Of a stretch of DNA of 64,000 nt, positions 1 to 64,000 are shown piece after piece. The notes beneath the pieces are model-generated. The model searched no databases. It had not been told where the DNA came from and was given only the letters and a program-made list of their open reading frames with translations. The number at the start of each line of letters is the position of its first letter. The first letter of the stretch is position 1. Source of the stretch: Vampirovibrionales bacterium. GTDB taxonomy: Bacteria > Cyanobacteriota > Vampirovibrionia > Vampirovibrionales > JAJTHC01. Location of the stretch: the NCBI GenBank assembly GCA_947458095.1, contig CANGYO010000001.1, forward strand, positions 6,414 through 70,413, given 5' to 3'. A program made the translations under genes and the position numbers.

Positions 1-916
1 AAAAGGCTTTAAAAAACCTTAAAAACCTTGCGAATAAAGAAAATAGCCCCATTGCCAATGGGTATTTTACACCCTTGTAATAGAGGGCTTGGCCTGTAAC
101 AAAACAGGTGTTCCCTGACGTCGGATGCGTCCATTGAAAAGTAAACGAACCCTTCTCTGCTCGAGTATGAAACGCCACAACATCCACATACCATCCCCTT
201 CCTAAGGGGAGTAAGCAGGGCATCCACCCACGCACGGCAAGGACTTGACGCTCTAAAACCTCAAGGGGAGCCTCGGGATTTAAGATCACTTGTGTAATTT
301 GCTCCAATCGATGATGAGACGCCCCCCAGACCTCTTGTTCTCTGGCACTATGATGGTAGGCTTCTAAGCCTTTTTCTTCAATATCCGCCAAAACGCTTTC
401 AACAAGTAGTGGAAGCTCGTACAAGGTAAGGTTTTGCAAGTCTAAGCCTGACATCCCCGCCTCAATGGGTACCACGTGTTGTGCCAAAATTTTACCTTCA
501 TCCACGCAAGGTACCACTTGATGTAAGGTTAATCCGCTTTGGACTTCCCCTGCTAATACGCAAGCGATATAAGGATTCACCCCTCGGTGAGCGGGCAATA
601 AGGACGGATGCACGTTCCACACCTTAATTGGTGCCAAGGCTTCAAGTGTATGTGCCGTTAAAATCTCGCCCCACGACGCCAAAAGTAACACATCGGGCTT
701 TACCAAGGCTTTCAAATGATCCATCACAACGGACGCCTGAATACCATGGGGGCATTGAATAAAAGAAATGCCCGCTTCATGCCATTGGGGCATGGCGTGT
801 TCTTGAACGCTCGTGAGTATTGCCACAATTTGGATGCGTTCGGCTTGATGAGCCAAAAGCAAGGGCTTCATCAAGGCATGAAGCATCCGACCTTTTCCAA
901 CCACACAAAGTTTCAA
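1..916 (-). CDS. fmt: Formyltransferase-family protein, most likely methionyl-tRNA formyltransferase (Fmt); C-terminus runs off the window edge
   Basis: Manual translation of the minus strand gives ...KLCVVGKGRMLHALMKP...DVLLLASWGEILTAHTLEALAPIKVWNVHPSLLPAHRGVNPYIACVLAGEVQSGLTLHQVVPCVDEGKILAQ..., which contains the formyltransferase HPSLLP motif and an Fmt-like layout. The reading frame is open to position 1, which would explain its absence from the ORF track. TTG/GTG/ATG start candidates lie at 916/904/886. Confidence 0.6.
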   Translation of the reverse strand, partial: MKLCVVGKGRMLHALMKPLLLAHQAERIQIVAILTSVQEHAMPQWHEAGISFIQCPHGIQASVVMDHLKALVKPDVLLLASWGEILTAHTLEALAPIKVWNVHPSLLPAHRGVNPYIACVLAGEVQSGLTLHQVVPCVDEGKILAQHVVPIEAGMSGLDLQNLTLYELPLLVESVLADIEEKGLEAYHHSAREQEVWGASHHRLEQITQVILNPEAPLEVLERQVLAVRGWMPCLLPLGRGWYVDVVAFHTRAEKGSFTFQWTHPTSGNTCFVTGQALYYKGVKYPLAMGLFSLFARFLRFFKAF

Positions 917-952
917 GCCGTCTTCCTTACTGATGCCTTAAGTACTTGGAGC

Positions 953-1942
953 CTAAGGACTCGCAGGGGGAGGGGGCGTTCCTGCCATGGCATCTGATGC
1001 CATTGTAGCAGAAGAAGCCGCTTCGGTGTTTGATGTGGTGGTTTGATCACTACTGAGGAAAATATCCAATGTTAAGGTCAAAATCAACGGCGTATTGGCT
1101 TTTTTGGTAGAGCTTAAGGAAGAGATCGACGGAAGGGCAGGAAGTCCAGACGTTACACTAGGGGATACGCCTGAAGCAGAAGCCGTCACCGTGCTTGAAC
1201 TCGACGGTTTTGAAGTTGTGGCTCCTGACACAATGGCTTCTGGCACATTTCTAAATAATAAGACACTCGGGGCTTCTGTATCCACCTTAAATTCCAAACC
1301 TTTAATGCCCACCAAAGGCGAATGAATCGCTAATTTTCTGACAAAATTAACAAGTCCCACATAGGATCCACGTACATCAATTTTATAGGTATATTGTTCG
1401 GCAGGCACGTCCAACTTAAGTTGCTCTAATTCAGGGACGGGAAAAGGGGTCAGTTCTGGACTAAAGATATTTTTAGTCGCCCCTGCTTGAGCAGGAGCTG
1501 TTGTGGATGTCCCCGTCGCCGCAGGTGACGTTTCACTAAGCACCTGTTCCACATGAAAAATAGAAACGTCATGATGCGGTGCAGGCAGATTAAGCGGATC
1601 TGCACTAAGCCCTTCTAAGTCTTTCAAAAAATTAAAGATTTTCACAGAAGTAATTTCACCAGGTAAAATACGGAGTAGATCCGTCGTATTTTGCTCGGCT
1701 TCACCTTTGAGTTGAACCAATAACACATCGAGGGCTTCTTTTTCCTTAAGCTCTTGTTGTTTTGTGGCAATGTCTTTTTCAATTTGGGTCGCCGAAGCAA
1801 GTACAGACGCAAACAAGACATTAAACGCAATCACTAAAACGACGACAATACCCGCAATGCCTACCAAAACCTCAGGGGTTTGCATGACCTTTGGGAAGGC
1901 GGGATGATTAGGACCAAAGACGTTACTCGTTGTTTTTCGCAT
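953..1942 (-). CDS. pilO: Type IV pilus assembly protein PilO-like, with an N-terminal TM helix, a coiled coil and a Ser/Thr/Pro-rich C-terminal tail
   Basis: The 329 aa ORF has a TM helix (VLVGIAGIVVVLVIAF) followed by a coiled coil. It has a PilO-like core (YTYKIDVRGSYVGLVNFVRKLAIHSPLVGIKGLEF) and sits directly downstream of a PilM/N gene. Confidence 0.55.
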   Translation of the reverse strand: MRKTTSNVFGPNHPAFPKVMQTPEVLVGIAGIVVVLVIAFNVLFASVLASATQIEKDIATKQQELKEKEALDVLLVQLKGEAEQNTTDLLRILPGEITSVKIFNFLKDLEGLSADPLNLPAPHHDVSIFHVEQVLSETSPAATGTSTTAPAQAGATKNIFSPELTPFPVPELEQLKLDVPAEQYTYKIDVRGSYVGLVNFVRKLAIHSPLVGIKGLEFKVDTEAPSVLLFRNVPEAIVSGATTSKPSSSSTVTASASGVSPSVTSGLPALPSISSLSSTKKANTPLILTLTLDIFLSSDQTTTSNTEAASSATMASDAMAGTPPPPASP

Positions 1943-1966
1943 AATTTAAACCTCTATTAAGCGCTA

Positions 1967-3589
1967 TTAATGACTTGCTGGGGCGGGACTTGCCGGCGGT
2001 GCTGGCGCAGGAGTGGCCGCCGCAGGAGTGGCTTCTTCTGCAGTGGGGTCTGTTCCTGCTTGAGCCTGCCATTTATAGTATATATCTGTACTATTCACCT
2101 TGTCTAAGCCACCTATAGATCCTTCTGTAGGCGTCGGTGTCGTCGTAGGCTTAAAAGGGATTAAAGACGGTATAATGTTTAAAGAGTTGGGTTCTACATT
2201 GGAATAGGCTAATTTGTCTGCTAAAAACGTCGGTTGTATTTTTTCAAAATACCCTGCAATTTCTTGCCCGTTTTGACTACCCCCTTCTAAACGTAAAAAA
2301 CTTTTACCATTTACACATTGTAAAGTAATCGAATTAATCCATAATGTGTCGGGTAAATTTTTTTGTACCGTTGTCAACCATTTCACAATGCTGACATTAA
2401 AATCACTGTAACGTTTCAACCAAAGTGCCTTGGCATGCGCTTCAGGCGAAACATCGGGTGCTTTGTGGTTCGCAATTTTTTTAGTGACTTCATCTAGACT
2501 TAGTGTTTTACCAATGTTCATTGCTGAAAGTACACCATAGGCGACAATAACCAATGCCAAGACCAAAACATTCGTCGCAATCGCAAAAGGTAGTATCTTG
2601 GTACGGTAATCTGCCACCATCACTTCGATTTGACGTTCTTTGGGAAGCAAGTTTAAACTTTCAAATGATGCCAGTTCCTTAAACATCGACGCCCCTAAGG
2701 CTTCAACCGTACAAGGATACAAAGGCTTTTTCGCCCCTAAAGAAGCGATGGTTTCATGGTTTTGCTCAACCAACACCACTTCATCAAACTGTGCAAAGGC
2801 CGTTGCCAGTAATTCGGCAGGCACTTTAGAATTATTATGCACCACAATCGCTTCTTTACAGTCGTGAAGCAAATCGCTTAAGCCTTCAATGTCTTGCTGT
2901 AAATCATTCACAATATCAGACGAATCAATGTTTTGAGCCGAGATAGGGGCTTCAATTAAACTGGTGATATGCGCCCCTTCCAAGACCAATGTGGTGAAAT
3001 TACTTTCATTTAAAATAGAAAGCAATCGTTTTTGACCGTCATTGGCAAGCGTGCCTGTACTAATCAATCCTTTCAAAAGAGCCGTTACATTACTTTCAAC
3101 GGAACAAAGATTTATTTTCAACTGATTTAAAATAGACAGCATTTCAGTCAAAGCCGAAAGGGGATACGCTGTATATACACAGTATTCGTTTTCAGCGTCT
3201 TCCACATTTAAAAACAACCAATCTAAGGTCGGGGCTTCACGTTTAAATAAGACGGAACGTTCCGCTTCACTGACTAAAATGTTATGTAAGTCGCGTTCAT
3301 GCATACCAGGAGGCAGGCCGAGCATACGTGTATAAAAACTAGACAGCATTAAGGTCACTGGCAAATTGGGTGGAATACTCAGTTCTTGGAATAAGGATTG
3401 AACACTTTCCATGAAGTTGTCAGGCACTAAAATAGCTCGAGTCGCCAAATCAACACTGGTAATAGGAATATACCCAGCATTAATAATTTGACCAGATTGT
3501 GTGTTAATCCACACCAATTCAAGCCTTGAAAAATCGGATGAAAACGCCAAGGACACAACACCATTTTGGGGAGCAGCTAAAATCATCAT
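1967..3589 (-). CDS. pilMN: PilM-PilN fusion protein (type IV pilus inner-membrane platform)
   Basis: The 540 aa ORF has an N-terminal ~350 aa actin-like PilM-type region. A TM helix (ATNVLVLALVIVAYGVL) and a PilN-like periplasmic domain follow, ending in a Pro/Ala/Thr-rich tail. Confidence 0.55.
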   Translation of the reverse strand: MMILAAPQNGVVSLAFSSDFSRLELVWINTQSGQIINAGYIPITSVDLATRAILVPDNFMESVQSLFQELSIPPNLPVTLMLSSFYTRMLGLPPGMHERDLHNILVSEAERSVLFKREAPTLDWLFLNVEDAENEYCVYTAYPLSALTEMLSILNQLKINLCSVESNVTALLKGLISTGTLANDGQKRLLSILNESNFTTLVLEGAHITSLIEAPISAQNIDSSDIVNDLQQDIEGLSDLLHDCKEAIVVHNNSKVPAELLATAFAQFDEVVLVEQNHETIASLGAKKPLYPCTVEALGASMFKELASFESLNLLPKERQIEVMVADYRTKILPFAIATNVLVLALVIVAYGVLSAMNIGKTLSLDEVTKKIANHKAPDVSPEAHAKALWLKRYSDFNVSIVKWLTTVQKNLPDTLWINSITLQCVNGKSFLRLEGGSQNGQEIAGYFEKIQPTFLADKLAYSNVEPNSLNIIPSLIPFKPTTTPTPTEGSIGGLDKVNSTDIYYKWQAQAGTDPTAEEATPAAATPAPAPPASPAPASH

Positions 3590-4191
3590 AGGGGGCTTTT
3601 ATTCCTCTTTCTCAAAAAATGTAATGGTTTTACATGTTTTATGCTTTCTCTCTATTTACTATACGCTACACTGCCCGCAATACTTTAAGGCGTACCGTAA
3701 AAATCACTTACATGAAGGAACGTTTTGCGAGAATCATCAAACACACCGTCATTGCCTTGCAACGCATTTCCCCTCATTCCCATCGTGTGTTTTCAACACC
3801 AACCCCACCATCTAATGGAAGCTTTACAAAAAAAGACTTGCCTTTCAATTCGACTGTGCTAACATAACATTGCGGAACGCCTTAAATGCTTTGGTGTGTT
3901 TTAAACACTTATTAGACTAAACATTGATCGCCTTTCGATGCGGCTTAGGCTGCGAACTGTATGCGGAAAAGACGGTGGCTAAACCCCACTTTCGACCTAA
4001 ACCACGGATGCTTTCTTAAGTTCCCTTGTGTTTTGACTGATGACCGAGCATTTCCCCATTGCGGTTACCCCCTTGTGAAATAATACAAGGCACAATTGAA
4101 TCCACGGTAAAGAGCTGTTTGGTCATTCAACGGTAGCGGCGATGCTATACACGGAGCGTTTAAGTTTAGCAAGTACGGAGATTCCACCCTC

Positions 4192-5256
4192 ATGAGAGAC
4201 TGGAAGAATAAAAACACGTTGGCTTGTTTAGTATTGGCTTTATTGATTGCTTCTCATTGGAACGTCCTTGTCTGCGACGCCCAAGAACAAGTCCCTTCGT
4301 TGCCCAGCAACGAAAAATTGACCCTTTTGCCTACAAAAGCAAAAGCATTGATCGCAAACTTGCCCTTAATGAAAGATGTCGCCTTTGCTGAAGGCATGGC
4401 GTCAGGTGACACCTTTAAGTCTAGTAAGCCTGCGGAAACTTCGGTTAAAACAACCACTCAAGTGGTTTCCTTAGAACGCAGTGCCAAAGAAGAACGTCAA
4501 GAACAACTCGATCTTGTCGTGACACGGCACTTGCAAGCCGTGCCTGACAAAATCGTGCTAAACACGATGTTTGCCAAAGAACTACCGTATTCCTTGCGGA
4601 CGGTTTACAATAAGCAACTCGAAGAAGCAGGCTTCTATATTAATGAGCAAGAAGTCTTTCGCTTTCGTTCACGATTGGGCTTTTTAACGCCTTACTTGCG
4701 TTCTAAGCAAGTGGCGGATCGCTTGAGTAGCGTTGCCAAATCACCCCTTCGCTTTCAGGATGTTCACTTAGAACGTCAAGCCGAAGGCGATTACAAGCTC
4801 ATGATTGGTAAGCATCTGCTTACGGTGGTGGATGAATCCACGGCTGTTGCGGCTCACATGCCCTTAGATACCCTCGCTAAATTGTGGATGAAACAGCTCC
4901 GCACCGCACTGGGTGAAAAGCCTGTACCCGCCCCTTCGATGTTTGATTTAAAAGCATCAGGACGCTTCATCGCCAAAGGTGTGGCATCTTGGTACGGACC
5001 AGGGTTTCACGGTCGTAAATCGGCGGATGGGTCTCGTTTTAACATGCACCACATGACCGCTGCCCATAAAACCTTGCCGTTTGGCACGAAAGTCAAAGTC
5101 ATTAACGAGCGTAACGGCAAAAGCTGTGTGGTTCGCATCACGGATCGAGGGCCGTATAGCCATCATCGTGTGATTGATTTGTCTAAAGCGGCGGCTCAAG
5201 CGATTGGGGCGGTGTCTTCAGGCGTGGCGAAAGTCCGCCTCGAAGTCTTGAATTAG
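4192..5256 (+). CDS. rlpA: RlpA-family septal-ring lytic transglycosylase (DPBB domain) with a signal peptide
   Basis: The C-terminal WYGPGFHGRKSADGSRFNMHHMTAAHKTLPFGTKVKVINERNGKSCVVRITDRGPY is a canonical RlpA double-psi beta-barrel. The N-terminus is a hydrophobic signal sequence. Confidence 0.75.
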   Translation: MRDWKNKNTLACLVLALLIASHWNVLVCDAQEQVPSLPSNEKLTLLPTKAKALIANLPLMKDVAFAEGMASGDTFKSSKPAETSVKTTTQVVSLERSAKEERQEQLDLVVTRHLQAVPDKIVLNTMFAKELPYSLRTVYNKQLEEAGFYINEQEVFRFRSRLGFLTPYLRSKQVADRLSSVAKSPLRFQDVHLERQAEGDYKLMIGKHLLTVVDESTAVAAHMPLDTLAKLWMKQLRTALGEKPVPAPSMFDLKASGRFIAKGVASWYGPGFHGRKSADGSRFNMHHMTAAHKTLPFGTKVKVINERNGKSCVVRITDRGPYSHHRVIDLSKAAAQAIGAVSSGVAKVRLEVLN

Positions 5257-5270
5257 ATTATTTTTCAACT

Positions 5271-5307
5271 AAAAAGCCCTCTTTTCTTTATGCAAGGAGG
5301 GCTTTTT
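5271..5307. terminator. Bidirectional Rho-independent terminator between convergent rlpA and holA
   Basis: The sequence aaaaagccctc-ttttctttatgcaag-gagggcttttt has a 7-bp GC-rich stem flanked by an A-run and a T-run. Confidence 0.6.
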
Positions 5308-5318
5308 GCTTACTGGAT

Positions 5319-6296
5319 TTACGTCAGCATCAACTGCTCTAGGACTAAGACAGGGTTGTCGTCCCCACTTTTCAGGCGAAACTCCACTTCAAGTAAACGA
5401 CGCTTCAACGCCTCAAGATTCGCCAGACTCAAACCACGCACCTTCTCTAAATCCTTTTGAATAGGGAAGACCTTCTTCCCCTCAACTTGAGCCATCTCTT
5501 CCAATGACTGCCCCACCGCCAACCCACGCTTGATGCGGTAATAATAGTTCACCCGACTCGACAATAAGGCGAGAAACTTAATCGGAGCATCGCTCACCAA
5601 CAACGCATTGAGATCGTGCATGCTCCGATGCGTCAAGCGTTTTTGCAACCACGCATCCACCACGCTAAAGGTTTGGGCATCTAGCACACTAAAGCTTCGC
5701 ACATGGTGGGCTTCAATGACTTGAGCATTCGTAAAGGCATGGAGCTTTTCACATTCATTCACCAAAGGACGCAAGTCATTGCCCATGAACTCCACCAATA
5801 AAAAAGCGGCGTCTCGACTCAAGCGAATATCGAGGTACTGGCATTCTTCCATAAGAAAATGTACGGCTTTTTCAGCGTCCCAAAAGGCGGGCGTATCAAA
5901 CAAGTGAAGCACGCTTGCTTTATGAGATTTTATCCACTTGCCTAATTTCATGCGAACATCCAGCTTCGACGTCAAAAAAATGATGTCCTTCTGCTCCGCT
6001 TGAGCCTCCAACGCCTCAATGAGTTCAGGCACACGCCCCTTGTCGTCTTCTTTGAGATCATACAACCCCTGCCAGTGATGCACTTCCACCACAGGCAAGC
6101 CGCCCAAGGCAAAAAAGCTGGTGTTCAAGGTTTCCAACAACTGCGAAAAACTCGGATCGTCCAAGACATGATGCGTCAACGCACCCAACTCGCTATTGAC
6201 GACCTGCTTCCGCAAAGCCCTAAACGCCCGTTCCTTGCGGTATTCATCCGTGCCGTAAAACACATGAATCGCCATACTTAAAACGCCAATTTCCAA
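5319..6296 (-). CDS. holA: DNA polymerase III delta subunit
   Basis: The 325 aa ORF starts IHVFYGTDEYRKERAF..., a typical HolA start, and its size and helical C-terminal domain are consistent with HolA. It overlaps the upstream MlaD-like gene by 19 nt, suggesting an operon. Confidence 0.65.
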   Translation of the reverse strand: MEIGVLSMAIHVFYGTDEYRKERAFRALRKQVVNSELGALTHHVLDDPSFSQLLETLNTSFFALGGLPVVEVHHWQGLYDLKEDDKGRVPELIEALEAQAEQKDIIFLTSKLDVRMKLGKWIKSHKASVLHLFDTPAFWDAEKAVHFLMEECQYLDIRLSRDAAFLLVEFMGNDLRPLVNECEKLHAFTNAQVIEAHHVRSFSVLDAQTFSVVDAWLQKRLTHRSMHDLNALLVSDAPIKFLALLSSRVNYYYRIKRGLAVGQSLEEMAQVEGKKVFPIQKDLEKVRGLSLANLEALKRRLLEVEFRLKSGDDNPVLVLEQLMLT

Positions 6297-7639
6297 AGCA
6301 CAAAATGCCCTTGCAATTTTTGGCTAAATTGCTTGAGATTTTGAAGGGTCACGGTGGCGTCTTTCACCACATTTTGAAGCACTTCCTTCGTAATCGGATT
6401 GGTTTTGTCATTCGTCACCTGATTCGCTTTCACGAGCAAGGTATTCAGCTCGCTTAAGGTGACTTCCATTTTCGTGGTGAGCGTTTCGGCTTCGAGCTTG
6501 GTTTTCGCCAAAGTCGCCACATTATTCACGTTGTCTAACGCCAAGTTGGCTTTTTTCAGTGTCTGCCCCAGTTCAGGCGAACTAATCAAGGCTTGAGCCT
6601 GCAAGACGGTTTGACGCAAATCGGTGATGAGTCCCTTGAAATCGTCTTTCAGCATAGGGTCGTTCACCAAAATGTTGATATTGTTCATCAAGCGGTTCAG
6701 CGATTTACTCAACGTCGCCACCGATTGCACCATGCTGTGAATGTCTTGTTTCAAGGTTTTGAGCAAGCTTTGTGTGGTCGAAACCAATTCCGTCGTTTGC
6801 CCAGAGAGCAATTTCACGTTTTCAATAATTTGTTGAATATGCACAATGGTTTCAGCATCCAACAGCGCATTGATTTTGTCGTTGGTTTCTTTCAACGCTT
6901 CAGCAGATGCGATCGACGCTTGCAAGAATTTTTTGAGTCGTAACGGCGTTTCCACCGTAAAATAAGTACCACTCGCAGGCAACGACTGAGGCGACCATTC
7001 CGCATCATACGAATCAATCCGCAAGGCAAGCCCCTCTTTAGAAGGCTTCATAAAGTAAAACGGCACTTCAGGCAATAAAATCCCTGGCCGTGTAATGCGA
7101 AAATACAGACGTTTACCCAAGTAAAACTTCTTTTTGTTCAACGGCGTTTCAGGAGGTGCCTGCAAGGCTTCCACCTTTTCAACCGTGCCAATATCCACCC
7201 AGCCTTCTTTCATGCGAAGCTCCAAGTTCCACGGCAAGGGATGCTTAGGCACATTATACGCCGTTTCCACATCCGTCCACTGTAGGTGAGGCGGTGTAAT
7301 CTCAAGGAGCTTTTCGCTAATCAAGCCCGATTGCTCAATCGACAACACCGACGCCTTGGGGATGGGATTGTCTTTGCTGGCGAGGCGAAACTGCACGTCG
7401 ACATCAAACTTGTTTTTGTCGAACTGCGGGATGATTTTTTCCACATAGCCGACTTGGGTTCCCATGAGTTGCACGGGTGCGCCTTCACGCAAACCGTCGA
7501 CATCGGGGAAGGAGACGCTATAGGCGAGGCCTTGTTGGAACTCACGGCTTTTGAGCCAATACACGGTGCCAAATAAAACGCCCAAGCTGAGCAAGGTGAA
7601 GAGTCCTACTTTAACGGCATTGCTTTTTGAAAAAGACAC
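6278..7639 (-). CDS. MlaD/MCE-family protein with a long C-terminal coiled coil
   Basis: The N-terminal TM helix and Mce domain (VKVGLFTLLSLGVLFGTVYWL...GLAYSVSFPDVDGLREGAPVQLMGTQVGYVEKI) are followed by an extended coiled-coil region. Confidence 0.65.
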   Translation of the reverse strand: MSFSKSNAVKVGLFTLLSLGVLFGTVYWLKSREFQQGLAYSVSFPDVDGLREGAPVQLMGTQVGYVEKIIPQFDKNKFDVDVQFRLASKDNPIPKASVLSIEQSGLISEKLLEITPPHLQWTDVETAYNVPKHPLPWNLELRMKEGWVDIGTVEKVEALQAPPETPLNKKKFYLGKRLYFRITRPGILLPEVPFYFMKPSKEGLALRIDSYDAEWSPQSLPASGTYFTVETPLRLKKFLQASIASAEALKETNDKINALLDAETIVHIQQIIENVKLLSGQTTELVSTTQSLLKTLKQDIHSMVQSVATLSKSLNRLMNNINILVNDPMLKDDFKGLITDLRQTVLQAQALISSPELGQTLKKANLALDNVNNVATLAKTKLEAETLTTKMEVTLSELNTLLVKANQVTNDKTNPITKEVLQNVVKDATVTLQNLKQFSQKLQGHFVLWKLAF

Positions 7640-7832
7640 GTCTAACGCTCCTTGTGGATGATTGTCTCTTATCTTACCTCAAAGAACGTTTTTGCACAAT
7701 TTTATTGTTTTGGGTGAACGTGGATTGTGGCTTGAAAGGCTTACGACTTTATGCTAGCCTAATGAAAACCTGAACTAAAAGGGTTGCTAATAAGCAACAC
7801 CCCCATTCTGTAACGAAAGGAGGTGAGGCAAA

Positions 7833-7895
7833 ATGGATCATATAGAACATCTTTCGATGTTACTAATTATCCTCCTTCTAGTGTGGAAACGTTAG
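7833..7895 (+). CDS. Candidate 20-aa hydrophobic peptide MDHIEHLSMLLIILLLVWKR (type I toxin-like small ORF)
   Basis: ATG lies 7 nt after AAAGGAGGTGA. The ORF frame and length are conserved across 4 of the 5 copies, and the C-terminal half is a single hydrophobic helix. Confidence 0.5.
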   Translation: MDHIEHLSMLLIILLLVWKR

Positions 7896-7954
7896 GAGGA
7901 TAGCTTTCAAAGGAGTTCTCAAGCCTCGCAAGCTTGGGGACTCCCCCTTTTTAT

Positions 7955-7983
7955 ATTGTGGCAAATGTCGTGAGCTTTGTCAA
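7955..7983 (-). promoter_or_regulatory. Convergent (antisense) sigma70-like promoter TTGACA-N17-CACAAT
   Basis: On the minus strand the sequence reads TTGACAaagctcacgacatttgcCACAAT. The hexamers and 17-nt spacing are conserved in all five copies while the spacer sequence differs. Confidence 0.55.
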
Positions 7984-8028
7984 GGGGGCGGTTCTATTCT
8001 TCCTCCTGATTTGGGGAGGGCAACCGCC

Positions 8029-9531
8029 TTAGCGTTTCACCTTATTGCGGATCGCCGCCCCAATTTGGAAGAGCAAGTACCCTTGAATGAGGTGTTGCAG
8101 GATGTACACGAGGTAAAACCGCTCCCCCATTTTAGTGGCGACGGTTTTAATAGCGTTTTGAATAGGTTCAACTTTATATAATATAAGTGGGAAGCTAGCA
8201 CTCAAACTAGTCCACAATGGATCCCAAAAACAATTGCCTCTATAGTAAAGAAACCCAAAACAGACCACTATGAAAAACCAAAGTAGCGGAAGCATTGCAC
8301 TTAGTCCATACGCTGATGTCCACAAGTAAAAGGTGTTCCAGCTAAACCATTTGTTTTGATAGAACTGATGCCAAAAGTGAAAGTCGTTAGACAATTGAGC
8401 ATCTCCTGCATCTAAGGCACTGACTTTTAAATAGCCGTAGGATTCTATTTTTTCGAGGGTGTCCGTGGTATTAAGTTTTTTAAAAGCTCGAAACTTTAGC
8501 CAAAACGGGAGAAACTTGAAACATTCAAGTGCTTTTTCAGAATCCCATTTGCAGAGGTAAAATCCCATGCCTGCGACGTAACTACCGCCTGTAATGGAAA
8601 CCTGTTGCATGGCAACCTTTGTAAAGACGACGTTTTTGCCGTAAAAGCCACATTCTTTAAAGTGAACCGTCACCTTTGATTCTTTTTTGAGATTACGCAC
8701 TTTAATACAGATACCACTACTATCCACTTCTATATTTTCAAATTGAACGTTGCCTGTACTTTCTTCTAAGCAATTTTCCAAGTCTACAACAAGCGAACGT
8801 TTATCTGACTCAAAACTCGTGTCTTTTATGATAATCTCGCCGTTTAATTCATTTGGTACAATTCCTAAATAATCGTGCGTGGTGGCGTGGTCAAAATTAA
8901 GTTGAGCATTTTCTAAAATTATTTCTTTAAAAGAAGTGTGCTTTTCGAAGGTGGTGTCTGCGAAATACGCTAAGCCTGAAAAGGAGGCCTTGTAAAAATC
9001 CGCCTTTCTTGAGAAGGTGGTGTTTATGAAATACGCTATGTCTGAAAAGGTGGCCCGCCAAAAATACGCATTACGTTTGAAGGCGGTGTTTGTGAAATCC
9101 GCTATGCCTGAAAAGGTGGTACACCTGAAATCCGCCCTTCTTGAGAAGTTGGTGTGTGTGAAATCCACCTCGCTTGTGAAGGTGGTGTTTGTGAAATACG
9201 CTATGCCTGAAAAGGTGGTGTGTGTGAAATACGCATTACGTGTGAAAATTGTTTTGGTTCCGAAATCACAAGCAATAAACTCTTTTTCAAAAGTGGCACT
9301 CTTGCTATTGAAGGTAAAAGGACATTCTAGGGTGTCCCAAATACCATCATCTGTTTCTATGGGCTTTTTTTCAATACCACACGCAAGTAACAATTCAGCC
9401 AAGTTAAAGTCTACTTTGACTTGGCAGTTTTCAAGGTCTAATACGCCTGAATCGAGGGCTTGACGTAACAGCTCTTCAAGGTCTTTTTTTGTGCTAATCA
9501 CACATTCAATTTGGCGTTCTTTGACGTTCAC
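8029..9531 (-). CDS. Pentapeptide-repeat protein with a C-terminal multi-TM domain
   Basis: Long tandem A(D/N)FxxTxF pentapeptide repeats (NAYFTHTTFSGIAYFTNTTFTSEVDFTHTNFSRRADFRCTTFSGIADF...) are followed by hydrophobic helices (MLPLLWFFIVVCFGFLYY...). Confidence 0.75.
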   Translation of the reverse strand: MNVKERQIECVISTKKDLEELLRQALDSGVLDLENCQVKVDFNLAELLLACGIEKKPIETDDGIWDTLECPFTFNSKSATFEKEFIACDFGTKTIFTRNAYFTHTTFSGIAYFTNTTFTSEVDFTHTNFSRRADFRCTTFSGIADFTNTAFKRNAYFWRATFSDIAYFINTTFSRKADFYKASFSGLAYFADTTFEKHTSFKEIILENAQLNFDHATTHDYLGIVPNELNGEIIIKDTSFESDKRSLVVDLENCLEESTGNVQFENIEVDSSGICIKVRNLKKESKVTVHFKECGFYGKNVVFTKVAMQQVSITGGSYVAGMGFYLCKWDSEKALECFKFLPFWLKFRAFKKLNTTDTLEKIESYGYLKVSALDAGDAQLSNDFHFWHQFYQNKWFSWNTFYLWTSAYGLSAMLPLLWFFIVVCFGFLYYRGNCFWDPLWTSLSASFPLILYKVEPIQNAIKTVATKMGERFYLVYILQHLIQGYLLFQIGAAIRNKVKR

Positions 9532-9600
9532 AGGGTCGTCCTTCTTGCGTTGGGGGTGGGTTTCCCCTAGTCTAGCATGAAAACGCTGTCCCTTGGTTCT

Positions 9601-9730
9601 GTCCCCCCTCCTAATTTTAGGAGGGGGTTAGGGGGCGGTTAAACCCTAGACTCCGTTTGTGGTTTAACCTCACCCTCGAACGTCCTTCAGACGTTCTCTT
9701 CCCTCTCCTAAAATTAGGAGAGGGGACAAG
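9601..9730. repeat. Composite palindromic element P1 (three nested hairpins), reverse complement of the 16679 element
   Basis: It contains cccccctcctaattttaggaggggg, ggttaaaccctagactccgtttgtggtttaacc, gaacgtccttcagacgttc and cccctctcctaaaattaggagagggg. Related copies are at 15140 and 16679. Confidence 0.8.
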
Positions 9731-9793
9731 AAAAAGCTGTAAGCCAATAATAAGAAACACCCCCATTCTGTAACAGAAAGGAGGTGAGCTAAA

Positions 9794-9856
9794 ATGGATA
9801 CTCGTGAAGGACTAATCTTCTTGATTATCTACCTATTAGTCTTAAAACTAAGCTAA
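9794..9856 (+). CDS. Candidate 20-aa hydrophobic peptide MDTREGLIFLIIYLLVLKLS
   Basis: It has the same RBS, frame and length as the other copies. The sequence is divergent but hydrophobicity is preserved. Confidence 0.45.
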   Translation: MDTREGLIFLIIYLLVLKLS

Positions 9857-9911
9857 TAGGCTAGCATGGAGTCTTCAAGTCTCGAACACTTGGGGACTCC
9901 CCCTTTTTTGT

Positions 9912-9940
9912 ATTGTGGCAAATCCCGCACACTTTGTCAA
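9912..9940 (-). promoter_or_regulatory. Convergent promoter TTGACA-N17-CACAAT (copy B)
   Basis: The minus strand reads TTGACAaagtgtgcgggatttgcCACAAT. Confidence 0.5.
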
Positions 9941-9954
9941 GGGGTTTGGCTTTA

Positions 9955-10057
9955 CTCCCTCCATTTTAAGGGGAGGGTTGGGGTGGGGAGTAATGTGTCA
10001 CGCTGGGTTTTCAAAATCCCCCCCTCTCCCTAGCCCTCTCCTCAAGGAGAGGGAACA
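9955..10057. repeat. Palindromic element P6 (a second sub-family; related copy at 50585)
   Basis: The sequence is ggctttactccctcc...ggggagggttggggtgggg...cccctctccctagccctctcctcaaggagagggaacaag. It shares its ends and core with 50585-50700. Confidence 0.65.
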
Positions 10058-10142
10058 AGACACAAAATCGCCCCTCTAGTCAAAAAATCGTGTTTTCAGT
10101 AAACTAAAGCTCTAAACCTAATAAAAAAGGACACCCCCACAA

Positions 10143-11744
10143 ATGAACACCCCCACTCGCTACGCCTTTATCTCCGTCTGGGACAAAACCCACATCGTCG
10201 AACTGGCCACCGCCTTGCAAGCCAAGTTCGGCTTTGGCCTCATCGCCACGGGTGGATCTCGTAAAACACTGGAAGAGGCTGGCTTAAACGTCGTGGATCT
10301 CTCCACCGTCACAGGCTTTGACGAAATCCTAGAAGGGCGGGTGAAAAGCCTTCACCCCACCGTGTTTGCGGGCATTCTCGCCAAGCGTGACAAGGCCGAT
10401 CACATGAAAGAGGTCACCTTTAAAATTGATGTCGTCGCCGTGAATTTGTATCCCTTTGAACTCGGTTTGGCTCAATCGCAAACGGCGGAAAGCCCCAACG
10501 CCATGGTGGAACTCATCGATATTGGTGGGTCTTCGCTCATTCGAGCCGCGGCGAAAAACCATGCAGATGTCGCCGTCGTGTCAAGTCCTGATCAATACGA
10601 AGCACTCATTGCCGATTTAACTGTGAACGGTGGGCAAACGTCGCTAGGCTTGCGTAAACGCCTCGCACTCGCTGCGTTTCAGCGGTCTTCGACCTATGAC
10701 AACGCCATTAGTGGCTGGTTGTCGAGCCAAATCCTCGCCGAAGCCTTGGGCGACAAGGCTGAAGCCCTCGAGTTCCCCACGACGATGAACCTGACCTTGC
10801 ACAACATTCAAAGCCTGCGTTATGGCGAAAATCCGCACCAAGCGGCGGCGTTATTTGCCATTCGTCCTGATGAAGTGGATTTTCACGTCTTGCACGGCAA
10901 GCCCTTGTCGTACAACAATATCGTGGATATGGAAGCGGCGTGGAACCTGATTTGCGAATTTGATGATGAGCCCGCGGCGGCGATTATCAAGCATAATCAG
11001 CCCTGTGGCGTGGCGGTTGGGGCGACTTTAGCCAAAGCGTACCAGCGTGCCTTGGATTGTGATCCGTTGTCTGCTTTTGGGGGCGTGGTCGTGCTAAACC
11101 GTGCGGTGGACGAATCTACCGCGAAAGCGATGGTGGATATTTTCACCGAAGTCATTCTCGCGCCGAGCTTTAGCGAAGAGGCTTTGGCGATTTTGCAAGC
11201 CAAGAAAAACCTACGTTTGGTCACTCGCCCATGGGTGACGCCTGAATCGGGCAAGCATCCTGCGGAAACCCGTGATGGTCTGTATTTAAAGCAGGTGAGT
11301 CCGAATTTGGTGTTGGTGCAAGAACAGCAGTTCGCCAAAGCTGAAGCGGTCATGGCCAAAGAGTTGAAGGTGATTTCCAAGAAAAAGCCCACCGAAGACC
11401 AGTTGAGGGATGCCGCCTTTGCGTGGAAAGTGGCGAAGCATTTGAAGTCCAACGCCATTGTCGTAGCCAAAGACGGTCAGGCGTGGGGGCTTTCAGGCGG
11501 TCAAACCAGTCGTGTCGGTGCGGTTGAGCAAGCCTTGGCTCAAGCCTGTGAAAACGCCAACGGAGCCGTTTTAGCGTCCGACGGCTTCTTCCCAGCGGTC
11601 GATAACATCCAGCTTGCGGCTCAAAACCGTGTGGCGTGTATCATTCAGCCCGCGGGTAGCATTAAGGATGCCGACGTGATTTCGGCGGTGAATCAATACG
11701 ATATCGCCATGTTAGCGACCTCCGTTCGAGAATTTCGCCATTAA
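10143..11744 (+). CDS. purH: Bifunctional AICAR transformylase / IMP cyclohydrolase
   Basis: The 533 aa ORF has a PurH-type N-terminus (RYAFISVWDKTHIVELATALQAKFGFGLIATGGSRKTLEEAGLNVVDLSTVTGFDEILEGRVKSLHPTVFAGILAKRD...NLYPFE...DIGGSSLIRAAAKNH). Confidence 0.9.
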   Translation: MNTPTRYAFISVWDKTHIVELATALQAKFGFGLIATGGSRKTLEEAGLNVVDLSTVTGFDEILEGRVKSLHPTVFAGILAKRDKADHMKEVTFKIDVVAVNLYPFELGLAQSQTAESPNAMVELIDIGGSSLIRAAAKNHADVAVVSSPDQYEALIADLTVNGGQTSLGLRKRLALAAFQRSSTYDNAISGWLSSQILAEALGDKAEALEFPTTMNLTLHNIQSLRYGENPHQAAALFAIRPDEVDFHVLHGKPLSYNNIVDMEAAWNLICEFDDEPAAAIIKHNQPCGVAVGATLAKAYQRALDCDPLSAFGGVVVLNRAVDESTAKAMVDIFTEVILAPSFSEEALAILQAKKNLRLVTRPWVTPESGKHPAETRDGLYLKQVSPNLVLVQEQQFAKAEAVMAKELKVISKKKPTEDQLRDAAFAWKVAKHLKSNAIVVAKDGQAWGLSGGQTSRVGAVEQALAQACENANGAVLASDGFFPAVDNIQLAAQNRVACIIQPAGSIKDADVISAVNQYDIAMLATSVREFRH

Positions 11745-11805
11745 CCTTCCCAAAGAGCAAAGCTCGTGTTGTATCTTCACGCTTTGACAATAAAAGGAGC
11801 TAGAA

Positions 11806-12630
11806 ATGTCTTTAAACACCCTGAAAATCGGCATTGTCGGCTTGGGCAATATGTCGGGGGCGATTCTGAAAGGCTTGTTGAAGGCAGGGGTTTTGCCTGA
11901 AAACGTTGTAGGCATTGCGTCTTCACCCGAACGAGCGACCTTGCGTCAAGCCGAATACGACGTAAGCTGTACCACACTTGAGCTTGGCAAAGAGGCCCTT
12001 TCACAGGTGGATCTGCTCCTTTTAGGCGTGAAACCCTTTGTGATGCCCGCTGTTTTAGCCGATTTAGAAGGCATCACGCTGAAGGCGGAGGCTGTGGTGG
12101 TGTCTGTCGCAGCGGGTACGACCTTGGCGACGATAGGTGAGTCCTTGCCGAATACGGCGATTGTGCGAGCCATGCCGAATACGCCAGCCCTTGTGGGACA
12201 AGGGTTTACGGCAATGGCTCCGAATGCGTATGTGGGGGATGCTCAAAAAACGCTGGTGGCATCGGTGTTTGAAGCGGTGGGTAAGGCGGTGTGGCTCGAA
12301 GAGGGGCAGATCAACGCCTTTACAGGGCTTTTTGGTAGCGGCCCTGCGTATGTGTTCTACATCATGGAAGCCTTGGTAGAAGCGGGTTTAGCCGAAGGAT
12401 TGCCCCCTGAATTGGTGGAAGCAGGCGTGCTTCAGCTGGTGAAAGGATCCGCCTTATTGCTGGAAACCCGTGCGACGACCGCATCTCAGCTAAAGGCGGA
12501 GGTCGTCACCCCTAACGGCACCACAGCGAAAGGCTTAGAGGCGTTGGCATCAGCGAAGGTGGATGTCGCCTTACAAGAGGCCGTCCATCAAGCGACACGT
12601 CGAGCAGAAGAGTTGTCGAAAAACGTGTAA
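11806..12630 (+). CDS. proC: Pyrroline-5-carboxylate reductase
   Basis: The 274 aa ORF has GIVGLGNMSGAIL, AMPNTPALVGQG, GSGPAYVFYIMEAL and VTPNGTTAKGL motifs. Confidence 0.85.
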   Translation: MSLNTLKIGIVGLGNMSGAILKGLLKAGVLPENVVGIASSPERATLRQAEYDVSCTTLELGKEALSQVDLLLLGVKPFVMPAVLADLEGITLKAEAVVVSVAAGTTLATIGESLPNTAIVRAMPNTPALVGQGFTAMAPNAYVGDAQKTLVASVFEAVGKAVWLEEGQINAFTGLFGSGPAYVFYIMEALVEAGLAEGLPPELVEAGVLQLVKGSALLLETRATTASQLKAEVVTPNGTTAKGLEALASAKVDVALQEAVHQATRRAEELSKNV

Positions 12631-12644
12631 AAAGGCGTTAATTT

Positions 12645-12756
12645 CCGACACACGAAAGTCGATTCTTGACACACGAAACCCTGTTTTCTGACACACGAAA
12701 CCCGCCTTTCTGACACACGAAACCCGCCTTTCTGACACACGAAACGACGCCTTTTT
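12645..12756. repeat. Tandem array of five 22-bp direct repeats (tgacacacgaaacccgcctttc)
   Basis: The units are ccgacacacgaaagtcgattct, tgacacacgaaaccctgttttc, tgacacacgaaacccgcctttc (x2, identical) and tgacacacgaaacgacgccttttt. The array is flanked by inverted aaaggcg/cgccttt and lies between convergent proC and the RHH-like gene. Confidence 0.85.
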
Positions 12757-12759
12757 CAT

Positions 12760-13191
12760 CTAGTGAGGGCCCTCCTCGCTTCGAAGCTCCCACAACTCCT
12801 TATGGGCTTCTTTCTTAAAGTAGTGCATAAACGCATGTTCAATCATATCACTAAACGATAGATGCAAGACCTTGGCTTCTCGTTCAAGGATTTTCTTGAA
12901 TTGAGGCGACACCCAAAGACCCATCCGCACCCGATCGCTTTTCGGACGCCCCACAATTTTCGGAGGCCTTTCATAGGTCTCTGAACGCTCCATCGCTTGG
13001 TCGGCTTCTTCCATCACCGCAAACCACGCTTCCAATTTGTCCATAAAATGCTCTTCTGATTCAGTGCGGGATCCGCCTGTGGTGGTGAAAAAGTTAAAAA
13101 GTGCATGCGACGTGACGAAGCAACCTCGTCGCATGTCGTAACGGGTGCGTAAGCCGATGCGAGGGTCGTCGTCTCCACGATAGAGTTTCAT
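12760..13191 (-). CDS. Hypothetical protein with a C-terminal ribbon-helix-helix-like DNA-binding motif
   Basis: The 143 aa ORF has a strong RBS (AAAGGAGA-N7-ATG). The C-terminal VRMGLWVSPQFKKILEREAKVLHLSFSDMIEHAF fits a beta-strand/helix/helix RHH pattern. The N-terminal 70 aa are unassigned. Confidence 0.4.
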   Translation of the reverse strand: MKLYRGDDDPRIGLRTRYDMRRGCFVTSHALFNFFTTTGGSRTESEEHFMDKLEAWFAVMEEADQAMERSETYERPPKIVGRPKSDRVRMGLWVSPQFKKILEREAKVLHLSFSDMIEHAFMHYFKKEAHKELWELRSEEGPH

Positions 13192-13235
13192 TTCGGGGTC
13201 TCCTTTGGTTTTTTTTGGGGGGGATGCCTTATGTT

Positions 13236-13260
13236 CCCCCTCCTAATTTTAGGAGAGGGG
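13236..13260. repeat. Single palindromic hairpin P2 (ccccctcctaattttaggagagggg)
   Basis: A perfect 9-bp stem, identical to the arms of the composite P elements. T8 and G7 homopolymer runs lie immediately adjacent. Confidence 0.7.
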
Positions 13261-13357
13261 ACACAGGCTACTATCCTAAGCATGACAACTATTTACGCCA
13301 TTGCATAGTGCGTAAAACCCACTATTTTCCACACGGCAATGTAACAATTTAAAACGC

Positions 13358-13419
13358 CGATCAAACATAGCAAAGATCAAGGGCTTGATCTTCACCTGAT
13401 CTGATCGTACGATCCGATC
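13358..13419. promoter_or_regulatory. Cluster of seven GATC sites, including the 12-bp palindrome GATCGTACGATC, about 65 nt upstream of the methyltransferase gene
   Basis: The sequence is cgccGATCaaacatagcaaaGATCaagggcttGATCttcacctGATCtGATCgtacGATCcGATCgcc, giving 7 GATC sites in 62 bp. Confidence 0.6.
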
Positions 13420-13483
13420 GCCTTATCAGAGGCGTTTTTTCGACACAGAAAGAATGTCCCTATAAAGCACGGAGTCCCCCACA

Positions 13484-14392
13484 ATGAAAAGCCCCGAAAC
13501 CCTCATGTTATTACACCAAGACGACACACTAAGCTTGCACTTAGGCGATGTGCTAGAAACCCTAGCCAGCTTGCCCCAAGAAAGTGTCGATCTTATTTTT
13601 GCCGACCCCCCCTACAACTTGAGCAACGACGGCTTTACCTGCCACGCAGGCAAACGAGTCAGCGTCAACAAAGGGGTGTGGGACAAAAGCAACGGCGTGC
13701 AAGCCGATTTCGATTTTCACCGTGCGTGGATTTCCGCCTGTTACCGAGTGCTAAAACCCAACGGTAGCCTATGGATTAGTGGCACCTACCATTCCATTTA
13801 CGCTTGCGGATTCGCCCTACAACTCGACGGCTGGCATGTGATTAACGATGTCGCATGGTTCAAGCCCAACGCCGCCCCGAACTTGAGTTGCCGTATGTTT
13901 ACCGCCAGCCATGAAACGCTGATTTGGGCGAGAAAAAGCAAAACCGCCAAGCACACGTTTAACTATGACTTGATGAAAAACGGCATGTGGCATGAAGACG
14001 ATTTCATTAAAAAGCCTGAAAAACAAATGCGAAGCGTGTGGGCAAGTGGCACGCCCAAACCCCACGAAAAAGCCTTTGGTAAGCACCCCACCCAAAAGCC
14101 CGAACTGCTGTTAAGACGCATTGTAATTGCCAGTAGCTTACAAGGTGACGTGGTGCTAGACCCCTTTTGTGGGAGCGGTACAACAGGCGTAGTCGCCTTA
14201 CAACACGGACGCAACTTCATTGGCATTGACCAAAACCGTGAGTATTTGGAAGGGATTGCCATTCGCCGTTTAAAACACATTCAAGAACAAGTGCAAGCGT
14301 GTATAATAAAGGAACAGTTAGAGTCCTTGTATGCACTGGATGCCTATATAGATGAGTCTTCAATTCAACTTAGCTTATGCGGAATCTTATAA
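13484..14392 (+). CDS. Beta-class N6-adenine/N4-cytosine DNA methyltransferase of the CcrM/M.HinfI/DpnA family
   Basis: Motif IV DPPY (VDLIFADPPYNL) precedes motif I (LDPFCGSGTTG). Conserved blocks AHETLIWARKSKTAKHTFNYD and HPTQKPELLLRRI match the CcrM/HinfI methylase family. Confidence 0.85.
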   Translation: MKSPETLMLLHQDDTLSLHLGDVLETLASLPQESVDLIFADPPYNLSNDGFTCHAGKRVSVNKGVWDKSNGVQADFDFHRAWISACYRVLKPNGSLWISGTYHSIYACGFALQLDGWHVINDVAWFKPNAAPNLSCRMFTASHETLIWARKSKTAKHTFNYDLMKNGMWHEDDFIKKPEKQMRSVWASGTPKPHEKAFGKHPTQKPELLLRRIVIASSLQGDVVLDPFCGSGTTGVVALQHGRNFIGIDQNREYLEGIAIRRLKHIQEQVQACIIKEQLESLYALDAYIDESSIQLSLCGIL

Positions 14393-15134
14393 TAGTGAAA
14401 CGCAACGTGTTAGACGTATGTCTGAAAAATGGCTGGTGGAAGAATCATATTGCCCTGCGTGTGGGGGACGTTTGGCGGAATATCCCAATAATAAACCTGT
14501 GCGAGATACGTATTGTGAAGATTGTGGTGAAAAATACGAGCTAAAATCTAAAAAAAGTAGTGAAAAAGGACTTTTAAAGCTTCCTGAAAAAATTGTGGAT
14601 GGGGCGTATGCCACGATGATGCAAGATATGGAAGCCCAAACGACTCCCAATTTATTATTTTTACAATACTTAAGTGGCTATACGGTGGCGTCTTTACTGG
14701 TGATTCCTAAGCAGTTTTTCGTGCCTGCTTTAATTGAAAAGCGTAACCCTTTATCCAAGACGGCACGACGTGCAGGCTGGGTGGGTTGTAATATCCTACT
14801 AGAACCCATTCCACAAGTGGGACGGATTCCCATTATTCAAAACAAAGTATTTGAACCGAAGGATAAGGTTATTTCTATTTTTCAGAAAACCTTATTTTTA
14901 CGACATCAACAAAAACTTGAAGCTAAAGGCTGGTTGCTGGATGTGATGCGGTGTGTGGAACTCATCGGCAAAGAAGAGTTTACGTTGCAAGATATTTATC
15001 AACATGAAGCGATGCTGAAAGACTTACATCCCGACAATAATAATGTGCAAGCGAAGATACGGCAACAATTGCAAGTCTTGCGAGACGCAGGCTTCTTGGC
15101 GTTTGTGGGTCGTGGGGTGTATCGGGTGGTGTAA
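14352..15134 (+). CDS. DpnI-like methyl-directed (G6mATC-type) restriction endonuclease; overlaps the methyltransferase by 41 nt
   Basis: The 260 aa ORF resembles DpnI along its length as recalled from memory: MSLQFNL...SYCPACGG...YCEDCGEKYELKSKK...DGAYATMMQ...ARRAGWVGCNI...EFTLQDIY...KIRQQLQVLRDAGFLAFVGRGVYRVV. DpnI has an N-terminal PD-(D/E)XK nuclease and a C-terminal winged helix. Confidence 0.8.
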   Translation: MSLQFNLAYAESYNSETQRVRRMSEKWLVEESYCPACGGRLAEYPNNKPVRDTYCEDCGEKYELKSKKSSEKGLLKLPEKIVDGAYATMMQDMEAQTTPNLLFLQYLSGYTVASLLVIPKQFFVPALIEKRNPLSKTARRAGWVGCNILLEPIPQVGRIPIIQNKVFEPKDKVISIFQKTLFLRHQQKLEAKGWLLDVMRCVELIGKEEFTLQDIYQHEAMLKDLHPDNNNVQAKIRQQLQVLRDAGFLAFVGRGVYRVV

Positions 15135-15139
15135 ATGCC

Positions 15140-15267
15140 GTCCCCTCTCCTAATTTTAGGAGAGGGAAGAGAACGTCTGAAAGACGTTCGAGGGGGAGCT
15201 TAGACTCACCACGGGCATCTAGGGTTTAACCGCCCCCTAACACCCTCCTAAAATCAGGAGGGGGGAC
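15140..15267. repeat. Composite palindromic element P3
   Basis: It contains gtcccctctcctaattttaggagaggg, gaacgtctgaaagacgttc, ...tagggtttaacc... and ccctcctaaaatcaggagggg. It has the same architecture as the elements at 9601 and 16679. Confidence 0.75.
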
Positions 15268-15286
15268 AAAGCCAATTGGGTTTCGT

Positions 15287-15360
15287 CATTGCGAGCGTAG
15301 CGTGGCAATCTGTCAAGACGTCGCAGGTGGGGGAACAGATTGCTTCGTTGCACTCGCAAT
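15287..15360. repeat. Long nested inverted repeat (cattgcgag...gcaatctgt-N22-acagattgc...ctcgcaat)
   Basis: Two nested perfect inverted repeats of 9 bp each enclose a G-rich loop. It is a possible structured RNA or protein-binding site. Confidence 0.5.
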
Positions 15361-15422
15361 AACGGTGTTTTTTATCACTTTGCGTAGAGTCTCCTCAAGG
15401 AGAGGGAACAGAGCCGAAGCAC

Positions 15423-15451
15423 TTGACAAAGCGTGCAACATTTGACACAAT
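15423..15451 (+). promoter_or_regulatory. Convergent promoter TTGACA-N17-CACAAT (copy C, plus strand because the module is inverted)
   Basis: The plus strand reads TTGACAaagcgtgcaacatttgaCACAAT. Confidence 0.5.
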
Positions 15452-15507
15452 ATAAAAAGGGAGAGTCCCCAAGTCGGTAAACTTGAGAACTCTTTTTCGC
15501 TATCCTC

Positions 15508-15570
15508 CTAGAGTTTTGTCACTAGAAGGAGGATAATTAACAGCGACATAAGTTTCTGAAGTTCATCCAT
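15508..15570 (-). CDS. Candidate 20-aa hydrophobic peptide MDELQKLMSLLIILLLVTKL
   Basis: It has the same RBS spacing, length and C-terminal LLIILLLVTKL as copies A and E. Confidence 0.5.
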   Translation of the reverse strand: MDELQKLMSLLIILLLVTKL

Positions 15571-15711
15571 TTTAGCTCACCTCCTTTCTGTTACAGAACG
15601 GGGGTGTTGCTTATTAGCAACCCTTTAAAGGTTTTTATTAGACTAGCACAAAGCCTTAGCAGGTTCAAGCCAGATACGGCAACAATGGCAAGTCTTGCTT
15701 GAATCCGCCTG

Positions 15712-16668
15712 ATGCTTTTTTGTGAAAGGATGCCCTCTTTGATTCCACGCACCGACATCCAAAAACAGCTCAACGACGTGGGCATTACGCAGTGGGGCGT
15801 TCTCACCACCGATGCCCTCAAAAACGAAGCCCAACGCCTGACGGCGTGGCTGGAGGCTGGGCATCACGCCGACATGGACTGGATGCCTCGTCACGCCGAA
15901 AAACGGGTGTCTCCGTCTGATTTGTGGGAAGGCGTGCAAAGTGTCGTGGTGGTGGCCGTCAACTACTTCCCTGGTTGGGAAGCAGGGCAAGGCGACGATC
16001 TGAAAATCGCTCGCTACGCCCTAGGCAAGGACTATCACAAGGTGATTCGTCGTAAGCTTGGCAAGGTTTTAAAGGCGTTACAGGCGGAACATGAGGGCTT
16101 AGAGGGTCGTCCCTTTGTGGATTCGGCGCCTTTGCTTGAAAAGGCGTTAGCCGTTCAAGCAGGCTTGGGCTGGCAAGGCAAGCATAGTCTTTTAATCACG
16201 AAAGAAGCAGGGTCATGGGTGATGCTTGGGGCGTTGTTCCTCAATCAAGCCGTTGATGCCTATACCAGTCCCCACGAAAACACGCTGGAATCGGGGCATT
16301 GTGGGACCTGTACGCGGTGCATCACGGCTTGCCCCACGGAGGCGATCGTCTCGCCCACGGTCGTCGACAGCCGTCGGTGCATCGCCTATTGGACGATTGA
16401 AAATGGAGATGATGCTTTGCCTGATTTTATCCAAGACAACCAGCAGGATTGGGGCTTTGGATGCGACATTTGCCAAGATGTCTGCCCATGGAACCTGAAG
16501 TTTTCTAACGTGACTGAGGAGCCTGCCTTTGCCCCTCGGGCGGTGTTGGCACATCCGAATCGGGCGTATTTTCAGAGTTTGAGTGAAGCCGCTTTTGCTC
16601 AAGCCTTTGAAAATAGTCCCTTGCGTCGCACGGGCTTGAGGCGGATCCAGCGGAATATCATGCTTTAG
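15712..16668 (+). CDS. queG: Epoxyqueuosine reductase
   Basis: The 318 aa ORF has a QueG-type layout with a C-terminal 4Fe-4S ferredoxin motif (CGTCTRCITACPT) and a second Cys cluster (CDICQDVCPWN). The start may be the downstream ATG at 15730. Confidence 0.75.
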   Translation: MLFCERMPSLIPRTDIQKQLNDVGITQWGVLTTDALKNEAQRLTAWLEAGHHADMDWMPRHAEKRVSPSDLWEGVQSVVVVAVNYFPGWEAGQGDDLKIARYALGKDYHKVIRRKLGKVLKALQAEHEGLEGRPFVDSAPLLEKALAVQAGLGWQGKHSLLITKEAGSWVMLGALFLNQAVDAYTSPHENTLESGHCGTCTRCITACPTEAIVSPTVVDSRRCIAYWTIENGDDALPDFIQDNQQDWGFGCDICQDVCPWNLKFSNVTEEPAFAPRAVLAHPNRAYFQSLSEAAFAQAFENSPLRRTGLRRIQRNIML

Positions 16669-16678
16669 AGAATCGCCT

Positions 16679-16808
16679 TGTCCCCTCTCCTAATTTTAGG
16701 AGAGGGAAGAGAACGTCGTTAGACGTTCGAGGGTGAGGTTAAACCTTAGACTCCGTTTGTGGGTTTAACCGCCCCCTAGCCCCCTCCTAAAATTAGGAGG
16801 GGGGACAA
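16679..16808. repeat. Composite palindromic element P5
   Basis: It contains gtcccctctcctaattttaggagaggg, gaacgtcgttagacgttc, ggttaaaccttagactccgtttgtgggtttaacc and ccctcctaaaattaggagggggg. It is the reverse complement of P1. Confidence 0.8.
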
Positions 16809-16880
16809 AACAAAAGCTACATTTGGATATTTCCCATAAAAGCTAAACACCCCCAATCTAATAGAAAGGAGGTGAGCTAA

Positions 16881-16955
16881 ATGGATAATAGTCAACAAGT
16901 GTTGATTTTAATGATTATCCTCCTTCTAGCGACAAAAACTAGGAGGATAGCATAA
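16881..16955 (+). CDS. Candidate 24-aa peptide MDNSQQVLILMIILLLATKTRRIA (a 1-nt indel extends the C-terminus)
   Basis: It uses the same RBS and frame as the other copies. A single-base difference relative to copy E removes the usual TAG and extends the ORF by 4 codons. Confidence 0.4.
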   Translation: MDNSQQVLILMIILLLATKTRRIA

Positions 16956-16998
16956 AGGAGTTCTCAAGCTTTTACGCTTGGGGACTCCCCCTTTTTAT

Positions 16999-17027
16999 AT
17001 TGTGGCAAATGTAGAAGCCTTTGTCAA
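16999..17027 (-). promoter_or_regulatory. Convergent promoter TTGACA-N17-CACAAT (copy D)
   Basis: The minus strand reads TTGACAaaggcttctacatttgcCACAAT. Confidence 0.5.
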
Positions 17028-17170
17028 GAGGGCGGCTGGTTTATAGTACCCCTGTTTGTAGACCTTGTTTATACTTGAAAGCCTTGCGATTTTATGCTAG
17101 CTTATAAAAAACCTTAAAAGGGTTGCTAATAAGCAACACCCCCAATCTAACAGAAAGGAGGTGAAGCAAA

Positions 17171-17233
17171 ATGGATCATATAGAACATCTTTCGATGTTA
17201 CTAATTATCCTCCTTCTAGTGACGAAACTCTAG
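17171..17233 (+). CDS. Candidate 20-aa hydrophobic peptide MDHIEHLSMLLIILLLVTKL
   Basis: ATG lies 7 nt after AAAGGAGGTGA. The 3' end of the ORF sits inside the anti-SD-containing hairpin. Confidence 0.5.
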   Translation: MDHIEHLSMLLIILLLVTKL

Positions 17234-17289
17234 GAGGATAGCTGAACGGAGTTCTCAAGCTTTTACGCTTGGGGACTCCCCCTTTTTAT

Positions 17290-17318
17290 ATTGTGGCAAA
17301 TGTAGAAGCTTTTGTCAA
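17290..17318 (-). promoter_or_regulatory. Convergent promoter TTGACA-N17-CACAAT (copy E)
   Basis: The minus strand reads TTGACAaaagcttctacatttgcCACAAT. Confidence 0.5.
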
Positions 17319-17433
17319 GATCTCGCCATCAATTACACATCATGCAAAAACTGTATTTTTAAGCTCACACGTTAAAAATCCGTTGAAACGTTTCTATAAT
17401 AGTAGGCATCACTAAAATGAGGAAGCCCCTGCT

Positions 17434-18777
17434 ATGTCCACCAATACTATTAGCCCTCCCAGAACCGAAACCGTAAGCCCACGAGGCATCCCCTTACTAG
17501 AAAACGTCCCCACGTCACTAGACGCCTTGGCAGACTATATTTATAGCCACGCCCCCAAACTCACCCAAAAACAGCAAGTGCTTTTGGTGGAAGGCGGTTC
17601 GCAATACGGCGCCTTAAATCAATTCACCCAAAACCTCAACGAAGCCTTTCGCTTACGAGGTCACGCCACCGCACAGCTTAACCTGCATGACAATCCCCAC
17701 GCCAACCAAGAACTCGACGGCATTCTTAAGAACTTTAAACCCAGTATGCTATTTAGCCTTAATGCCATCCATGAAGCGGTCGAATTAAGCAACCGAAAGA
17801 CGCTTGGGCAACATCTCAAAGTGCCTAGCCTGTCGTGGTTTGCGGATCACCCCTTGATTCAGTGGCCTCGTATCGTTGAGGTGGACTATCCTGAAAAAAT
17901 AAATGCTCATTTTGCGATTGAAGGCTTTCGAAATACCCAGCATCGTGTGGTGAAGCATCCGCTTAAAGCCTTTAATACGACGCTTCCCGGTGTAGGCTTT
18001 CCGTCCTTTGAAACGCAAAAACCGTTTAAAGAACGGACGATTTCACTTTTGGTGCCGTGTAGCTTTACCCCCTTTCAAGAAAAGCTAGAATCGCTCAAAT
18101 TCCCCAAATTTCCTGCCTTTGAAGCCCTTTGCAAAGAAGCGATCGACTACCTCATCGCATCACCTGAACATCCTGCCGATACCTTCTTGCTCGACGGGCT
18201 AGAACGCCTTGGTGTGGATCCTAAGGCGGTTCACCCTTATCAGTATCCCCGCCTCATGGCGTGGATCAATCACAGTGCGGAAATGTACTGGCGAGAAAAC
18301 TTTTTAAGACAAGCGAAAAACATTCCGCTGACCTTGTGCGGTAATGGCTGGGAAAAGGCCTCCTTTTTGTCGGACAAATGGACGCTATTGGCGCCGCCTA
18401 AAACGGGGACATCCGTGGCGTTGTATGGCGACACTCAAGCCGTTTGGCACATTTTCCCGATGTATCCTGAAAGTGGGCATGACCGCATTGATAACGCTAC
18501 GGCGAATGGAACCAATCTCATCACGGAGCCGAAAGAATGGCTCCAAGGCTATTACGGCAAGGCGTTGCAGTATATCGCTCAAGATTTATCGACGGTGGAA
18601 GAAACCTTGCAAAGCTATTTGAACGCTCCGCTAGCCGAGCGTGAGGCTCAAGCGAATTATGCCCAGCGTTTTACCTTAACGAACCGCACCTTCTTCAATA
18701 GTGTGATTGATATTGAAGATATTTTGGAGCGTTTTGCCTTGCGTCAAGCCTTGAGCGAGTATCCGAAAAGTGATTAG
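17434..18777 (+). CDS. Hypothetical protein, possibly a CgeB-family (Glyco_trans_1_2-like) glycosyltransferase
   Basis: In this 447 aa ORF the only recognisable motif is near the C-terminus (DRIDNATANGTNLITEPKE, reminiscent of the CgeB-type R.FE..a.G..l.te motif). Confidence 0.3.
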   Translation: MSTNTISPPRTETVSPRGIPLLENVPTSLDALADYIYSHAPKLTQKQQVLLVEGGSQYGALNQFTQNLNEAFRLRGHATAQLNLHDNPHANQELDGILKNFKPSMLFSLNAIHEAVELSNRKTLGQHLKVPSLSWFADHPLIQWPRIVEVDYPEKINAHFAIEGFRNTQHRVVKHPLKAFNTTLPGVGFPSFETQKPFKERTISLLVPCSFTPFQEKLESLKFPKFPAFEALCKEAIDYLIASPEHPADTFLLDGLERLGVDPKAVHPYQYPRLMAWINHSAEMYWRENFLRQAKNIPLTLCGNGWEKASFLSDKWTLLAPPKTGTSVALYGDTQAVWHIFPMYPESGHDRIDNATANGTNLITEPKEWLQGYYGKALQYIAQDLSTVEETLQSYLNAPLAEREAQANYAQRFTLTNRTFFNSVIDIEDILERFALRQALSEYPKSD

Positions 18778-18824
18778 AATTAGGTCTTTTAGAAGATTCA
18801 CCCACTTATACCAATTAAACGATT

Positions 18825-18949
18825 AAATAGCGTCTGGCGTCTTCGTTGTCGCTACTATTCTCGATGTGCTTATGTACGTTTTATGTACACCTCACACATC
18901 TGCGAGTCTAGGCTCCTAGAATCCGCCTATACGCTTTTCAATCGTTTAA
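18825..18949. repeat. Gene-3'-end repeat family 3, copy 1, flanked by 10-bp inverted repeats ttaaacgatt/aatcgtttaa
   Basis: It shares gtcgctac.attctcgatgtgcttatg...cacacatctgcgagtctaggctcctagaatccgc with 57841-57955, including a 34-bp identical block, and more loosely with 36041-36150. Confidence 0.7.
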
Positions 18950-18999
18950 ATGGTATTACAAACTGTAACAAATCTGTTATATTAAAAAAAAGTGTTGCT

Positions 19000-19176
19000 T
19001 TCTGTATGTTTGGCATATAATTAAAATCTAATCAAGTGAATAATTGACTAGCCTCTTATGCTTGCTGGTTGATTCATTTGTAGGATGTCTTCAAAGGGTC
19101 ATGGCGTTTTAGGGACGCTCAATTGTGGGGATGTCTGTATTTAGTAGTAGTTTTAAGCGACATGAAGGGCAAGATT
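19000..19176 (+). promoter_or_regulatory. Probable rplJL leader / L10(L12)4 autoregulatory 5'UTR
   Basis: A long untranslated region sits upstream of rplJ in the conserved rplJ-rplL-rpoB context. Its structure was not verified. Confidence 0.3.
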
Positions 19177-19710
19177 ATGCCGACGCTATCTCAGAAAAAG
19201 GGTTTTGTCAGTCAACTTACGGAAGATATTTCAACCGCTAACATTATTTTGCTAGTGGACTATCGTGGGCTTTCTGTGGCAGAAATGACGAATCTTCGTC
19301 GTGCGTTAAGTGCGGCGGATGTTAAAGTCAAAGTGGCGAAGAATACGCTGGTTAAGCGTGCTGCTTTGGGTACGGATATTGAAAAGCTCGCCCCTTACCT
19401 TAAAGGGCCTACGGGTCTTGTATTGGGGTATGGTGATGAAGTTTCTGCCGTTAAGGTGATTAAAGAATTCCTTAAAAAGAATAAAAAAGAAAACGAGCTT
19501 CGTGCCGCCTTCTTAGAAGGTAATGCAATGAATGCTGTGGGTGTGAACGAGCTTGCGACAATGCCTTCTAAGGAAGAGCTTCGTGGTAAGTTGCTCATGT
19601 GTATTGCAAGTCCTTTGATGGGCTTGGCGAATGCCTTGAGCCATAACCAAAGTGGCTTGGTTCGTTTGCTTGATCAACTTTCTACAATCAAGCAAGATGA
19701 AGAAGCGTAA
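19177..19710 (+). CDS. rplJ: 50S ribosomal protein L10
   Basis: MPTLSQKKGFVSQLTEDISTANIILLVDYRGLSVAEMTNLRRAL... is a typical L10 sequence. The ORF-track start at 19123 is probably an upstream in-frame extension. Confidence 0.85.
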   Translation: MPTLSQKKGFVSQLTEDISTANIILLVDYRGLSVAEMTNLRRALSAADVKVKVAKNTLVKRAALGTDIEKLAPYLKGPTGLVLGYGDEVSAVKVIKEFLKKNKKENELRAAFLEGNAMNAVGVNELATMPSKEELRGKLLMCIASPLMGLANALSHNQSGLVRLLDQLSTIKQDEEA

Positions 19711-19809
19711 GCTTTCTTTGTGTTGTGGGTTGTGATTCCCAAACTTAGGTGAATGCCTATTTTATTTGTTAGATTCTATGTTATATAAGTCGAAAGAGGT
19801 TCTTTCATT

Positions 19810-20205
19810 ATGATGATGGCTGTTGAATTAGATTCCAAAACGTCTCAAGTTTTTGAGCAAATTAAAGAATTGAGCTTTTTACAAACTGCTCAGTTGGTAA
19901 AAGCATTTGAAGATGAGTTCGGCATTTCTGCTGCGGCTCCTGCTGCCGCTGCTGCTCCTGTGGCTGCTGCTGCGGTTGAAGCGGTTGAAGAGCAAACCGA
20001 TTTCACCCTTGTTTTGTTGGACGCTGGTGCGACCAAAATTCAAGTGTTGAAGGAAGTTCGTGCGATTACAGGCTTGGGCTTGAAAGAAGCCAAAGATCTT
20101 GTAGACAGTACGCCTAAAACGGTTAAAGAAGGCTTGAAAAAAGAAGAAGCTGAAGAGTTGAAGAAGAAACTCGAAGAGCTTGGTGCGAAAATCGAGCTTA
20201 AGTAA
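19810..20205 (+). CDS. rplL: 50S ribosomal protein L7/L12
   Basis: It has an Ala-rich hinge ([21 protein letters not shown]) and a C-terminal domain ([56 protein letters not shown]). Confidence 0.9.
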
Positions 20206-20213
20206 GTATCTTA

Positions 20214-20255
20214 GGGCAAGTTTCCTTTGGGGAAGCTTGCCCTTCTTTGCATTTT
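20214..20255 (+). terminator. rplL-rpoB intergenic attenuator/terminator hairpin
   Basis: gggcaagtttcctttggggaagcttgccc is followed by ttctttgcattttt. Confidence 0.6.
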
Positions 20256-20455
20256 TATCGTAACGCCTTTGGTGAGCGTTTCAGGAGCTTCATTTTAAAT
20301 GATTTCGAATCGCTTTTTGCTGATATAATATAAAAGGTTTGAGGTGGCGAGAGGCCTCCTCAATTCGTGTATTTTTTAAAATGCTCCGCATGTATGAAGT
20401 AGAATAGCAAGGTTTTATTGCCAAAACCTTGTGCCATAGCTAAAGAGGGTTTGAC

Positions 20456-23400
20456 ATGACGGCTAAAAAGGTTCAGCGTTCAACGCTTCCTGGAATTGGT
20501 GACCTTCCCCTTGATCATATGCCTGATCTTGCGGAGATTCAAAAAAAGTCATTTCAATGGTTTCTTGAAAAAGGCTTAAAAGAAGAATTGCTTTCTTTTT
20601 CTCCTGTTAAGGATTACACAGGTCGCTTGGAATTGTATTTCTTGCCTGAATATCAATTCGACAAGCCTAAGTATTCAGTGGAAGATGCTCGACATAATGA
20701 AGCGACCTATTCCAAGCAATTGCGTATTAAAATGCGTTTGATTAACCGTGATACAGGTGAAATCAAGGAACAAGAAGCCTATATCGGCGAAGTTCCCATG
20801 ATGACCGATCGTGGTACCTTTATTATCAACGGTGCGGAACGTGTTATTGTTTCGCAGTTGGTACGTTCACCCGGTATTTACTTCAAAAAAGAAACCGCCT
20901 TAAACGGTAAGCGTACCTTTAATGCGACCTTGATTCCCAACCGTGGGGCGTGGTTGAAGTTTGAAACCGATGTGAACGATGTAATTTACGTCAAGATCGA
21001 CAAAAACCGTAAGATTCCTGCCACGGTCTTATTGCGTGCCTTGGGCTTGACCGAGCAAGACATGGAAGGGCGTTTGCGTCACTTTGAGTTCTTGCGTCGT
21101 ACGCTGGACAAAGATTCCACCGAAACCATGGAAGAAGCCTTGATTGAAGTCTACAAAAAGCTTCGCCCAGGTGATCCGCCGAGTGTGAGTGGTGGTCGTC
21201 AATTGCTTGAGTCTCGCTTCTTTGATGACAAGCGTTATGACTTAGGTAAAGTCGGTCGCTATAAGATGAACAAAAAATTGGGCCTAAGTGTGCCTGACAA
21301 CGTGCGTACCTTGACCATTGGCGATATTATCACCGCTGTCGATTACTTGATTAGTCTTCACTACGATGAAGGGGCGGTCGATGACATTGATCACCTCGGC
21401 AACCGTCGTATTCGTGCGGTAGGTGAACTCCTTCAAAACCAGTTTAGAGTAGGTCTTTCACGTTTGGAACGTATCGTGAAAGAACGTATGACCCTTCAAG
21501 ACACCGAAACCTTGACGCCGAATAACTTGTTGAATCCCAAGCCTTTATTGGCGGCAATTCGTGAGTTCTTTGGGTCTTCACAGTTGTCTCAGTTTATGGA
21601 TCAAACGAACCCCTTGGCTGAATTGACGCACAAGCGTCGTTTATCGGCTCTTGGGCCAGGTGGTTTGACTCGTGAGCGTGCAGGCTTTGCCGTTCGAGAT
21701 ATTCACCCGTCTCATTACGGACGGATTTGTCCTGTAGAAACGCCTGAAGGTCCAAACGCTGGATTGATCGGTAGCCTTTCTGCGTTTGCTCGAGTCAACG
21801 ACTACGGATTCCTTGAAACACCTTATTTTGTTGTGAAAAACGGTGTCGTCACCAGTGATTTGGATTACTTGTCTGCGGATGAGGAAGATCGTTACCGCAT
21901 CGCCCCTGGTGACTTGCGTCGTGATGTGGAAACAGGTGCCATTATCGGCAATGCTGTTCCTGTTCGCTACCGCAACGACTTCACTACGACTACGGCGGAT
22001 ACCGTTGATTATGTCGGTAGCTCACCGATTCAAATCGTTTCAGTCGGAACGTCTTTGATTCCTTTCCTAGAGCATGACGATGCCAACCGTGCCTTAATGG
22101 GTGCGAACATGCAACGTCAAGCGGTGCCTTTGGTTCGTACGCAACGAGCCGCTGTTGGAACAGGGCTTGAAAAGCGGGTCGCTCTCGATTCGGGCATGTG
22201 TATGAAAACCACGGTTGCTGGGACGGTTGAAAAAGTGACAGGCGTCTTTGTGGATGTGCGTGATGAAGAGACCAATAAGGTCATCCGTCATAAGATGATG
22301 AAATATGTCCGTTCAAACCAAGACACTTGTTTGAATCAAACGCCTATTGTTAGTGAAGGCGATGTCTTAAAATTGGGCGATGTTATTGCCGATGGAGCGT
22401 CCACCAAGGACGGTGAACTTGCTTTGGGTAAGAATGTTCTCGTGGCGTTTATGCCATGGGAAGGCTACAACTTTGAAGATGCGGTCTTGATTTCTGAACG
22501 CTTGGTTCAGGATGATATTTTCTCGTCCATTCACATCGAAAAGTTTGAAATCGATGCTCGTGCCACGAAGCTAGGGCCTGAAGAAATCACCCGTGAGCTC
22601 CCCAATGTGGGTGAGGATGCCTTGAAAAATCTTGATGAGCAAGGCATTATTCGTGTGGGTGCAAGGGTTTATGCCGATGATATTTTGGTCGGTAAAATTA
22701 CCCCCAAAGGTGAAGCGGAACATCCCCCTGAAGAGAAGCTTTTGCGAGCCATTTTCGCTGAAAAAGCTCGGGATGTGAAGGACAATTCCTTGCGTGTGCC
22801 TCACGGAGAAGGCGGTCGTGTGGTGGATGTCAAAGTCTTTGAGCGTGAAAAAGGTGATGATCTCCCTCCTGGGGCCAATACCGTTGTTCGTGTATACTTG
22901 GCTCAGCGTCGTAAAGTCAGTGTCGGAGATAAAATGGCGGGTCGCCACGGTAACAAAGGGATTGTGTCCCGTATTTTGCCTGTGGAAGACATGCCGTTCT
23001 TGCCTGATGGTACGCCTGTTGATGTGGTCTTAAACCCGCTCGGCGTACCGTCTCGTATGAACGTGGGTCAAACGTATGAAACCATGTTGGGACTTGCGGC
23101 CTTTTTAAACGGCAAGTTGTATGAAGTGCCTCCCTTTGATGAGATGTATGGCGAAGAAGCGTCGCTTAAAGCTGTTCGTCAAGAGCTTGAAGAAGCCATT
23201 GAAGCGTCTGGCAAATCATGGATTTACCCCACAGGTAAGGCCACTTTGCTCGACGGCCGTACGGGTGAAGCCTTCCACAACCCTGTGGCACTTGGCTACA
23301 TGTTCTTGATGAAGCTGGTTCACTTGGTGGATGACAAAATCCACGCCCGTTCGACAGGGCCTTACAGTCTTGTAACGCAACAGCCCTTGGGTGGTAAGGC

Positions 23401-23761
23401 TCAATTTGGTGGTCAGCGTTTCGGAGAAATGGAAGTGTGGGCGTTGGAAGCTTATGGCGCTGCTTACACCTTGCAAGAAATGTTGACGATTAAGTCCGAT
23501 GATGTCACGGGTCGTAGCCGTGCGTATGAAGCCATCGTCAAAGGTGAAAACCTCACACGCCCTGGTATTCCTGAATCGTTTAAGGTTTTGGTGCGTGAAC
23601 TTCAAAGTATCGGCTTAGATCTTTCGGTCGTCAAAAAAGATGAAAACGATCGAGAAGTTGAAGTCGATCTCATGTCGGATGAATCTGCCGCTAAAAAAGC
23701 CCTGAAACAGCGTGTGATCATCCCCAATGACACGGAGTTGTTGAACTTTTTCGCTGAATAG
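20456..23761 (+). CDS. rpoB: DNA-directed RNA polymerase subunit beta
   Basis: The 1101 aa ORF has canonical RpoB blocks throughout (e.g. [50 protein letters not shown]). Confidence 0.95.
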
Positions 23762-23840
23762 CCAATGAATCCCCTTGAGCGGACTTAAATTCACTTAAGG
23801 GGAGCCTCATGCTTTAATCCCGCTTAAATATATCGTCTTA

Positions 23841-25616
23841 ATGGTTGCTGGCAAACGCCATTCATCCATGAACAATCGGAGGAACGCCCCCTTGGTTAGC
23901 ACAAATATCGATCACTTTGACTATATTCGCATCGGCATTGCATCGCCGACCCGCATTTTAGACTTGTCTCATGGCGAAGTTCTAAAGCCTGAAACCATTA
24001 ACTACCGTACTTTAAAGCCTGAAATGGGCGGTCTCTTCTGCGAACGCATTTTTGGGCCAACGAAAGACTGGGAATGCTATTGCGGAAAATACAAACGTGT
24101 GCGTCATAGAGGCATTATTTGTGAGCGTTGTGGCGTTGAAGTCACCGAAGCCCGTGTGCGTCGTGTGCGTATGGGTCACGTTCAGTTGGCAGCCCCTGTT
24201 AGCCATATTTGGTTCTTGAAAGGCATCCCCAGTTATATGGGGCTTTTGTTGGACACGCCCTTGAAAGATTTAGAGCAGATCATCTACTTTAATGCGTACG
24301 TTGTCTTAGATGCGGGTAATACCGAACTCACCTACGGGCAACTCTTGAGCGAAGAAGAGTATGATAAGCTGTTGGACGACAATGAAGATGCTCAGTTTGA
24401 AGTAGGTATCGGGGCAGAAGCCATTAAAGTCATGTTGCAAAACATTGATTTAGTGGAACTCGTCAACGAATTGCGTGGGCAAGTCGACACCCTAGGGGCA
24501 ACCGCCAGCCAAAAGAAAACCAAGCTCATGAAACGCTTGCGTTTGGCTGAACTGTTAATGGGCAGTAAGACTGATCCGAGCTGGATGGTCATGGATGCGT
24601 TGCCTGTGACACCACCAGATCTTCGTCCGATGGTGCAGTTAGATGGTGGACGCTTTGCGACATCCGACTTAAATGACTTGTACCGCCGTGTCATCAACCG
24701 TAATAATCGCTTGGCTCGCTTGATTGACATGGGCGCACCTGAAATCATCATCCGCAACGAAAAACGCATGTTGCAAGAATCGGTGGATGCCTTGATTGAC
24801 AACGGTCGTCGTGGACGAACGGTTGTTGGTCCAAACAATCGTCCCTTGAAATCGTTGTCTAACATCATTGAAGGGAAGCAAGGTCGTTTCCGTCAAAACT
24901 TGTTAGGTAAACGTGTGGATTATTCAGGGCGTTCCGTTATTGTGGTTGGGCCTAAATTGAACTTGCACCAGTGCGGATTGCCTAAAGAAATGGCGATTGA
25001 ACTGTTTAAGCCCTTTGTGATCAATAAATTGATTGAAGGTGGGGAATGCCAAAACATTAAATCCGCCAAGAAAAAAATCGAACGTGGTGAGACCATTGTG
25101 TGGGATGTCTTGGAAGAGCTGATTAAGGGGCATCCTGTCCTACTCAACCGAGCACCGACCCTGCACCGTTTGGGGATTCAAGCCTTTGAACCTGTCTTGG
25201 TAGACGGTCGAGCGATTCAGTTGCATCCCTTGGTCTGTATGGCGTTTAACGCCGACTTTGACGGTGACCAAATGGCTGTTCACATTCCTTTGTCTTTAGA
25301 AGCTCAAGCGGAAGCCCGCATGTTAATGCTAGCGACCAATAACGTCTTGCTTCCTGCGACAGGCAAACCTGCGATCACCCCAACGCAAGACATGGTTTTG
25401 GGTCTGTACTACTTGACCTTGGACAACCCCAACTCCAATAAGGGTGAAGGGATGCGTTTCTTCAGTTTTGACGATGCCTTGGCTGCTTTTGAAGCAGGCG
25501 TGCTTCACATTCATGCCCGTATTGCGGTCAGAGATTCCGACGGCACGATGATTGACACGACGGTCGGACGCATTATTTTCAATAAAACCGTGCGTCAAGC
25601 CCTCGCTCAAGTTTAG
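23841..25616 (+). CDS. rpoC1: DNA-directed RNA polymerase subunit gamma (the N-terminal part of a split beta-prime)
   Basis: It has a Zn-finger region ([35 protein letters not shown]) and the catalytic [12 protein letters not shown] motif, and ends after about 590 aa. The start may be the ATG at 23868. Confidence 0.9.
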
Positions 25617-25705
25617 CGATCCATAGGCAAGCCTCTTTAAAAGGCTTGCCTGCTCTTCATCCTTCTTAATACCATTTTTTAATTCAATGAAAGAGGTTTT
25701 GCGAT

Positions 25706-28700
25706 ATGACAACCCTGCAAAGCAAGAAAAAAACCGAGTTCTATAATAAAATCATGAATAAAAAAGAGCTGGGCAAGCTCATTTTAGGCGTATATAACGA
25801 ACATGGTGGTGCCAAAGCAGGCAACCTCGCTAACTTGCTCAAAAACTTAGGCTTTCGTTATGCGACTTTAGCAGGTGTGACGATTTCCATTGAAGATTTA
25901 GACGTGCCTGCCGTGAAAAAAGAGTTGATGCAAAAAGCGGAAGATGAGATTAGTCAATCTCGTCAACGTTACTTGCGAGGCGAAATCACCGAAGTAGAAC
26001 GCTACACGAAAGTTATCGACACATGGGCGGAAACGAACGAAACCTTGACCAAAGCGGTCGTCGACAATTTCGACAAGTTGAACTCCATTTACATGATGGC
26101 GTTCTCAGGCGCTCGTGGTAACTTGTCACAAGTTCGTCAGCTGGTGGGGATGCGTGGTTTGATGGCGGATTCTCAAGGGCAGATTATCGACGTTCCCATT
26201 AAAACCAATTTCCGTGAAGGCTTAAGCGTAACCGAATACATTATTTCAAGCTACGGAGCCAGAAAAGGCTTGGTAGATACGGCTCTTAAAACCGCCGACT
26301 CGGGTTACTTAACGCGTCGCTTGGTGGATGTGGCGCAAGATGTCATCATCACCGAAGAAGATTGTGGCACCCAAAAAGGCGTGTGGATGCGTTCCATTAG
26401 CGACGGTAGTTCCGTTGTGGTAACCCTTGAAGATCGTATCGTCTCAAGAGCGTCTGCGGTTGATGTCGTGCATCCTGAAACAGGGGAAGTCTTGGTGCAA
26501 GCTGGGCAAGTAATGACCGAAGCCATTGCGGAAGCCATTAACGAAGCAGGGATTGAAGCGATTTTGGTTCGTTCAGGTCTGACTTGCGAAACCAATTTCG
26601 GGATCTGCCAAAAATGCTATGGTTGGTCGCTCACCACCAATAAGTTGGTGGATCAAGGTGAATCGATCGGGATTATGGCAGCGCAATCCATCGGCGAACC
26701 TGGTACTCAGTTGACCATGCGTACCTTCCACACAGGGGGTGTATTTAGTGGTGGCGTCTCTCGTGAGATCGTCAAAGCCAAAGCCAGCGGTAAAGTGAAA
26801 GTTGAAGTGCCTGTTCGGGACTTCCGTACACGTCATGGGGACGTGGTGGATATTGCGACTCGTGATGGTCAACTGGTGATTGAAAACCCCAAGGGCAAAG
26901 ACGAGGTCTATACGGTTCCCTTTGGAGCGACCTTGTTTGTACATAAAAAAGGGACTGCGGTTGAAGCAGGGCAAGCCATTTTTGAGTTTGATCCCAGTTC
27001 GGCTCGTGGTAACATGAACCGCTTGACTGAAAAAGCGACCAAAGATATTACGGCGGATTTAAGCGGTAAAGTGCGTTATGAAGACTTTGATGCCGATGAA
27101 AAGCGAGATCGTCAAGGTAACATTTCACGCACCGCCAACCGTAGCGGTACGATTTGGGTCTTGGGTGGGGATGTTTACAACTTACCCGCTGGTTCAGATC
27201 TTAAAGTGCAAGACGCTCAAAGCGTTTTTGAAGATGATGTGTTGGCTGAAACCATGCTACAAAGTGAGTATGGTGGAGAAGTCCGCCTGCCTGAAGATTT
27301 AGTCACGGTTGAAGCGAACATCAATAACGAAGATGTCAAAGTCATCGAAAATGGTAAGGAATTGACGGTTGTGATTGCCTCTGTCAGTCCTGCCAATGCC
27401 ACCTTTGTTCAAACGAAAAAAGAAATGTTGTGGCAAGTCGTGGGTGATACGGATGATGTGGAAGAAACCTACATTATTAAAGCACCTCAAGGCACCACTG
27501 TTGAAAACGGCAGTATCATAGCAGAACTCGTCGATGATAGCGTTTCTGTGCCGACTAGCGGTGAAATCCGCTATGAAGGCGTAGAAGTCGACGAGCAACA
27601 AATCGTCACCAAAGCGGGCAAAGTCCTCTTCATTCCTGAAGAGATTCACCAAGTGTCGAAAGATATTTCGCTCAAAGCCCCTGGTTTGGATTCAGGCATG
27701 TTTGTCAAAGCAGGCACAGAACTCGTTAACGGTATTTATGCCCGTATTGACGGGGTCGTGAACTTTGTGGAAGAAAATGATATTATCCATGAAGTGATTG
27801 TACGCCCCGGTGAACTGTATCGTGTGGATGAAGTCAAAGACTTGCAAGTCGATGACGGCACGATTATTGAAGTCGGTGATGAAGTGGCGCCTGGTATTGC
27901 GGCAACGGTTCGTAGTTTGGTCACCATTACCTATCAAATCGATGATGCCGAAGATAGCTTCAATCCTGATACAGATGACACCTCTTCGCTGGAATATGCG
28001 GAAGTCTTGATTCGTCCTGTTTATGAGTACGAAGTCGCTCCTCGTGACGTGAACATTGAGTTCATGTCGACTGAAGAAGAGCATATTCGTGTGATTCCTG
28101 TGACACAGTTGCAAGCCACTGATGGAGCCAAGCTTCGTTCTGTCGAAGGCACGTCTTTATTGCGTACCAGCCTTGTGCTTCAAATGGGAGGCTTCATGTC
28201 TCGCCTAAAAGGGGTGACGGAATTGCAATCCTTAACCGAAGAAGAGCAAGAATTGAAAGTGGTTGTGTTAGAACATATCACCATTCGTCACAACAATAGT
28301 TCTGAAACGGTTCGTGCCAATGCGACCAAAACCATGTTGTTGGTTGAACATGGCGAAATTATTGAGAAAAACGGATCCGTGGTTAAGTCACAAGTTTTGG
28401 CGACGACCAACGGAACGATTTTACTGCCGAAAGATGCCGATGCTCGTGAAGTGCGTCGTTTATTGTTGGTGTCTCAAAAGCACTTGAAGGAACAGACCTT
28501 AGCAGGCGATGTCATCGTCAAAGTGGGCGACTTCATTCGTGTTGGGCAAGCCTTAGACAATAAAGGCACGCTGTCGATTGATTCGGCGCAAGTGGAAGCC
28601 GTCGACGGCAAAACCGTTACCCTCCACATCGGACGCCCTTACTTGATTAGTCCCGGTACGCAGTTGCAGGCTGAAAATTACGGCTTGTCTCAACAAGGCG

Positions 28701-29674
28701 ATTTGATTGCCACCTTGATCTTTGAACGTCAAAAAACAGGGGATATTGTTCAGGGTCTTCCTAAAGTTGAAGAACTCTTGGAAGGTCGTAAGCCTAAAGA
28801 AATTGCGGTTTTGGCACCTTTTAATGCCAAAATTGAAATTGTGTGGGACGAAGAAGTGCCTCATGTGTACCTTGTGGATGATGAAGCAGGTCGTGTGGAA
28901 GTCTCGATTCCTTTGGGAGCAAACCTCTTGGTGGAAGACGCTCAACGCATCAAAGCAGGTGAGCAAGTCACTGATGGTTCGATTAATCCGCATGAACTTT
29001 TGGAGATTTCAGGGGTTGAAGCGGTTAGCCAATTCTTGGTTGAAGAAGTACAACGGGTCTATCGTTCGCAAGGCGTTGAAATTGCCGACAAGCACTTGGA
29101 AATCATTGTGCGTCAAATGACTCGCAAGGTTCGTATTGATGAAAGTGGCGATACCTTCTTGTTGGGTGGCGAATTGGTGGATATGAAAGTCCTCAATGAA
29201 GCCAATCGTCAAGCGGAAGAAGCAGGACAACGTCCTGCCGCTTACTCTCCTGTTTTACTGGGGATTACCAAAGCCAGCTTGAACACGGAAAGTTTCATCT
29301 CCGCTGCTTCGTTCCAAGAAACGACACGGGTCTTAACGGAAGCCGCTGTTGAAGGACGTATCGACCTCTTGCGTGGACTGAAAGAAAACGTCATTATCGG
29401 ACGCCTCATCCCCGCAGGTACTGGCTTCCCACGCTTTAAGGATCAGCGTCGTGAGCTTGAGCAAGACGATTCGGCTAACCTCAAATCCAACGCTCGTAAG
29501 CCTTCTGCGATTTTAGAAGAAATCGAAAGCATGTTCGGTTCGCCTGATGTGGAAAGTTTCAGCGATTTCTTGCTGGATGATAGCTTTGCCTCTTCGATGG
29601 GCATGGGCATCGAAACGGAAGAAGAGTTTGATGATTTAGCCGCTAACATCGCCGATGATGACCTGATTGGTTAG
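25706..29674 (+). CDS. rpoC2: DNA-directed RNA polymerase subunit beta-prime (the C-terminal part of a split beta-prime)
   Basis: The 1322 aa ORF begins at the region that continues from rpoC1 and carries a large lineage-specific insertion, as in cyanobacterial rpoC2. Confidence 0.9.
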   Translation: MTTLQSKKKTEFYNKIMNKKELGKLILGVYNEHGGAKAGNLANLLKNLGFRYATLAGVTISIEDLDVPAVKKELMQKAEDEISQSRQRYLRGEITEVERYTKVIDTWAETNETLTKAVVDNFDKLNSIYMMAFSGARGNLSQVRQLVGMRGLMADSQGQIIDVPIKTNFREGLSVTEYIISSYGARKGLVDTALKTADSGYLTRRLVDVAQDVIITEEDCGTQKGVWMRSISDGSSVVVTLEDRIVSRASAVDVVHPETGEVLVQAGQVMTEAIAEAINEAGIEAILVRSGLTCETNFGICQKCYGWSLTTNKLVDQGESIGIMAAQSIGEPGTQLTMRTFHTGGVFSGGVSREIVKAKASGKVKVEVPVRDFRTRHGDVVDIATRDGQLVIENPKGKDEVYTVPFGATLFVHKKGTAVEAGQAIFEFDPSSARGNMNRLTEKATKDITADLSGKVRYEDFDADEKRDRQGNISRTANRSGTIWVLGGDVYNLPAGSDLKVQDAQSVFEDDVLAETMLQSEYGGEVRLPEDLVTVEANINNEDVKVIENGKELTVVIASVSPANATFVQTKKEMLWQVVGDTDDVEETYIIKAPQGTTVENGSIIAELVDDSVSVPTSGEIRYEGVEVDEQQIVTKAGKVLFIPEEIHQVSKDISLKAPGLDSGMFVKAGTELVNGIYARIDGVVNFVEENDIIHEVIVRPGELYRVDEVKDLQVDDGTIIEVGDEVAPGIAATVRSLVTITYQIDDAEDSFNPDTDDTSSLEYAEVLIRPVYEYEVAPRDVNIEFMSTEEEHIRVIPVTQLQATDGAKLRSVEGTSLLRTSLVLQMGGFMSRLKGVTELQSLTEEEQELKVVVLEHITIRHNNSSETVRANATKTMLLVEHGEIIEKNGSVVKSQVLATTNGTILLPKDADAREVRRLLLVSQKHLKEQTLAGDVIVKVGDFIRVGQALDNKGTLSIDSAQVEAVDGKTVTLHIGRPYLISPGTQLQAENYGLSQQGDLIATLIFERQKTGDIVQGLPKVEELLEGRKPKEIAVLAPFNAKIEIVWDEEVPHVYLVDDEAGRVEVSIPLGANLLVEDAQRIKAGEQVTDGSINPHELLEISGVEAVSQFLVEEVQRVYRSQGVEIADKHLEIIVRQMTRKVRIDESGDTFLLGGELVDMKVLNEANRQAEEAGQRPAAYSPVLLGITKASLNTESFISAASFQETTRVLTEAAVEGRIDLLRGLKENVIIGRLIPAGTGFPRFKDQRRELEQDDSANLKSNARKPSAILEEIESMFGSPDVESFSDFLLDDSFASSMGMGIETEEEFDDLAANIADDDLIG

Positions 29675-29690
29675 TTATTTATAGATATTA

Positions 29691-29731
29691 AAGGGATTCT
29701 TCCTTGCTTTGCCAAGGAATGAATCCCTTTT
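29691..29731 (+). terminator. Rho-independent terminator after rpoC2
   Basis: aagggattc-ttccttgctttgccaaggaa-tgaatccctt forms nested stems and is followed by ttt. Confidence 0.55.
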
Positions 29732-29749
29732 TAGAAGGAATAGAAGACC

Positions 29750-31096
29750 GTGCTTTCAAAAAGCAAAGAAGCCTTTCGTCGTGTACTGCTTTATCAAGCC
29801 TTGCTTTTGATCGCTGTTTTTTTTACCTCGCCTTTTTGGGTATTCGCCTTTGTGTTTGTACCGAAGTTACGAGCAGGCTTTTGGCAAAAATGTGGCTTTA
29901 TTTCCCCAGCCTTAGAAGAAAAGCTCGACAAACTGAACCGCAATCAGCCTGTGTTGTGGATTCACGCCGTTTCAGTCGGTGAACTATTGGCGGTTAAACC
30001 CTTGATTCACCTGCTTTTAGAGCAGAACATCACGGTAGTCATTAGTACCACCACCAAAACAGGGCAAGCCCTTGCCCAAACCGATTTAGGCAATCAGTGT
30101 GTGGTTTTGTATTTTCCCTATGATGCCTTTTTTGCGGTGAATCCGCTTGTGAAAGCCATTCGCCCTGATTTGGTGATGATTATGGAAACCGAATTATGGC
30201 CTTATTTTATTTGGTATGTGGGTCATCGTAATGCCACCGCCTTATATTTAATCAACGGACGCTTGTCGGACAAATCATTTTTGGGCTATCAAAAAATAAA
30301 ACGCTTTTTAAGACCCATTTTAAGCTTGTTGGATCACGCCTACATGCAAACCAAGTTGGATGCCCAGCGTTTTAAGTCCTTACTCTTGCCCCATGCCATC
30401 AATAAGGTCTCTGTTTTGGGCAATTTAAAGTTTGATTTACCGCCTTGGCATGAGCGGCAAGACAAAATCCAGCATCTCAAAAAGCTTTTCAATTTCCCGA
30501 AAGACAGCACCGTTATTACGGTTGCTTCTACGCATGAAGGGGAAGAGGCTCTGTTGTTGAATGTATTATACGAGTTGTCACGAGATTTTCCTGAATTGCG
30601 GGTGGTTTTGGTACCTCGACACCCTGATCGGATTCCCCAAGTCAGCCGTTTGTTGCGGGAAGAAACGTTTCGCTTTCGTTTGAGATCATCTTTAAGTGAA
30701 ACGTCTTTAAATACCGAAAAAACCGTTTTGGTGGACAGCATCGGTGAATTGAAAGACATCTTGGCGTTTTCGGACATGGCGATTGTCGCAGGGAGCTTTT
30801 TGCCTCATTTGGGGGGGCATAACATTTTAGAACCAATTATGGTGGGGACGCCTGTTTTGTATGGCTCTTATATGAGCAATTTTAAGGAAATCGTGTACAC
30901 GGTCGAACAACATGAAGCAGGCATTCAGGCACAAGATGCCCTTGCCTTGAAGCATGCCATTGTGGAATTGATGACCAATCCCAGTGAGCGTGAGCGTTTG
31001 ATTAAAGCGGGCTATGTGATGTTGGCGGCTCATCAAGGGCAGACGCATAGCTTGGTGGAAGCCGTCTTGAAGCAACTCCATTGGCATGCGGTATAG
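29750..31096 (+). CDS. waaA: 3-deoxy-D-manno-octulosonic acid (Kdo) transferase
   Basis: The N-terminal TM helix is followed by LWIHAVSVGELLAVKPLI, a Kdo-transferase signature. The GT-B C-terminal domain is consistent with this call. Confidence 0.8.
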   Translation: MLSKSKEAFRRVLLYQALLLIAVFFTSPFWVFAFVFVPKLRAGFWQKCGFISPALEEKLDKLNRNQPVLWIHAVSVGELLAVKPLIHLLLEQNITVVISTTTKTGQALAQTDLGNQCVVLYFPYDAFFAVNPLVKAIRPDLVMIMETELWPYFIWYVGHRNATALYLINGRLSDKSFLGYQKIKRFLRPILSLLDHAYMQTKLDAQRFKSLLLPHAINKVSVLGNLKFDLPPWHERQDKIQHLKKLFNFPKDSTVITVASTHEGEEALLLNVLYELSRDFPELRVVLVPRHPDRIPQVSRLLREETFRFRLRSSLSETSLNTEKTVLVDSIGELKDILAFSDMAIVAGSFLPHLGGHNILEPIMVGTPVLYGSYMSNFKEIVYTVEQHEAGIQAQDALALKHAIVELMTNPSERERLIKAGYVMLAAHQGQTHSLVEAVLKQLHWHAV

Positions 31097-31130
31097 AAGA
31101 CTGCCCTACACAAAAAATCCAAACAAAAGC

Positions 31131-32510
31131 TTAAAACGCTCGCATTTTTTTGAAGAGCATGAGGTAAACGCCGTAGCCTCCCCACAAGGCAAACGGCAAC
31201 GCCAACCACAACATCATGGCTTGCACGCCCATGAAATGCGAACTTAAGCCTGCAATCAACGCAGGCAAGGTCGAACTCGTCGACAGCATGGTGAATTGCA
31301 CACCCAAGACCTTCCCACGAATCGCTTCAGGGATGCGATCATGCAAGAAAGCCTGTAAGGGAATCGCCACCGCTGCCGCCCCCAAACCCATGACGATGCT
31401 GGCGATATACGTCCACGCCATACGATCGCTTAAGACCAGAGGAGGCATCCCGCTGGGCATGGGGATGCTCGCAAACAAGGTGCCTAAATCAGGGAAAATC
31501 AAAGGCACACCTGCCATCCCGACTAAGCCTGCCATCAATAAAAGCATGCCACTATACACGGTAAAAGGCGCAGACAAGCGTTTTAAGGCGGTACTCACCA
31601 GCACCGCTCCCACTGCCATGCCAATGCCTGAACTGGCGACAATATAGGCAAACTTGCGAGCCGCTACCGTTGGATCTACATACAAAAAGTTTTTAGAAAA
31701 GGTAATCGACAAAATACACATGGCGACAATTGCGGAAAACAACAACGCTAACTTTGCCATGGCATGCCATACGGCGGTATGTTCACGAATATAGGCAAAG
31801 CCTTCTTTCAGTTCAGCACTAAAGCGATTCACGCTTTCTCGCATCGTGCGAGGTTTCGTGGGATCGATACGATCAGGCAAGGCGACGTTTTTGTCGATGC
31901 GAAGTCCAAACAAGCAAACGGCTGCCCCTATAAAGAGCAAGCTTAACGCCCAATGCACTTCTTCTAGGCTCAACAATTCAATGAGGGGGTCGCCAAGAGC
32001 AAAGCCGACAATCACACTTGCCATCATGGTGGTGGTAAACAGCGAATTGGCGGAAAGTAGTTGTGATTTCGGCACAATCGTGGGAATCGTGGCGGATTCA
32101 GCAGGCACAAAAAATTGAGTCACACTCGACAATAAAAACGCCAGCATATACAGATAAGCCAAGCCTGCTTCTGCCATTTGAGGCAGGGCAAAAACCAAGA
32201 TGCCTCGAATGACGTTGATGGCAACCAGCGTTAGGCGACGGGGCCAGCGATCCACAAAAACGCCGGCTACTGCGGTCAGCAATATCGCTGGAATGGTAAA
32301 GGCGACGTACAAGTAACTGGTAAAGCGTTCATCGCCTCCGTACAGGTGCGTGATATAGGCGACAAAGACCACGAAAATAATGCGATCCGCCAGTTGGGAC
32401 AAGACTTGCGACCACCACAGGCTCATAAACGACGCATTCTTCAAAATAGAGCCGTCTTGGGGGGCTGTCGCTTCTTGGGATGGTAGAGGAGGGGCTTCAA
32501 TAAGGGGCAT
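31131..32510 (-). CDS. MFS transporter
   Basis: The 459 aa ORF has 12 predicted hydrophobic helices and an MFS-like loop motif (VDRWPRRLTL). Confidence 0.7.
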   Translation of the reverse strand: MPLIEAPPLPSQEATAPQDGSILKNASFMSLWWSQVLSQLADRIIFVVFVAYITHLYGGDERFTSYLYVAFTIPAILLTAVAGVFVDRWPRRLTLVAINVIRGILVFALPQMAEAGLAYLYMLAFLLSSVTQFFVPAESATIPTIVPKSQLLSANSLFTTTMMASVIVGFALGDPLIELLSLEEVHWALSLLFIGAAVCLFGLRIDKNVALPDRIDPTKPRTMRESVNRFSAELKEGFAYIREHTAVWHAMAKLALLFSAIVAMCILSITFSKNFLYVDPTVAARKFAYIVASSGIGMAVGAVLVSTALKRLSAPFTVYSGMLLLMAGLVGMAGVPLIFPDLGTLFASIPMPSGMPPLVLSDRMAWTYIASIVMGLGAAAVAIPLQAFLHDRIPEAIRGKVLGVQFTMLSTSSTLPALIAGLSSHFMGVQAMMLWLALPFALWGGYGVYLMLFKKMRAF

Positions 32511-32566
32511 AGACGGTTTTCTTTCAGTCTAAAACTTCTGTTTTAACGAATGCTATAGTTCATCAT

Positions 32567-33688
32567 CTAATGAAAGACATATTGACGCAAGGCACGAGCC
32601 AAAATATCGGCGGACGCTTCCCATGAAAAGCTTTGGGCTTGCTTAAAACCCTTGTGGATGAGTTCCATACGCAAAGGGGCATTTCCTTCCAGTTGCATAA
32701 TCGCATGTTGCACCTGTTGAGGATGATCAGGATCCACATACAAGACGGCTTGACCGCAGGCTTCAGGAATCGCCGTTAGGTTCGTGGCAATCACGGGGCA
32801 GCCTTGCGTCATCGCTTCCAGCGGAGGCAACCCAAAGCCTTCAGAGCGTGACAAATACAACAGCCCTCGACTTTCGTGCATCAACGTCGCCAAGTGTTCA
32901 TCACTCACATAGCCGAGTTCTTTGATAATGCCCAAGTCTGTGGCTTTTTTGACAAGGGCTTCAAAGTCGTCACTAAAATAATGGATCTGCCCTGTCAGCC
33001 AAAGTTGACTCGTCAACGCTTGGCGTTCATGCAAGGCGATCATGGCTTCAATGGCGGTATCAATGCCCTTTCGAGCCTCATAACGCCCTGTATACAAAAA
33101 GTAAGGCTGGGTTTCAGAAAGGGCTAAGGGGAGGCGTCCGTGTTTTTTGGGGAGCGTAGACGCATTCGGCACCACGACAATCTCATTTCGGCTGGTGAAA
33201 TGGCGTAAAATCTGCGATTTAGAATACTGCGACACGGTCATCACAAAGGCACAGGCATCAATTTCATCTTGAATGCGTTTGATATAGCGTTCCCGACGCT
33301 CACCTTCAAGGTAGCCGTCGACTTCCAAAGGCAGGACATCATGCAAGGTCATAAACGCCTTGCGAGGAAACGGGAAATTTGACGTGCCAAAGGGGATGCG
33401 TCCATTATTGGGGAAGTGAATGGCGTGTACGTTAGGCATCCATGAGAGGGGGGTCAAAATGAGTGAACGCCATATTTCACGCACAGGGGAATAGCCAAGG
33501 GGCAGGTCTTTCATGCCTTTTGGCAAGGGATGTTGTAATTTTTGAGATCGCCGAATGGCTACGACGTTGAAGTCATCGGCGTATTTGTGGCAAAAGGCGT
33601 CATACAATCCCCATGTGGCTTTGGCAACACCGCCAAAGGGGCGAATAAAGCATTCGGCATCGAGGTAAATTGTGTGAGGGGACGGCAT
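32567..33688 (-). CDS. Glycosyltransferase family 1 (GT4-type)
   Basis: The C-terminal EGFGLPPLEAMTQGCPVIATNLTAIPE is the GT1 EX7E region. Confidence 0.75.
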   Translation of the reverse strand: MPSPHTIYLDAECFIRPFGGVAKATWGLYDAFCHKYADDFNVVAIRRSQKLQHPLPKGMKDLPLGYSPVREIWRSLILTPLSWMPNVHAIHFPNNGRIPFGTSNFPFPRKAFMTLHDVLPLEVDGYLEGERRERYIKRIQDEIDACAFVMTVSQYSKSQILRHFTSRNEIVVVPNASTLPKKHGRLPLALSETQPYFLYTGRYEARKGIDTAIEAMIALHERQALTSQLWLTGQIHYFSDDFEALVKKATDLGIIKELGYVSDEHLATLMHESRGLLYLSRSEGFGLPPLEAMTQGCPVIATNLTAIPEACGQAVLYVDPDHPQQVQHAIMQLEGNAPLRMELIHKGFKQAQSFSWEASADILARALRQYVFH

Positions 33689-33806
33689 AATTATCCTTTT
33701 TTAATCAATAGTTTTGTTTCAAATATAGCATAAAAACAGGAGGCAGATTACAAGGTTTCGTGTATAATAAAGGTTCATTACCCATTAAATTAAAGAGAAA
33801 TCGTCG

Positions 33807-35030
33807 ATGTCATCTTCTAAAACGCCTCAACTCAAATTTTTCGTCCTGCTGATTCTACTCGCAGGGGCTGGCTTTTATGCCGTCAAGCATCCGCCTAGCC
33901 TTGGACTCGACTTAAAAGGTGGCACTCGCTTGACCCTAGAAGCCATCCCTAACGCGCAAGTGAAAGACATTACGCCTCGTGTTATGGACAGCCTTCAACT
34001 GGTGATTGAACAACGGGTCAACAAATTTGGCGTTTCTGAAGCCATTGTGCAGAAATCGGGTGAGTCTCGCTTATTGGTGGAAATCCCGGGGATTAAAGAC
34101 CCTGAAGAAGCGAAAAACCAGCTCGGCAAGGTGGGTTTGCTGGAGTTTAAGCGGAAGAAAAACGGCACTTGGGCAAACACCGATGTCACAGGGCGTGATT
34201 TAAAAGTGGCTCGTTTGGATCAAGACCCCATGGGTGGCTGGATGATCGGCTTTGAACTTACAGGCGAAGGGGCTAGAAAATTTGCGACACTCACCGCCGA
34301 TATGGCAACGCAAAAAGAACCCCTTGCCGTCTTTTTTGACGGGCAACTGGTGTCGTCTCCTTCCGTGCAGGATGCCATTTTAAGTGGTTCGGGTCAAATC
34401 ACGGGTGATTTCAGCAAAGACGAAGCCAAAACCATTGTCGATACGCTCAACGCAGGTGCCTTGCCTGTGAATGTGGAAGTCGTGGAAGAAAGTACGGTCG
34501 GTGCTTTATTAGGTGAAAACTCCTTGTCTCAAAGTTTGAAAGCAGGCATCGCTGGACTGCTCGCCGTATTGGTCTTTATGATTGGCTATTACCGCAAGTT
34601 AGGACTCGTCGCCAATGTGGGCTTGGTTGCCTATACCTTACTAAGCTATGTCGCCTTAATGCTGGTGGGCGTGACCTTTACGCTAGCAGGGATTGCAGGC
34701 TTTATTTTGTCGATCGGTATGGCGGTGGATGCGAACATCCTGATTTTTGAACGCACGAAAGAAGAACTCGCTCAAGGCAAAGCCTTTAAAAAAGCGTTGT
34801 CTTTAGGGTTTGACCGAGCATTACCGTCTATTTTAGACTCCAACATTACGACGCTCATCACCTGTGCCGTCTTGTGGGGCTTGGGGACAGGATCTGTGAA
34901 AGGCTTTGCCGTGACACTCGCATTAGGTGTTGCCATGAGTATGTTTACGGCATTGACGGTGACTCGCACGATTTTAGAATTGGCGTTAGGGGCGGAAACC
35001 CGTTCACGCATGACATTTTCAAAAGGATAA
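33807..35030 (+). CDS. secD: Protein translocase subunit SecD
   Basis: It has a signal anchor, a periplasmic domain and a C-terminal 6-TM SecD block (GIAGLLAVLVFMIGYYR...AVDANILIFERTKEE). Confidence 0.85.
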   Translation: MSSSKTPQLKFFVLLILLAGAGFYAVKHPPSLGLDLKGGTRLTLEAIPNAQVKDITPRVMDSLQLVIEQRVNKFGVSEAIVQKSGESRLLVEIPGIKDPEEAKNQLGKVGLLEFKRKKNGTWANTDVTGRDLKVARLDQDPMGGWMIGFELTGEGARKFATLTADMATQKEPLAVFFDGQLVSSPSVQDAILSGSGQITGDFSKDEAKTIVDTLNAGALPVNVEVVEESTVGALLGENSLSQSLKAGIAGLLAVLVFMIGYYRKLGLVANVGLVAYTLLSYVALMLVGVTFTLAGIAGFILSIGMAVDANILIFERTKEELAQGKAFKKALSLGFDRALPSILDSNITTLITCAVLWGLGTGSVKGFAVTLALGVAMSMFTALTVTRTILELALGAETRSRMTFSKG

Positions 35031-35036
35031 TCCGCT

Positions 35037-36029
35037 ATGACACTCATCACCAACACAGAAACCGCCACAACGGCTCAAGAGACAACCGTCGCTTCTAAAC
35101 TCAAATACTGGGTGGATATTGTCAAATATCGAGCTGTCTATTTATGGATTGCGGTCGCCATGATGGTACCGGGTCTGGTCTTTATGGGACTGAATATCGC
35201 TCAAACACCGACACATTCACCGCTGAAGCTCGGCATTGATTTTGTGGGCGGTACGTTGACCGAAATCCATACGCCCCAAACCGTGAAACAAGAAGACTTG
35301 CCCCACATCGCTCACGCCTTGGACGCCTATGAGATTGAAGATGCCGTCGTACAAATTAACACGCCGATTAAGGTCAATCAAAAAGAAGCAGGCACCGTGC
35401 TTTCCATTCGCACCAAAATGCTGGATGCTCCCCAAATCAAAACGCTCGATGCCACACTCAAAAACAACGTGGGAGATTTTCAGCTCTTACAACGTAATAC
35501 GGTCGGCCCAACGCTCGCCAGTGAACTGCTCACCAATGCCTTGTTGGCTCTAGGCTTTGCGTACTTGCTGATTACAGGTTATTTGACCTATCGCTTTCAG
35601 TTGGATTACGCCATTTGTGCCTTAGTGGCTTTATTGCACGATACCGTCATTGTGCTAGGCATCTTTGCAGGCATGGGATACTTGGCTAATGTAGCGGTGG
35701 ATAGCCTTTTCATTACAGGGATTCTAACCGTCATTGGCTTTAGTGTGCATGACACGATTGTGGTTTTTGATCGTTTGCGTGAAAATAACCGCTTGATGTT
35801 TTCGCAGAAAAAGCCGTTTTCAGAAGTGGTGAACGTGTCGATCAATCAAACCTTGGCTCGTTCGATTAACACATCCTTAACCGCTTTATTACCTTTAGCG
35901 ACGCTCTACTTCTTTGGGGGAGAAAGCACGCAGAACTTGGTGCTTTGCATGGGCTTGGGGATCATCATCGGGGCGTATTCGTCTATTGCGATTGCGTCTT
36001 CGTTGCTGTGCTGGTGGCGTGAATTATAG
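35037..36029 (+). CDS. secF: Protein translocase subunit SecF
   Basis: It lies immediately downstream of secD and has SecF TM blocks (GILTVIGFSVHDTIVVFDRLREN). Confidence 0.85.
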   Translation: MTLITNTETATTAQETTVASKLKYWVDIVKYRAVYLWIAVAMMVPGLVFMGLNIAQTPTHSPLKLGIDFVGGTLTEIHTPQTVKQEDLPHIAHALDAYEIEDAVVQINTPIKVNQKEAGTVLSIRTKMLDAPQIKTLDATLKNNVGDFQLLQRNTVGPTLASELLTNALLALGFAYLLITGYLTYRFQLDYAICALVALLHDTVIVLGIFAGMGYLANVAVDSLFITGILTVIGFSVHDTIVVFDRLRENNRLMFSQKKPFSEVVNVSINQTLARSINTSLTALLPLATLYFFGGESTQNLVLCMGLGIIIGAYSSIAIASSLLCWWREL

Positions 36030-36040
36030 CCATCTTTATA

Positions 36041-36150
36041 ATTTCCTGTACCGTGTCTATACGTTGTCGCTACGATTATTTTGTTCCGTTATGTAGGTCT
36101 GTCTACACACCCTCACAAAATAATCTAGGCTCCTCGTCTAGCCTAAGTAC
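36041..36150. repeat. Gene-3'-end repeat family 3, copy 3 (divergent)
   Basis: cctgtaccgtgtctatacgttgtcgctacgatt...cacac...tctaggctcctcgtctagcc is related to the 18841 and 57841 copies. Confidence 0.5.
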
Positions 36151-36293
36151 AGAAAACTCTAAAGACGGCTATGCAAGAAAAACAGAAGGCGACGGCTCAA
36201 ACAGAGGCTTGACGTGTAACGAAAGGTAACAATCAAGCAAGATGTCCAAATGTGATTGTTTTATTAAGGTAAGAATGTCTTAATAACCCCACA

Positions 36294-36752
36294 TTGGAAC
36301 CTCTCGCCATGATTAACAGCATTACCCAAAACTATGGTACGCATCAATGGATGTCGACCCAACCTTCGCCAAGCACTACAGACAACAAAGTAGCTGATTG
36401 GGGCGTTTCTGCAAAAAAAACAGAAGAAGCCTCCACAAAAAGAACTGTTGAAACAACACCTATCGCAACGAAGCCTCCAGAAAGTAAGTTAAATCTTTTG
36501 GGGTATAATGGACTCTTAGGGAATAATACCCTAGGTACTTCTTTTACACAGCCACTTGCGTTCAATCCGCCCAAATTAAACACTCCCCAAGCAATAGATA
36601 CATGGAATACCATTCAAGCGAACGCCTTTATGCCTGCAAATCCTAACGATATTCTAAATCCGCAGACCACATCGTTCAACACGACCCCTAACTTAGGAAA
36701 TGGCTCACTCGGCACGAATTTGCTTACGGGTCTATTCAGTAAGCTAACGTAA
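36294..36752 (+). CDS. Hypothetical Asn/Thr-rich low-complexity protein
   Basis: The 152 aa ORF has a biased composition and no recognisable domain. It contains an A8 run in its coding sequence. Confidence 0.3.
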   Translation: MEPLAMINSITQNYGTHQWMSTQPSPSTTDNKVADWGVSAKKTEEASTKRTVETTPIATKPPESKLNLLGYNGLLGNNTLGTSFTQPLAFNPPKLNTPQAIDTWNTIQANAFMPANPNDILNPQTTSFNTTPNLGNGSLGTNLLTGLFSKLT

Positions 36753-36868
36753 CGATTCCGTTACATAGATAAAAACATTGACGTGGACGTTAGGGTTTTG
36801 TTAGACTGGACGTATCCAAAATAAGCAGGTCTGACGCTTATTTTAAATGTCTGTGTGGTGAATCTTAA

Positions 36869-37360
36869 ATGTCTGCTCTGTCGTCTCAACATAGGTTTGT
36901 AAAATCATCGGATGCCTTGATGACCATTGGCACCCTCGCCAAAGCCTGTGGCGTGACGGTTCGTGCGTTGCGGTATTATGAAGAGCTTCAACTAATTTGT
37001 GCCACCCAGCGTAGCGAAGGGGGCTACCGCCTTTACGATGCATCCGCCCAAAAGCGGATTGCCGCTATTTTGACCTTGCAGGACCTCAACTATTCGCTGG
37101 ACGATATTTTGGAGATACTCGGCAAGGCGTCAGACGGCAATAGCTTGCCCTTGAAGGCTCAACGCATTGAACGTAGTCGCACGTTGTTGGAGCGTCAACA
37201 CCAGTGCTTAAGCGAAAAGCTTGCAAGCCTCACCGCCTTACAGACCGATTTAGCCAAACGCCTTGCGGTGCTTGAAACCCAGTGCACCCCTTGCGAAACC
37301 CATAACCCCGATGCTGGGGCGTGCCAAAGCTGTGAGCATCAAGACACCCACTGGCATTAA
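36869..37360 (+). CDS. MerR-family transcriptional regulator with a Cys-rich C-terminus (CX2CX9CX2C)
   Basis: It has an N-terminal HTH ([26 protein letters not shown]) and a coiled coil, and the C-terminal [19 protein letters not shown]. The start may be the ATG at 36920. It lies directly upstream of sufB. Confidence 0.7.
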
Positions 37361-37386
37361 GCCCATTAACTAAAAAAGGATTCCCC

Positions 37387-38823
37387 ATGACCAGCACCCT
37401 AGACGTCATTAACGAAGATTATAAATACGGCTTTACCACCGACATGCCCATGGAAACCTTCGCCAAGGGCTTGAATGAAGACGTTATTCGTGCGATTTCA
37501 GCCAAAAAAAATGAGCCTGACTGGATGCTTCAATTTCGCCTAGACGCCTACAAGCAATGGCAAAAAATGGAAGAACCGACTTGGGCAGATGTTGATTACG
37601 ACCCCATTGATTATCAAGCCATTAGCTATTATTCCGCACCGAAGAACTTGCCCAAAAAGCAAAGTTTAGATGAAGTGGATCCTGAATTGTTGGCGACCTT
37701 TGAAAAGTTGGGCATCCCTTTGAATGAGCAAAAAAAACTCGCCAATGTCGCCGTGGATGCGGTCTTTGACAGTGTTTCGATTGCCACGACCTTTAAGAAA
37801 GACCTCGCCAAGCACGGCGTGATTTTCTGTTCCATTTCAGAAGCCCTTGAAGAACATGCGGATCTCGTCAAGCAATACCTTGGATCCGTCGTGCCAGTCA
37901 CCGACAACTACTTTGCTGCTTTGAACGCCGCTGTTTTCACCGACGGTTCCTTTGTCTACATTCCTGAAGGCGTCACCTGCCCCATGGATCTGTCGACCTA
38001 TTTTCGGATTAATACGGAAGAGTCAGGTCAATTTGAACGCACTTTGATTATTGCGGATAAAAACGCCAAAGTCAGCTATTTGGAAGGGTGTACGGCTCCT
38101 GCGTTTAGCACCAAGCAGTTACACGCTGCGGTGGTTGAACTCATTGCCCTTGATGATGCCGAAATTAAGTATTCCACCGTGCAGAACTGGTTTGCGGGCG
38201 ATCCCAAGACAGGGGCAGGCGGGATTTACAATTTTGTGACCAAACGAGCCCATTGCAAAGGCGATCGTAGCCGTGTGTTTTGGACGCAAGTGGAAACAGG
38301 ATCCGCCATTACATGGAAGTACCCCAGTTGCGTGCTAAAAGGCGATGATTCGGTCGGCGAGTTTTACAGCGTGGCACTTACCAACCATTTCCAACAAGCC
38401 GACACTGGCACGAAGATGATTCACATTGGCAAGAACACGAAAAGCCGTATTGTCTCAAAAGGCATTAGTGCAGGGGTTTCGAAGAATTGTTACCGTGGGT
38501 CTGTGGTGATTAAGCCCAAAGCCGAGAATGCTCGTAATTTTACGCAGTGCGATAGCATGTTGATCGGCTCGACCTGTTCAGCGAATACGTACCCTTATAT
38601 CAATGTGGAAAATCCGACGGTGCAGTTGGAACATGAAGCGTCGACCTCCCGTATTAGTGAAGACCAGTTGTTTTACTTTCAAAGTCGTGGTATACCTATG
38701 GAAGAGGCGGTCACGGCGATTGTCAACGGCTTTTGTCAGGATGTCTTTAATGAATTGCCAGCTGAATTTGCCGCCGAAGCCACGAAATTACTTTCTCTCA
38801 AATTAGAAAATAGTGTCGGTTAA
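37387..38823 (+). CDS. sufB: Fe-S cluster assembly protein SufB
   Basis: The 478 aa ORF shows SufB conservation ([34 protein letters not shown]...). Confidence 0.9.
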
Positions 38824-38860
38824 AAAAGTCTCCTCGTATTATATTTAAAGGAAAGCCCCC

Positions 38861-39634
38861 ATGTCCACTCCCATTCTCCAAATCACGGATCTACACGCGA
38901 AAGTCGTCGACGGCCCCACGATCCTCAACGGCATTAGCCTCACCATTAACGCTGGGGAAACCCACGCCATTATGGGACCCAACGGCTCGGGCAAAAGCAC
39001 CTTGAGCAAGATTTTGTCAGGGCATCCCAATTTTGAAGTCATTTCAGGCGAAGTCTTGTTCCTAGGGCAGAACTTGCTTGAACTTGAAGCCGACGAACGA
39101 GCCAGAGCAGGCGTGTTCTTGGCGTTTCAATACCCTGTTGAAATCCCTGGGGTCAACAACGCCGACTTTTTACGCTTGGCTTACAACGCCAAAGAAAAAG
39201 CCCAAGGACGTGAAGAACTCGATGCCGTCGCTTTTAAAGACGTACTAAAAGCCAAGTTACCCATCGTTGAAATGGCGGAAGAATACCTCGATCGTGCCGT
39301 CAACGAAGGCTTTAGTGGTGGCGAAAAGAAACGCAATGAAATCCTGCAAATGGCAGTTTTAGAGCCTCGTTTAGCGGTTTTAGACGAAACCGATTCGGGT
39401 TTGGATATTGATGCCTTGCGTATCGTGGCAGGCGGCGTGAATCAGTTGATGAATCCGCAAAACGCCATGATCGTCGTCACGCACTACCAACGCTTATTGG
39501 ACTACATCGTGCCTGATGTCGTGCATGTTCTCGCCCACGGACGCATCCTCAAAACGGGAGACAAATCCCTTGCCCTTGATCTTGAAAGCCGTGGTTATGA
39601 CTGGTTACTAGAAGAAGCCGGCTTAACTGCTTAG
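38861..39634 (+). CDS. sufC: Fe-S cluster assembly ATPase SufC
   Basis: It has a Walker A (GPNGSGKST), the ABC signature ([13 protein letters not shown]) and a Walker B ([12 protein letters not shown]). Confidence 0.9.
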
Positions 39635-39650
39635 AAAAGGAGGCATTAGA

Positions 39651-40952
39651 ATGTCCGCCATGTGTACGTTAAATCCCCCCGATCTTGAGTTAAGCCCTTT
39701 TGAAGCAGGCATCCAAGACGCCTTTCAAGACTTAGCAACCGATAGCCTCATGTCCTTGCGTCATGCCGCTAAAGCACGTTTTGACGTTCTTGGTTTGCCC
39801 AAACCACGCCGTCAAGAAGCGTGGAAGTATGTGGATGTGCAAGGCTTAAGCCGTCGTAGCTTTAGCCTGCCTCGCCCCAAAGGCGTCGACGAAGCCTTTG
39901 TAGAATGGATTTATCCAAAAGCCTGTCGCTTGTCCATGTTTAACGGTCGAATCTACAATCATGGCACTTGCGGGATGGTGCAACCCTTGGCAGATGCCGT
40001 CATCGCCAACCCCGAACGCTTGGCTCGTTTAACGCACGACGTGCATCAAACAGATGACGCCCTGAGCTTGTTGAACGTCGCTTTAGCTCCCGAACCGTAT
40101 AGCTTGCATGTGCCAGCGGGGAAAACAATGGAGCGTCCTCTTGAAGTGGTGATTCATCACAATAAGGCTTCCAATAGCTTTCCTGCGTTTTACATTGAAC
40201 TAGACGAGAATGCCACAGCGGATGTCCTCATCCGCATTAAAGGCGACAAGCACAGTGTGGGAAGCACTTATGTGCAGGGGTTAATCCATGTAAGCCAAGC
40301 CAAAGGGAGTCGTTTGAATTTGACGGTGTTAAGCAATATCGCTTATGCGGGCTACAATTTCTTCAATACCCAAGCAGTTTTAGCCGAAGATGCTCAACTT
40401 AAGCTTTTTAGCACCGCCTTAGATGCCGAGCATTTCCGCCACCGCATGGATGTCACCCTTGCTGGTGAACGAGCCGATGCCACGCTCAACGGCTTGTCGA
40501 TTCTTTCAGGCCAGAACAAAACGCATATGCACCTTCGTTTGACGCATGCCGTGCCAAACTGCACGTCTAGCCAGCAATTCAAGGCTGCTATTGGGGGTTC
40601 TGCCTTACATGAGTTTGACGGCACGATTTTTGTGTTGAAAGACGCCCAACAAACCGATGCCAAACAGTTGTCTCGTAACTTGTTGTTGTCCGCCAAGGCG
40701 AAAGCCTTTGCTCGACCATGGTTGCAGATTGATGCCGATGATGTGAAATGTTCGCATGGAGCGACGGTGGGTCAGCTCGATGAAGCCCAGCTCTTTTACT
40801 TGCAAAGCCGAGGCATCACCGAAGAGCGTGCGAAAGCCCTGCTCACCCAAGGCTTTTGCGACAGCATGTTGAGCGACACGTATTTGGATGCCCACGTGAA
40901 GCGTTACTTTATGAAGCGTGTGCATTGTGCCTTGGTCGCCGCCACTATATAA
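39651..40952 (+). CDS. sufD: Fe-S cluster assembly protein SufD
   Basis: The 433 aa ORF has a SufB/D-family C-terminal beta-helix and follows sufC. Confidence 0.8.
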   Translation: MSAMCTLNPPDLELSPFEAGIQDAFQDLATDSLMSLRHAAKARFDVLGLPKPRRQEAWKYVDVQGLSRRSFSLPRPKGVDEAFVEWIYPKACRLSMFNGRIYNHGTCGMVQPLADAVIANPERLARLTHDVHQTDDALSLLNVALAPEPYSLHVPAGKTMERPLEVVIHHNKASNSFPAFYIELDENATADVLIRIKGDKHSVGSTYVQGLIHVSQAKGSRLNLTVLSNIAYAGYNFFNTQAVLAEDAQLKLFSTALDAEHFRHRMDVTLAGERADATLNGLSILSGQNKTHMHLRLTHAVPNCTSSQQFKAAIGGSALHEFDGTIFVLKDAQQTDAKQLSRNLLLSAKAKAFARPWLQIDADDVKCSHGATVGQLDEAQLFYLQSRGITEERAKALLTQGFCDSMLSDTYLDAHVKRYFMKRVHCALVAATI

Positions 40953-41005
40953 TCATGGTATGATTTAATAAAGTTCTTTTAAGCAAATAATACAAGGGGA
41001 TTACA

Positions 41006-41620
41006 ATGTATCGTGTTGATCGCAATAATTTCTACGAGAATACTAAAGTAGCTACAATTTATACACCTGAAAAAATGAGTGCGTTGTTATTTGAAATTTT
41101 AAGTCCTCAAATTAGAAACGGGCTTATTTTTGATCCCTGTGTGGGACAAGGGTCTTTACTGAAGCCATGGATGAACGGAGGGTACTCTGTTTTAGGTGTT
41201 GATATTGAAGAGCAAGGCTTTGAAAATACTATTGTAAAAAACTATCTCACTGTTGAAAAAGGTGAGTTAGCAACCCCTTCTTTGGTGATTATGAACCCTC
41301 CATTTAATATTGATGATAAAACAAAGGATTATATTAAAGCCACCTATGGGAGTCGCCCTTTATTACCCGAAATATGGCTGTTGAAAGCGATTGAACTTTT
41401 TGGCAAGAATATCCCTATGGCAATGTTTACACCTTACGGCTTTAGGCTTAATCAAACGGTTAACAGTAAGCGTTGGCAAAGATTCCAGCAAGGGGACTAT
41501 CCTGAAATATCGAGTATTATTAGTTTGCCTAAAGATTTGTTTGAAGGCATTCTGTTTCATAGTGAAGTCTTGATATTTAACGTTAAGGGTCTAAAAGGAC
41601 ATTACTTTTATGATGGCTAA
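41006..41620 (+). CDS. Small gamma-class N6-adenine DNA methyltransferase (R-M island, low GC)
   Basis: Motif I is IFDPCVGQGSLL and motif IV is VIMNPPFN. The local GC (~35%) is much lower than that of the flanking suf genes. Confidence 0.7.
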   Translation: MYRVDRNNFYENTKVATIYTPEKMSALLFEILSPQIRNGLIFDPCVGQGSLLKPWMNGGYSVLGVDIEEQGFENTIVKNYLTVEKGELATPSLVIMNPPFNIDDKTKDYIKATYGSRPLLPEIWLLKAIELFGKNIPMAMFTPYGFRLNQTVNSKRWQRFQQGDYPEISSIISLPKDLFEGILFHSEVLIFNVKGLKGHYFYDG

Positions 41621-42338
41621 GTCAGAAGATTTAAGAAAAAATATAAATCAGCATAAGCCTAAAAATGAAAAATCGAAATTAGATGACAAGCTCATTTATC
41701 AAGCGATGTATGACACAATTGATTATCTAAATCAACGTTTTGAAAAAGCTGATAATTTTAAAGGATATACGCTGAAATTTCAAGACAATTTAAGCTATGA
41801 AGAAATGATTTCCGTTATTAAACGCTCTAATTTAAGAACGGAGTATGAAGCTTTTTTCAGAAACTGTACGATTAAGCCTGACGGTGGTGTTATTGTGCTT
41901 ACACGAAGTAATGATCCCGATTTTTTTAAAATTGTTTTGGTTTCTGAAGTAAAACGTCAAGGCACTAATGATGTTCGTCAAGAAGAAGGTAAGAAAAAAC
42001 AATCTCAGGGCAATGCCATTGAACGTTTAGGTAAAAACCTTACAGGCATTAAAGCAATGTTGAATCACGAAAAAATAACCCCCTTTGTTTGTTTTGGTTG
42101 GGGATGCGATTTTAATCAAAAGTATACAGATGATGATTTTGTCATGGCGAAAATTAGCATGTTAAATGAGTTTTACCCACTCAATAAAATCTATGTCCAT
42201 AAAAAAGATGGCAGTAGTGACCAAAATTATTTTTCGCCTACTTCCATGTTTTTTAGAGAAGAAGCTTGGACTAAAGAAGAGATGTTTGAGATTTTGAAAG
42301 AAGTCGGTGAAACCTCTATTCGATATTACTTATTTTGA
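41610..42338 (+). CDS. EcoRI-family type II restriction endonuclease (recognition site may be GAATTC or a relative such as CAATTG)
   Basis: It has an EcoRI-like catalytic region (IKPDGGVIVLTRSNDPDFFKIVLVSEVKRQG) and GNAIERLGKN. It also has a C-terminal ...EEMFEILKEV block resembling the EcoRI ...KIMFEIMFD block recalled from memory. It overlaps the methyltransferase gene by 11 nt. Confidence 0.7.
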   Translation: MMAKSEDLRKNINQHKPKNEKSKLDDKLIYQAMYDTIDYLNQRFEKADNFKGYTLKFQDNLSYEEMISVIKRSNLRTEYEAFFRNCTIKPDGGVIVLTRSNDPDFFKIVLVSEVKRQGTNDVRQEEGKKKQSQGNAIERLGKNLTGIKAMLNHEKITPFVCFGWGCDFNQKYTDDDFVMAKISMLNEFYPLNKIYVHKKDGSSDQNYFSPTSMFFREEAWTKEEMFEILKEVGETSIRYYLF

Positions 42339-42358
42339 AAGTTAAGGTATTGGAATAT

Positions 42359-43639
42359 ATGATTATTGCAAATCCATCACCCCTCATTGCGGTTGACTCG
42401 TTTTCGGGCGAAAGTCTTACGCCTAACGAAGTCCTCGCCTTGCGTGGAGACTTCCCCATTTTCAAGACCCACGTCAACGGCAAACCCTTGGTGTATCTCG
42501 ACAACGGAGCCACCACGCAGAAGCCTCAAGCCATGATCGGTCGCATTAGTCGCTTTTACGCCGAAGAAAACGGCACCGTGCGTCGAGGGGTGTATCACTT
42601 GACGGCTCAAGCAACCTCTGCTTTTGATGCCGTGCGTGAGCAAGTGGCGGATTTTCTCAACGCCCCCAATGCGGAAGGCGTCGTTTTTGTGCGTGGTTGC
42701 ACCGAAGGCATCAATTTAGTGGCGTTTTCGTATGGACGTGAACACCTCAAAGCGGGCGATGAAATCCTCATCACCGAAATGGAGCATCACGCCAACTTAG
42801 TGCCGTGGCAAGAACTGTCTAAAGATTTAGGCACGGTGCTTAAAATTATTCCCATGAATGATGAAGGCGTGCTGGATTTAGAGGCTTATGCGTCTTTGTT
42901 GTCTGAAAAAACCAAGTTCGTGAGCCTGATTCATGTATCCAACGCCTTAGGCACGGTGAATCCTGTGAAAGAGATGATCCGTCAAGCTCACGCCGTGGGT
43001 GCGAAAGTCCTCATCGACGGGGCTCAATCGACGCCTCATATGAGCGTCGATGTGCAAGACTTAGATTGCGATTTCTTCGTCTTTAGTGGGCATAAGGTCT
43101 ATGCCCCCACAGGCGTAGGCGTGCTATGGGCAAAGCCTGAAATCCTGAATACCATGCGTCCGTATCAAAGTGGAGGCGATATGATTGATGTGGTGACACA
43201 CGCCAAAACCACTTTTTTAGATGGGCATCGGCGTTTTGAAGCAGGCACCCCTGCGATCGCTCAAGTCATCGGGCTAGGGACGTCCTTGTCTTATGTGCAA
43301 GCCATTGGCTTAGACCGTATTGGGCGTTATGAGCAGGCGCTTTTGGCGTATGCGACCGAAGCCCTCGAAAGCATCGAGGGCTTGCGGATTTACGGCAAAG
43401 CCCCTCATAAGGCGGCGGTGATTTCCTTTTTGGTGGGGGACGTGCATCCGCTGGATTTGGGGACGCTCTTGGATTTGGAAGGCGTCGCCATTCGCACGGG
43501 GCATCATTGTGTGCAACCCTTGTTGAAGCATTACAATGTAAGTGCGACGGCTCGGGCGAGCTTTAGCTTTTACAACACCTTTGCCGATGTCGATGTTTTG
43601 GTGTCGGCGTTACGCAAGGCGATCCGTTTGTGCGGCTAG
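42359..43639 (+). CDS. sufS: Cysteine desulfurase SufS
   Basis: It has the PLP-binding SGHKVYAPTGVGVLW and the active-site RTGHHC. An alternative TTG start lies at 42335. Confidence 0.9.
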   Translation: MIIANPSPLIAVDSFSGESLTPNEVLALRGDFPIFKTHVNGKPLVYLDNGATTQKPQAMIGRISRFYAEENGTVRRGVYHLTAQATSAFDAVREQVADFLNAPNAEGVVFVRGCTEGINLVAFSYGREHLKAGDEILITEMEHHANLVPWQELSKDLGTVLKIIPMNDEGVLDLEAYASLLSEKTKFVSLIHVSNALGTVNPVKEMIRQAHAVGAKVLIDGAQSTPHMSVDVQDLDCDFFVFSGHKVYAPTGVGVLWAKPEILNTMRPYQSGGDMIDVVTHAKTTFLDGHRRFEAGTPAIAQVIGLGTSLSYVQAIGLDRIGRYEQALLAYATEALESIEGLRIYGKAPHKAAVISFLVGDVHPLDLGTLLDLEGVAIRTGHHCVQPLLKHYNVSATARASFSFYNTFADVDVLVSALRKAIRLCG

Positions 43640-43716
43640 TTTTATAGCAGGTATTTGGAGATGCAACAAGCCCGACCTGTGTAGCTATTGATTCAACCTT
43701 TTTGAAACTGTAGGGT

Positions 43717-44043
43717 CTAAGCTTGTTTATTTAAAAGAGGGCGTGTTCCACTAAAAGCCTTAGGGTTAGATGCTTCTAGTTGGTAGATAGCCTCAACTAA
43801 TTCTTCAAAACGTTTCTGCGTGGTTTCTGGAATAGAAATGAGGTCTGGATTTTCTGCTGCAAAATCAAGCTTCGCTTTAAGTGAGGTAAGAAATGTCGTG
43901 AATGAATTTTGATATGTTTGAAAATTGTTGTGATCTCCTTCTACCAAGCTTTTTTTTGCTCGCTCTATAAGGCGAAAAGAAAAATCTATATCCGTATTTA
44001 TACCTGATATGAAGGAGGGTACATGTATATGCTGACGAGACAA
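43717..44043 (-). CDS. Hypothetical protein in an AT-rich segment
   Basis: The 108 aa ORF uses a TTG start and has no recognisable domain. Low-GC surroundings extend from 43640 to 44230. Confidence 0.3.
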   Translation of the reverse strand: MSRQHIHVPSFISGINTDIDFSFRLIERAKKSLVEGDHNNFQTYQNSFTTFLTSLKAKLDFAAENPDLISIPETTQKRFEELVEAIYQLEASNPKAFSGTRPLLNKQA

Positions 44044-44100
44044 GGGAGTAACAGCTTTACTTGGAACAAGACCAGAACCTGATCTGTGTGTGTTTAAAGC

Positions 44101-44112
44101 GGGGGGGGGGGG
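44101..44112. repeat. Homopolymeric G12 tract (C12 on the minus strand), about 58 nt upstream of the 43717-44043 ORF
   Basis: The local sequence is gtttaaagc-gggggggggggg-cgagatg. This is a classical slipped-strand mispairing substrate. Confidence 0.8.
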
Positions 44113-44226
44113 CGAGATGTAACGAAGAAATAGACATAAGTAGAATCCTTAACTGCGAATTATGTAATAAGTAAGTAAACTTAAGTGCTTACATTTACAT
44201 AAAAACACCCTCAACCCAAAAAGATG

Positions 44227-44808
44227 CTAGTAGTTTTTAGGCGGAATCACGAGTTCTTGATCCAATTTCAAGGCATCGCTTTTGAGATTATTCGCTTTCT
44301 TCAAACGAGCCACGTAATCAGGCGAATAAGATCCGTAAAACTTGTGAGCAATCCCACCTAAGGTATCGCCACTTTTTACGCTATACATGGTCGCTTTCAC
44401 GGCTTTTTCACCTGTGGGTTCAGCCGTCGGTTCAGCACTCACATTAGGGGACGCTTTTCCCACAACTTGAGGAGCTTTAACCGTTTTAGGAGCTTCTTTG
44501 GTACTTTCTTGAACCACGGTTTGACTCACAGCATCCATCGAAGGGGTTTGAGGGCGTGAACTAAAGACCCAAAAGAACAAGGTCGTCAAAATTAAACCTG
44601 TGAGCAAGCCTGCCACAAAAGTGAGCAAAGGATGATGCTCTTCTTTAATATCGGAAAGCACTTGTGTGTCCGCTGTTTGAGACCACAGTACATCGAGTTC
44701 TTTTTGAGCGGACACAGGGGTACTGCTTTCATTACGCAAGTAAACACCTAAGTTTTCAGAAGGCGTGATATTTTCACTTACAGGGGTTTCTACAGAAGGA
44801 GTCGCCAT
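44227..44808 (-). CDS. LysM domain membrane protein
   Basis: It has a TM helix (LLTFVAGLLTGLILTTLFFWVF) and a C-terminal LysM (YSVKSGDTLGGIAHKFYGSYSPDYVARLKKANNLKSDALKLDQELVIP). Confidence 0.75.
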   Translation of the reverse strand: MATPSVETPVSENITPSENLGVYLRNESSTPVSAQKELDVLWSQTADTQVLSDIKEEHHPLLTFVAGLLTGLILTTLFFWVFSSRPQTPSMDAVSQTVVQESTKEAPKTVKAPQVVGKASPNVSAEPTAEPTGEKAVKATMYSVKSGDTLGGIAHKFYGSYSPDYVARLKKANNLKSDALKLDQELVIPPKNY

Positions 44809-45151
44809 AATGGGTTTCCTTTTTTAATTGAATCCATTTACAAGCAAAACGCAAATGGGATGAGGGGGTAAATCAGTAAACTTAAGTAACCGAAGGTCAC
44901 CATAACGAAAAGAGGGATTCTATAAGAACGCACATCAACGGTTTTTCGGGGTGTGACGGCAAAGAACCTTACAGAAACGGACACTTTTACAAATACAATC
45001 ACCATTATAAGGCAAACATGCAAGACGTGACAAAAATGTGAAGCTATCGTAACAGAAGAGGCAGTTCTTCACGTTTTTTGTTACATTTGTCCCTTGTTTG
45101 TGTGATAATTAGGTTCGAAGACCTAAAAATTATTTAGAGAGAGTTTCACTC

Positions 45152-47893
45152 ATGCCTCACCCGAACGTATCCCCTCAAGATGCCCTACCCACAGCCTATC
45201 AACCTCATACCATTGAATCCACCTGCTATACGTTTTGGCTGGAGCAGAACCTCTTTGAGCCTGATGTCGCTTTGAATGCTTGGTTTGACGCCCAAGGGCA
45301 GTCAACGCCCCAAGACAAATCGAGCATCCCTCATTTTAGTATGGTGATTCCGCCGCCGAATGTCACGGGTAACCTACACATGGGGCATGCCTTAGACAAC
45401 ACCATCCAAGATGTGTTTACCCGCTGGCACCGTATGCTAGGACACCGCACCTTATGGATGCCGGGGATGGATCACGCAGGCATTGCCACGCAATCGATTG
45501 TGGAGCGTCGTTTAAAGGCGGGCGACGTCGAAGGCTTTCCTAAAGGGACTTTACGACATGATTTGAGTCGTGAAGATTTTATTGAAAAAGTGTGGGATTG
45601 GGCAAAATCCTGCCAAGTCAATATCAAAACGCAGTTTCAACGTTTGGGCATTTCACCCGATTGGTCACGCTCTCGCTTTACGTTGGATGAAGGCTTGAGT
45701 GATGCCGTCCGTAAAACCTTTGTCGACTTATATAAAGACGGCCTCATCTATCGAGGCGAACGCATCGTGAATTGGGATCCTGCCACGCAATCGGCGATTT
45801 CGGATATTGAAACCGATTACACCGATGAAGAAGGTTATTTATGGCATATTGCTTATCCGTTAACGCACGGAGGTGGCGAACTCATTGTCGCCACGACTCG
45901 TCCTGAAACGCTGTTTGGAGACGTGGCAGTGGCGGTCAATCCCAAGGATGAACGCTACTCCAAATACATTGGGCAGACCGTTTTATTGCCTCTTACAGGA
46001 CGCAAGATCCCTGTGATTGGGGACGATTATGTGGAAATCGAGTTTGGCACAGGGGCGTTGAAAATCACGCCTGCTCACGACCCCAATGACTTTGAAGTCG
46101 GCTCTCGGCATCAGTTGACGCCCCTGCGTATTTTTAATGACAAGGCGGAGCTACTTCCGCTGGACTTCATCCCTCAAGCCTTGCACGGCTTGGATCGCTG
46201 GAAGGTGCGGGAACAAGTTGAACACCTGCTTGAAGGGCAAGGCTACCTACGAGCCAAAAATCCGCATGCCCACCGTGTCGGACGCGCCCAACGTAGTGGC
46301 GAAGTCATCGAGCCGCTTTTGTCTAAGCAATGGTTCGTCAACACCAAACCCCTTGCTCAAGCGTGTTTAGACGCTTACGAAAGAGGCGAACTGCATTATG
46401 TGCCTGAACGCTGGGGCAAGGAATACTTGCGGTGGATGAATAATATTAATGACTGGTGTATTTCTCGTCAATTGTTGTGGGGGCATCGTATCCCCGCATG
46501 GCATCATAAAACGAGCGGTGAAATCTACGTTGGCGAAACGGCACCGCTCGATGCTGAAAACTGGAGCCAAGATCCAGATGTCTTGGATACCTGGTTTTCG
46601 TCAGGCTTATGGCCTTTTAGTACCATGGGCTGGCCCGATGAAAATGCTCAAGACTTTAAGGATTTTTATCCTACGTCGATGCTAGTAACAGGCTTTGATA
46701 TTATCTTCTTTTGGGTGGCTCGCATGACGATGTTTGGGCATCAAATGACGGGGAAATCGCCGTTTGAAACCGTGTACATTCACGGCTTAATTCGAGACGA
46801 AAAAGGGCAGAAGATGTCCAAATCCAAAGGCAATACGATCGATCCTGTTGTGGTGATTGACGAAAACGGCTGCGACGGTTTTCGCTTTGCCCTCATCAAC
46901 CTCATTACTTATGGCGGTCAAGATATTAAGCTTTCGAAAGACAAGCTAGAGCAAGGCAAGCTCTTTAGCAACAAATTGTGGAACGCGTCTCGCTTTGTGT
47001 TGATGCACTTGGAATCGGGCGAGATCGCCAGCGAACTCGACACCGCCTTATTGAGCGACATGGATCGTTGGATTTTGGGGCGTTATGAGTTTGTGGTGCG
47101 TGAAGCCAACCGCATGTTGAGCGAGCATCGTTTGGGCGAATATGCCCAACTCATGCTGGATTTCGTGTGGTACCAGTTCTGCGATTGGTACATTGAATAT
47201 GCCAAAGCCCCTATGAAAAGCGAAGATGAGGCTCTTAAAGCCAACACTCGCTTGATTTTACACCAGTTGCTAGAAGGCATTCTGAAGTTGTTGCATCCCA
47301 TTATGCCGTATATCACGGAAGCCTTATGGCAACGCTTGCCCTTGAAAAAAGGGATTAGTATTAGCGTTTCGGCGTTTCCTCAACAGGAAAATCTCTATTA
47401 CCACAATAGCAATTTGAATGAAGAAGTGAGCTTTTTGCTCGGGGTTGTGCGTGCTTTGAGGCAGATTCGCCAGCAGTACAATGTACCGCCTTCTAAGCCT
47501 GTCGATGCCTTGTTTGAAGCATCGGAAGGGCAGGATTACCGTGTGCTTCAACGCACCCAAGAGACCTTGCGTCACTTTGTGGCGTTGGGGGAACTCACCA
47601 TTGAACGGCAAATTACGCAGAAGCCTGAACAAGTGGCGACTGGCGTGGTAGGGCATTGTAAAATCATGGTGCCGTTGGCGGGTTTGATCGATGTGGAGCA
47701 AGAAGTGGCTCGTTTAAAGAAGCAAGAAGCAACCTTGAGCAAGGAGCAACAAAAGCTATTGGGGATGCTCAACAATCCGCAGTTTTTGGCTCGTGCCAGT
47801 GAAGAGGTGGTGTCGAAAAACAAGCACTTGTTGGATGAAGTCAATCAACAGCTTCGTCTGCTAGAAGAGCAATTGCACGGCTTGTTGGGCTAG
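45152..47893 (+). CDS. valS: Valine--tRNA ligase
   Basis: It has a HIGH-type motif (PPPNVTGNLHMGHAL) and KMSKS (QKMSKSKGN), and a C-terminal coiled coil, in a 913 aa ORF. Confidence 0.9.
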   Translation: MPHPNVSPQDALPTAYQPHTIESTCYTFWLEQNLFEPDVALNAWFDAQGQSTPQDKSSIPHFSMVIPPPNVTGNLHMGHALDNTIQDVFTRWHRMLGHRTLWMPGMDHAGIATQSIVERRLKAGDVEGFPKGTLRHDLSREDFIEKVWDWAKSCQVNIKTQFQRLGISPDWSRSRFTLDEGLSDAVRKTFVDLYKDGLIYRGERIVNWDPATQSAISDIETDYTDEEGYLWHIAYPLTHGGGELIVATTRPETLFGDVAVAVNPKDERYSKYIGQTVLLPLTGRKIPVIGDDYVEIEFGTGALKITPAHDPNDFEVGSRHQLTPLRIFNDKAELLPLDFIPQALHGLDRWKVREQVEHLLEGQGYLRAKNPHAHRVGRAQRSGEVIEPLLSKQWFVNTKPLAQACLDAYERGELHYVPERWGKEYLRWMNNINDWCISRQLLWGHRIPAWHHKTSGEIYVGETAPLDAENWSQDPDVLDTWFSSGLWPFSTMGWPDENAQDFKDFYPTSMLVTGFDIIFFWVARMTMFGHQMTGKSPFETVYIHGLIRDEKGQKMSKSKGNTIDPVVVIDENGCDGFRFALINLITYGGQDIKLSKDKLEQGKLFSNKLWNASRFVLMHLESGEIASELDTALLSDMDRWILGRYEFVVREANRMLSEHRLGEYAQLMLDFVWYQFCDWYIEYAKAPMKSEDEALKANTRLILHQLLEGILKLLHPIMPYITEALWQRLPLKKGISISVSAFPQQENLYYHNSNLNEEVSFLLGVVRALRQIRQQYNVPPSKPVDALFEASEGQDYRVLQRTQETLRHFVALGELTIERQITQKPEQVATGVVGHCKIMVPLAGLIDVEQEVARLKKQEATLSKEQQKLLGMLNNPQFLARASEEVVSKNKHLLDEVNQQLRLLEEQLHGLLG

Positions 47894-47919
47894 TCGTTCC
47901 GATTTAGAGCAAGGGTAAG

Positions 47920-48399
47920 ATGGCGTCTCTATTGCTGGTGGTGTTAGGAGCCTCTGTACTGACAGGTGTCACGAACGTTACAGGCGTTTTGGGTATTTTA
48001 TGCGTCGAGTTTTTTGAGATGGAAGACGGCAACTTGCTGGTGAACGAACTTGCCCCACGTCCGCATAATTCGGGGCATTTCACGATCGAAGCCTGCCATG
48101 TGAGCCAGTATCAGCAACAAGTGAACGCCTTAACAGGCATGCCCTTGGGCAATGCAGAAATGCACGTTAAAGCCGTGGGATTGATGAACTTGTTGAGCAA
48201 TCGTTGGAGTAAGAAGGGGGATTCCCCAAATTGGCAGGAGTTGTTGTCTCGTTACCCTCGTTTGAGTGTGCATTTGTATGGCAAGAAGGAGTTGCGTCCT
48301 AACCGTAAAATGGGGCATATTACGTTGACGAAAAAGGATACGGCTATGGTGGAATCGGCGTTTGACGAAATTAACGCCATGCTCACCACTTACGATTAA
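47920..48399 (+). pseudogene. purK: 5'-truncated remnant of N5-carboxyaminoimidazole ribonucleotide synthase (only the C-terminal ~150 aa)
   Basis: GILCVEFFEMEDGNLLVNELAPRPHNSGHFTIEACHVSQYQQQVNALTGMPLG...KMGHITL matches the PurK ATP-grasp C-terminal half. The N-terminal ~200 aa are absent. It starts 27 nt after the valS stop. Confidence 0.55.
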
Positions 48400-48437
48400 A
48401 CGGTATCGACTGAAAGCGTCGTGATGCAAGATTAGAA

Positions 48438-49298
48438 TTACTTGGCTGAAAGGTTGTCGCTCCATGCCTTAAGCAAGGCGATGTAGGTGTCCAAGGTATG
48501 TTGATACTCCAGAGCCGTCATGTGACGTCCTTTGGGTATTGTGGTTAAATTTGTAGAGATGGGAGGCTCACTTTGGAAGCTGAAAAGGGTATGCTTAGGT
48601 TCATCTACACAAGGGACGTTCTGAAATACATGCACGTTCAAAAGACTATCCTCTTTATGATTCAATAGTCTCTCGTATTTTGTAGGGCGACTCAAAATTC
48701 CTTCAAGTTGAGTTTCCTTTGGAAAGGCTGAAGATATATTACGGCTACCACTTACCCAGGCGTAGCTTGTCAAAATAGATGGAACAAATATTTTTTTTAA
48801 TTGACCTAATGTCTCTGCCATAAAATCGATATAGGGAACTAATCCCCCCTTTTCTTTTGAAAAAGCTTCTAGTATTAAGCTGTAAGACTTAGTCGCATTT
48901 TCACCCTGAGAATTGATTCTTTGTTCGTAATGCGGATCTGAATTATTAGGATTTAATAAATCATCGAATTCTCTATTATCAAAGTAAGAGTGTTCCATCT
49001 CGACATATTTAGCTGTTTTCGTCTCCATTGTCTTCTCGACAAAGCTATCGAAATTCATACCATCATTATAACCTTCTAATAATTGGCTTAGCTGCTTGTT
49101 TTGCTTAAAAGAAAAGTCGTCAAATTTAAAAAAGACTTGTAAATCTATTGAATAAGGATTCTTTCCTCCACCATCTCCTTCGGGGAAAGGCGGCAAGGGT
49201 GGAAAGCCTCCCCGCCAAAAGGGGACTATGCTAGAGATTCCTTCAGTGGGTCTCCCAAGATTTGAAACAGCTAGAGAACGAGGTAACGTTAGTGTCAT
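48438..49298 (-). CDS. Hypothetical protein in an AT-rich (probably horizontally acquired) segment, upstream of the heptosyltransferase
   Basis: The 286 aa ORF has no recognisable domain. GC is markedly lower than its neighbours from about 48500 to 49420. Confidence 0.35.
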   Translation of the reverse strand: MTLTLPRSLAVSNLGRPTEGISSIVPFWRGGFPPLPPFPEGDGGGKNPYSIDLQVFFKFDDFSFKQNKQLSQLLEGYNDGMNFDSFVEKTMETKTAKYVEMEHSYFDNREFDDLLNPNNSDPHYEQRINSQGENATKSYSLILEAFSKEKGGLVPYIDFMAETLGQLKKIFVPSILTSYAWVSGSRNISSAFPKETQLEGILSRPTKYERLLNHKEDSLLNVHVFQNVPCVDEPKHTLFSFQSEPPISTNLTTIPKGRHMTALEYQHTLDTYIALLKAWSDNLSAK

Positions 49299-49424
49299 AA
49301 AAAATATTTCCTTTCGAGATAAAGAGCATCAGTAAAGTTTGCAGAGGTTTTTTCAAACGAAGAAGCCCAAGTAATGGCTTTAACGCAGATCATAAAAATA
49401 GTGTGCTATCTCAAATGCGACACA

Positions 49425-50543
49425 TCACAACTGTGACAAAACCGTTACAACCGAAAGCGTCTTCATGCAGGCGTTGGTCCCCAAGGGGCAGACCTTCTTA
49501 TGACAGGGCATGCACGGTAAATTCACATGCAAGTTGACGGCCTTGCCACTCGCGCCCCCCGTGCGTAACGGATGCGTCGGGCCGAGCAGTGAAACGACTT
49601 TCCCTGTTGAATGCACGCCTTCTCGAATCAGCCAATCCATGAGGTGCAAGGGAGCAGAATCGGATCCCACCAGTACATCCAACTTTTTTAGCACGTGCAT
49701 GAGCTGTAGTAAACTCGTTTGACCTTCCAAGTGAATCAAACGGGCTTGAGCATTTTGTGAAAGCCCTTGAGCCAAGGTCTGCCATTTTTCCACTTCCGCA
49801 GGGCTACCGATGCACACGCCTAAGGCGTGTGGGTGCTTTTCAAAGACGCTTTCAATCAAACCCTGCCAATGAGACGAGTCCCAATGCTTGGATGCCCACA
49901 TCGTAAAAGGGGCGAGTCCGATTAGCGACTTGCCTTCTTCGTGAGCCACGTCTAACGCATTGAACAAGGGCGTTTTCGGTAAGGGGGGCTTCCATTCTAA
50001 AGGTGCTAAATCAGGCAAGTCGGCTTCTAAGTGCTTGTTCCAAGGGGCAAGCAGGGACAAGAACTCTTGCGTAGCGTGTTGCGTGGGCTGAAAGAATCCG
50101 CCTAAGCAAGCAGGCGTGGCGGTATACAGAAAACGGGCTTGTTCGCGAGCGTTGGCGAATCCCACCCGATGCGGAATACCCACCACAAAAGGCAAAACTG
50201 CACTTTTGTTGAGTCCCTGCACATCAATGGCAAGCTCATAATGTTGGGCATGAATTTCATTCAAGCAATGATGCACCTTGGCATCCACATGTCCGAGCTT
50301 GTTGAGGTGAAGGAGTTCCCACACCCACGCCTTGCTCCACGCCTTATTCGGCAAGATATGCACGGCGTTGAGCCATGGCATCACGGGCTTGAGCAGGCTT
50401 GCCCCTGCTTCACCCACCGCCCAACCGATAAAGGCATGGGGGAATCGTTGACGTAGGCGTTTCAAGGTATCAAAACTTTGCACAATATCGCCATTGGCAC
50501 TCAATCGAACGAGTAAAATACGTTTGGGTTCCTTTGGCAACAT
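49425..50543 (-). CDS. ADP-heptose:LPS heptosyltransferase (GT9)
   Basis: The N-terminus KRILLVRLSANGDIVQSFDTLKRLRQRFPHAFIGWAVGE is GT9-typical. The C-terminal domain includes GSDSAPLHLMDWL. Confidence 0.8.
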   Translation of the reverse strand: MLPKEPKRILLVRLSANGDIVQSFDTLKRLRQRFPHAFIGWAVGEAGASLLKPVMPWLNAVHILPNKAWSKAWVWELLHLNKLGHVDAKVHHCLNEIHAQHYELAIDVQGLNKSAVLPFVVGIPHRVGFANAREQARFLYTATPACLGGFFQPTQHATQEFLSLLAPWNKHLEADLPDLAPLEWKPPLPKTPLFNALDVAHEEGKSLIGLAPFTMWASKHWDSSHWQGLIESVFEKHPHALGVCIGSPAEVEKWQTLAQGLSQNAQARLIHLEGQTSLLQLMHVLKKLDVLVGSDSAPLHLMDWLIREGVHSTGKVVSLLGPTHPLRTGGASGKAVNLHVNLPCMPCHKKVCPLGTNACMKTLSVVTVLSQL

Positions 50544-50584
50544 TGAATTAAATCCTATCGTTTTGCTATAGAAAGATCTGTGAA

Positions 50585-50700
50585 AGTGGCTTTACTCCCT
50601 CTCCCTTTGGGAGAGGGTTGGGGTGAGGCTTGCAGGATGCCCTTTATAGCTGGTGTTTCCCTCATCCTAGCCTTCTCCCAAAGGGATAAGGAACAAGGCA
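50585..50700. repeat. Palindromic element P7 (same sub-family as 9955-10057)
   Basis: ggctttactccctctccctttgggagagggttggggtgagg...ccctcatcctagccttctcccaaagggataaggaacaagg. Confidence 0.65.
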
Positions 50701-50721
50701 AATAGACTTTCGCAGAGCTTT

Positions 50722-51735
50722 CTATATCTGTTGCCGTCTTAAATATAGGTTCTCGTTCCAACTCACATCCACCCGATCGATCAAGTTTTTGGGGGACGCT
50801 TCATTAAGTTCGTGGATCTTCTTCAACGCAGGCTTTAAACGAGCCAACCGCTTGAAGATGCCTACATCCAATAAACCAGCCACCACCACCACAGGATGCC
50901 CCTCTAGGGTGACATCGAGTTGTAGGTGCTGGCGTTTAGAAAGCGTGACACTTTCAACATCCACGCCTTTAATTTGACGGATTCCTTCAATAATACGGTC
51001 TAAGTGTTCCAATCGCTGTTGACGAGCTTGAGGACTCAAACGACGGTAATCGTCCGTGTCCATAAACATGAAGGTGAAGCGATCGGCGAGGGCTTCTTTA
51101 GGCAACTGATACTGGTTTTTGGTAAAATGCAAACTTTTATACGAATCCAAGACAAAGGCGTAGGGAGGGGGTACCTTTTGACTCGTCTTATTGTGGTGAT
51201 GCCACGCCAAGACGCTCGCCTTTTCCCACGGATTGTACACCAGCCCCCACGGACGATGCTCACTCACTCGCAACAACACATGCGGTTTCGGCAATAGCAC
51301 ACGGCGAACTTGCACTCGATCAATCAAGGGGTCGCTGGCTTCTAAGACTTTCGCCACTTGTGCAGGATTCACCGTCAATAAATGCGTGCCAAGCACCTGT
51401 TTCATGCCTTGCTTGAGTCGAGATGCTTGCATCATGCGGTTGCCTTCCACTTGCACTCGCTGGGGCGTCAACGTCCAATACGGTTGAATCAACCAAAGAT
51501 AGATCCCGTAAAACAACCCGACAAAGACCACGAATCGAGCGACTTCTATAAGGCGAGCCTGCCACAAACGCTGGATCTTTTCACGTCGACGCAAACGAGC
51601 GTCCGCTTCAGGGGAAAGTTCAAGTGACGGGGGAGGCTCCGTCGAGGAAACGTCAGGTAAAGACGACACCAGCAAAGACGGTGAGTCTTTCTCTTCAACA
51701 GGACTTTGCTTTTCTTCTGAAACGTCTTCTGACAT
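50722..51735 (-). CDS. ftsQ: Cell division protein FtsQ (POTRA domain)
   Basis: It has an acidic/Ser-rich N-terminus and a TM helix (VARFVVFVGLFYGIYLWL), followed by POTRA and FtsQ domains. It sits at the end of murC-murB-ddl. Confidence 0.7.
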   Translation of the reverse strand: MSEDVSEEKQSPVEEKDSPSLLVSSLPDVSSTEPPPSLELSPEADARLRRREKIQRLWQARLIEVARFVVFVGLFYGIYLWLIQPYWTLTPQRVQVEGNRMMQASRLKQGMKQVLGTHLLTVNPAQVAKVLEASDPLIDRVQVRRVLLPKPHVLLRVSEHRPWGLVYNPWEKASVLAWHHHNKTSQKVPPPYAFVLDSYKSLHFTKNQYQLPKEALADRFTFMFMDTDDYRRLSPQARQQRLEHLDRIIEGIRQIKGVDVESVTLSKRQHLQLDVTLEGHPVVVVAGLLDVGIFKRLARLKPALKKIHELNEASPKNLIDRVDVSWNENLYLRRQQI

Positions 51736-51753
51736 GTTCCGATTTTCCTTTAG

Positions 51754-52806
51754 TTACGCAAAGCTCGGGGTTTGACGTTTAGCAATAAGTTCAGGGGTCT
51801 GAACGGCGGTGTGCAAGACATGGTTCACCAGCGTGTCATACGCAATGCCCATGGCGTTGCATTGGGCCGGTAAATCGCTTAAGTCCGTCATACCGGGGAT
51901 GCTGTTGACTTCTAAAATGTAGAAATCGCCTGCTTCTGTGGTGACAAAATCGGTGCGACTCATCCCATGGCAACCCAGCGTTTCATGTACAGCAAGGGCT
52001 TCATCTTGGATGGCTTTTGTGGCGTCAGGTGTGAGTTCCGCAGGCAGAATGAATTCCGTCAACCCCTTGGTGTACTTGGCTTTGGTGTCGTACCACCCTG
52101 TTTTAGGACGCAGTTCTAAAATCGGCGTCACCGTTGGCACGCCGTCCACATTCACCACACCCACGGTGAGATCCTTGCCTTTGGCGAAGCGTTCCACCAT
52201 GATTTTTCCACCATGTTCAGCGGCTAAATCTAGGGCATCGACGAGTTCATCGGCATGTTCGACTTTTGACATCCCAACGCTTGAGCCTGTTTGTAAAGGT
52301 TTCACCATCATCGGCAAGCCAATTTCTTTTAAGAGACTTTCGATAAAATGAAAATCAGCCCCTTCATCAGGGTTCCAATAAAAGGTCTTCGACGCCAAAA
52401 CAGGATGCCCCCCTGCTTTGAGGACACGCTTGGTCAAGTCTTTGTCCATCGTAATCGCACTGGCTTGAAGACGGTTGCCTGTATAAGGGATGCCCAATAT
52501 CTCAAGCAAGCCTTGAATGGCGCCGTCTTCGCCTTGTTCACCATGGACAGCCAAAAAGGCGACTTGTACATTTAAATCCAGTAAGACTTGGGGCAGGTAC
52601 TTGTCGACTTCAATGAGTTTCACATGCGTGTAACCCAATCTTAGCAAGGCTTCGTAGCAATTTTTGCCTGAACGCAGAGACACCTCACGCTCTGAAGAGG
52701 CTCCTCCGCAAAGCACCGCAATGCGAGCCGAAGGGTTAATTTGAAGCAAACCGTGCGTGGCAGGATTCGTCCAGCCTTCAAAGGGATTCGTTTGAACGAC
52801 GAGCAT
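51754..52806 (-). CDS. ddl: D-alanine--D-alanine ligase
   Basis: It has an ATP-grasp fold (GEDGAIQGLLEILGIPYTG, LEVNSIPGMT). Confidence 0.85.
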   Translation of the reverse strand: MLVVQTNPFEGWTNPATHGLLQINPSARIAVLCGGASSEREVSLRSGKNCYEALLRLGYTHVKLIEVDKYLPQVLLDLNVQVAFLAVHGEQGEDGAIQGLLEILGIPYTGNRLQASAITMDKDLTKRVLKAGGHPVLASKTFYWNPDEGADFHFIESLLKEIGLPMMVKPLQTGSSVGMSKVEHADELVDALDLAAEHGGKIMVERFAKGKDLTVGVVNVDGVPTVTPILELRPKTGWYDTKAKYTKGLTEFILPAELTPDATKAIQDEALAVHETLGCHGMSRTDFVTTEAGDFYILEVNSIPGMTDLSDLPAQCNAMGIAYDTLVNHVLHTAVQTPELIAKRQTPSFA

Positions 52807-53821
52807 GGTGGGGGTCTCCTTCTTTAAGGGCGTGCCATAAGGTTTTTTCTGCTTCGGTGGCTAGCCCAATGAAACGGTTTTCGGGGTAGATGCGTAGTGT
52901 GTAAGCGTCCCACACGGCGACTTGCATCTGTCGCATAAGGGTGAGGACATCGGTAGATGTGGCGTGATTCGTATTGACGATAAAATTGGCGTGTAAGACA
53001 CTAACTTCCGCACCGCCGACCTTCCACGTGCCTTTTGCGCCTAAATCTTCGAGCAATTTGCCCGCACTTAGAACGACGTCTCCACCTTGAGGGGGCGTGG
53101 TGGGGTTGCGGAAGACACTGCCTCCGTTGGGTTCAATCGGGTGATGTGCTTTTCGAAACGCGATATTTCGCTCCATGAGGGCTTTGCTTTCAGAAACATC
53201 CCCTGCTTGAAAACGGCATTCCGTGGCGAGAATAATCTGTTTTTGAGAATCCACCGCACTATAGCGATAGTCATAGGCTAAATCAGATGCTTCCACCCAA
53301 TCGGCGATGCCTTTTTGAAGGTCAAATACGAAAACACGCTCCACAATGCGAGCCGTGTCCTGCCCCATGGCTCCTGCGTTCATCACGGCGGCTCCGCCCA
53401 TCGTACCGGGAATACCGATCATGTATTCGCCCCACTGAAAGCCTGCTTCGACAACCGTGTGAGCCACTTTCGCCAAATGCACGCCTGCTTCAATCAAGAA
53501 GCGTCCGTCGCCGAGGGCTTGCATGTTGGCTAACTTGCGAGTAATCAGCGTATGCCCTGCAATGCCAGCACTGGCGATTAAGGTATTGCTCCCCCAACCC
53601 AGCACATTGAGCGTGGTTTCGCCTGATTTCACCTTGGGAGCTAAATGCTGCAAGACGTCCACGGCTTCATCAAGCGTGGTGGGAAACCATGCGACATCCA
53701 TATTACCCCCAATGCGATACGTCGAATACGGCGCTGACGGCTTCTCATATTCAGGGGAAAAACTCACGGAAGCGTGTGACGACGGTGTGTCAAGCATGAG
53801 CAGATGCCTCCTCTGACTCAA
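52778..53821 (-). CDS. murB: UDP-N-acetylenolpyruvoylglucosamine reductase
   Basis: It has an FAD-binding domain and MurB motifs (GGAEVSVLHANFIVN, SVFRNP). It overlaps ddl by 29 nt and murC by 32 nt. Confidence 0.85.
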   Translation of the reverse strand: MSQRRHLLMLDTPSSHASVSFSPEYEKPSAPYSTYRIGGNMDVAWFPTTLDEAVDVLQHLAPKVKSGETTLNVLGWGSNTLIASAGIAGHTLITRKLANMQALGDGRFLIEAGVHLAKVAHTVVEAGFQWGEYMIGIPGTMGGAAVMNAGAMGQDTARIVERVFVFDLQKGIADWVEASDLAYDYRYSAVDSQKQIILATECRFQAGDVSESKALMERNIAFRKAHHPIEPNGGSVFRNPTTPPQGGDVVLSAGKLLEDLGAKGTWKVGGAEVSVLHANFIVNTNHATSTDVLTLMRQMQVAVWDAYTLRIYPENRFIGLATEAEKTLWHALKEGDPHHARRSNESL

Positions 53822-55493
53822 ACGGGATGCTTCTCAAGAGGCTCGTAATCGTGCCTGCCCCCATAGAAAGGATACAATCGCCTGCTTCTGCGGAAGCTTG
53901 CAGTTCACGTTTTAACGCCTCTACATCAGGAGCATAGGCAATCTGTTGTTGAGGGTATTTTGCTTTCAACGCCTCCACAAAATGTGGACTGTCGACGCCT
54001 GCAATCGGATCTTCAAAGGCGTGATAGGTGTCTATAATATAGACGACATCTGCCGATTGAAAGGCGTCGAGGAAGCCTTCCCACAAGGCTTGAAGGCGGG
54101 TGTATCGATGCGGTTGAAAACAGGCGATGAGCTTGCCGTTTAAGTTAAGTTCTTGCATACGTTGACGGCTGGCATCTAACGTGACACGGACTTCGGTGGG
54201 ATGATGGGCGTAATCGTCCACCCACAGGGCGTTTTTGTAGCATCCCAAGACTTCAAAACGGCGTCCCATGCCTGTAAAGGCTTGCAACCCTTGAGCGATG
54301 TCGTCAAAGGCAATCCCTAGTTGAGTCGCTACAATAGCCACCATAGAGGCATTCCAAGCATTGTGCCATCCCGGTATTTCTAGTTTAAGCATTCCAGTCG
54401 GCTCACTAACTGTGTCATTTTCAGTACTCAAATCCTCGTGTACGTTTATGTACACGTCGGATTCTCCGTGCTTCAATTCCTTGTTATTGAAGCCGTCTGA
54501 AACGCTTAAACTAGAAATACTATCGCTGTTTTCAAATCCAGCCGATTGACTCGCCTGATTGATATTTTGCCACGTTGAATCAGCATAGAGCCACAAGGAA
54601 AAGCCGTCACTTTCTTGCTGAATCAAGTAACGATCCCCTGCTTCTTCAAAGGATTCCGCACGAGTCTTGTCATCAAAAACCCATAAACGACAAACATTTT
54701 CAGGCAAGGCATGGATAGTTTTTAGCGTATTCTCACACTGTCCGTTTAAAACAACCGTCGGCGTTTGACTGGTATTAAAACTGGTGATCTGGCTAAAAAA
54801 GCGTTCAAAGGTAGTCAACAAATGCGTTAACCCGTCGGTGTAGTGATCCGCATGATCCAGCTCCAAGTTAGCGAGAATGGTGAAGGTCGGGGCATAGCGT
54901 AAAATCGTGCCGTCGCTTTCGTCCAATTCCGCCACGCAGGTCGTCGCCCCTTCTGCCAAGCGAATGTTCTGCCCCAATTGAGGCAACTTACCCCCAGCAA
55001 TGCTCATGGCTGGATAGTTCGCCTGATGCAAGACGCTGTCCATCAAGCCTGTTAGAGTCGTTTTGCCGTGCGTGCCTGTTAAGCCTATCGTGGTTTGGGT
55101 TCCCAAGCTTGGGCTGTGCATCAAGCCTTGCAAAACTTGCGATCGATGCCACAACGGCTGTTGCCGTGCGAGTGCCTGTTGAACTTCGGGATTCGCTTCG
55201 TCAATGGCGGTCGAAAGCACCACCACCGCCTGTTCTGGCACCTGTTCTGCTAAATGCCCTTGAAAGACCGTGATGCCTTTTTCTTGCAAGCGTTGCGTCG
55301 TGCTAGACACGTTCACATCACTGCCTGAAACGTCGAAACCCTTGGCTTGCATCGCCAAAGCCAAGGCACTCATGCCTGCACCACCAATGCCGACAAAGTG
55401 AAACGGTGGACGTGTTTTTAGCACACCGTCTAGTCGCAAGGCATCGAGGGGGTTAAGGCTTTTTTCAAGTGTTATGCTATCAACAAGGGTCAT
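53790..55493 (-). CDS. murC: UDP-N-acetylmuramate--L-alanine ligase, carrying an in-frame insertion of about 45-50 aa
   Basis: It has a Mur-ligase P-loop (GTHGKTTLTG) and the C-terminal ...LEIPGWHNAWNA...DDYAHHPTEV. At 567 aa it is about 70 aa longer than typical MurC, and the extra segment maps to the TIR-bearing element at 54373-54521. Confidence 0.85.
   Translation of the reverse strand: MTLVDSITLEKSLNPLDALRLDGVLKTRPPFHFVGIGGAGMSALALAMQAKGFDVSGSDVNVSSTTQRLQEKGITVFQGHLAEQVPEQAVVVLSTAIDEANPEVQQALARQQPLWHRSQVLQGLMHSPSLGTQTTIGLTGTHGKTTLTGLMDSVLHQANYPAMSIAGGKLPQLGQNIRLAEGATTCVAELDESDGTILRYAPTFTILANLELDHADHYTDGLTHLLTTFERFFSQITSFNTSQTPTVVLNGQCENTLKTIHALPENVCRLWVFDDKTRAESFEEAGDRYLIQQESDGFSLWLYADSTWQNINQASQSAGFENSDSISSLSVSDGFNNKELKHGESDVYINVHEDLSTENDTVSEPTGMLKLEIPGWHNAWNASMVAIVATQLGIAFDDIAQGLQAFTGMGRRFEVLGCYKNALWVDDYAHHPTEVRVTLDASRQRMQELNLNGKLIACFQPHRYTRLQALWEGFLDAFQSADVVYIIDTYHAFEDPIAGVDSPHFVEALKAKYPQQQIAYAPDVEALKRELQASAEAGDCILSMGAGTITSLLRSIPFESEEASAHA
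54373..54521. mobile_element. MITE-like element (~149 bp) with 17/18-bp terminal inverted repeats, inserted in-frame within murC
   Basis: The left end is ggtatttctagtttaagc and the right end is gcttaaactagaaatact. Internal hairpins are cgtgtac-gtttat-gtacacg and cttcaat-N8-attgaag. The gtacgtttatgtacac core resembles repeat family 3. Confidence 0.6.
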
Positions 55494-55628
55494 GGGTTGA
55501 AGATGTCCTTTTACGGTATAAACACTTCATATTGTAGCATAAAAAGCGATAGAAAGCTCTAGCCAAAAAGGTAAGCAGGCTCTATAATGGGAGTCATACC
55601 CTAATTTGATGATAAGGTCACTTCTGCC

Positions 55629-57797
55629 ATGCTAAAATCTCGTTTTTCTTCGCTTTCGTTGACGTTACTCGTTTTAACAAGCCTATTCCTAACGCAAATG
55701 GATGCCTTGGCGTTGTCTCCCACCGCCGTAGAATGGCATCAAAAGTCACGCAACGCCATTCGTGAAGAACGTTACACCGATGCAGAATCCGACATTCGCC
55801 AAGCCATTACCTTCGATTCTTACGATCCGCTTTTGTACATCACGCTCGGTGAAATCTACCAAAAGCAAGGCTTGGTGGATCAAGCCATTCAAGCGTACGA
55901 TCGTGCCGCCCAGCTCGATTCTAAGGATCCTGCGATTTACTTTAGCTTGGGAACCTTGTACGAGCAGAAGCAGGATTATCCTTCGGCTCAATACAACTAT
56001 GAAATCAGCCAGCAGAAGAATCCGTCTTATACCTATGTGGAATCTCGCTTGGCTCGCTTGCTGGGCTTTCAAAAAAAATACGATTTAGCCATCGACAAAT
56101 ATGAGAGCTATCTCAATCAAGCCCCCCGTGATTTTGAGGCTCATTCGCAGTTGGCTCGCTTTGCGGTAGCCACCACTCGCCCTGAAGATGCCCAAACCGC
56201 CATTCAACATTTGTTGTATGTGAAAAAAGAAGCCCCCGCTCTTTATAAGGATGAAGCCCTGCTGGCTAAAGCCTACCTGCGTTTAAACGATCCGAAAAGT
56301 GCGTTGGCGGAACTGGCATCCGCCAAAGAAAACGGTCGCTATAGTACGGAAGTGGCTAATTTACAGTCGGTCGCCAATGAAGCCTTGGGCAATATCGCGG
56401 TTGCCATCAAAGACTTGAAAATCGCGGCGGAAAGCAATCCTGAAGATGCCAATTTTCAGTATCGTCTGGCGTTTTTAAGTGCCAAACAAAACCAGTATAC
56501 GGATGCACTCAAGTATCTCACCAGCTATTTGCAGTTGAATCCCAGCGATGTCAACGCTCGGGTGACGCAAGTGGCGTGGCTGAACCGCCAAGGAAGCTAT
56601 GTCACCGCTAAAAACGTGGCACAACAGCTCTTGACTCAAGAAAAACTCAATGAAGACCAAGCCCTTGAATTGTGGACGCAACAGGCGTTTGCTGCTTTAA
56701 AAACCAACGACTATAAAACATCTGCCGATTTGTATGAAAAAGTCTTTGCAGCAACCGCTCCCGCTGAAGAAAATTACCGTACGATTCAACAAAACTTGGG
56801 TGTTGCCTTTTATCAATCAGGGCAACTACAAAAAGCCTTAGGCGTATATCAAGATCTTTTAGCCAGTAAAGCCCTAGACACCGATGAAACCGCCCTTGTC
56901 AAAAAAGATGTCTACCATATTTACCTGAAAAAAGGGCAATTGGCGAGTGAAAGTAAGGACTTTGAAACGGCAAAAAACTTCTTAATTGACGCTAAGCCCT
57001 ATGCTCAATCCACCGAAGATTTGCAGGATTTACGCCTTGAACTTGGTGCCTTGTACTTGGAAAATCAGTATGCCGCCGAAGCGGTGGCGTTGTATGAAGA
57101 AGCCTTGGTGCAAGATCCCAACAACGTCGAAGCAGGTTTGAACTTGGCTAGCGTGTGGCGAGAGTCCGCCCCTGCCAAAGTCTTGCCTTTGCTAGAGACT
57201 ATCTTAAAACAAGCGAATCTGCCTGAATCCGCTAAGTGGGACGCCACCTATTACAAAGCCAGTGCGTTGATTGAGCTAAGCCGAAAAGCGGAAGCCTTGC
57301 CTTTGCTGGAATCATTAAAAGCATCCGCTTTAAGTGCTAAGCCGAAGGCGTTGAATGCCGAAGGCTGGTTGGCACTGGGTACCTTGTATCATGAAAAAAA
57401 GTTGTATCTCCAAGCAGAACAGGCTTATCAAGAAGCCGTTAAGCTTGATGCCGACAATGCCTTAGCGTCTTATAATTTGGGGTCCGTGTACTTGGCACAA
57501 AAAGAATACGGCAAAGCACGAGTCGCTTTACTGCAAGCCATTCAAGGGGAAAAGCCGATTACCCAAGCGTTTTATGCCTTAGGCTTGGTGGAAGAAAATA
57601 GTCAAAACAAGCCCAAGGCGATTGAATACTTGCAGGAATACTTGAATCGAGCAGGGGAGCTTTCTGCTCAAACCAAGGAAAAGGTCGAAGCCAAGCTGAA
57701 ACTTTTAAGTGGCACACCTTCTGCAGTAACACCTTTAAAGCCTGTCGCATCAACTGTTAGTCCGCCTGCGCCTAAGACAGATCGCTTGCCTTTATAG
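55629..57797 (+). CDS. TPR-repeat protein with an N-terminal signal peptide
   Basis: The 722 aa ORF has tandem TPR-like 34-aa units (AIQAYDRAAQLDSKDPAIYFSLGTLYEQKQDY...) and a hydrophobic signal sequence. Confidence 0.75.
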   Translation: MLKSRFSSLSLTLLVLTSLFLTQMDALALSPTAVEWHQKSRNAIREERYTDAESDIRQAITFDSYDPLLYITLGEIYQKQGLVDQAIQAYDRAAQLDSKDPAIYFSLGTLYEQKQDYPSAQYNYEISQQKNPSYTYVESRLARLLGFQKKYDLAIDKYESYLNQAPRDFEAHSQLARFAVATTRPEDAQTAIQHLLYVKKEAPALYKDEALLAKAYLRLNDPKSALAELASAKENGRYSTEVANLQSVANEALGNIAVAIKDLKIAAESNPEDANFQYRLAFLSAKQNQYTDALKYLTSYLQLNPSDVNARVTQVAWLNRQGSYVTAKNVAQQLLTQEKLNEDQALELWTQQAFAALKTNDYKTSADLYEKVFAATAPAEENYRTIQQNLGVAFYQSGQLQKALGVYQDLLASKALDTDETALVKKDVYHIYLKKGQLASESKDFETAKNFLIDAKPYAQSTEDLQDLRLELGALYLENQYAAEAVALYEEALVQDPNNVEAGLNLASVWRESAPAKVLPLLETILKQANLPESAKWDATYYKASALIELSRKAEALPLLESLKASALSAKPKALNAEGWLALGTLYHEKKLYLQAEQAYQEAVKLDADNALASYNLGSVYLAQKEYGKARVALLQAIQGEKPITQAFYALGLVEENSQNKPKAIEYLQEYLNRAGELSAQTKEKVEAKLKLLSGTPSAVTPLKPVASTVSPPAPKTDRLPL

Positions 57798-57840
57798 TAT
57801 TTTTTATACAAAATGTTCTATAGTGTTTTAAATAATTTCC

Positions 57841-57955
57841 CCTACAGTGTCTATACTTTGTCGCTACGATTCTCGATGTGCTTATGGTCGTCTCTGTAAA
57901 CTTCACACATCTGCGAGTCTAGGCTCCTAGAATCCGCTTATGCGCTATTCAAACT
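57841..57955. repeat. Gene-3'-end repeat family 3, copy 2
   Basis: cctacagtgtctatactttgtcgctacgattctcgatgtgcttatg...cacacatctgcgagtctaggctcctagaatccgc is near-identical to the 18841 copy over its conserved blocks. Confidence 0.7.
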
Positions 57956-57966
57956 GTGAACAGGTA

Positions 57967-59601
57967 TTAATGACCCATCATGGCTAGCGGAGGCGCCTCA
58001 ATATCTAACGACTCTAACGCCACAGGATCCTTCATAATGCTGTTGTGCATGCCGTAAGTGAAGTAAATCGCCAAGCCAATCGCCAACGCCACAAGGGTAA
58101 GGAACCACGCCGAAGACGACAGGCTCATCATCAACCAAAGGCACCCTGCCACGCCCAAAAGGGGAATGGTGATGCCGAAGGGGACTCGGAAGGGACGTTT
58201 GGCTTCAGGCATGGTAAAACGTAAAATCACCACACCCACGCAGGCCATGAGGAACACAAACAACGTGCCTAAGCTTGCGATATGCGACACCAACGAAATC
58301 GGCAATAAGGCGGCTCCTAAAGCACCGATACCTGCCACAATCCACGTCGCAGCCAGCGGTACACCCATGTGGGGGTCCATTTTTTTCAAGAAAGCAGGTA
58401 AAAGACGGTCTCGGGCAATGGAATAGACGACTCGCACAGTCGCCATTTGCATGATGAGCATGACTGAGCTAATGCCGATGACTTCGCCAATCACCACGAG
58501 CAGGTCGGCACCTGGCACTTTCATGGCGGTCATGGTTTGAGCCACCGCTGCGGTGCGGTGAATGGATTCAATCGGATTCACTGCTGTGACCACAACCGTC
58601 ACCAAAATATACAAAACGGTACAAATTAAGAGCGATCCCAAAATGCCAATGGGCATGTCTTTCTGCGGATCTTTCGCTTCTTCGGCGGAACAGGCGAGGG
58701 CGTCAAAGCCGACGTAGGCAAAGAACATCAACGCCGCCCCTTTAATGATGCCGTCATTGCCAAAGGGAGCAAACGTTTTCCAGCCTTCAGCGAACCAATG
58801 CTTGGGCAGTAAATCAGGGTTGCTAAACAAGAACCAGCCCCCGATCGCTAAGAAAAAGAGGATAATGCCGATTTTGGTATAGACCATCGCCGTGGCGAGC
58901 TTGGCGTTTTCTTCCACGCCTTTGGTCAACAACCACGCACAAAAAAGCAGTCCCACCAAAGGGAAAATGTCAAAACTATGGTTGATGACGAGCGTCAAAA
59001 TATCGGGGGAACCAGGTAGTGTGAAGGGTATCTTGCTTGTAGCGACCGACGCTTCATGGAGGGGGATCTTCTGCCCTTTTTCAAGCACGGTAAAGGTGGA
59101 TGTATTCAACCAAGTCGGCACACCGACGGCTAAAGCAGGGTTATGAAAAAGATTCGCCAAGGCTTCGCCAAAGATTTTGACGCCATATAAAATGGTTTTA
59201 CCCCAGCCTTGGGCAATACACATGTTGCCCGCCAAGTATTCCACCACGAGCAACCAGCCCACGATCCATGCCACGAACTCGCCTAGGGCGATGAACATGT
59301 AGGAGTAGGCGGATCCTGAAATGGGAATCAACGTCGAAAGTTCGCTGTAAGACAAGGCACAAAAGACGCAAATTAAGCCTGAAATCAAGAAGGAAATGAC
59401 CAAAGCAGGCCCTGCATTGTCGGCCGCCCCTTGCCCTGTAAGGACGAAAATCCCTGTGCCGATCATGGCGGAAACGCCGAAGACGATGAGATCTTTTGCG
59501 GTAAGGGTGCGTTTTAAGCCTGCGTCATCCGCTTGATGTTCAGGCAGGGGGCGGGATCGGGTGAGGCTGTCCAACAAGGAAGGAATAGAGGGCATCAACA
59601 C
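57967..59601 (-). CDS. APC-superfamily amino acid permease
   Basis: The 544 aa ORF has about 12-14 TM helices and APC-type N-terminal motifs (LKRTLTAKDLIVFGVSAMIGTGIFVLTG). Confidence 0.8.
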   Translation of the reverse strand: MLMPSIPSLLDSLTRSRPLPEHQADDAGLKRTLTAKDLIVFGVSAMIGTGIFVLTGQGAADNAGPALVISFLISGLICVFCALSYSELSTLIPISGSAYSYMFIALGEFVAWIVGWLLVVEYLAGNMCIAQGWGKTILYGVKIFGEALANLFHNPALAVGVPTWLNTSTFTVLEKGQKIPLHEASVATSKIPFTLPGSPDILTLVINHSFDIFPLVGLLFCAWLLTKGVEENAKLATAMVYTKIGIILFFLAIGGWFLFSNPDLLPKHWFAEGWKTFAPFGNDGIIKGAALMFFAYVGFDALACSAEEAKDPQKDMPIGILGSLLICTVLYILVTVVVTAVNPIESIHRTAAVAQTMTAMKVPGADLLVVIGEVIGISSVMLIMQMATVRVVYSIARDRLLPAFLKKMDPHMGVPLAATWIVAGIGALGAALLPISLVSHIASLGTLFVFLMACVGVVILRFTMPEAKRPFRVPFGITIPLLGVAGCLWLMMSLSSSAWFLTLVALAIGLAIYFTYGMHNSIMKDPVALESLDIEAPPLAMMGH

Positions 59602-59987
59602 ATTTCCTTTAAATCTTTAAATACAAAACAGGGATTGAAGGCACAGAGAAAGTTCAAGTCGGATGAAGATTCAAGGAAAAACAAACGGCTTTTGAGGCGT
59701 GTAGACATACTACATAACGAAAAAACGGCTTGTTTTGTTGATTGCTTGCAATCACTCACGCTTCGTGCACATGAAGATTCGCCGAATGGGACTTTCTCTG
59801 TACCTTCGATTATAAACCAAACGATGGATGAAATCCATAGGACCTATTGTCATCATTAAAGGTGAAGGACAAATACGTCGAAAGAAGCGTAAGATTTATT
59901 TGTTTAAGAATGCATAAATCTTAACAAAAACACAAGCTTTTTGAAAGCTTTTGCTTAAAAATTGTTACCTTATAAGGACAAAATACG

Positions 59988-61730
59988 ATGGGTATTACAT
60001 TCGGCGGCATCAGTTCAGGCTTGCCTGTCAACCAAATTATTGATGCGACCATCGCATCTGAACGTAAACCCTTAGATGTCATTCAGACTCGCATCGATAA
60101 AACCAATACTCAAAAAAGTACGTTAGCCACCATTACCTCTCGTGCGAAAACCTTTCAAACCGCCTTAAAAGTCTTTACGTCGACCTCTATTTTGGATGCG
60201 AACATCTTCCAAGCCCGCAAAGCTACATCCACCAACACCGACGCCTTGGATGTCACGACATCCGCAGGAGCCAATCTTGCAAACTTAGCCGTAAAAGTCA
60301 ATACCCTTGCCACAACGACAACGGCTCGTTCGACGGCAAAACCCGGAGCGTCTGCGACGTCAGGGACGCTCTTAAGTTCGATTAAAAATATGTCGCTGAC
60401 CTCAGGCACCTTTAACGTCTACGTAAACGGCGTGGCTTCAAGCGTAAGCGTGGATGCAACCACCGACACCTTTGGCGATGTACTCGGACGCATCGGGGCG
60501 ATTGCAGGCGTGACTAGTGCCACCATCAATGCGGATGGGCAATTGGTCGTGAATGCCACCACAGGCGGAACCGTCCGATTCGGATCAACAGGCGATACGT
60601 CAAACTTTTTGAAGTTGTCTAAATTAGACACGGCGTTGGAAGCAGGATCCACCTTTACAGGCACTCAATTCTTTTCAACGGTGGACACGAGCCAAGATGT
60701 TTCCACAGGTGCGGCGGGCTTGAATACGCCTGTTACGGCAGGATCCACCTTCAAAATTGGCAAAGCCACCTTTGACACCACAGGAAAAAGCATCGCTCAA
60801 ATTATGAATGCCATTAACAATTCGGCGGATGCTGGCGTTAGTGCCGTTTTCAACAGCTTGAGCAACCGCATGGAATTAACGTCCAAATCCACAGGCCAAG
60901 TCGGGATTCAAATGGAAGATGTCACAGGTAACTTCCTTACCGCCATGAATATGGTGAGTGGCGGTAATAGCTTGGCGTCTCAAACCTTGGGAACGAACGC
61001 TAAAGTCACCGTAAACGGTACGCAATACCTTTCCACCAGTAACGAAGTGGGTGAAGCTCAAACAGGGCTAAAAGGCATTACCTTAAAGCTTAAGCAAGTC
61101 AAAACCGATGCGGACATCAACGTGCTGGTGGATCAAGACACGGACAAACTCACCAAAGCCATTGACAGCGTGGTGACGGCTTTTAACACGATGATTGGTA
61201 CCATTGACACGGAAACCAAGGCGGACACAGGTAAATTGGGGGTTCAAAATAGTGTGCGTGCTTTCAGAACTCAGATTCGTCAAACCATGACTTCCAGCAC
61301 CACAGGGCAAGTGACTTATAATAGTTTGGGGCAAATTGGTATTGCCACGGCGAGTAGCAACGGTCAGTCGGCTAATTCAACGCTAACGTTTGATTCGGCG
61401 AAGTTAATCACCGCATTAAAGACCAGTCCCGATGAAGTGGAAAGCTTGATTAAGGGAACGACAGGGGTATTTACGCAATTACAAACCCTTGTAGAAAATG
61501 CCGTAAAAACAGGCAGTGCGACTGCGGATAAAGGCCTATTTCAGTCGGTTTCAGATAGTTATGACAGCTTTATTACCCGTTCTAAAAAAAGTATTACAGA
61601 TGGGGAAGCTCGACTAGAAAAGCGACGTGTTCAGCTTCAACGGCAATATGCGGCGTCTGATTCGTTGATTTCGCAATATAAGAGTCAAGGCAATGCGTTG
61701 AGTAGTATTGGTTCGCAAACGACTAAATAG
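59988..61730 (+). CDS. fliD: Flagellar filament cap protein FliD (hook-associated protein 2)
   Basis: The N-terminus GITFGGISSGLPVNQIIDATIASERKPLD is FliD-typical. The C-terminus is helical and the central region is Thr/Ser-rich. Confidence 0.8.
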   Translation: MGITFGGISSGLPVNQIIDATIASERKPLDVIQTRIDKTNTQKSTLATITSRAKTFQTALKVFTSTSILDANIFQARKATSTNTDALDVTTSAGANLANLAVKVNTLATTTTARSTAKPGASATSGTLLSSIKNMSLTSGTFNVYVNGVASSVSVDATTDTFGDVLGRIGAIAGVTSATINADGQLVVNATTGGTVRFGSTGDTSNFLKLSKLDTALEAGSTFTGTQFFSTVDTSQDVSTGAAGLNTPVTAGSTFKIGKATFDTTGKSIAQIMNAINNSADAGVSAVFNSLSNRMELTSKSTGQVGIQMEDVTGNFLTAMNMVSGGNSLASQTLGTNAKVTVNGTQYLSTSNEVGEAQTGLKGITLKLKQVKTDADINVLVDQDTDKLTKAIDSVVTAFNTMIGTIDTETKADTGKLGVQNSVRAFRTQIRQTMTSSTTGQVTYNSLGQIGIATASSNGQSANSTLTFDSAKLITALKTSPDEVESLIKGTTGVFTQLQTLVENAVKTGSATADKGLFQSVSDSYDSFITRSKKSITDGEARLEKRRVQLQRQYAASDSLISQYKSQGNALSSIGSQTTK

Positions 61731-61746
61731 AGGCTTCTATCAAAGG

Positions 61747-62955
61747 CTACATCGTGCTTTTGTGATACGCCTTCTTCAAGACTTGAGCAGGCACTAAATC
61801 CTGCATGGCGACTTCATCCCACACTTTCACGATGTTGTAAAAGGCATCACGCTCCACAGGCAAACGACCTGACTGGCGAATGAGATGCGTCAGTTGACGC
61901 ATCGTAAGCCCTTGCGAGCTTTGTGTGCCAGCGGCATGGGCAATTTTTTCTTGAATCACCGTGCCATCAATATCATCCACCCCAAAGTTCAAGCCCACTT
62001 GCGAGATCTTTTCACCAATGTGAATCCAAAAGGCTTTGATATGGGGGAAATTGTCCAAAACCAAGCGAGACACGGCAAAGTTTTTGAGATTTTCAAAGCC
62101 TGTTAATGCATATTTCGGATCAATACGGTTGCCTTCATAATAGCAATTCAGCGGAATAAAGCTCAAAAAGCCCCCCGATTTGTCTTGCTGTTCACGAAGA
62201 GACATCATGTGAGCCACTCGCTCTTCAGGGGTTTCGCCTAAGCCAGCGAGCATCGTGGCGTTGGATTTTAAGCCCATAGAATGGGCTAAGCCGTGAATAT
62301 CGAGCCATTCTTCACCCGTGATTTTACCTGGGCAAACTTCCTTACGGATGCGTTCGGCGAAGACTTCGGCTCCTCCTCCAGGTAAGGCTTGCAAGCCAGC
62401 ATCGATGAGGGTTTGAATCACTTGCTCAATCGGTAGGGCTTCTAGTTTAGCGATGTAATCGAGTTCCGCAGCGGTGAGTCCCTTAACATTGACGTGAGGA
62501 AACTCCTTTCGCAAGGCTTTGAAGAGATCCGCATAATAGGCGAGATCCGCCCCTTTGTAATGCCCTGCCACAATGTGGAACTCTCGTAGGGTGTCTTTTT
62601 CAGGGTAGGCGTGAATATCCGCAATCACTTTGTCGATCGCCCAAAAGTACGCATGAGGCGACGCTGGGCCTTTTTTGAAGGAGCAGAAATGGCAGGTGTC
62701 TTCGCAAATGTTCGTGGGGTTAATGTGGTAATTATGCACCCACCACACATAGGCTTGTTCGGCTTCGGGGGTGCGAATTTTACGAGCCAAATCGGCGAGC
62801 ATACCAACCCCTAGAAGGTCGGGGCTGTTATATAGGTGGACGGCATCGTCATAGCTAAAGCGTTCACCAGCGAGGACTTTGTCTAAATACGGTTTAAGGG
62901 AATCGTGTTGATGAGTGAAGTAAGCATCGATGTAATCAGGCACGTCGTAAGGCAT
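61747..62955 (-). CDS. mqnE: Radical-SAM menaquinone (futalosine pathway) enzyme, MqnE/MqnC family
   Basis: It has a radical-SAM CX3CX2C motif (CEDTCHFCSF), a C-terminal ...GVDDIDGTV... block and a TIM-barrel size typical of aminofutalosine synthase or cyclic dehypoxanthine futalosine synthase. CofH/CofG cannot be excluded. Confidence 0.6.
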   Translation of the reverse strand: MPYDVPDYIDAYFTHQHDSLKPYLDKVLAGERFSYDDAVHLYNSPDLLGVGMLADLARKIRTPEAEQAYVWWVHNYHINPTNICEDTCHFCSFKKGPASPHAYFWAIDKVIADIHAYPEKDTLREFHIVAGHYKGADLAYYADLFKALRKEFPHVNVKGLTAAELDYIAKLEALPIEQVIQTLIDAGLQALPGGGAEVFAERIRKEVCPGKITGEEWLDIHGLAHSMGLKSNATMLAGLGETPEERVAHMMSLREQQDKSGGFLSFIPLNCYYEGNRIDPKYALTGFENLKNFAVSRLVLDNFPHIKAFWIHIGEKISQVGLNFGVDDIDGTVIQEKIAHAAGTQSSQGLTMRQLTHLIRQSGRLPVERDAFYNIVKVWDEVAMQDLVPAQVLKKAYHKSTM

Positions 62956-63039
62956 GGGGTTTTCCTGTTTCTAAGTTTAGATTATAGTGATTATACCCCA
63001 TTCTAACATGGATAAGCGTGGGGATTCTATAAAAATCTA

Positions 63040-63078
63040 AAAAGAACCCCCCCCTCTCTTCGTGAGAGGGGGGCTTTT
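63040..63078. terminator. Bidirectional Rho-independent terminator downstream of flagellin
   Basis: cccccctctc-ttcg-tgagagggggg is flanked by T-runs on both strands. Confidence 0.65.
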
Positions 63079-63173
63079 ATTTGAGAGAGAGAGATGGAAA
63101 TTAGAGAAAGAGAACAAATACCTTAGAAAGAAAAGCCAGAACTACAATAAACAGAGAGAGAGAGATGAAAAAA

Positions 63174-64000
63174 TTATTGCTGCAAAAGCTTCAACGCCAA
63201 TTGTGGCAATTGATTCGCTTGCGATAAAACTTGCGCCGACGCCTGCTGTAAAATCTGATTCTTCGTCATTTCCGCCGATTCTTTTGCAATATCCGTATTG
63301 CGGATGCGTGATTCAGACCCTGACAAGTTTTCTATGGCGATCCCGAGGTTCTTACTGCTCGATTCTAAGCGGTTAATCATCGCACCTAAGGACGCCCTAC
63401 GGTTGCCGATGCGAGCTAAAGCGATATCAATTTTACTGAGTGTGTTGAGTGCTGAGCTGTTGTTACTAAAACCGAGAGAAGAACCCGCCGTCATTGTAAA
63501 TAAAGCCGACGAGGTAATGCTACTAAAGGGATTGACGCCCCCCACGTTGGCGATATTGATGCGATCGACTTGTGAATTGGCGTTTGAACCCACCTGTAAA
63601 TAATAGCTCGTAATCGATCCATTCAATAAGCTACGCTTGTTGAATTGCGTTGCTGCGGCAATACGGTTTAAATCAGCAGAAAGCTGGCGAACTTCAATAC
63701 TCACCGCACTACGTTGTTGGGAAGAGTTCGTGTCGTTGGCGGCTTGAACGGTGAGTTCACGCATCCGCTGGAGGTTTTCAACCACGGTTTGAAAGGTTCC
63801 ATCCACCACGTTTAGGACGTTAATGCCGTCTTGTGTATTGTCTAACGCTCTTTGAGAACCTCGAATTTGTGAACGCAAACTCTCAGAAATTTGAAGCCCT
63901 GCGGCGTCATCGCTGGATCGGTTAATTTTAAAGCCTGACGATAATTTTTCATAGCTTTTGGACAGCTGCATGGTGTTGACGTTTAATAAACGTTGTGAAC
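63174..64000 (-). CDS. fliC: Flagellin (5' end lies beyond the window)
   Basis: The C-terminus ...NLSGSESRIRNTDIAKESAEMTKNQILQQASAQVLSQANQLPQLALKLLQQ and the N-terminus ...LSSGFKINRSSDDAAGLQISESLRSQIRG are canonical flagellin D0/D1. The minus-strand frame stays open to position 64000 (...SQRLLNVNTMQLSK...). Confidence 0.85.
   Translation of the reverse strand, partial: SQRLLNVNTMQLSKSYEKLSSGFKINRSSDDAAGLQISESLRSQIRGSQRALDNTQDGINVLNVVDGTFQTVVENLQRMRELTVQAANDTNSSQQRSAVSIEVRQLSADLNRIAAATQFNKRSLLNGSITSYYLQVGSNANSQVDRINIANVGGVNPFSSITSSALFTMTAGSSLGFSNNSSALNTLSKIDIALARIGNRRASLGAMINRLESSSKNLGIAIENLSGSESRIRNTDIAKESAEMTKNQILQQASAQVLSQANQLPQLALKLLQQ

What the first reader, a model, noticed from the sequence alone, without database searches (positions are those of the whole stretch)
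7730..17320. Five-copy family of structured modules, each encoding a 20-aa hydrophobic peptide with a perfect SD and a convergent promoter (type I toxin/antisense-RNA-like system)
Five modules (7730-7984, 9755-9950, 15420-15661 inverted, 16846-17033, 17074-17320) share the same layout. A 6-8 bp hairpin (gggttgct-aata-agcaaccc) is followed by AAAGGAGGTGA and then, 7 nt on, ATGGAT, opening an ORF of exactly 20 codons in 4 of 5 copies. The peptides are MDHIEHLSMLLIILLLVWKR, MDTREGLIFLIIYLLVLKLS, MDELQKLMSLLIILLLVTKL and MDHIEHLSMLLIILLLVTKL; the fifth is 24 aa because of a 1-nt indel. A hairpin overlaps the ORF 3' end and a GGGG-ACT-CCCC+T5 terminator follows. The C-terminal halves form a single transmembrane-like helix, like Ibs, Ldr, Hok and TisB-type type I toxins. 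On the opposite strand, just downstream, every copy carries TTGACA-N17-CACAAT pointing back across the ORF and SD. In the long copies the antisense transcript would end at the agcaac/gttgct hairpin + TTTT. The ORF frame and length are preserved despite a hypervariable N-terminal half, and all five copies keep the hairpin and the convergent promoter. Together this argues for selection on a translated toxin-like peptide controlled by a cis-antisense RNA, not for an inert repeat. Nothing like it is annotated by the ORF track, since the ORFs are below 60 aa.
Basis: partly seen in the sequence, partly recalled or inferred. Interest (0 to 1): 0.92.

Follow-up and report, generated by a model that had tools for sequence, protein, structure and literature searches.

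The report
Small toxin-like peptide/antisense RNA cassettes
Five copies of a compact 250-bp cassette in a Vampirovibrionales (Melainabacteria) genome each encode a 20-residue membrane-type peptide faced by a conserved opposing promoter, which makes them the best candidate yet for an RNA-controlled (type I) toxin-antitoxin family in this lineage, although toxicity is untested.

Summary
The window has exactly five modules. Another 22 copies or fragments occur in Vampirovibrionales MAG contigs and two metagenome contigs. Nothing matches in Rfam, Pfam, NCBIfam, phage, plasmid or viral collections, and the peptides were never called as genes.

All 24 full copies first collected keep GAAAGGAGGTGA, an ATG 5-6 nt on, and a 19-24 codon ORF. 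The peptides share one plan: a polar/acidic N-terminus, exactly 12 uncharged residues, then an invariant Lys. Indels between ATG and Lys are multiples of 3. Within-subfamily changes are enriched for synonymous ones (p=0.0013).

All 24 keep TTGACA-N17(TGn)-CACAAT on the opposite strand, with only the spacer varying. I also found a sense promoter (TTGAAN-N17-TGnTAnnnT) in 18/24. The sense terminator is a 13-bp stem that covaries, not the short GGGG/CCCC hairpin. The 5' hairpin fits better as the antisense terminator. The hairpin over the stop codon shows compensatory changes.

Variation concentrates in loops and the N-terminal codons, as in the specificity domains of E. coli Ibs/Sib.

Best reading: a new type I toxin-antitoxin-like family that works like Ibs/Sib but is not homologous to it. 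Transcription, translation and toxicity were not tested.

The parts
7732..7983 (+). Module m1, complete (from the sense -35 to the antisense -35)
   Evidence: positional orthologue in L003 at 95% identity
7732..7760 (+). m1 sense promoter: TTGAAA, 17-nt spacer ending in TGC, then TAGCCT (extended -10)
   Evidence: same pattern in 18/24 copies, with TA...T and TG kept while other positions vary
7777..7802 (-). m1 hairpin H1 with A-run. Read on the - strand it is the antisense terminator (stem + UUUU)
   Evidence: one search lists 7798-7783 (-) as terminator-like; 94.8% of cells paired on the antisense strand vs 87.4% on the sense strand
7815..7826 (+). m1 Shine-Dalgarno block GAAAGGAGGTGA. The upstream CACCCCC at 7798-7804 can pair with it
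   Evidence: invariant in 24/24 copies; SD-sequestering helix in every MFE fold
7833..7895 (+). m1 ORF, 20 aa: MDHIEHLSMLLIILLLVWKR
7874..7899 (+). m1 hairpin H3, spanning the last codons and the stop codon
   Evidence: 4 of 8 pairs covary across subfamilies
7912..7952 (+). m1 sense terminator: 13-bp stem, then CCCTTTTT
7955..7983 (-). m1 antisense promoter TTGACA-N17(TGC)-CACAAT
9743..9940 (+). Module m2. It lacks the sense promoter and H1 and abuts a MITE-like element at 9600-9728
9794..9856 (+). m2 ORF, 20 aa: MDTREGLIFLIIYLLVLKLS (subfamily B)
9868..9909 (+). m2 sense terminator
9912..9940 (-). m2 antisense promoter
15423..15668 (-). Module m3, complete, inverted relative to the others
15640..15668 (-). 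m3 sense promoter TTGAAC-N17(TGC)-TAGTCT
15602..15626 (+). m3 H1 hairpin, which is the antisense terminator when read on the + strand of the window
15508..15570 (-). m3 ORF, 20 aa: MDELQKLMSLLIILLLVTKL
15454..15493 (-). m3 sense terminator (AGAGT/ACTCT covarying variant)
15423..15451 (+). m3 antisense promoter
16809..17027 (+). Module m4. It lacks the sense promoter and H1, abuts the MITE-like element at 16678-16808, and has no counterpart in the relative L003
16881..16955 (+). m4 ORF, 24 aa: MDNSQQVLILMIILLLATKTRRIA. A 1-nt deletion after the Lys codon extends the tail
16957..16996 (+). m4 sense terminator
16999..17027 (-). m4 antisense promoter
17075..17318 (+). Module m5, complete, in tandem with m4. 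Predicted sense RNA about 17110-17287; predicted antisense RNA about 17283-17116
   Evidence: orthologue in L003
17075..17103 (+). m5 sense promoter TTGAAA-N17(TGC)-TAGCTT
17116..17141 (-). m5 H1 hairpin / antisense terminator
17171..17233 (+). m5 ORF, 20 aa: MDHIEHLSMLLIILLLVTKL
17212..17237 (+). m5 hairpin H3 over the ORF end and stop codon
17248..17287 (+). m5 sense terminator
17290..17318 (-). m5 antisense promoter

Best explanation
Each module is a self-contained cassette of about 250 bp bounded by two convergent promoters. It works like a type I toxin-antitoxin locus of the Ibs/Sib kind.

**Sense transcript (inferred).** A moderate sense promoter (TTGAAN-N17-TGnTAnnnT) would make an mRNA of about 180 nt. 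This mRNA carries a very strong SD and encodes a 19-24 aa peptide built as: polar/acidic N-terminus, 12 uncharged residues, Lys, short tail. In the predicted fold:
- the SD pairs with an upstream CACCCCC;
- the 5' AAAAGGG pairs with the 3' CCCUUUU;
- the start region sits in a junction closed by the SD-AUG spacer pairing with sequence after hairpin H3.

**Antisense transcript (inferred).** A near-consensus promoter (TTGACA-N17 with TGn-CACAAT) lies just past the sense terminator. It would fire back across the whole ORF and SD and stop at the 5' hairpin plus U-run. The result is an antisense RNA of about 170 nt, fully complementary to the mRNA.

**Proposed mechanism (inferred).** First contact is through the complementary loops of the hypervariable hairpins: the N-terminal codons, the H3 loop and the H4 loop. 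That would make each antisense RNA specific for its own mRNA. Duplex formation then blocks the SD/AUG and probably exposes the mRNA to RNase III. When the antisense RNA falls, the membrane-active peptide is made.

**Shown versus inferred.** Shown here: conservation of every signal, the reading frame, the peptide plan and the RNA helices. Inferred: transcription of both strands, translation, toxicity and neutralisation.
For: **Copies and ORF**
- 24 full copies come from the window and Vampirovibrionales contigs. All 24 have GGAGGTGA-N5-6-ATG and a 19-24 codon ORF. Three further copies are a 24-aa variant, an 18-aa variant and one decayed copy.
- The only indel between ATG and the Lys codon is 3 nt.
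- Every typical peptide has exactly 12 uncharged residues before an invariant Lys.
- pN/pS in the ORF frame is 0.15-0.20 in subfamilies B and C, against 0.46 and 2.6-4.1 in the shifted frames.
- Within-subfamily changes by codon position are 20/10/26. Of 47 codon changes, 21 are synonymous against 23.7% expected (p=0.0013).

**Promoters and terminators**
- The antisense promoter is exact in 24/24 copies. Only the spacer and the n of TGn vary.
- In the window, the five antisense promoters are the five best promoter-like hits in 11 kb, and the five best terminator-like hits are the sense terminators.
- The sense promoter is present in 18/24.

**RNA structure**
- Helix covariation: 0 of 500 shuffles reach the observed score, and 95% of cells are paired against 40-60% when the partners are slid.
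- Strand asymmetry: the sense terminator is 98.7% paired on the sense strand and 83.7% on the antisense strand. H1 is 94.8% paired on the antisense strand and 87.4% on the sense strand.
- Fold z-scores are -7.8 for the sense RNA and -5.0 for the antisense RNA. The same architecture appears in all subfamilies.
- Variability concentrates in loops and N-terminal codons. In Ibs/Sib, the specificity domains likewise sit in the variable regions (PMC2943612).

**Genomic behaviour typical of type I loci**
- Tandem arrays, gain and loss between genomes that are 84-95% identical, remnants and one decayed ORF.
Against: - There are no expression data of any kind. Promoters and terminators are consensus predictions made with E. 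coli-type rules.
- Toxicity is assumed from resemblance only.
- The coding signal is significant but modest. It is weak in subfamily A (pN/pS 0.57) and is confounded by RNA-structure constraints on the same bases.
- A 12-residue hydrophobic run is short for a membrane-spanning helix.
- m2 and m4 lack the sense promoter, so some copies may be silent.
- m1 and m5 share an identical N-terminal region, so not every co-resident pair is insulated.
- There is no sequence similarity to any known toxin or antitoxin family.
Confidence: 0.6

Rival explanations
1. The antisense-controlled architecture is the same, but the peptide is a harmless small membrane protein, for example a modulator of a transporter or membrane complex. 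On this reading the antisense RNA simply tunes its level, and the module is not a toxin-antitoxin pair.
For: Everything that supports translation and antisense control fits this reading equally well. One peptide gave a weak, sub-threshold match to the small regulatory membrane peptide MgtR (E=0.033, 14 bits against a cut-off of 35).
Against: Several features are typical of type I toxins rather than accessory membrane peptides: many divergent copies per genome, tandem arrays, rapid gain and loss, remnants, no conserved partner gene next to the modules, full-length antisense cover and SD sequestration. The MgtR hit is far below its cut-off and reflects hydrophobic composition.
Confidence: 0.2
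2. The functional products are RNAs only: a pair of structured sRNAs, or one sRNA acting in trans. The antisense RNA contains UCACCUCCUUUC, which is like the anti-SD tail of 16S rRNA. On this reading the small ORF is not translated.
For: RNA structure is strong and covaries. The N-terminal codons form a hairpin of different sequence in each subfamily. On the antisense strand the CACCUCC/GGGGGUG helix pairs in 166 of 168 cells.
Against: The following are hard to explain without translation:
- an invariant 12-nt SD with ATG 5-6 nt downstream in 24/24 copies;
- a frame-preserving indel;
- a fixed pattern of 12 uncharged residues plus Lys across peptides that differ widely at the nucleotide level;
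- an excess of synonymous and third-position changes.
Confidence: 0.1
3. The peptides are released, membrane-lytic effectors or signals, like leaderless bacteriocins or phenol-soluble modulins. A predatory Vampirovibrionales cell would use them against prey or competitors, with the antisense RNA acting as a safety catch.
For: The peptides are short and amphipathic-to-hydrophobic, with diversified N-termini, and there are several paralogues per genome. My own background knowledge, not tested here: the one cultured member of the lineage is a predator of Chlorella.
Against: No export, immunity or processing genes are linked to the modules. Their neighbours are unrelated housekeeping genes. Full antisense cover is not a known feature of bacteriocin or modulin loci.
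Confidence: 0.05
4. The modules are an inert dispersed repeat (REP or MITE-like) whose ORF and promoter-like motifs are accidental.
For: The modules are intergenic, multi-copy and variable in copy number. They often lie next to a genuine MITE-like element with 28-29 nt terminal inverted repeats.
Against: The modules have no terminal inverted repeats of their own. Conservation is concentrated exactly on promoter hexamers, the SD, ATG, stems and the Lys codon, while spacers and loops vary. Helices show compensatory changes and the ORF is under purifying selection.
Confidence: 0.03

Closest known systems
Ibs/Sib type I toxin-antitoxin loci of E. coli (the former QUAD repeats)
   Same: - Very short hydrophobic toxins. 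IbsA is given as 19 aa in the abstract of bioRxiv 10.1101/2025.05.26.656083 (listed).
- Several paralogous copies per chromosome, five in E. coli (PMC2943612).
- A cis-encoded antisense RNA whose target sites lie in the ORF and the translation-initiation region.
- Cognate specificity carried by the most variable regions, one of them a loop that targets a stem-loop inside the ORF (PMC2943612).

Here, likewise, variation is concentrated in a hairpin within the N-terminal codons and in loops.
   Different: - No sequence relationship. There is no Pfam or NCBIfam hit for the peptides even at E up to 10, and no Rfam hit, so the Rfam Sib model did not match either.
- A different phylum-level lineage (Melainabacteria rather than Proteobacteria).
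- Here each transcript ends at a terminator placed directly in front of the opposing promoter, and 5'-3' closing and SD-sequestering helices are predicted.
- Nothing has been tested experimentally.
Type I loci whose toxin mRNA is kept inactive by its own fold (DinQ/AgrB; SD sequestration in BsrG/SR4)
   Same: The predicted mRNA fold hides the SD in a helix with an upstream anti-SD and closes the 5' and 3' ends. In the dinQ system the full-length transcript is inert to translation until 5' processing (abstract of PMC5066626). In BsrG/SR4 the RBS is sequestered in a hairpin (PMC12390103, introduction). Some copies (L005, L002_3686) have a TATAAT placed so that transcription would start after the 5' arm, giving a naturally truncated mRNA.
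   Different: There is no Pfam match to any toxin family, which would include HOK_GEF if that model is in the library. There is no leader ORF, and the antisense RNA covers the whole mRNA rather than a short region. Processing is pure speculation here.
MsoT1/MsoA1 of Microcystis aeruginosa, reported as the first type I candidate in Cyanobacteria (PMC12390103)
   Same: It is a candidate type I system from the wider cyanobacterial lineage, with a cis-encoded antisense RNA.
   Different: MsoT1 is 63 aa with two predicted helices and pI 11. Its antitoxin is 56-83 nt and overlaps only the 3' end and 3' UTR. Here the peptides are 19-24 aa with one hydrophobic run, the antisense RNA is full-length and the family is multi-copy. 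There is no sequence similarity.

Membership tests
Type I toxin-antitoxin system (functional class) | Small (<60 aa) toxin ORF, usually a hydrophobic helical peptide, with its own translation signals | tested here: met
   19-24 aa ORF with an invariant SD and ATG in 24/24 copies. Twelve uncharged residues are followed by Lys. GRAVY is 0.8-2.5.
Type I toxin-antitoxin system (functional class) | Antisense RNA gene with its own promoter, complementary to the toxin mRNA | tested here: met
   At sequence level only. TTGACA-N17(TGn)-CACAAT is exact in 24/24 copies and faces the ORF. A terminator-like hairpin plus U-run lies beyond the SD in the copies that keep the 5' hairpin. No transcript data exist.
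Type I toxin-antitoxin system (functional class) | Overexpression of the peptide arrests growth or kills the cell | not testable with these tools
   Needs inducible expression in a host.
Type I toxin-antitoxin system (functional class) | The antisense RNA prevents toxin synthesis and rescues the cell | not testable with these tools
   Needs co-expression or deletion experiments.
Ibs/Sib family | Peptide matches the Ibs toxin profile | tested here: not met
   Six peptides scanned against Pfam-A and NCBIfam at E up to 10 gave no toxin family.
Ibs/Sib family | Antisense RNA matches the Rfam Sib model | tested here: not met
   No Rfam hit at gathering threshold in the whole window. Only chance-level hits appeared at E up to 10 in 16700-17400.
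Ibs/Sib family | Multi-copy loci with an overlapping antisense RNA and variable recognition regions | tested here: met
   Five copies in the window, with tandems in relatives. Variation is concentrated in N-terminal codons and loops. This shows resemblance in how it works, not homology.
Hok/Sok family | Hok/Gef-type toxin domain plus an overlapping leader ORF | tested here: not met
   No Pfam hit of any kind. There is no second conserved ORF in the module.
MITE / REP-type inert repeat | Terminal inverted repeats bounding the unit, with no selection on internal coding or regulatory signals | tested here: not met
   The repeat finder shows terminal inverted repeats only for a separate, neighbouring element of about 130 bp. 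The module itself shows signal-specific conservation, covariation and purifying selection.

The most novel reading that the evidence does not exclude
This would be a lineage-restricted type I toxin-antitoxin family in Vampirovibrionales, the first for Melainabacteria. Its toxins would be among the shortest known. The antitoxin's specificity determinant would be a hypervariable hairpin that is also the toxin's N-terminal coding region, so selection for RNA-RNA discrimination between paralogous cassettes would drive the peptide's N-terminal hypervariability. The cassette would be insulated by two reciprocal terminators, each placed directly in front of the opposing promoter.
Probability: 0.4. 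Interest if true: 0.65.

Novelty: new member of a known kind. Interest (0 to 1): 0.55.

Why it matters
A 2025 paper (PMC12390103) states that type I toxin-antitoxin systems had been identified only in Proteobacteria, Firmicutes and Tenericutes. It reported one first candidate in Cyanobacteria and attributed the apparently narrow range to homology-based searches. A clean, multi-copy, comparatively well-supported family in the non-photosynthetic sister lineage of cyanobacteria would:
- widen that range;
- show that such loci can be found from anatomy alone;
- give a compact natural example of convergent, mutually terminated transcription units in which RNA and protein constraints act on the same 60 bases.

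The peptides were never called as genes in a collection of 15 billion proteins, so this is genuinely unannotated content. It remains a prediction, because the organisms are known only as MAGs.

Tried and rejected
- **Known RNA families.** Rfam found nothing at gathering threshold in the whole window and only chance-level hits at E up to 10.
- **Known protein families.** Pfam and NCBIfam gave nothing for six peptides except a sub-threshold MgtR hit, which I put down to hydrophobic composition.
- **Sixth copy.** The candidate at 48211 is coding sequence.
I rejected GGGG-ACT-CCCC in favour of the 13-bp stem because of the AGAGT/ACTCT covariation.
- **My first H3 register.** TATCCTCCT/AGGAGGATA does not hold in subfamilies B and C. 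The RNAalifold register does.
- **Stop-free run lengths.** These did not discriminate between the six frames at this ORF size.
- **Metagenome scan.** A 5' pattern gave only two loci.
- **Mobile-element carriage.** Viral, plasmid and phage searches gave nothing.
- **Existing gene calls.** Exact look-up of nine peptides found none. A first attempt failed on a 19-aa entry.
- **Leader-peptide/attenuator reading.** Rejected, because neighbouring genes have no consistent identity or orientation.
- **Antisense-strand ORF.** No conserved start with an SD was seen in the alignment.
- **Occurrence in Gammaproteobacteria.** That contig is 90-93% identical to a Vampirovibrionales contig, so it is probably mis-binned.

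Full report
**1. The observation**

Reading the five stated places and aligning them confirms a shared module. A profile search finds exactly five copies in the 64-kb window. A weak sixth hit at 48211 lies inside coding sequence and is not a copy. The shared 19-mer TTGGGGACTCCCCCTTTTT is expected 0.01 times by chance.

Corrections:
- The 5' hairpin has a bulged A and exists only in m1, m3 and m5.
- The SD-ATG gap is 5-6 nt.
- The terminator is a 13-bp stem, not GGGG-ACT-CCCC.

**2. Where the window comes from, and relatives**

A pattern scan of one genome per species returned 14 contigs. Thirteen are from Vampirovibrionales MAGs and one is from a 'Gammaproteobacteria' bin. That last contig is 90-93% identical to a Vampirovibrionales contig over 2.1 kb, so it is probably mis-binned.

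The window is syntenic with contig JBILSS010000001.1 (L003) at 84-95% nucleotide identity. It therefore comes from a Vampirovibrionales genome (Candidatus Melainabacteria).

The profile finds 19 more full copies and one partial in these contigs. A metagenome scan added two more. Nothing matches in viral contigs, plasmids or phages. The window neighbours are ordinary chromosomal genes (holA-like, MlaD, purH, proC, queG) plus a restriction-modification pair.

**3. Anatomy across 24 copies**

In order along the sense strand:
1. Sense promoter TTG[AG]AN, 17-nt spacer ending in TGn, then TAnnnT. It is present in 18/24, and the TA...T and TG positions are held while the others vary.
2. An A-run and hairpin H1.
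3. An invariant CACCCCC.
4. An invariant GAAAGGAGGTGA.
5. ATG after 5-6 nt.
6. A hypervariable stretch covering codons 2-11.
7. The near-invariant ATTATC.
8. Hairpin H3, whose loop and 3' arm carry the last codons and the stop codon.
9. A variable linker.
10. A 13-bp hairpin H4, then CCCTTTTT.
11. On the other strand, TTGACA, 14 variable nt, TGn, then CACAAT. This is exact in 24/24.

In tandem arrays the antisense -35 lies 4 nt from the next sense -35. The unit is therefore bounded by its two promoters.

In the window, the tool's five best promoter-like hits in 11 kb are the five antisense promoters, and its five best terminator-like hits are the five H4 stems.

**4. Is the ORF under selection as a protein?**

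- All 24 copies keep an ORF of 19 (x5), 20 (x16), 22 (x2) or 24 (x1) codons.
- L015 has a 24-aa version and L009 a divergent 18-aa version. L016 is a decayed copy with an internal deletion.
- Between ATG and the Lys codon the only indel is 3 nt. Frameshifts occur only after the Lys and change the short tail.
- Every typical peptide has exactly 12 uncharged residues between a polar/acidic head and the invariant Lys, although the residues themselves differ.
- Codon-position entropy is 0.98/0.58/0.98.
- pN/pS in frame is 0.15 (subfamily C), 0.20 (B) and 0.57 (A). The shifted frames give 0.46-0.84 and 1.3-4.1.
- Within subfamilies, variable states by codon position are 20/10/26 (p=0.03). Of 47 codon changes, 21 are synonymous against 23.7% expected (p=0.0013).

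The signal is real but moderate, and it shares its bases with RNA-structure constraints.

**5. RNA structure and strand**

RNAalifold recovers H3, H4 and an SD-sequestering helix. For H1+H3+H4:
- 95.2% of cells pair, against 40-60% when the partners are slid;
- 8 pairs change on both sides;
- no shuffle out of 500 reaches the covariation score.

Examples of covariation:
- H3: CCTTCTAG/CTAGGAGG becomes CCTATTAG/CTAATAGG, CTTGTTAG/CTAACAAG or TCTTATTAG/CTAAGAAGA. The 5'-arm changes are synonymous Leu codons or Leu/Tyr/Phe replacements.
- H4: GGAGT/ACTCC becomes AGAGT/ACTCT in 7 copies, and CAAGC/GCTTG becomes CAAGT/ACTTG.
- L015 adds TAAGG/CCTTA.

G-U against C-A asymmetry assigns strands:

| Helix | Paired on sense strand | Paired on antisense strand |
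|---|---|---|
| H4 (sense terminator) | 98.7% | 83.7% |
| H1 (antisense terminator) | 87.4% | 94.8% |
| CACCYCC/GGRGGUG | 85% | 99% |

Single-sequence folds give z=-7.8 for the sense RNA and -5.0 for the antisense RNA.

The same sense architecture recurs in all subfamilies:
- a 5'-3' closing helix AAAAGGG/CCCUUUU;
- H1;
- the SD helix;
- a helix pairing the SD-AUG spacer with sequence after H3;
- a hairpin within the N-terminal codons whose sequence differs between subfamilies (mean z -1.6);
- H3 and H4.

**6. Mechanism**

The evidence fits a cis-antisense-controlled small hydrophobic peptide gene, most likely a type I toxin-antitoxin module. Each transcript would end at a terminator directly in front of the opposing promoter, and the two RNAs would overlap over about 170 nt.

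Variation is concentrated in the N-terminal codons (majority fraction 0.64), the H3 loop (0.68) and the H4 loop (0.54). Stems and signals score 0.83-1.0. In E. coli Ibs/Sib, the two target-recognition domains lie in the most variable regions and set cognate specificity. One of them is a loop that targets a stem-loop inside the ORF (PMC2943612). By analogy, the hypervariable hairpin here is the likely first-contact and discrimination site.

In the window, only m1 and m5 share that region (33/33 nt). All other pairs share at most 6 contiguous nt there.

**7. Dynamics**

- m1 and m5 have positional orthologues in L003. m2, m3 and m4 do not, and L003 has an extra tandem copy.
- Solo promoter remnants and 5' fragments sit beside copies in L002, L006, L012 and L015.
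- m2 and m4 lack the sense promoter and H1, and they abut a separate MITE-like element with 28-29 nt inverted ends.
- In L005 and L002_3686 an insertion replaces the 5' arm of H1 and brings a TATAAT.

**8. Comparison and novelty**

There is no hit to any Rfam, Pfam or NCBIfam family. None of nine peptides is present in a 15-billion-protein collection. No paper in the searched library links toxin-antitoxin systems with Melainabacteria or Vampirovibrionales.

A 2025 paper states that type I systems were known only from Proteobacteria, Firmicutes and Tenericutes, and it reports a first, unrelated, 63-aa cyanobacterial candidate.

The family here works like Ibs/Sib but fails the membership tests for it. 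I file it as a new member of a known kind.

**9. Limits**

Transcription, translation, toxicity and rescue are all untested. Promoter calls rest on E. coli-type consensus rules. The organisms are known only as MAGs.

Noticed in passing
window 9600-9728, 15140-15275, 16678-16808; solo end at 13229-13263: A separate MITE-like element of about 130 bp with 28-29 nt terminal inverted repeats (TTGTCCCCTCTCCTAATTTTAGGAGAGGG), each end being itself a hairpin. Two copies sit exactly where modules m2 and m4 have lost their sense promoter and 5' hairpin. Similar CCCTCTCC...GGAGAGGG hairpins flank modules in other loci.
   Followed up: partly
window 12667-12745: A tandem array of a 22-nt unit (TGACACACGAAACCCGCCTTTC, about 4 copies) in the intergenic region after the proC-like gene. 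Function unknown.
   Followed up: no
window 13484-15134: A restriction-modification pair (N6/N4 DNA methylase plus a DpnI-like endonuclease). In the syntenic relative L003, only about 850 bp stand in place of window 13208-15710. The R-M pair and module m3 therefore appear to be absent there.
   Followed up: partly
L009 4302-4435 (- strand): A variant copy with the usual sense promoter, 5' hairpin and SD. Its ORF is 18 aa (MIMSETILLLFSLFLCIL) and its 3' half is unrelated, lacking H3, H4 and the antisense promoter. A different hairpin follows.
   Followed up: partly
L016 2049-2218: A decayed copy. An internal deletion removes most of the ORF (MEQ*), while the promoter, SD and H3 are kept.
   Followed up: partly
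L014 (JBEISK010000032.1, labelled Gammaproteobacteria MAG): This contig is 90-93% identical to Vampirovibrionales contig L007 over about 2.1 kb, so it is probably mis-binned. The module family is thus seen only in Vampirovibrionales.
   Followed up: partly
L005 688-800 and L002 3964-4123: An insertion of about 100 bp splits the 5' hairpin from the rest of the module and brings a perfect TATAAT at the position of the hairpin loop. It could drive a 5'-shortened mRNA. In L002 the displaced promoter fragment is still detectable upstream (4066-4123).
   Followed up: partly
window 8948-9246: Internal 33/66-nt tandem repeats lie inside the pentapeptide-repeat protein gene (8029-9531, - strand). These are ordinary coding repeats.
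   Followed up: no
window 7813-7826 and equivalents: The SD context (A)GAAAGGAGGTGA is 12-13 nt long and invariant, far longer than a usual SD. Its complement in the antisense RNA (UCACCUCCUUUC) resembles the 3' tail of 16S rRNA. I could not check it against this organism's own 16S because no rRNA gene is in the window.
   Followed up: no

Follow-up and report, generated by a model that had tools for sequence, protein, structure and literature searches.

Does a palindrome that closes the end of a very small gene hide the same message's ribosome-binding site, and to what kind of gene does it belong? The question is raised by a stretch of 64 kb of DNA from the Vampirovibrionales (64,000 nucleotides, hereafter the window), in which a short module recurs five times, copies D and E standing in tandem. 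Vampirovibrionales are predatory, non-photosynthetic relatives of cyanobacteria. Type I toxin-antitoxin families are known mainly from Proteobacteria and Firmicutes, and they are hard to find because neither gene callers nor homology searches can deal with such short peptides. A full-text literature search returned no paper linking Vampirovibrionales or Melainabacteria to type I toxins.

Module A (7732–7983, plus strand) is complete. Its predicted sense promoter consists of TTGAAA (7732–7737), a spacer of 17 nt and TGc-TAGCCT (7755–7760), and is followed by a 5' hairpin (7781–7802), the anti-Shine-Dalgarno (anti-SD) CACCCCC (7798–7804), the Shine-Dalgarno sequence (SD) GGAGGTG (7819–7825), an open reading frame (ORF) at 7833–7895 for the peptide MDHIEHLSMLLIILLLVWKR, and a terminator (7912–7944) with a T-run up to 7952. 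The predicted antisense promoter of this module lies on the minus strand, with its -10 element CACAAT at 7960–7955 and its -35 element TTGACA at 7983–7978. Module C, complete as well, occupies 15423–15668 on the minus strand, with a predicted sense promoter (TTGAAC, 15668–15663; TGc-TAGTCT, 15645–15640), SD at 15584–15578, ORF at 15570–15508 (peptide MDELQKLMSLLIILLLVTKL), a terminator at approximately 15493–15461 with a T-run up to 15454, and a predicted plus-strand antisense promoter (TTGACA, 15423–15428; CACAAT, 15446–15451). Module E (17075–17318, plus strand; complete) has predicted sense promoter elements TTGAAA (17075–17080) and TGc-TAGCTT (17098–17103), anti-SD at 17137–17143, SD at 17157–17163, ORF at 17171–17233 (peptide MDHIEHLSMLLIILLLVTKL), terminator at 17248–17279 with a T-run up to 17287, and predicted antisense -10 and -35 elements at 17295–17290 and 17318–17313. 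The usual sense promoter is missing from copies B and D. In module B (9756–9940, plus strand), which encodes the 'type 2' peptide MDTREGLIFLIIYLLVLKLS (ORF 9794–9856), a REP-like palindromic element (9590–9737) takes the place of that promoter and of the 5' hairpin; anti-SD (9758–9764), SD (9780–9786), terminator (9868–9900, plus T-run) and a predicted minus-strand antisense promoter (9940–9912) are present. Module D (16846–17027, plus strand) is without a canonical sense promoter and has a REP-like element upstream (16677–16808), followed by anti-SD (16848–16854), SD (16868–16874), an ORF at 16881–16955 (peptide MDNSQQVLILMIILLLATKTRRIA) whose stop codon is displaced downstream because the loop is 1 nt shorter, a terminator (16957–16988, T-run up to 16996) and predicted antisense -10 and -35 elements (17004–16999 and 17027–17022). 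The modules have a terminator of 13 bp. Many REP-like palindromes, with a high content of CCTCC/GGAGG, occur in these intergenic regions.

The original prediction placed a hairpin at the 3' end of the small ORF in all five copies, and all five fold stably. The stem-loop covers the final codons and the stop codon of a hydrophobic ORF of 20–24 aa, with folding energies of -12.9 to -15.4 kcal/mol and z-scores of -3.3 to -4.0, and for each copy none of 200 dinucleotide shuffles folded as well as the native sequence. The hairpins lie at 7867–7903 in copy A (plus strand; codons 12–20 and the TAG stop; -15.2 kcal/mol, z -3.32), 9829–9864 in copy B (plus; -13.2 kcal/mol, z -3.88), 15536–15500 in copy C (minus; -15.4 kcal/mol, z -3.89), 16915–16950 in copy D (plus; -12.9 kcal/mol, z -3.80) and 17205–17241 in copy E (plus; -15.4 kcal/mol, z -3.99). 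The stop codon is always located in the 3' arm. As read from the sequence, a ribosome standing there would end just before the terminator stem. The hairpin sequences had been quoted correctly except for copy A, which reads gTTAGGAGGATA and not cTAGGAGGATA, giving a G.U closing pair. The loop differs from copy to copy, as had been noticed (TGTGGAAACG in A, TCTTAAAACTAAG in B, TGACAAAACT in C, CGACAAAAA in D and TGACGAAACT in E), with those of C and E just 1 nt apart. This variability is that of other unconstrained positions and can reflect neutral drift instead of selected specificity. Copies A and E, which are close paralogs, have 24 differences, all of them within loops, linkers and the promoter spacer. 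Copy B had been described as completely different in sequence at this place, which overstates the case, since its 5' arm deviates at about 4 of 16 bases and its 3' arm at 3 of 12. The two arms are CTA-CCTATTAG and CTAATAGG-c-TAG, extended inwards by CTTA/TAAG, and the TAA stop lies within the 3' arm.

Two pairing registers can be drawn in these hairpins. Register i (TTATCCTCCT/AGGAGGATAG) is the most stable helix of copies A, C, D and E, and register ii is an alternative helix of 8 bp (CCTTCTAG/CTAGGAGG) that all copies are able to form. The hairpin of copy B does form at the predicted place, but its helix is homologous to register ii and is not the positional homologue of register i. Vampirovibrionales MAGs yielded 26 full modules beyond those of the window, together with 3 that are divergent or partial, bringing the full modules to 31 in total, and an alignment (A2) was made of 25 distinct hairpins out of the 31 modules plus L023. 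Register ii paired in 98.5% of the cells of A2 with both-sided (compensatory) changes in 4 of 8 pairs. Its covariation score was 0.378 against 0.174 ± 0.021 for shuffles, none of 500 of which reached 0.378, and slid controls were at most 64% paired and scored at most 0.164. The same helix was predicted independently by RNAalifold from 23 full-length mRNAs. The arm pairs include, besides CCTTCTAG/CTAGGAGG, the pairs CCTATTAG/CTAATAGG, CTTGTTAG/CTAACAAG and CCTATTAA/TTAATAGG, and the divergent module L022 has TCTTAATC/GATTAAGA; the compensated changes include the synonymous replacement of a Leu codon, CTA to TTG, with the 3' arm changed to match. The claim that structure is kept by covariation is therefore upheld in the larger alignment, above both shuffled and slid controls. 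Taken as a family-wide structure, register i paired in 84% of cells and did not surpass its controls, and register ii is preferred. RNAalifold also placed in its consensus a 4-bp helix between GGAU at the start codon and AUC(C/U) just 5' of the hairpin; it lacks double changes and is broken in two sequences, and it is therefore not relied on. The hairpin is a real, selected RNA stem-loop that closes the 3' end of a gene for a hydrophobic peptide of 19–24 aa.

That gene is itself conserved. The ORF stays open in all 31 full modules and encodes 19–24 aa in 30 of them, the remaining one (L012) having a 1-nt deletion that leaves a peptide of 16 aa. The peptides have a short hydrophobic core (LLIILLLV or IFLIIYLLV) and fall into subfamilies set apart by a 3-nt indel, and the SD (GAAAGGAGGTGA) stands 3–5 nt ahead of the ATG. 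Variable columns are distributed over the three codon positions as 10, 5 and 12 and as 5, 3 and 8, with pooled pN/pS values of 0.58 and 0.27; judged from these substitutions, the peptide is evolving under purifying selection. The modules thus have the small (<60 aa) hydrophobic ORF with its own ribosome-binding site that is the general mark of type I toxins. Searches of Pfam and NCBIfam with 14 peptides at E up to 10 assigned no family, with a single chance match to MgtR (E 0.033), and detected no homology to the known toxin families of these databases, including no match to Hok in Pfam.

The SD had been expected to be occluded in the mRNA, and the pairing predictions agree. The partner that they give is the CACCCCC located 14–16 nt upstream, which pairs with the SD at P of approximately 0.85 in 28 of 29 modules (0.66 in L018) and does so in the RNAalifold consensus as well; this is a thermodynamic prediction, covariation being absent except for the L023 variant. 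CACCCCC is identical across all 5'-complete modules of the main family, but the invariance of CACCCCC and SD arises partly because the genome scan pattern required both, and no covariation can therefore be drawn from them. Two modules were found independently of the 5' pattern. In L023 an SD-masking hairpin is formed upstream with other letters (ACCTTCT/AGAAGGT), and in L022 a C-run paired with GG.GG likewise makes an upstream SD-masking hairpin; their support for the mask is anecdotal. Type I toxin mRNAs typically sequester the SD by an anti-SD close upstream (PMC8594479), and the modules are predicted to possess a structure of this type. A pairing of 5' AAAGGG with 3' CCCUUU is also present in the consensus of the 23 mRNAs, and being invariant it carries no covariation signal.

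A different role had been assigned to the hairpin itself, namely that its 5' arm CCTCC could leave the helix and pair with the upstream AAAGGAGG in a switch like that of Hok/TisB, possibly opened by 3' processing. Such a switch would also resemble AapA3, and there is a precedent in the aapA3 mRNA, where SD-sequestering hairpins are embedded in the ORF (PMC6733600), and in type 1 modules the SD:5'-arm duplex taken in isolation (-11.2 kcal/mol) is better than that of the SD with the upstream anti-SD (-9.1 kcal/mol). Nascent transcripts of copy E are also predicted to pair the SD transiently with CCUCC (P 0.2–0.5) before the 3' arm is made. In nascent copy A, however, the probability does not exceed 0.08 at transcript lengths that include the 5' arm but not yet the 3' arm, and for the type 2/3 modules, of which three were examined, it is 0. 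Within the complete message, forcing the SD:CCUCC pairing costs +11 to +16 kcal/mol, and the ensemble probability that the SD pairs downstream is ≤0.03 in 28 of 29 modules and 0.16 in L018. Even with the 5' anti-SD removed, the predicted partner of the SD is the 3' tail CCCCCUUUUU and not the hairpin arm (P 0.00–0.05). CCTCC is moreover confined to the type 1 subfamily; types 2, 3 and 4 and L022 lack it despite the same or a similar SD, and subfamilies that share the SD of type 1 read CTACCT, CTACTT, CTTCTT or TCTCTT at this position, so that an ORF-embedded anti-SD conserved through the family, as in aapA3, was not found. The covarying pairs maintain the arm-to-arm helix and not complementarity to the SD. 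In type 1 the CCTCC forms part of the Leu-Leu codons CUC-CUU, and CCUCC/AGGAGG is a by-product of these codons and their complement, not a conserved anti-SD. The hairpin is probably not the element that hides the ribosome-binding site, and a switch of the kind proposed is very unlikely.

The modules also carry signals for a second RNA. A convergent promoter, TTGACA-17-TGnCACAAT, is predicted beyond the mRNA and matches 10/12 positions with TG. It is kept in approximately 30 of the 31 modules, which were ascertained by the 5' pattern and not by this promoter, with -35, -10 and 17-nt spacing essentially identical and with variation in the spacer's middle part and at the n of TGn. In module A the predicted antisense RNA would start about 7 nt after CACAAT and run over 7775–7948 on the minus strand (about 174 nt); its predicted 3' end is a minus-strand terminator-like hairpin, GTTGCTTATTAGCAAC and then CCTTTTAG (7798–7783). 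This RNA would be complementary to the SD, the entire ORF, the hairpin and the sense terminator, with a predicted fold of -59 kcal/mol (z -4.18). A terminator-like hairpin on the minus strand at the module 5' end is present in 25 of 31 modules. Such signals would give a fully complementary antisense RNA with its own promoter.

Several known type I systems resemble this arrangement in part. Ibs peptides have 18–19 aa, and the 19–24 aa of the modules share with them the very short hydrophobic form. The Ibs/Sib modules of E. coli (QUAD repeats) are five in number, with an antisense RNA that spans the ribosome-binding site and the whole ORF and with recognition domains in variable regions, one of them having its loop inside the ORF (PMC4147584, PMC2943612). 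The genome region studied here likewise has five copies, some of them in tandem, its paralogs are told apart by variable stretches, among them a loop within the ORF, and the positions of predicted promoters and terminators point to a cis-antisense RNA over the ribosome-binding site and whole ORF. Unlike Ibs/Sib, the modules reside in a different phylum, their SD is predicted to be masked by a C-run a short way upstream, and the mRNA and antisense appear from prediction to be near-exact mirror images, each with its own terminator. Membership in Ibs/Sib by sequence was not found in Pfam or NCBIfam (14 peptides) or Rfam (window and module A); the whole window gave no Rfam match at the gathering score, and for module A the matches at E up to 10 were limited to PyrR, below threshold, and three chance snoRNA matches, all of them rejected, with no Sib. 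CopA/CopT are known for loop-loop antisense contacts, and structured stem-loops as possible first contacts would be a shared feature, a kissing complex of the modules being hypothetical. IsoA of Helicobacter pylori overlaps only the 5' region of the aapA mRNA, whereas the predicted antisense RNA of the modules overlaps the whole mRNA. Features shared with aapA/IsoA and the logic of T1TAdb are a short upstream anti-SD that forms a sequestering stem-loop, a pyrimidine-rich ORF sequence able to pair transiently with the SD, and possible long-distance 5'-3' pairing, here AAAGGG/CCCUUU (PMC6733600, PMC8594479); the ORF-embedded anti-SD, in contrast, is not conserved among the modules. Fst RNAI/RNAII, TxpA/RatA and BsrG/SR4 share convergent transcription with an antisense RNA that starts past the toxin terminator and shares that terminator (PMC4147584), but the module overlap is predicted to continue through ORF and SD, unlike in these 3'-overlapping systems. 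Of the suggested type I control, the toxin-like setting (small hydrophobic ORF, strong SD predicted to be occluded, terminator, multiple and tandem copies, conserved predicted antisense promoter) is supported, and the hairpin arm as the mask is not.

The family appears to be a multi-copy cassette of about 250 bp confined to the Vampirovibrionales (Melainabacteria). Three genomes have 5–7 copies each, tandem pairs or triplets also occur in loci L004, L007, L008 and L009, and the presence or absence of modules varies between related genomes. The gene caller missed the cassettes in the single called contig examined. In viral contigs a search with the 5' pattern matched once, by chance, at the start of an unrelated phage gene, and one with the antisense-promoter pattern matched nowhere; these contigs thus show no sign of phage-borne modules. 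The label 'Gammaproteobacteria' on L004 and L017 is not accepted as evidence of cross-phylum spread; L004 shares the REP-like elements of the window, and the label is treated as probably wrong.

On balance we lean towards reading the modules as type I toxin-antitoxin-like cassettes with the layout of Ibs/Sib, in which the hairpin would be a recognition and/or stability element. A modest sense promoter (TTGAAn, 17 nt, TGnTAnnnT) would give an mRNA of about 185 nt, whose near-consensus SD would be locked in a local hairpin by the CACCCCC anti-SD, and a stronger convergent promoter (TTGACA, 17 nt, TGnCACAAT) just past the mRNA terminator would give an antisense RNA to the whole mRNA; since the complementarity extends over the whole message, both RNAs would bear mirror-image copies of the hairpin. 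The conserved stem would then display a variable loop as the site of contact and discrimination between an mRNA and its own antisense, like the TRD1 loop in SibC/ibsC, and/or the hairpin may stabilise the mRNA as a structure on its 3' side. Against the toxin-antitoxin reading speak the shortness of the hydrophobic core, the lack of a toxin-family match in Pfam and NCBIfam, and the missing usual sense promoter of copies B and D. The helix could instead act in the sense mRNA only, stabilising the message or controlling ribosome passage or termination with no antisense recognition, which we think rather unlikely. Most one-sided changes are G.U in the sense RNA and A.C in the antisense (the A-type closing pair, L015, the U.G of type 1), 3–4 such events pairing in the sense RNA only, and the invariable stop codon in the 3' arm would bring a ribosome to a halt just short of the terminator stem. 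Against this, L017, a single event, shows the opposite (A.C in sense, pairing in antisense only), the type 1 copies have a fully Watson-Crick register that works on both strands, and folding energies are alike on the two strands; the wobble pairs give no more than a weak hint to the functional strand.

Two further explanations dispense with a toxin or with the RNA. The locus might hold a small membrane-protein gene with a cis-antisense regulator, or the minus-strand RNA might be the main product, for instance a leader or attenuator of the next gene on that strand. The antisense promoters of A, B and C do face the starts of neighbouring genes (6278–7639 minus, 8029–9531 minus and queG, 15712–16668 plus), Pfam and NCBIfam gave no homology to known toxins, and Rfam gave a weak minus-strand match to the PyrR binding site (RF00515; E 0.062 in a 401-nt search). 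Yet that match, at 27.9 bits, is far below the gathering score of 54 and was rejected, no pyr genes neighbour the modules, the antisense promoters of D and E are aimed at another module or a gene end, and a type I cassette accounts better for multiple and tandem copies, presence/absence variation and a conserved translated ORF. This explanation is unlikely. A palindrome that acts as DNA and not as RNA, for example as a REP/MITE-like repeat or a site of recombination, is hardly credible; the abundance of REP-like palindromes in the same intergenic regions speaks for it, but the helix lies within a conserved ORF and is flanked by conserved signals for promoter and terminator, it has no sequence relation to those elements, and it tolerates G.U pairs, which would be mismatches in a DNA cruciform.

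Under the type I reading, the Melainabacteria would possess a well-delimited new type I family. Its promoters and terminators, the mask of the SD, the peptide and the covarying stem-loop are readable from the sequence itself and would make up a compact model of mirror-image sense and antisense RNAs. For annotation, the cassettes of about 250 bp in Vampirovibrionales MAGs can now be flagged, and a CCUCC/AGGAGG palindrome in a Leu-rich ORF should be checked across its family before it is called an anti-SD. A bolder version, which we hold only tentatively and think rather doubtful, is that the modules are an undescribed type I family specific to the Vampirovibrionales whose covarying ORF-end stem-loop is the specificity determinant. 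The apical loop coincides with a hypervariable codon, that of residue 18 (T/S/W/C/N/V). If this is true, peptide diversification and antisense recognition would be mechanically coupled, and many paralogs could coexist without cross-talk.

Profile search of the window returned exactly five copies of a repeat unit of ~190 nt: A (7795–7984, +), B (9756–9942, +), C (15609–15422, −), D (16846–17028, +) and E (17134–17319, +). The interval 7860–9880 of the original prediction begins at the hairpin of copy A and ends at that of copy B. The order of parts is identical in every copy: a block ACACCCCC, a Shine-Dalgarno (SD) sequence GAAAGGAGGTGA 3–5 nt upstream of ATG, a 20–24-codon ORF for a hydrophobic peptide such as MDHIEHLSMLLIILLLVWKR, a hairpin over the last part of the ORF, stop codon included, a 13-bp terminator GGAGTTCTCAAG...CTTGGGGACTCC followed by CCCTTTTT, and an opposite-strand promoter (TTGACA-17-CACAAT with a TG extension) directed back into the unit. 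Upstream, copies A, C and E carry in addition a 5' hairpin, GGGTTGC-TAATAA-GCAACaCCC, whose minus strand is terminator-like (GTTGCTTATTAGCAAC CCTTTTAG), and a predicted sense promoter, TTGAAn-17-TGnTAGCCT, read from its conservation and absent from the consensus-scan listing because TAGCCT matches just 3/6 positions. Of the non-coding parts of the module, the minus-strand promoter is the most conserved: among modules ascertained by other means, its −35 box, extended −10 box and 17-nt spacing are all but invariant, and variation is free in mid-spacer and at the n of TGn. RNA from this promoter would cross the complements of the terminator, hairpin, ORF and SD. Its predicted end, in 25/31 modules, is the complement of the 5' hairpin, which resembles a terminator, giving an RNA of ~175 nt with a fold that mirrors that of the mRNA.

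REP-like composite palindromes of ~115–145 nt (9590–9737, 15146–15270 and 16677–16808; also 9945–10060), built of a central part flanked by two CCTCCTAAnnTTAGGAGG-type hairpins, adjoin modules A to D and, in B and D, stand in place of the sense promoter and 5' hairpin. Eight matches were found against 0.06 expected by chance, and single arms lie near 8002–8019 and 13239–13256. Between modules A and B, a 500-aa ORF (8029–9531, −) with a run of near-identical ~60-nt repeats (peptide pattern ...FTxTxFSxxAxF...) resembles a protein of the pentapeptide-repeat type whose C-terminal part is hydrophobic. A methyltransferase/endonuclease pair lies directly upstream of module C and consists of an N6/N4 DNA methyltransferase (13484–14392, +; PF01555) and, overlapping it, a DpnI-like methyl-directed endonuclease (14352–15134, +; PF06044, PF17726), the domains of both being assigned from the table precomputed for a sister contig, L001. 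The modules of L001 are identical to those of the window (equal nhmmer scores); a 22-bp indel in the intergenic region between 12630 and 12760 shows it to be a strain variant and not the same assembly.

Scanning species-representative genomes with a sequence pattern yielded 20 loci with 26 further full modules, and a second scan, of metagenomes with a pattern from the module's other end (the antisense promoter), added a divergent module (L022), a variant (L023) and a truncated copy (L024). The window itself is from a Vampirovibrionales genome, and all but two of the 20 loci are labelled Vampirovibrionales or Vampirovibrio. The exceptions, L004 and L017 (JBEISK01, titled 'Gammaproteobacteria bacterium'), both carry modules; since the REP-like element of the window also occurs in L004 (as well as in L019), a wrong label or mis-binning of the contigs is probable. 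Peptide subfamilies include MDHIEHLSMLLIILLLVxKL, MDIREAIIFLIIYLLVLKLN (the copy B type), MITSEILLLLIIFLLVLKN and others. The ORF shows the behaviour of coding sequence: all 31/31 full modules keep it open, the start codon and SD are fixed, and a 3-nt indel separates subfamilies. Variable columns by codon position were 10, 5, 12 and 5, 3, 8, the second position being least variable, with pooled pN/pS of 0.58 and 0.27. A 1-nt deletion in one locus (L012) cuts the peptide to 16 aa. Another locus (L014 4370–4299, −) has a partial module: its sense promoter, 5' hairpin and SD are intact, as is an 18-aa ORF (MIMSETILLLFSLFLCIL), and unrelated sequence takes the place of the 3' half with its hairpin, terminator and antisense promoter. 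Modules occur in tandem and their presence varies among related genomes. In a related MAG (L008 7284–6848, −), the copy A ortholog has behind it, in tandem, a further module from a different subfamily (MITSETLLLLIIFLLVLKS), where the window (7795–8030) has only a short palindrome, indicating gain or loss of modules between close relatives.

The hairpin sequences originally quoted, and the difference of the loop in each copy, are correct. The five window hairpins have folding energies of −12.9 to −15.4 kcal/mol (z-scores −3.3 to −4.0; 0/200 dinucleotide shuffles fold as well), and a hairpin of −7 to −17 kcal/mol is present in every subfamily. Its arms co-vary between subfamilies, as in CCTTCTAG/CTAGGAGG, CCTATTAG/CTAATAGG, CTTGTTAG/CTAACAAG, CCTATTAA/TTAATAGG and, in L022, TCTTAATC/GATTAAGA. 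For the 8-bp helix that all copies can form, 98.5% of cells were paired among 25 distinct sequences (slid controls ≤64%), 4 of the 8 pairs were changed on both sides, and the covariation score was 0.378, compared with 0.174 ± 0.021 for shuffled alignments (0/500 reaching 0.378) and ≤0.164 for slid ones. The sequences are related, so independent covariation events are modest in number, at least four to six. RNAalifold predicted the same helix unaided from 23 full-length mRNAs. One compensated change is a synonymous Leu (CTA to TTG), and in L015 replacement of the TAA stop codon by TAG retains a U.G pair. Conservation of structure by covariation, as originally proposed, thus holds on the larger alignment, with copy B agreeing with the others in this alternative register and not in their minimum-energy one. 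The type 1 helix TTATCCTCCT/AGGAGGATAG, which is more stable, was rejected as the family-wide structure (84% paired, not above its controls).

The original prediction also read CCTCC of the hairpin 5' arm as an anti-SD. Occlusion of the SD is supported; this specific role of the arm is not, and the predicted partner is a different one. In ensembles of the full-length mRNA, the pairing probability of the SD with upstream CACCCCC was ~0.85 (0.66 in L018) and with any downstream sequence ≤0.03 in 28/29 modules (0.16 in L018), and the upstream helix is included in the RNAalifold consensus. As isolated duplexes, SD:CCUCC is the stronger (−11.2 vs −9.1 kcal/mol); imposed on the full transcript, it costs +11 to +16 kcal/mol. 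In nascent transcripts of copy E, upstream pairing drops to 0.38–0.63 and downstream pairing is 0.2–0.5 until the 3' arm is made; over those lengths the values are 0.65–0.78 and ≤0.08 for copy A, and for three type 2/3 copies 0.80–0.85 upstream and 0 with the hairpin arm. CCTCC, coding for Leu-Leu, is restricted to the type 1 subfamily; the others have the same SD without it. CACCCCC and the SD belonged to the scan pattern, so their invariance counts for little; in L023 and L022, found independently of the 5' pattern, the SD is also masked by an upstream partner in different letters (ACCTTCT/AGAAGGT and a C-run paired with GG.GG, respectively). On removal of the 5' anti-SD, the predicted partner of the SD becomes the 3' tail CCCCCUUUUU rather than the hairpin arm. 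In all modules the 5' end AAAAGGG is complementary to the 3' tail CCCUUUUU past the terminator stem (e.g., 7777–7783 with 7945–7952), a pairing present in the RNAalifold consensus and invariant, hence without covariation; after such removal this tail is able to pair with GAAAGG of the SD. The 5' end/3' tail pairing may represent a possible Hok-like fold-back.

The type I-like context originally suggested is supported by the ORF, antisense promoter, terminators and tandem copies. By its anatomy the module would be a type I toxin-antitoxin locus. Family searches gave no protein-family or RNA-family match, and a literature search found no paper linking Melainabacteria and type I toxins. A sub-threshold Rfam hit to the PyrR binding site on the antisense strand of module A (7790–7917, −; 27.9 bits vs a gathering score of 54, E 0.062) was judged to be chance. 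The closest known system is Ibs/Sib, where there are five copies and the antisense RNA extends over both the RBS and the entire ORF (PMC4147584). In SibC/ibsC, recognition begins at a loop within the ORF, and the recognition domains fall in regions that differ from paralog to paralog (PMC2943612). The hairpin described here has a constrained stem and an unconstrained loop, of which the three most variable bases form codon 18 (T/S/W/C/N/V), adjoining an invariant Lys codon; between the close paralogs A and E, differences are confined to loops, linkers and the promoter spacer. Neutral drift of an unconstrained loop would explain the loop variability equally well. Since the mRNA and the predicted antisense RNA both carry the hairpin, their loops are complementary. 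On the basis of this complementarity, the constrained stem with its variable loop and the SibC/ibsC precedent, a role as a recognition or discrimination stem-loop is favoured, and the hairpin may also help to stabilise the mRNA at its 3' end.

Follow-up and report, generated by a model that had tools for sequence, protein, structure and literature searches.

Organization of the repeated module

The window, meaning the whole stretch of DNA analysed (64,000 nt of Vampirovibrionales bacterium, GCA_947458095.1, contig CANGYO010000001.1, positions 6,414 to 70,413 of the forward strand), contains a module of ~250 bp repeated five times, with ATG codons at 7833 (+, copy A), 9794 (+, copy B), 15570 (-, copy C), 16881 (+, copy D) and 17171 (+, copy E). 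Copy A has the following features.

7732..7984, +: module copy A, type 1, complete from sense promoter to antisense -35; full-length nhmmer match, in alignments A1 and A2
7732..7760, +: putative promoter of the peptide mRNA (sense), TTGAAA-17-TAGCCT, -10 preceded by TG; hexamers conserved and spacer variable in 19/25 copies
7783..7798, -: antisense-RNA terminator hairpin GTTGCT-TATT-AGCAAC, then CCTTTT; found by terminator scan, invariant where the 5' part is kept
7815..7826, +: Shine-Dalgarno sequence GAAAGGAGGTGA, able to pair with upstream CACCCCC (hairpin H2); entropy 0.00 bits in 24 distinct copies, RNAalifold helix
7833..7895, +: peptide ORF MDHIEHLSMLLIILLLVWKR, 20 aa plus stop; coding selection, pN/pS 0.08-0.24 in the IIxLLV half
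7839..7865, +: variable segment, apical H3 (AACATC-TTTC-GATGTT), stem closed by GGAT/ATCC; sliding-window minimum, MFE, synonymous-recoding null p=0.007
7866..7904, +: stop-codon hairpin H4 (TATCCTCCTTCTAG...CTAGGAGGATA type); compensatory changes across types in 6/12 pairs
7912..7952, +: sense terminator, 13-bp stem and T run; found by terminator scan, with U-G wobbles favouring the sense strand and compensatory changes
7955..7983, -: antisense promoter TTGACA-17-CACAAT with TG extension; promoter scan 10/12, -35 invariant in 25 copies

The remaining copies are arranged as follows.

9747..9941, +: module copy B, type 4, 5'-truncated; antisense promoter 9940-9912, terminator 9868-9900
9794..9856, +: copy B ORF MDTREGLIFLIIYLLVLKLS; variable segment 9800-9823
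15422..15668, -: module copy C, type 2, complete; antisense promoter 15423-15451 (+), terminator 15493-15462
15668-15663 and 15645-15640, -: copy C sense promoter, TTGAAC -17- TAGTCT
15508..15570, -: copy C ORF MDELQKLMSLLIILLLVTKL; variable segment 15564-15538
16838..17028, +: module copy D, type 3 (sole example found), 5'-truncated like B; antisense promoter 17027-16999, terminator 16957-16988
16881..16955, +: copy D ORF MDNSQQVLILMIILLLATKTRRIA, 24 aa; variable segment 16887-16913
17075..17319, +: module copy E, type 1, complete, in tandem with D; antisense promoter 17318-17290, terminator 17248-17279
17075-17080 and 17098-17103, +: copy E sense promoter, TTGAAA -17- TAGCTT
17171..17233, +: copy E ORF MDHIEHLSMLLIILLLVTKL; variable segment 17177-17203, the same as in A

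The upstream part of the module is missing altogether from copies B and D; in B, a palindromic repeat occupies the place of the canonical sense promoter and of one half of the antisense terminator. Copy D, in which the usual TAG was lost through a 1-nt deletion and the ORF gained four codons, is probably decaying. Altogether 26 module copies were found, effectively all from Vampirovibrionales (Melainabacteria) genomes, and comparison with Pfam, NCBIfam and Rfam matched the module to no family. The peptide ORF (19-24 aa) is intact in 25/26 copies; L016, a truncated metagenome copy, has lost both segment and ORF. Module gain, loss and replacement are seen between genomes 85-95% identical, and copy D is missing from the related genome L003.

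Both strands carry conserved promoter and terminator signals. The sense strand carries, in order, a weak promoter (TTGAAw-17-TAGyCT with TG), a perfect Shine-Dalgarno sequence, the ORF and an intrinsic terminator; its -10 (TAGyCT) is weak, and a consensus promoter scanner made no call there. The sense promoter region was absent from every search pattern. On the antisense strand, a near-consensus promoter (TTGACA-17-CACAAT with TG) was called by the scanner in all window copies, and its -35, which lay outside the search pattern, is invariant across 25 copies with a variable spacer. The predicted antisense transcript starts in the T run of the sense terminator, crosses the whole ORF and the Shine-Dalgarno sequence, and ends at its own upstream terminator. 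Conservation of the terminator and the antisense -10 is partly circular, since both sat in the search pattern for most copies. The antisense promoter unit was found in copy L015 too, which was ascertained with a 5' pattern alone. A search among the copies for a conserved antisense-strand ORF found none.

Peptide and RNA structure

The peptide combines an acidic N-terminus, a hydrophobic II[LYF]LLV core and a C-terminal Lys, and its ORF is under coding selection. Within the IIxLLV half, pN/pS is 0.08 within types of the module and 0.24 between them, with many synonymous Leu/Ile/Val changes; the variable half gives 0.45 and 0.53, respectively, and its changes are mostly conservative (L/I/M/V). 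The N-termini of the types read MDHIEH, MDEIQQ, MDNSQQ, MDIREA, MITSET and MNITEV, an acidic residue around position 2-5 being retained in all of them.

The sense RNA has an MFE z-score of -5.8 and its antisense counterpart one of -5.1. For both RNAs a single fold common to all types is predicted: five hairpins closed by 5'-3' end pairing, in which H2 contains the Shine-Dalgarno sequence and H3 has the start codon at its foot. In alignment A2, 89% of cells are paired versus 43-57% for slid controls, 10 pairs have changed on both sides, and the covariation score lies above 500/500 shuffles. Hairpins H4 and H5 have covariation support, as does the base of H3, which alternates between GGAU/AUCC, GAUUA/UAAUC and GAAU/AUUC. 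H3 is also more stable than the peptide requires: its stability exceeds that of 1000 synonymous recodings in 18/18 distinct sequences (mean z -2.2; p<0.05 in 14/18), with significance marginal in type 5 and absent in L015. The type 2 hairpin is much stronger on the antisense strand, via G-U wobble. The variable segment is predicted to form the top of this stem-loop, which begins at the start codon and whose structure, but not sequence, is conserved.

Divergence of the variable segment

Across the aligned modules, mean between-copy identity in a 27-nt sliding window is lowest at 7839, the first base 3' of ATGGAT, where it falls to 0.41 (A-D) or 0.49 (24 copies); windows off the segment have a median identity of 0.76-0.79 and are all at or above 0.61. 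The variable cassette described in an earlier, sequence-only reading is therefore real. Its four quoted variable strings were all found exactly as given, and the small palindromes noted within them belong to the longer stem-loop. The statement that the copies differ almost completely exaggerates the divergence (pairwise segment identity of 0.33-0.63 among window copies). Likewise, the figure of >85% identity for the flanks applies in part: identity in the 3' half of the ORF is 0.79-0.97 when A, C, D and E are compared with one another and falls to 0.62-0.64 in comparisons with B, the part from terminator to antisense promoter ranges from 0.73 to 0.95 among window copies, and B and D offer no upstream part to compare. 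The reading frame is preserved, as had been proposed; frequent frame-breaking indels are absent, and segment lengths (27 versus 30 nt) differ by multiples of three.

The description of the segment as hypervariable is misleading, as the segment sorts into at least six discrete types and is 0.88 identical within types (across genomes) and 0.42 identical between them. Flank identity is 0.79-0.85 within types and 0.74-0.78 between. The variable segment is thus the stable, type-defining part of the module. It is the longest of several variable stretches. The flanks owe their conserved look to sequence-specific signals (two promoters, Shine-Dalgarno sequence, two terminators, stems) together with recombinational exchange of free positions. 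Promoter spacers and terminator loops are common to different ORF types and follow the genome or the adjacent copy; such mosaic detail across types indicates that recombination acts in the flanks, so that the suggested recombination hot spot is borne out there and not in the segment. Copies A and E do carry identical segments, as first noticed, yet a recent duplication is not supported: both have orthologues in L003, with adjoining DNA 89-95% identical, and their flanks are only 0.81-0.85 identical.

Proposed function of the module

The framing of the copies as paralogous toxin/antisense pairs fits this anatomy. The repeat is very probably a sense/antisense small-peptide module, and we lean towards a toxin-antitoxin function for it. 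By analogy with characterized systems, the variable segment could be the specificity determinant, an assignment that we make tentatively and at slightly below even chances. For the reading as a whole, type I toxin-antitoxin-like modules in which a type-specific H3 discriminates cognate from non-cognate pairs, we consider the chances even. We infer that both RNAs are made, that the peptide is toxic, that the antisense RNA is repressive and that the segment sets specificity. In this mechanism, the type-specific H3 and the adjacent start-codon region would provide the first contact of the antisense RNA with its own mRNA. At least six old paralogue types exist, the H3 sequence of each being held constant across genomes, and co-resident paralogues would not cross-repress if first contact is made at the type-specific H3, a behaviour demonstrated for TRD1 and TRD2 of Sib RNAs. 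Strict orthogonality is not kept, however, since A and E carry one identical segment in one genome. Among the three explanations put forward in the sequence-only reading, copy-specific antisense pairing is the best supported, though indirectly: the segment tops a stem-loop kept in structure but not in sequence, its discrete types persist from genome to genome, and for Sib/ibs TRD1 such an arrangement has been established by experiment (PMC2943612).

A possible, though less probable, alternative is that the module is the same and the divergence of its segment is functionless. Paralogues would have diverged at the top of H3 because no other long stretch has so weakly constrained a primary sequence: a hairpin and a polar-to-hydrophobic peptide would suffice, and compensatory and conservative changes would accumulate in old paralogues. 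Flank likeness would then reflect sequence-specific constraint and gene conversion, with tracts ending at the diverged core. Several observations agree with such drift. Segment entropy (1.13 bits) matches that of the terminator loop (1.18) and is near that of the linker (0.95) and the stop-hairpin loop (0.94); because per-position variability is no higher than in other loops, relaxed constraint alone could yield the pattern. A pN/pS of ~0.5 indicates relaxed purifying rather than positive selection, flank mosaicism shows that conversion or recombination is occurring, and the identical segments of A and E coexist. When a crude search was made for complementary stretches left unpaired in the two RNAs, the segment did not stand out, and cognate pairs were barely distinguishable from non-cognate ones. 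Against drift, the segment is conserved within types more strongly than the flanks while loops and spacers vary there, and thus it is not simply free to drift. Furthermore, tandem neighbours differ in type in 5/5 pairs, although chance alone would produce this with a probability of about 0.26, and the variable regions of the otherwise homologous Sib/ibs repeats are target-recognition domains that carry specificity, such that swapping them swaps specificity (PMC2943612).

It is improbable that the module is no toxin-antitoxin system but an antisense-controlled housekeeping or regulatory membrane peptide gene, or a functionless repeat with a chance ORF. The lack of homology to known toxin or antitoxin families would suit such a gene, as would a weak, sub-threshold likeness to the regulatory membrane peptide MgtR (14 bits versus a cutoff of 35). 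However, the module shows a set of traits that typify type I loci and are unusual in housekeeping micro-proteins: multicopy occurrence, diverged paralogues arrayed in tandem, turnover between genomes 85-95% identical, the decaying copies D and L016, the complete overlapping antisense unit and the sequestered Shine-Dalgarno sequence. Coding selection together with covariation excludes a functionless repeat. Diversifying selection on the N-terminal half of the peptide, for example towards different targets or inhibitor escape, is very improbable despite the strongly different N-termini, because the types are better conserved than the flanks and pN/pS (0.45-0.53) is well under 1; moreover, within-type changes are conservative or synonymous, the acidic residue persists in every type, the RNA hairpin is conserved past the needs of the peptide, and the N-terminal residues of the analogous IbsC are dispensable for toxicity (PMC8309996).

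Comparison with known systems

The predicted fold, in which the mRNA 5' and 3' ends pair, one hairpin encloses the Shine-Dalgarno sequence and a second has the start codon at its foot, recalls hok/sok and AapA1/IsoA1-type toxin mRNAs, which are reportedly translationally inert at full length (Franch et al. 1997, cited in PMC8594479). Unlike in those systems, the antisense RNA predicted here extends over the full mRNA rather than its 5' portion only, and the module has no leader ORF; end pairing may be a mere consequence of complete overlap between two units with a terminator tail at either end. In CopA/CopT and RNAI/RNAII, which govern plasmid copy number, sense and antisense RNAs have mirror-image stem-loops, and a short variable part of a hairpin gives related systems their separate specificities. 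Those systems control replication rather than a toxin, and their loops are typically 6-7 nt, compared with only 4 nt in H3 of types 1-3, a length poorly suited to loop-loop kissing.

MsoT1/MsoA1 of Microcystis aeruginosa, a candidate type I system in Cyanobacteria (PMC12390103), shares with the present candidate a place in the wider Cyanobacteriota/Melainabacteria group, beyond the three phyla from which type I systems had been described. However, MsoT1 has 63 aa and two predicted helices, and antitoxin overlap is confined to its 3' end and 3' UTR (PMC12390103); the two systems show no sequence relationship, and MsoT1/MsoA1 does not occur as a multicopy repeat carrying a variable cassette.

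The module differs from Ibs/Sib in phylum (Melainabacteria/Vampirovibrionales versus Enterobacteria), in lacking sequence or covariance-model similarity and in its charged C-terminus (K/R), that of IbsC being uncharged (PMC8309996). Its sense and antisense units cover almost exactly the same stretch, each end bears a terminator, and both RNAs are predicted to pair 5'-3' at their ends; what varies is the arm pair of an entire stem-loop (~27-30 nt) rather than a few nucleotides. In other respects the two are alike: both encode very short hydrophobic peptides (18-19 aa in Ibs, 19-24 aa here), both occur in five copies, some in tandem, in E. coli K-12 and in this window, respectively, and both have an antisense RNA (predicted here) covering the entire ORF and translation-initiation region, an arrangement unique to Ibs/Sib among T1TAdb families (PMC8594479). 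Both also consist of homologous repeats with short variable regions, one of them hairpin-borne inside the ORF; in Sib, this in-ORF region is the P5 loop, TRD1, which determines cognate-only repression (PMC2943612).

Module anatomy and the peptide gene

In its predicted parts, the anatomy of the module matches a type I toxin–antitoxin locus of the fully overlapping kind. A complete copy spans about 250 bp, and five copies (A–E), belonging to four types, lie in the window.

Parts of a complete module copy, given on the peptide strand
Sense promoter-like pair: TTGAAw-17-TAGyCT, preceded by TG
Hairpin upstream of the Shine–Dalgarno: GGGTTGCT-AATA-AGCAAC
Shine–Dalgarno: GAAAGGAGGTGA, perfect; entropy zero over 24 distinct copies
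Peptide ORF: 19–24 codons
Hairpin around the stop codon: 3' part of the ORF region, stop codon enclosed
Sense intrinsic terminator: 13-bp stem

Peptide start codons and peptides of the window copies
7833 (+): copy A (type 1), MDHIEHLSMLLIILLLVWKR
9794 (+): copy B (type 4), MDTREGLIFLIIYLLVLKLS
15570 (-): copy C (type 2), MDELQKLMSLLIILLLVTKL
16881 (+): copy D (type 3), MDNSQQVLILMIILLLATKTRRIA
17171 (+): copy E (type 1), MDHIEHLSMLLIILLLVTKL

All five window peptides have an acidic N-terminus, a hydrophobic core and a basic C-terminus, and 25 of the 26 copies collected here encode peptides of 19–24 aa with an II[LYF]LLV core. As expected of a type I toxin, the ORF encodes a hydrophobic peptide of fewer than 60 aa with one predicted membrane helix and is under coding selection: in the half bearing the II[LYF]LLV core, pN/pS from summed Nei–Gojobori counts is 0.08 within types and 0.24 between types (rough ratios, because the sequence pairs are not independent), and synonymous Leu/Ile/Val changes are abundant. 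By this substitution pattern, the module ORF is a real coding sequence. Two copies are damaged. Copy D carries a 1-nt deletion through which the usual TAG is lost and four codons are gained. The metagenomic copy L016 (2091–2216) keeps the promoter, Shine–Dalgarno, stop hairpin and the start of the terminator; its whole variable segment is gone, and the ORF reads MEQ-stop, with a possible 12-codon remnant (MSILLLASKLGG). L016 is the sole frame-broken copy among the 26, and the contig end falls inside it.

Predicted antisense unit

On the opposite strand, a consensus scanner called TTGACA-17-CACAAT with a TG extension (10/12 matches) in 5/5 window copies, directly outside the sense terminator, and a terminator call placed a terminator-like hairpin followed by CCTTTT upstream of the Shine–Dalgarno. 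Given these positions, the predicted antisense transcript starts in the T-run of the sense terminator; it spans the sense terminator, ORF, start codon and Shine–Dalgarno. The predicted RNAs measure about 185 nt (sense) and about 175 nt (antisense). The antisense gene with its own promoter and terminator that defines type I loci is thus present here as sequence signals, and the antisense coverage of the whole ORF and translation-initiation region that marks Ibs/Sib as a prediction. No ORF is conserved on the antisense strand among the module copies compared, and a coding gene on that strand was rejected on this ground.

Copy sample and search bias

Scanning species-representative genomes with a sequence pattern turned up 14 module-bearing contigs, 13 of them from Vampirovibrionales MAGs, and nhmmer recovered 24 full-length copies. 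Several of the MAGs have "ME20xx" sample names suggestive of a lake time series. The window is 84–95% identical over kilobases to one Vampirovibrionales MAG with the module and so belongs to this order. A metagenome scan using a pattern from the 5' part only yielded just two loci, the complete L015 and the truncated L016, so that the total sample remained 26 copies. The plasmid collection gave no module match by blastn, two pattern scans of viral contigs found no module, and an exact-protein lookup of the neighbouring QueG returned no record. The fourteenth contig (L014, JBEISK010000032.1) carries the same module in a MAG labelled Gammaproteobacteria; since it is 90–93% identical over more than 2 kb to L008, a contig of a Vampirovibrionales MAG, the label is probably a binning error.

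Because the search pattern held the terminator and the antisense -10 for most copies, the conservation of these signals is partly circular. Three observations are free of this bias: the antisense -35, which lies outside the search pattern, is invariant beside a variable spacer (25 copies); the sense promoter lies outside every search pattern; and L015, found by its 5' end alone, has both the terminator and the antisense promoter. The L015 terminator shows compensatory TAAGG/CCTTA changes.

Extent and types of the variable segment

Mean pairwise identity across the aligned modules, taken in a 27-nt sliding window, is lowest exactly at 7839, immediately after ATGGAT, where it is 0.41 for copies A–D and 0.49 for 24 copies; windows clear of the variable segment have a median of 0.76–0.79, with none below 0.61. 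The variable stretch is accordingly a real feature, well beyond chance. It is the longest such stretch and not the sole one, with per-column entropy at 1.13 bits in the segment, 1.18 in the terminator loop, 0.94 in the stop-hairpin loop and 0.95 in the linker.

The sequence-only reading had described a hypervariable cassette in the N-terminal half of the peptide; what it observed is confirmed, and its interpretation finds support in part. The four variable strings that it quoted occur in the window as written, and copies A and E do carry identical segments. The segments differ, as it held, but to a lesser extent than "almost completely", being 33–63% identical among the window copies. Flanks said to be more than 85% identical proved uneven: copy B diverges throughout its ORF, and the upstream third of the module is missing from B and D. 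Placing the variable part in the N-terminal half is apt for A, C, D and E and fails for B; in types 4–6, the type-specific part runs through the whole ORF and the stop hairpin. The frame is preserved as claimed, with an ORF of 19–24 codons kept in 25/26 copies and segments of 27 versus 30 nt. At least six discrete segment types can be told apart over the 26 copies.

Segment types, by the start of the encoded peptide
Type 1: MDHIEH..
Type 2: MDEIQQ..
Type 3: MDNSQQ..
Type 4: MDIREA..
Type 5: MITSET..
L015 type: MNITEV..

Identity within and between types
Variable segment: 0.88 within, 0.42 between
Promoter-to-ATG flank: 0.79 within, 0.74 between
Terminator-to-antisense-promoter flank: 0.85 within, 0.78 between

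These identities argue that the variable segment is no mutational hot spot; within a lineage it is, on sequence comparison, the best-conserved non-signal part of the module and the lineage-defining one. Of the suggested recombination hot spot, what survives is the mosaic character of the flanks, the segment itself being stable within types. Nor is the A/E duplication recent: orthologues of both copies occur in a related MAG, their segments differing by zero and one nucleotide, and the flanks of A and E are 0.81–0.85 identical, so the duplication is old. Diversifying selection on the peptide N-terminus lacks support, since pN/pS in the variable half, by the same rough summed counts, is 0.45 within types and 0.53 between them, nothing near 1. 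A diversity-generating retroelement or other targeted hypermutation was rejected, as changes occur in all four bases and are not adenine-specific; the stability of the types across genomes (A, E and L003a, a copy in the related genome L003, are identical) likewise speaks against such a mechanism. The cassette marks no mutational hot spot and does not point to positive selection on the peptide.

Conserved RNA structure around a variable sequence

Against shuffles, the predicted RNAs of copy A score z = -5.8 (sense) and -5.1 (antisense), and MFE folds give the same architecture on both strands for representatives of every type.

Predicted structural elements of the module RNAs
End pairing: AAAAGGG with CCCUUUU
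H1: the antisense terminator
H2: CACCCCC paired with the Shine–Dalgarno
H3: begins at codon 2; upper part is the variable segment
H4: encloses the stop codon
H5: the sense terminator; two U-G wobbles, C-A mismatches on the other strand

H2 forms seven continuous pairs, including a G-U, in the antisense RNA and contains a C-A mismatch in the sense RNA. In alignment A2, counted on a structure derived from one of its own sequences, 89% of cells are paired, compared with 43–57% when partners are slid by 1–3 columns; ten pairs are changed on both sides versus 5.7 in shuffles (1/500 reached this value), and the covariation score is 0.135 versus 0.091 (0/500). Six compensatory pairs fall in H4, for example CCTCC/GGAGG, CCTAT/ATAGG and CTTGT/ACAAG. 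The foot of H3 covaries as well, reading GGAU/AUCC in types 1–4, GAUUA/UAAUC in type 5 and GAAU/AUUC in L015, and within type 2 a C-G pair of H3 has changed to U-A by compensation.

A peptide that is polar and then hydrophobic favours pairing by itself, since A-rich codons precede U-rich ones; for this reason a mononucleotide-shuffle test of the hairpin was replaced by a null of 1000 synonymous recodings each, with the peptide kept and the codon usage of the window. H3 is more stable than this null in 18/18 distinct sequences (mean z -2.2 sense and -2.0 antisense; p<0.05 in 14/18, sense). Together, the excess stability and the covarying foot indicate that the small palindromes noticed in the sequence-only reading, which are indeed there, are parts of one longer stem-loop, H3, whose shape is conserved and whose sequence is free. 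The hairpin is an unusually clear case of structure conserved with sequence variable.

Proposed mechanism and role of the variable segment

We propose that the antisense RNA, made from the stronger promoter, would pair with the peptide mRNA and block its Shine–Dalgarno and start codon, probably triggering cleavage of the duplex. With its Shine–Dalgarno inside H2 and its start codon at the base of H3, the full-length mRNA would itself be poorly translatable. First cognate-specific contact would be made by the type-specific H3 sequence and the adjacent start region, which is single-stranded in the antisense fold. On this analysis, the variable segment could well be the specificity determinant between sense and antisense pairs, although we hold this reading tentatively. 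As in the Sib repeats, a variable region lies inside the ORF and on a hairpin. Moreover, N-terminal residues of IbsC are dispensable for toxicity (PMC8309996), so the corresponding part of the ORF here would be free to carry RNA-level information. Two features count against it: copies A and E carry one and the same segment in one genome, and the loops of types 1–3 are only 4 nt long. In an accessibility proxy comparing cognate with non-cognate pairs of folded RNAs, nearly every pair had complementary runs of 4–7 nt unpaired in both RNAs, and the segment did not stand out.

The main rival, possible though in our view rather doubtful, is that no long stretch of the module is less constrained than the top of H3, which has drifted by compensatory change, the flanks being kept alike by constraint and gene conversion. 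Such drift explains the entropy profile but fits less well with the high within-type conservation of the segment. A leader-peptide or attenuator role for neighbouring genes was rejected, the copies lying in both orientations beside unrelated neighbours, each with its own terminator.

Mosaic flanks and locus turnover

Antisense-promoter spacers, terminator loops and sense-promoter spacers are common to different ORF types, and these variants track the genome or the neighbouring copy. Tandem type 1 and type 5 copies in L003 have the same spacer (CTCGCAGGC), and identity between copies D and E is 95% downstream of the ORF against 63% in the variable segment. The sharing of variants across types and the D/E contrast indicate that recombination or gene conversion acts in the flanks. 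Tandem neighbours are of different types in 5/5 pairs, which is not significant (chance about 0.26).

Loci also differ in content. A pentapeptide-repeat gene and a type 4 module lie upstream of purH in the window, their place being taken in L003 by a type 5 module; L003 is also without module D at the shared locus. The pentapeptide-repeat protein gene (8029–9531, -), with internal 33/66-nt periodic repeats at 8948–9246, is absent from L003, in which the type 5 module directly adjoins module A. Also missing from the otherwise syntenic L003 is 13208–15710, which holds a DNA methyltransferase gene (13484–14392), a gene for a DpnI/Dam-replacing-family endonuclease (14352–15134) and module C; this stretch looks like an indel island with repeat elements at its borders. 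In L004 and L006, two other module-bearing contigs, the methylase gene likewise has a type 5 module within 2–3 kb.

Multi-hairpin palindromic repeats in the window (motifs GGGTTTAACCGCCCCCTA, CCTCCTAAAATTAGGAGG-type hairpins and GAACGTCTTTCAGACGTTC)
9620–9740: adjoins copy B
15140–15420: adjoins copy C
16700–16815: adjoins copy D

In other genomes, many modules have similar palindromic sequence after their 3' end, and the contig L007 contains a near copy (about 97% identity) of a 280-nt block that lies downstream of C. The repeat has the look of an element, MITE-like or REP-like, that accompanies the module family. Copies B (9747–9760), D (16838–16850) and L002a (about 3921–3946 of contig L002) are truncated at nearly one point, the loop of the antisense-terminator hairpin, so that each is without the canonical sense promoter and one half of the hairpin. 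The lost part is replaced in B and D by the palindromic repeat, which offers weak promoter-like sites at 9686–9714 and 16765–16793. These three copies may be promoter-less toxin genes still making antisense RNA; alternatively, insertion or recombination may favour this point. At 48210–48259 (-), the terminator part of the module has an isolated weak match (TTTGGGGAATCCCCCTTCTT; nhmmer E=0.024) that includes no ORF or promoter parts and is probably an unrelated terminator.

A fuller picture, which we consider unlikely to hold in all its parts, would make the module the first type I toxin–antitoxin family of Melainabacteria, with a toxin ORF that doubles as an "address label". Its first 13 codons would exist as at least six mutually orthogonal stem-loop versions, moved between loci by flank recombination, and genomes would stack, replace or silence independent pairs, the promoter-less B and D perhaps being antitoxin donors only.

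Comparison with known systems

Searched against Pfam and NCBIfam, six module peptides matched no toxin family, even at E up to 10; an MgtR match (14 bits against a cutoff of 35) and one to ETRAMP were dismissed as chance level. Rfam gave no match at gathering score in the window and no Sib match at E up to 10 on copy A, and its E-value scan returned only snoRNA noise and a sub-threshold PyrR binding site (RF00515), full-length on copy A at 7790–7917 (-), with 27.9 bits against a gathering score of 54 and E=0.048. The latter was rejected as a chance match, since the matched stem sequence changes in types 4–6 and no pyr genes are among the annotated neighbours.

We found no literature linking type I systems with Melainabacteria or Vampirovibrio. 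According to a 2025 paper, type I systems had been known from three phyla only, Proteobacteria, Firmicutes and Tenericutes; the paper puts forward a first candidate in cyanobacteria, a 63-aa protein unrelated to the module (PMC12390103). The module is apparently an undescribed type I-like family in an under-studied phylum. A putative new family of the known type I kind, it is not surprising in kind. If the predictions hold, that kind is present also in a sister lineage of the cyanobacteria whose members do not photosynthesise and live as predators or parasites.

Among the 24 families of T1TAdb, an antisense RNA across the entire ORF is found in Ibs/Sib only (PMC8594479). The module appears to work alike but is no member of that family. 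Sib/ibs comprises five homologous repeats in which repression occurs between cognate pairs only; Sib RNAs recognise their targets through two domains in "highly variable regions", of which one is a hairpin loop directed at the ORF, and swapping a recognition domain re-targets the RNA (PMC2943612). A variable cassette in a conserved module is largely explained by a known principle. With at least six versions of one structurally conserved hairpin in near-identical scaffolds, the family would be a clean natural series in which to study discrimination between paralogous targets by fully complementary antisense RNAs, and the well-studied analogue of the variable cassette is the target-recognition domains of Sib.
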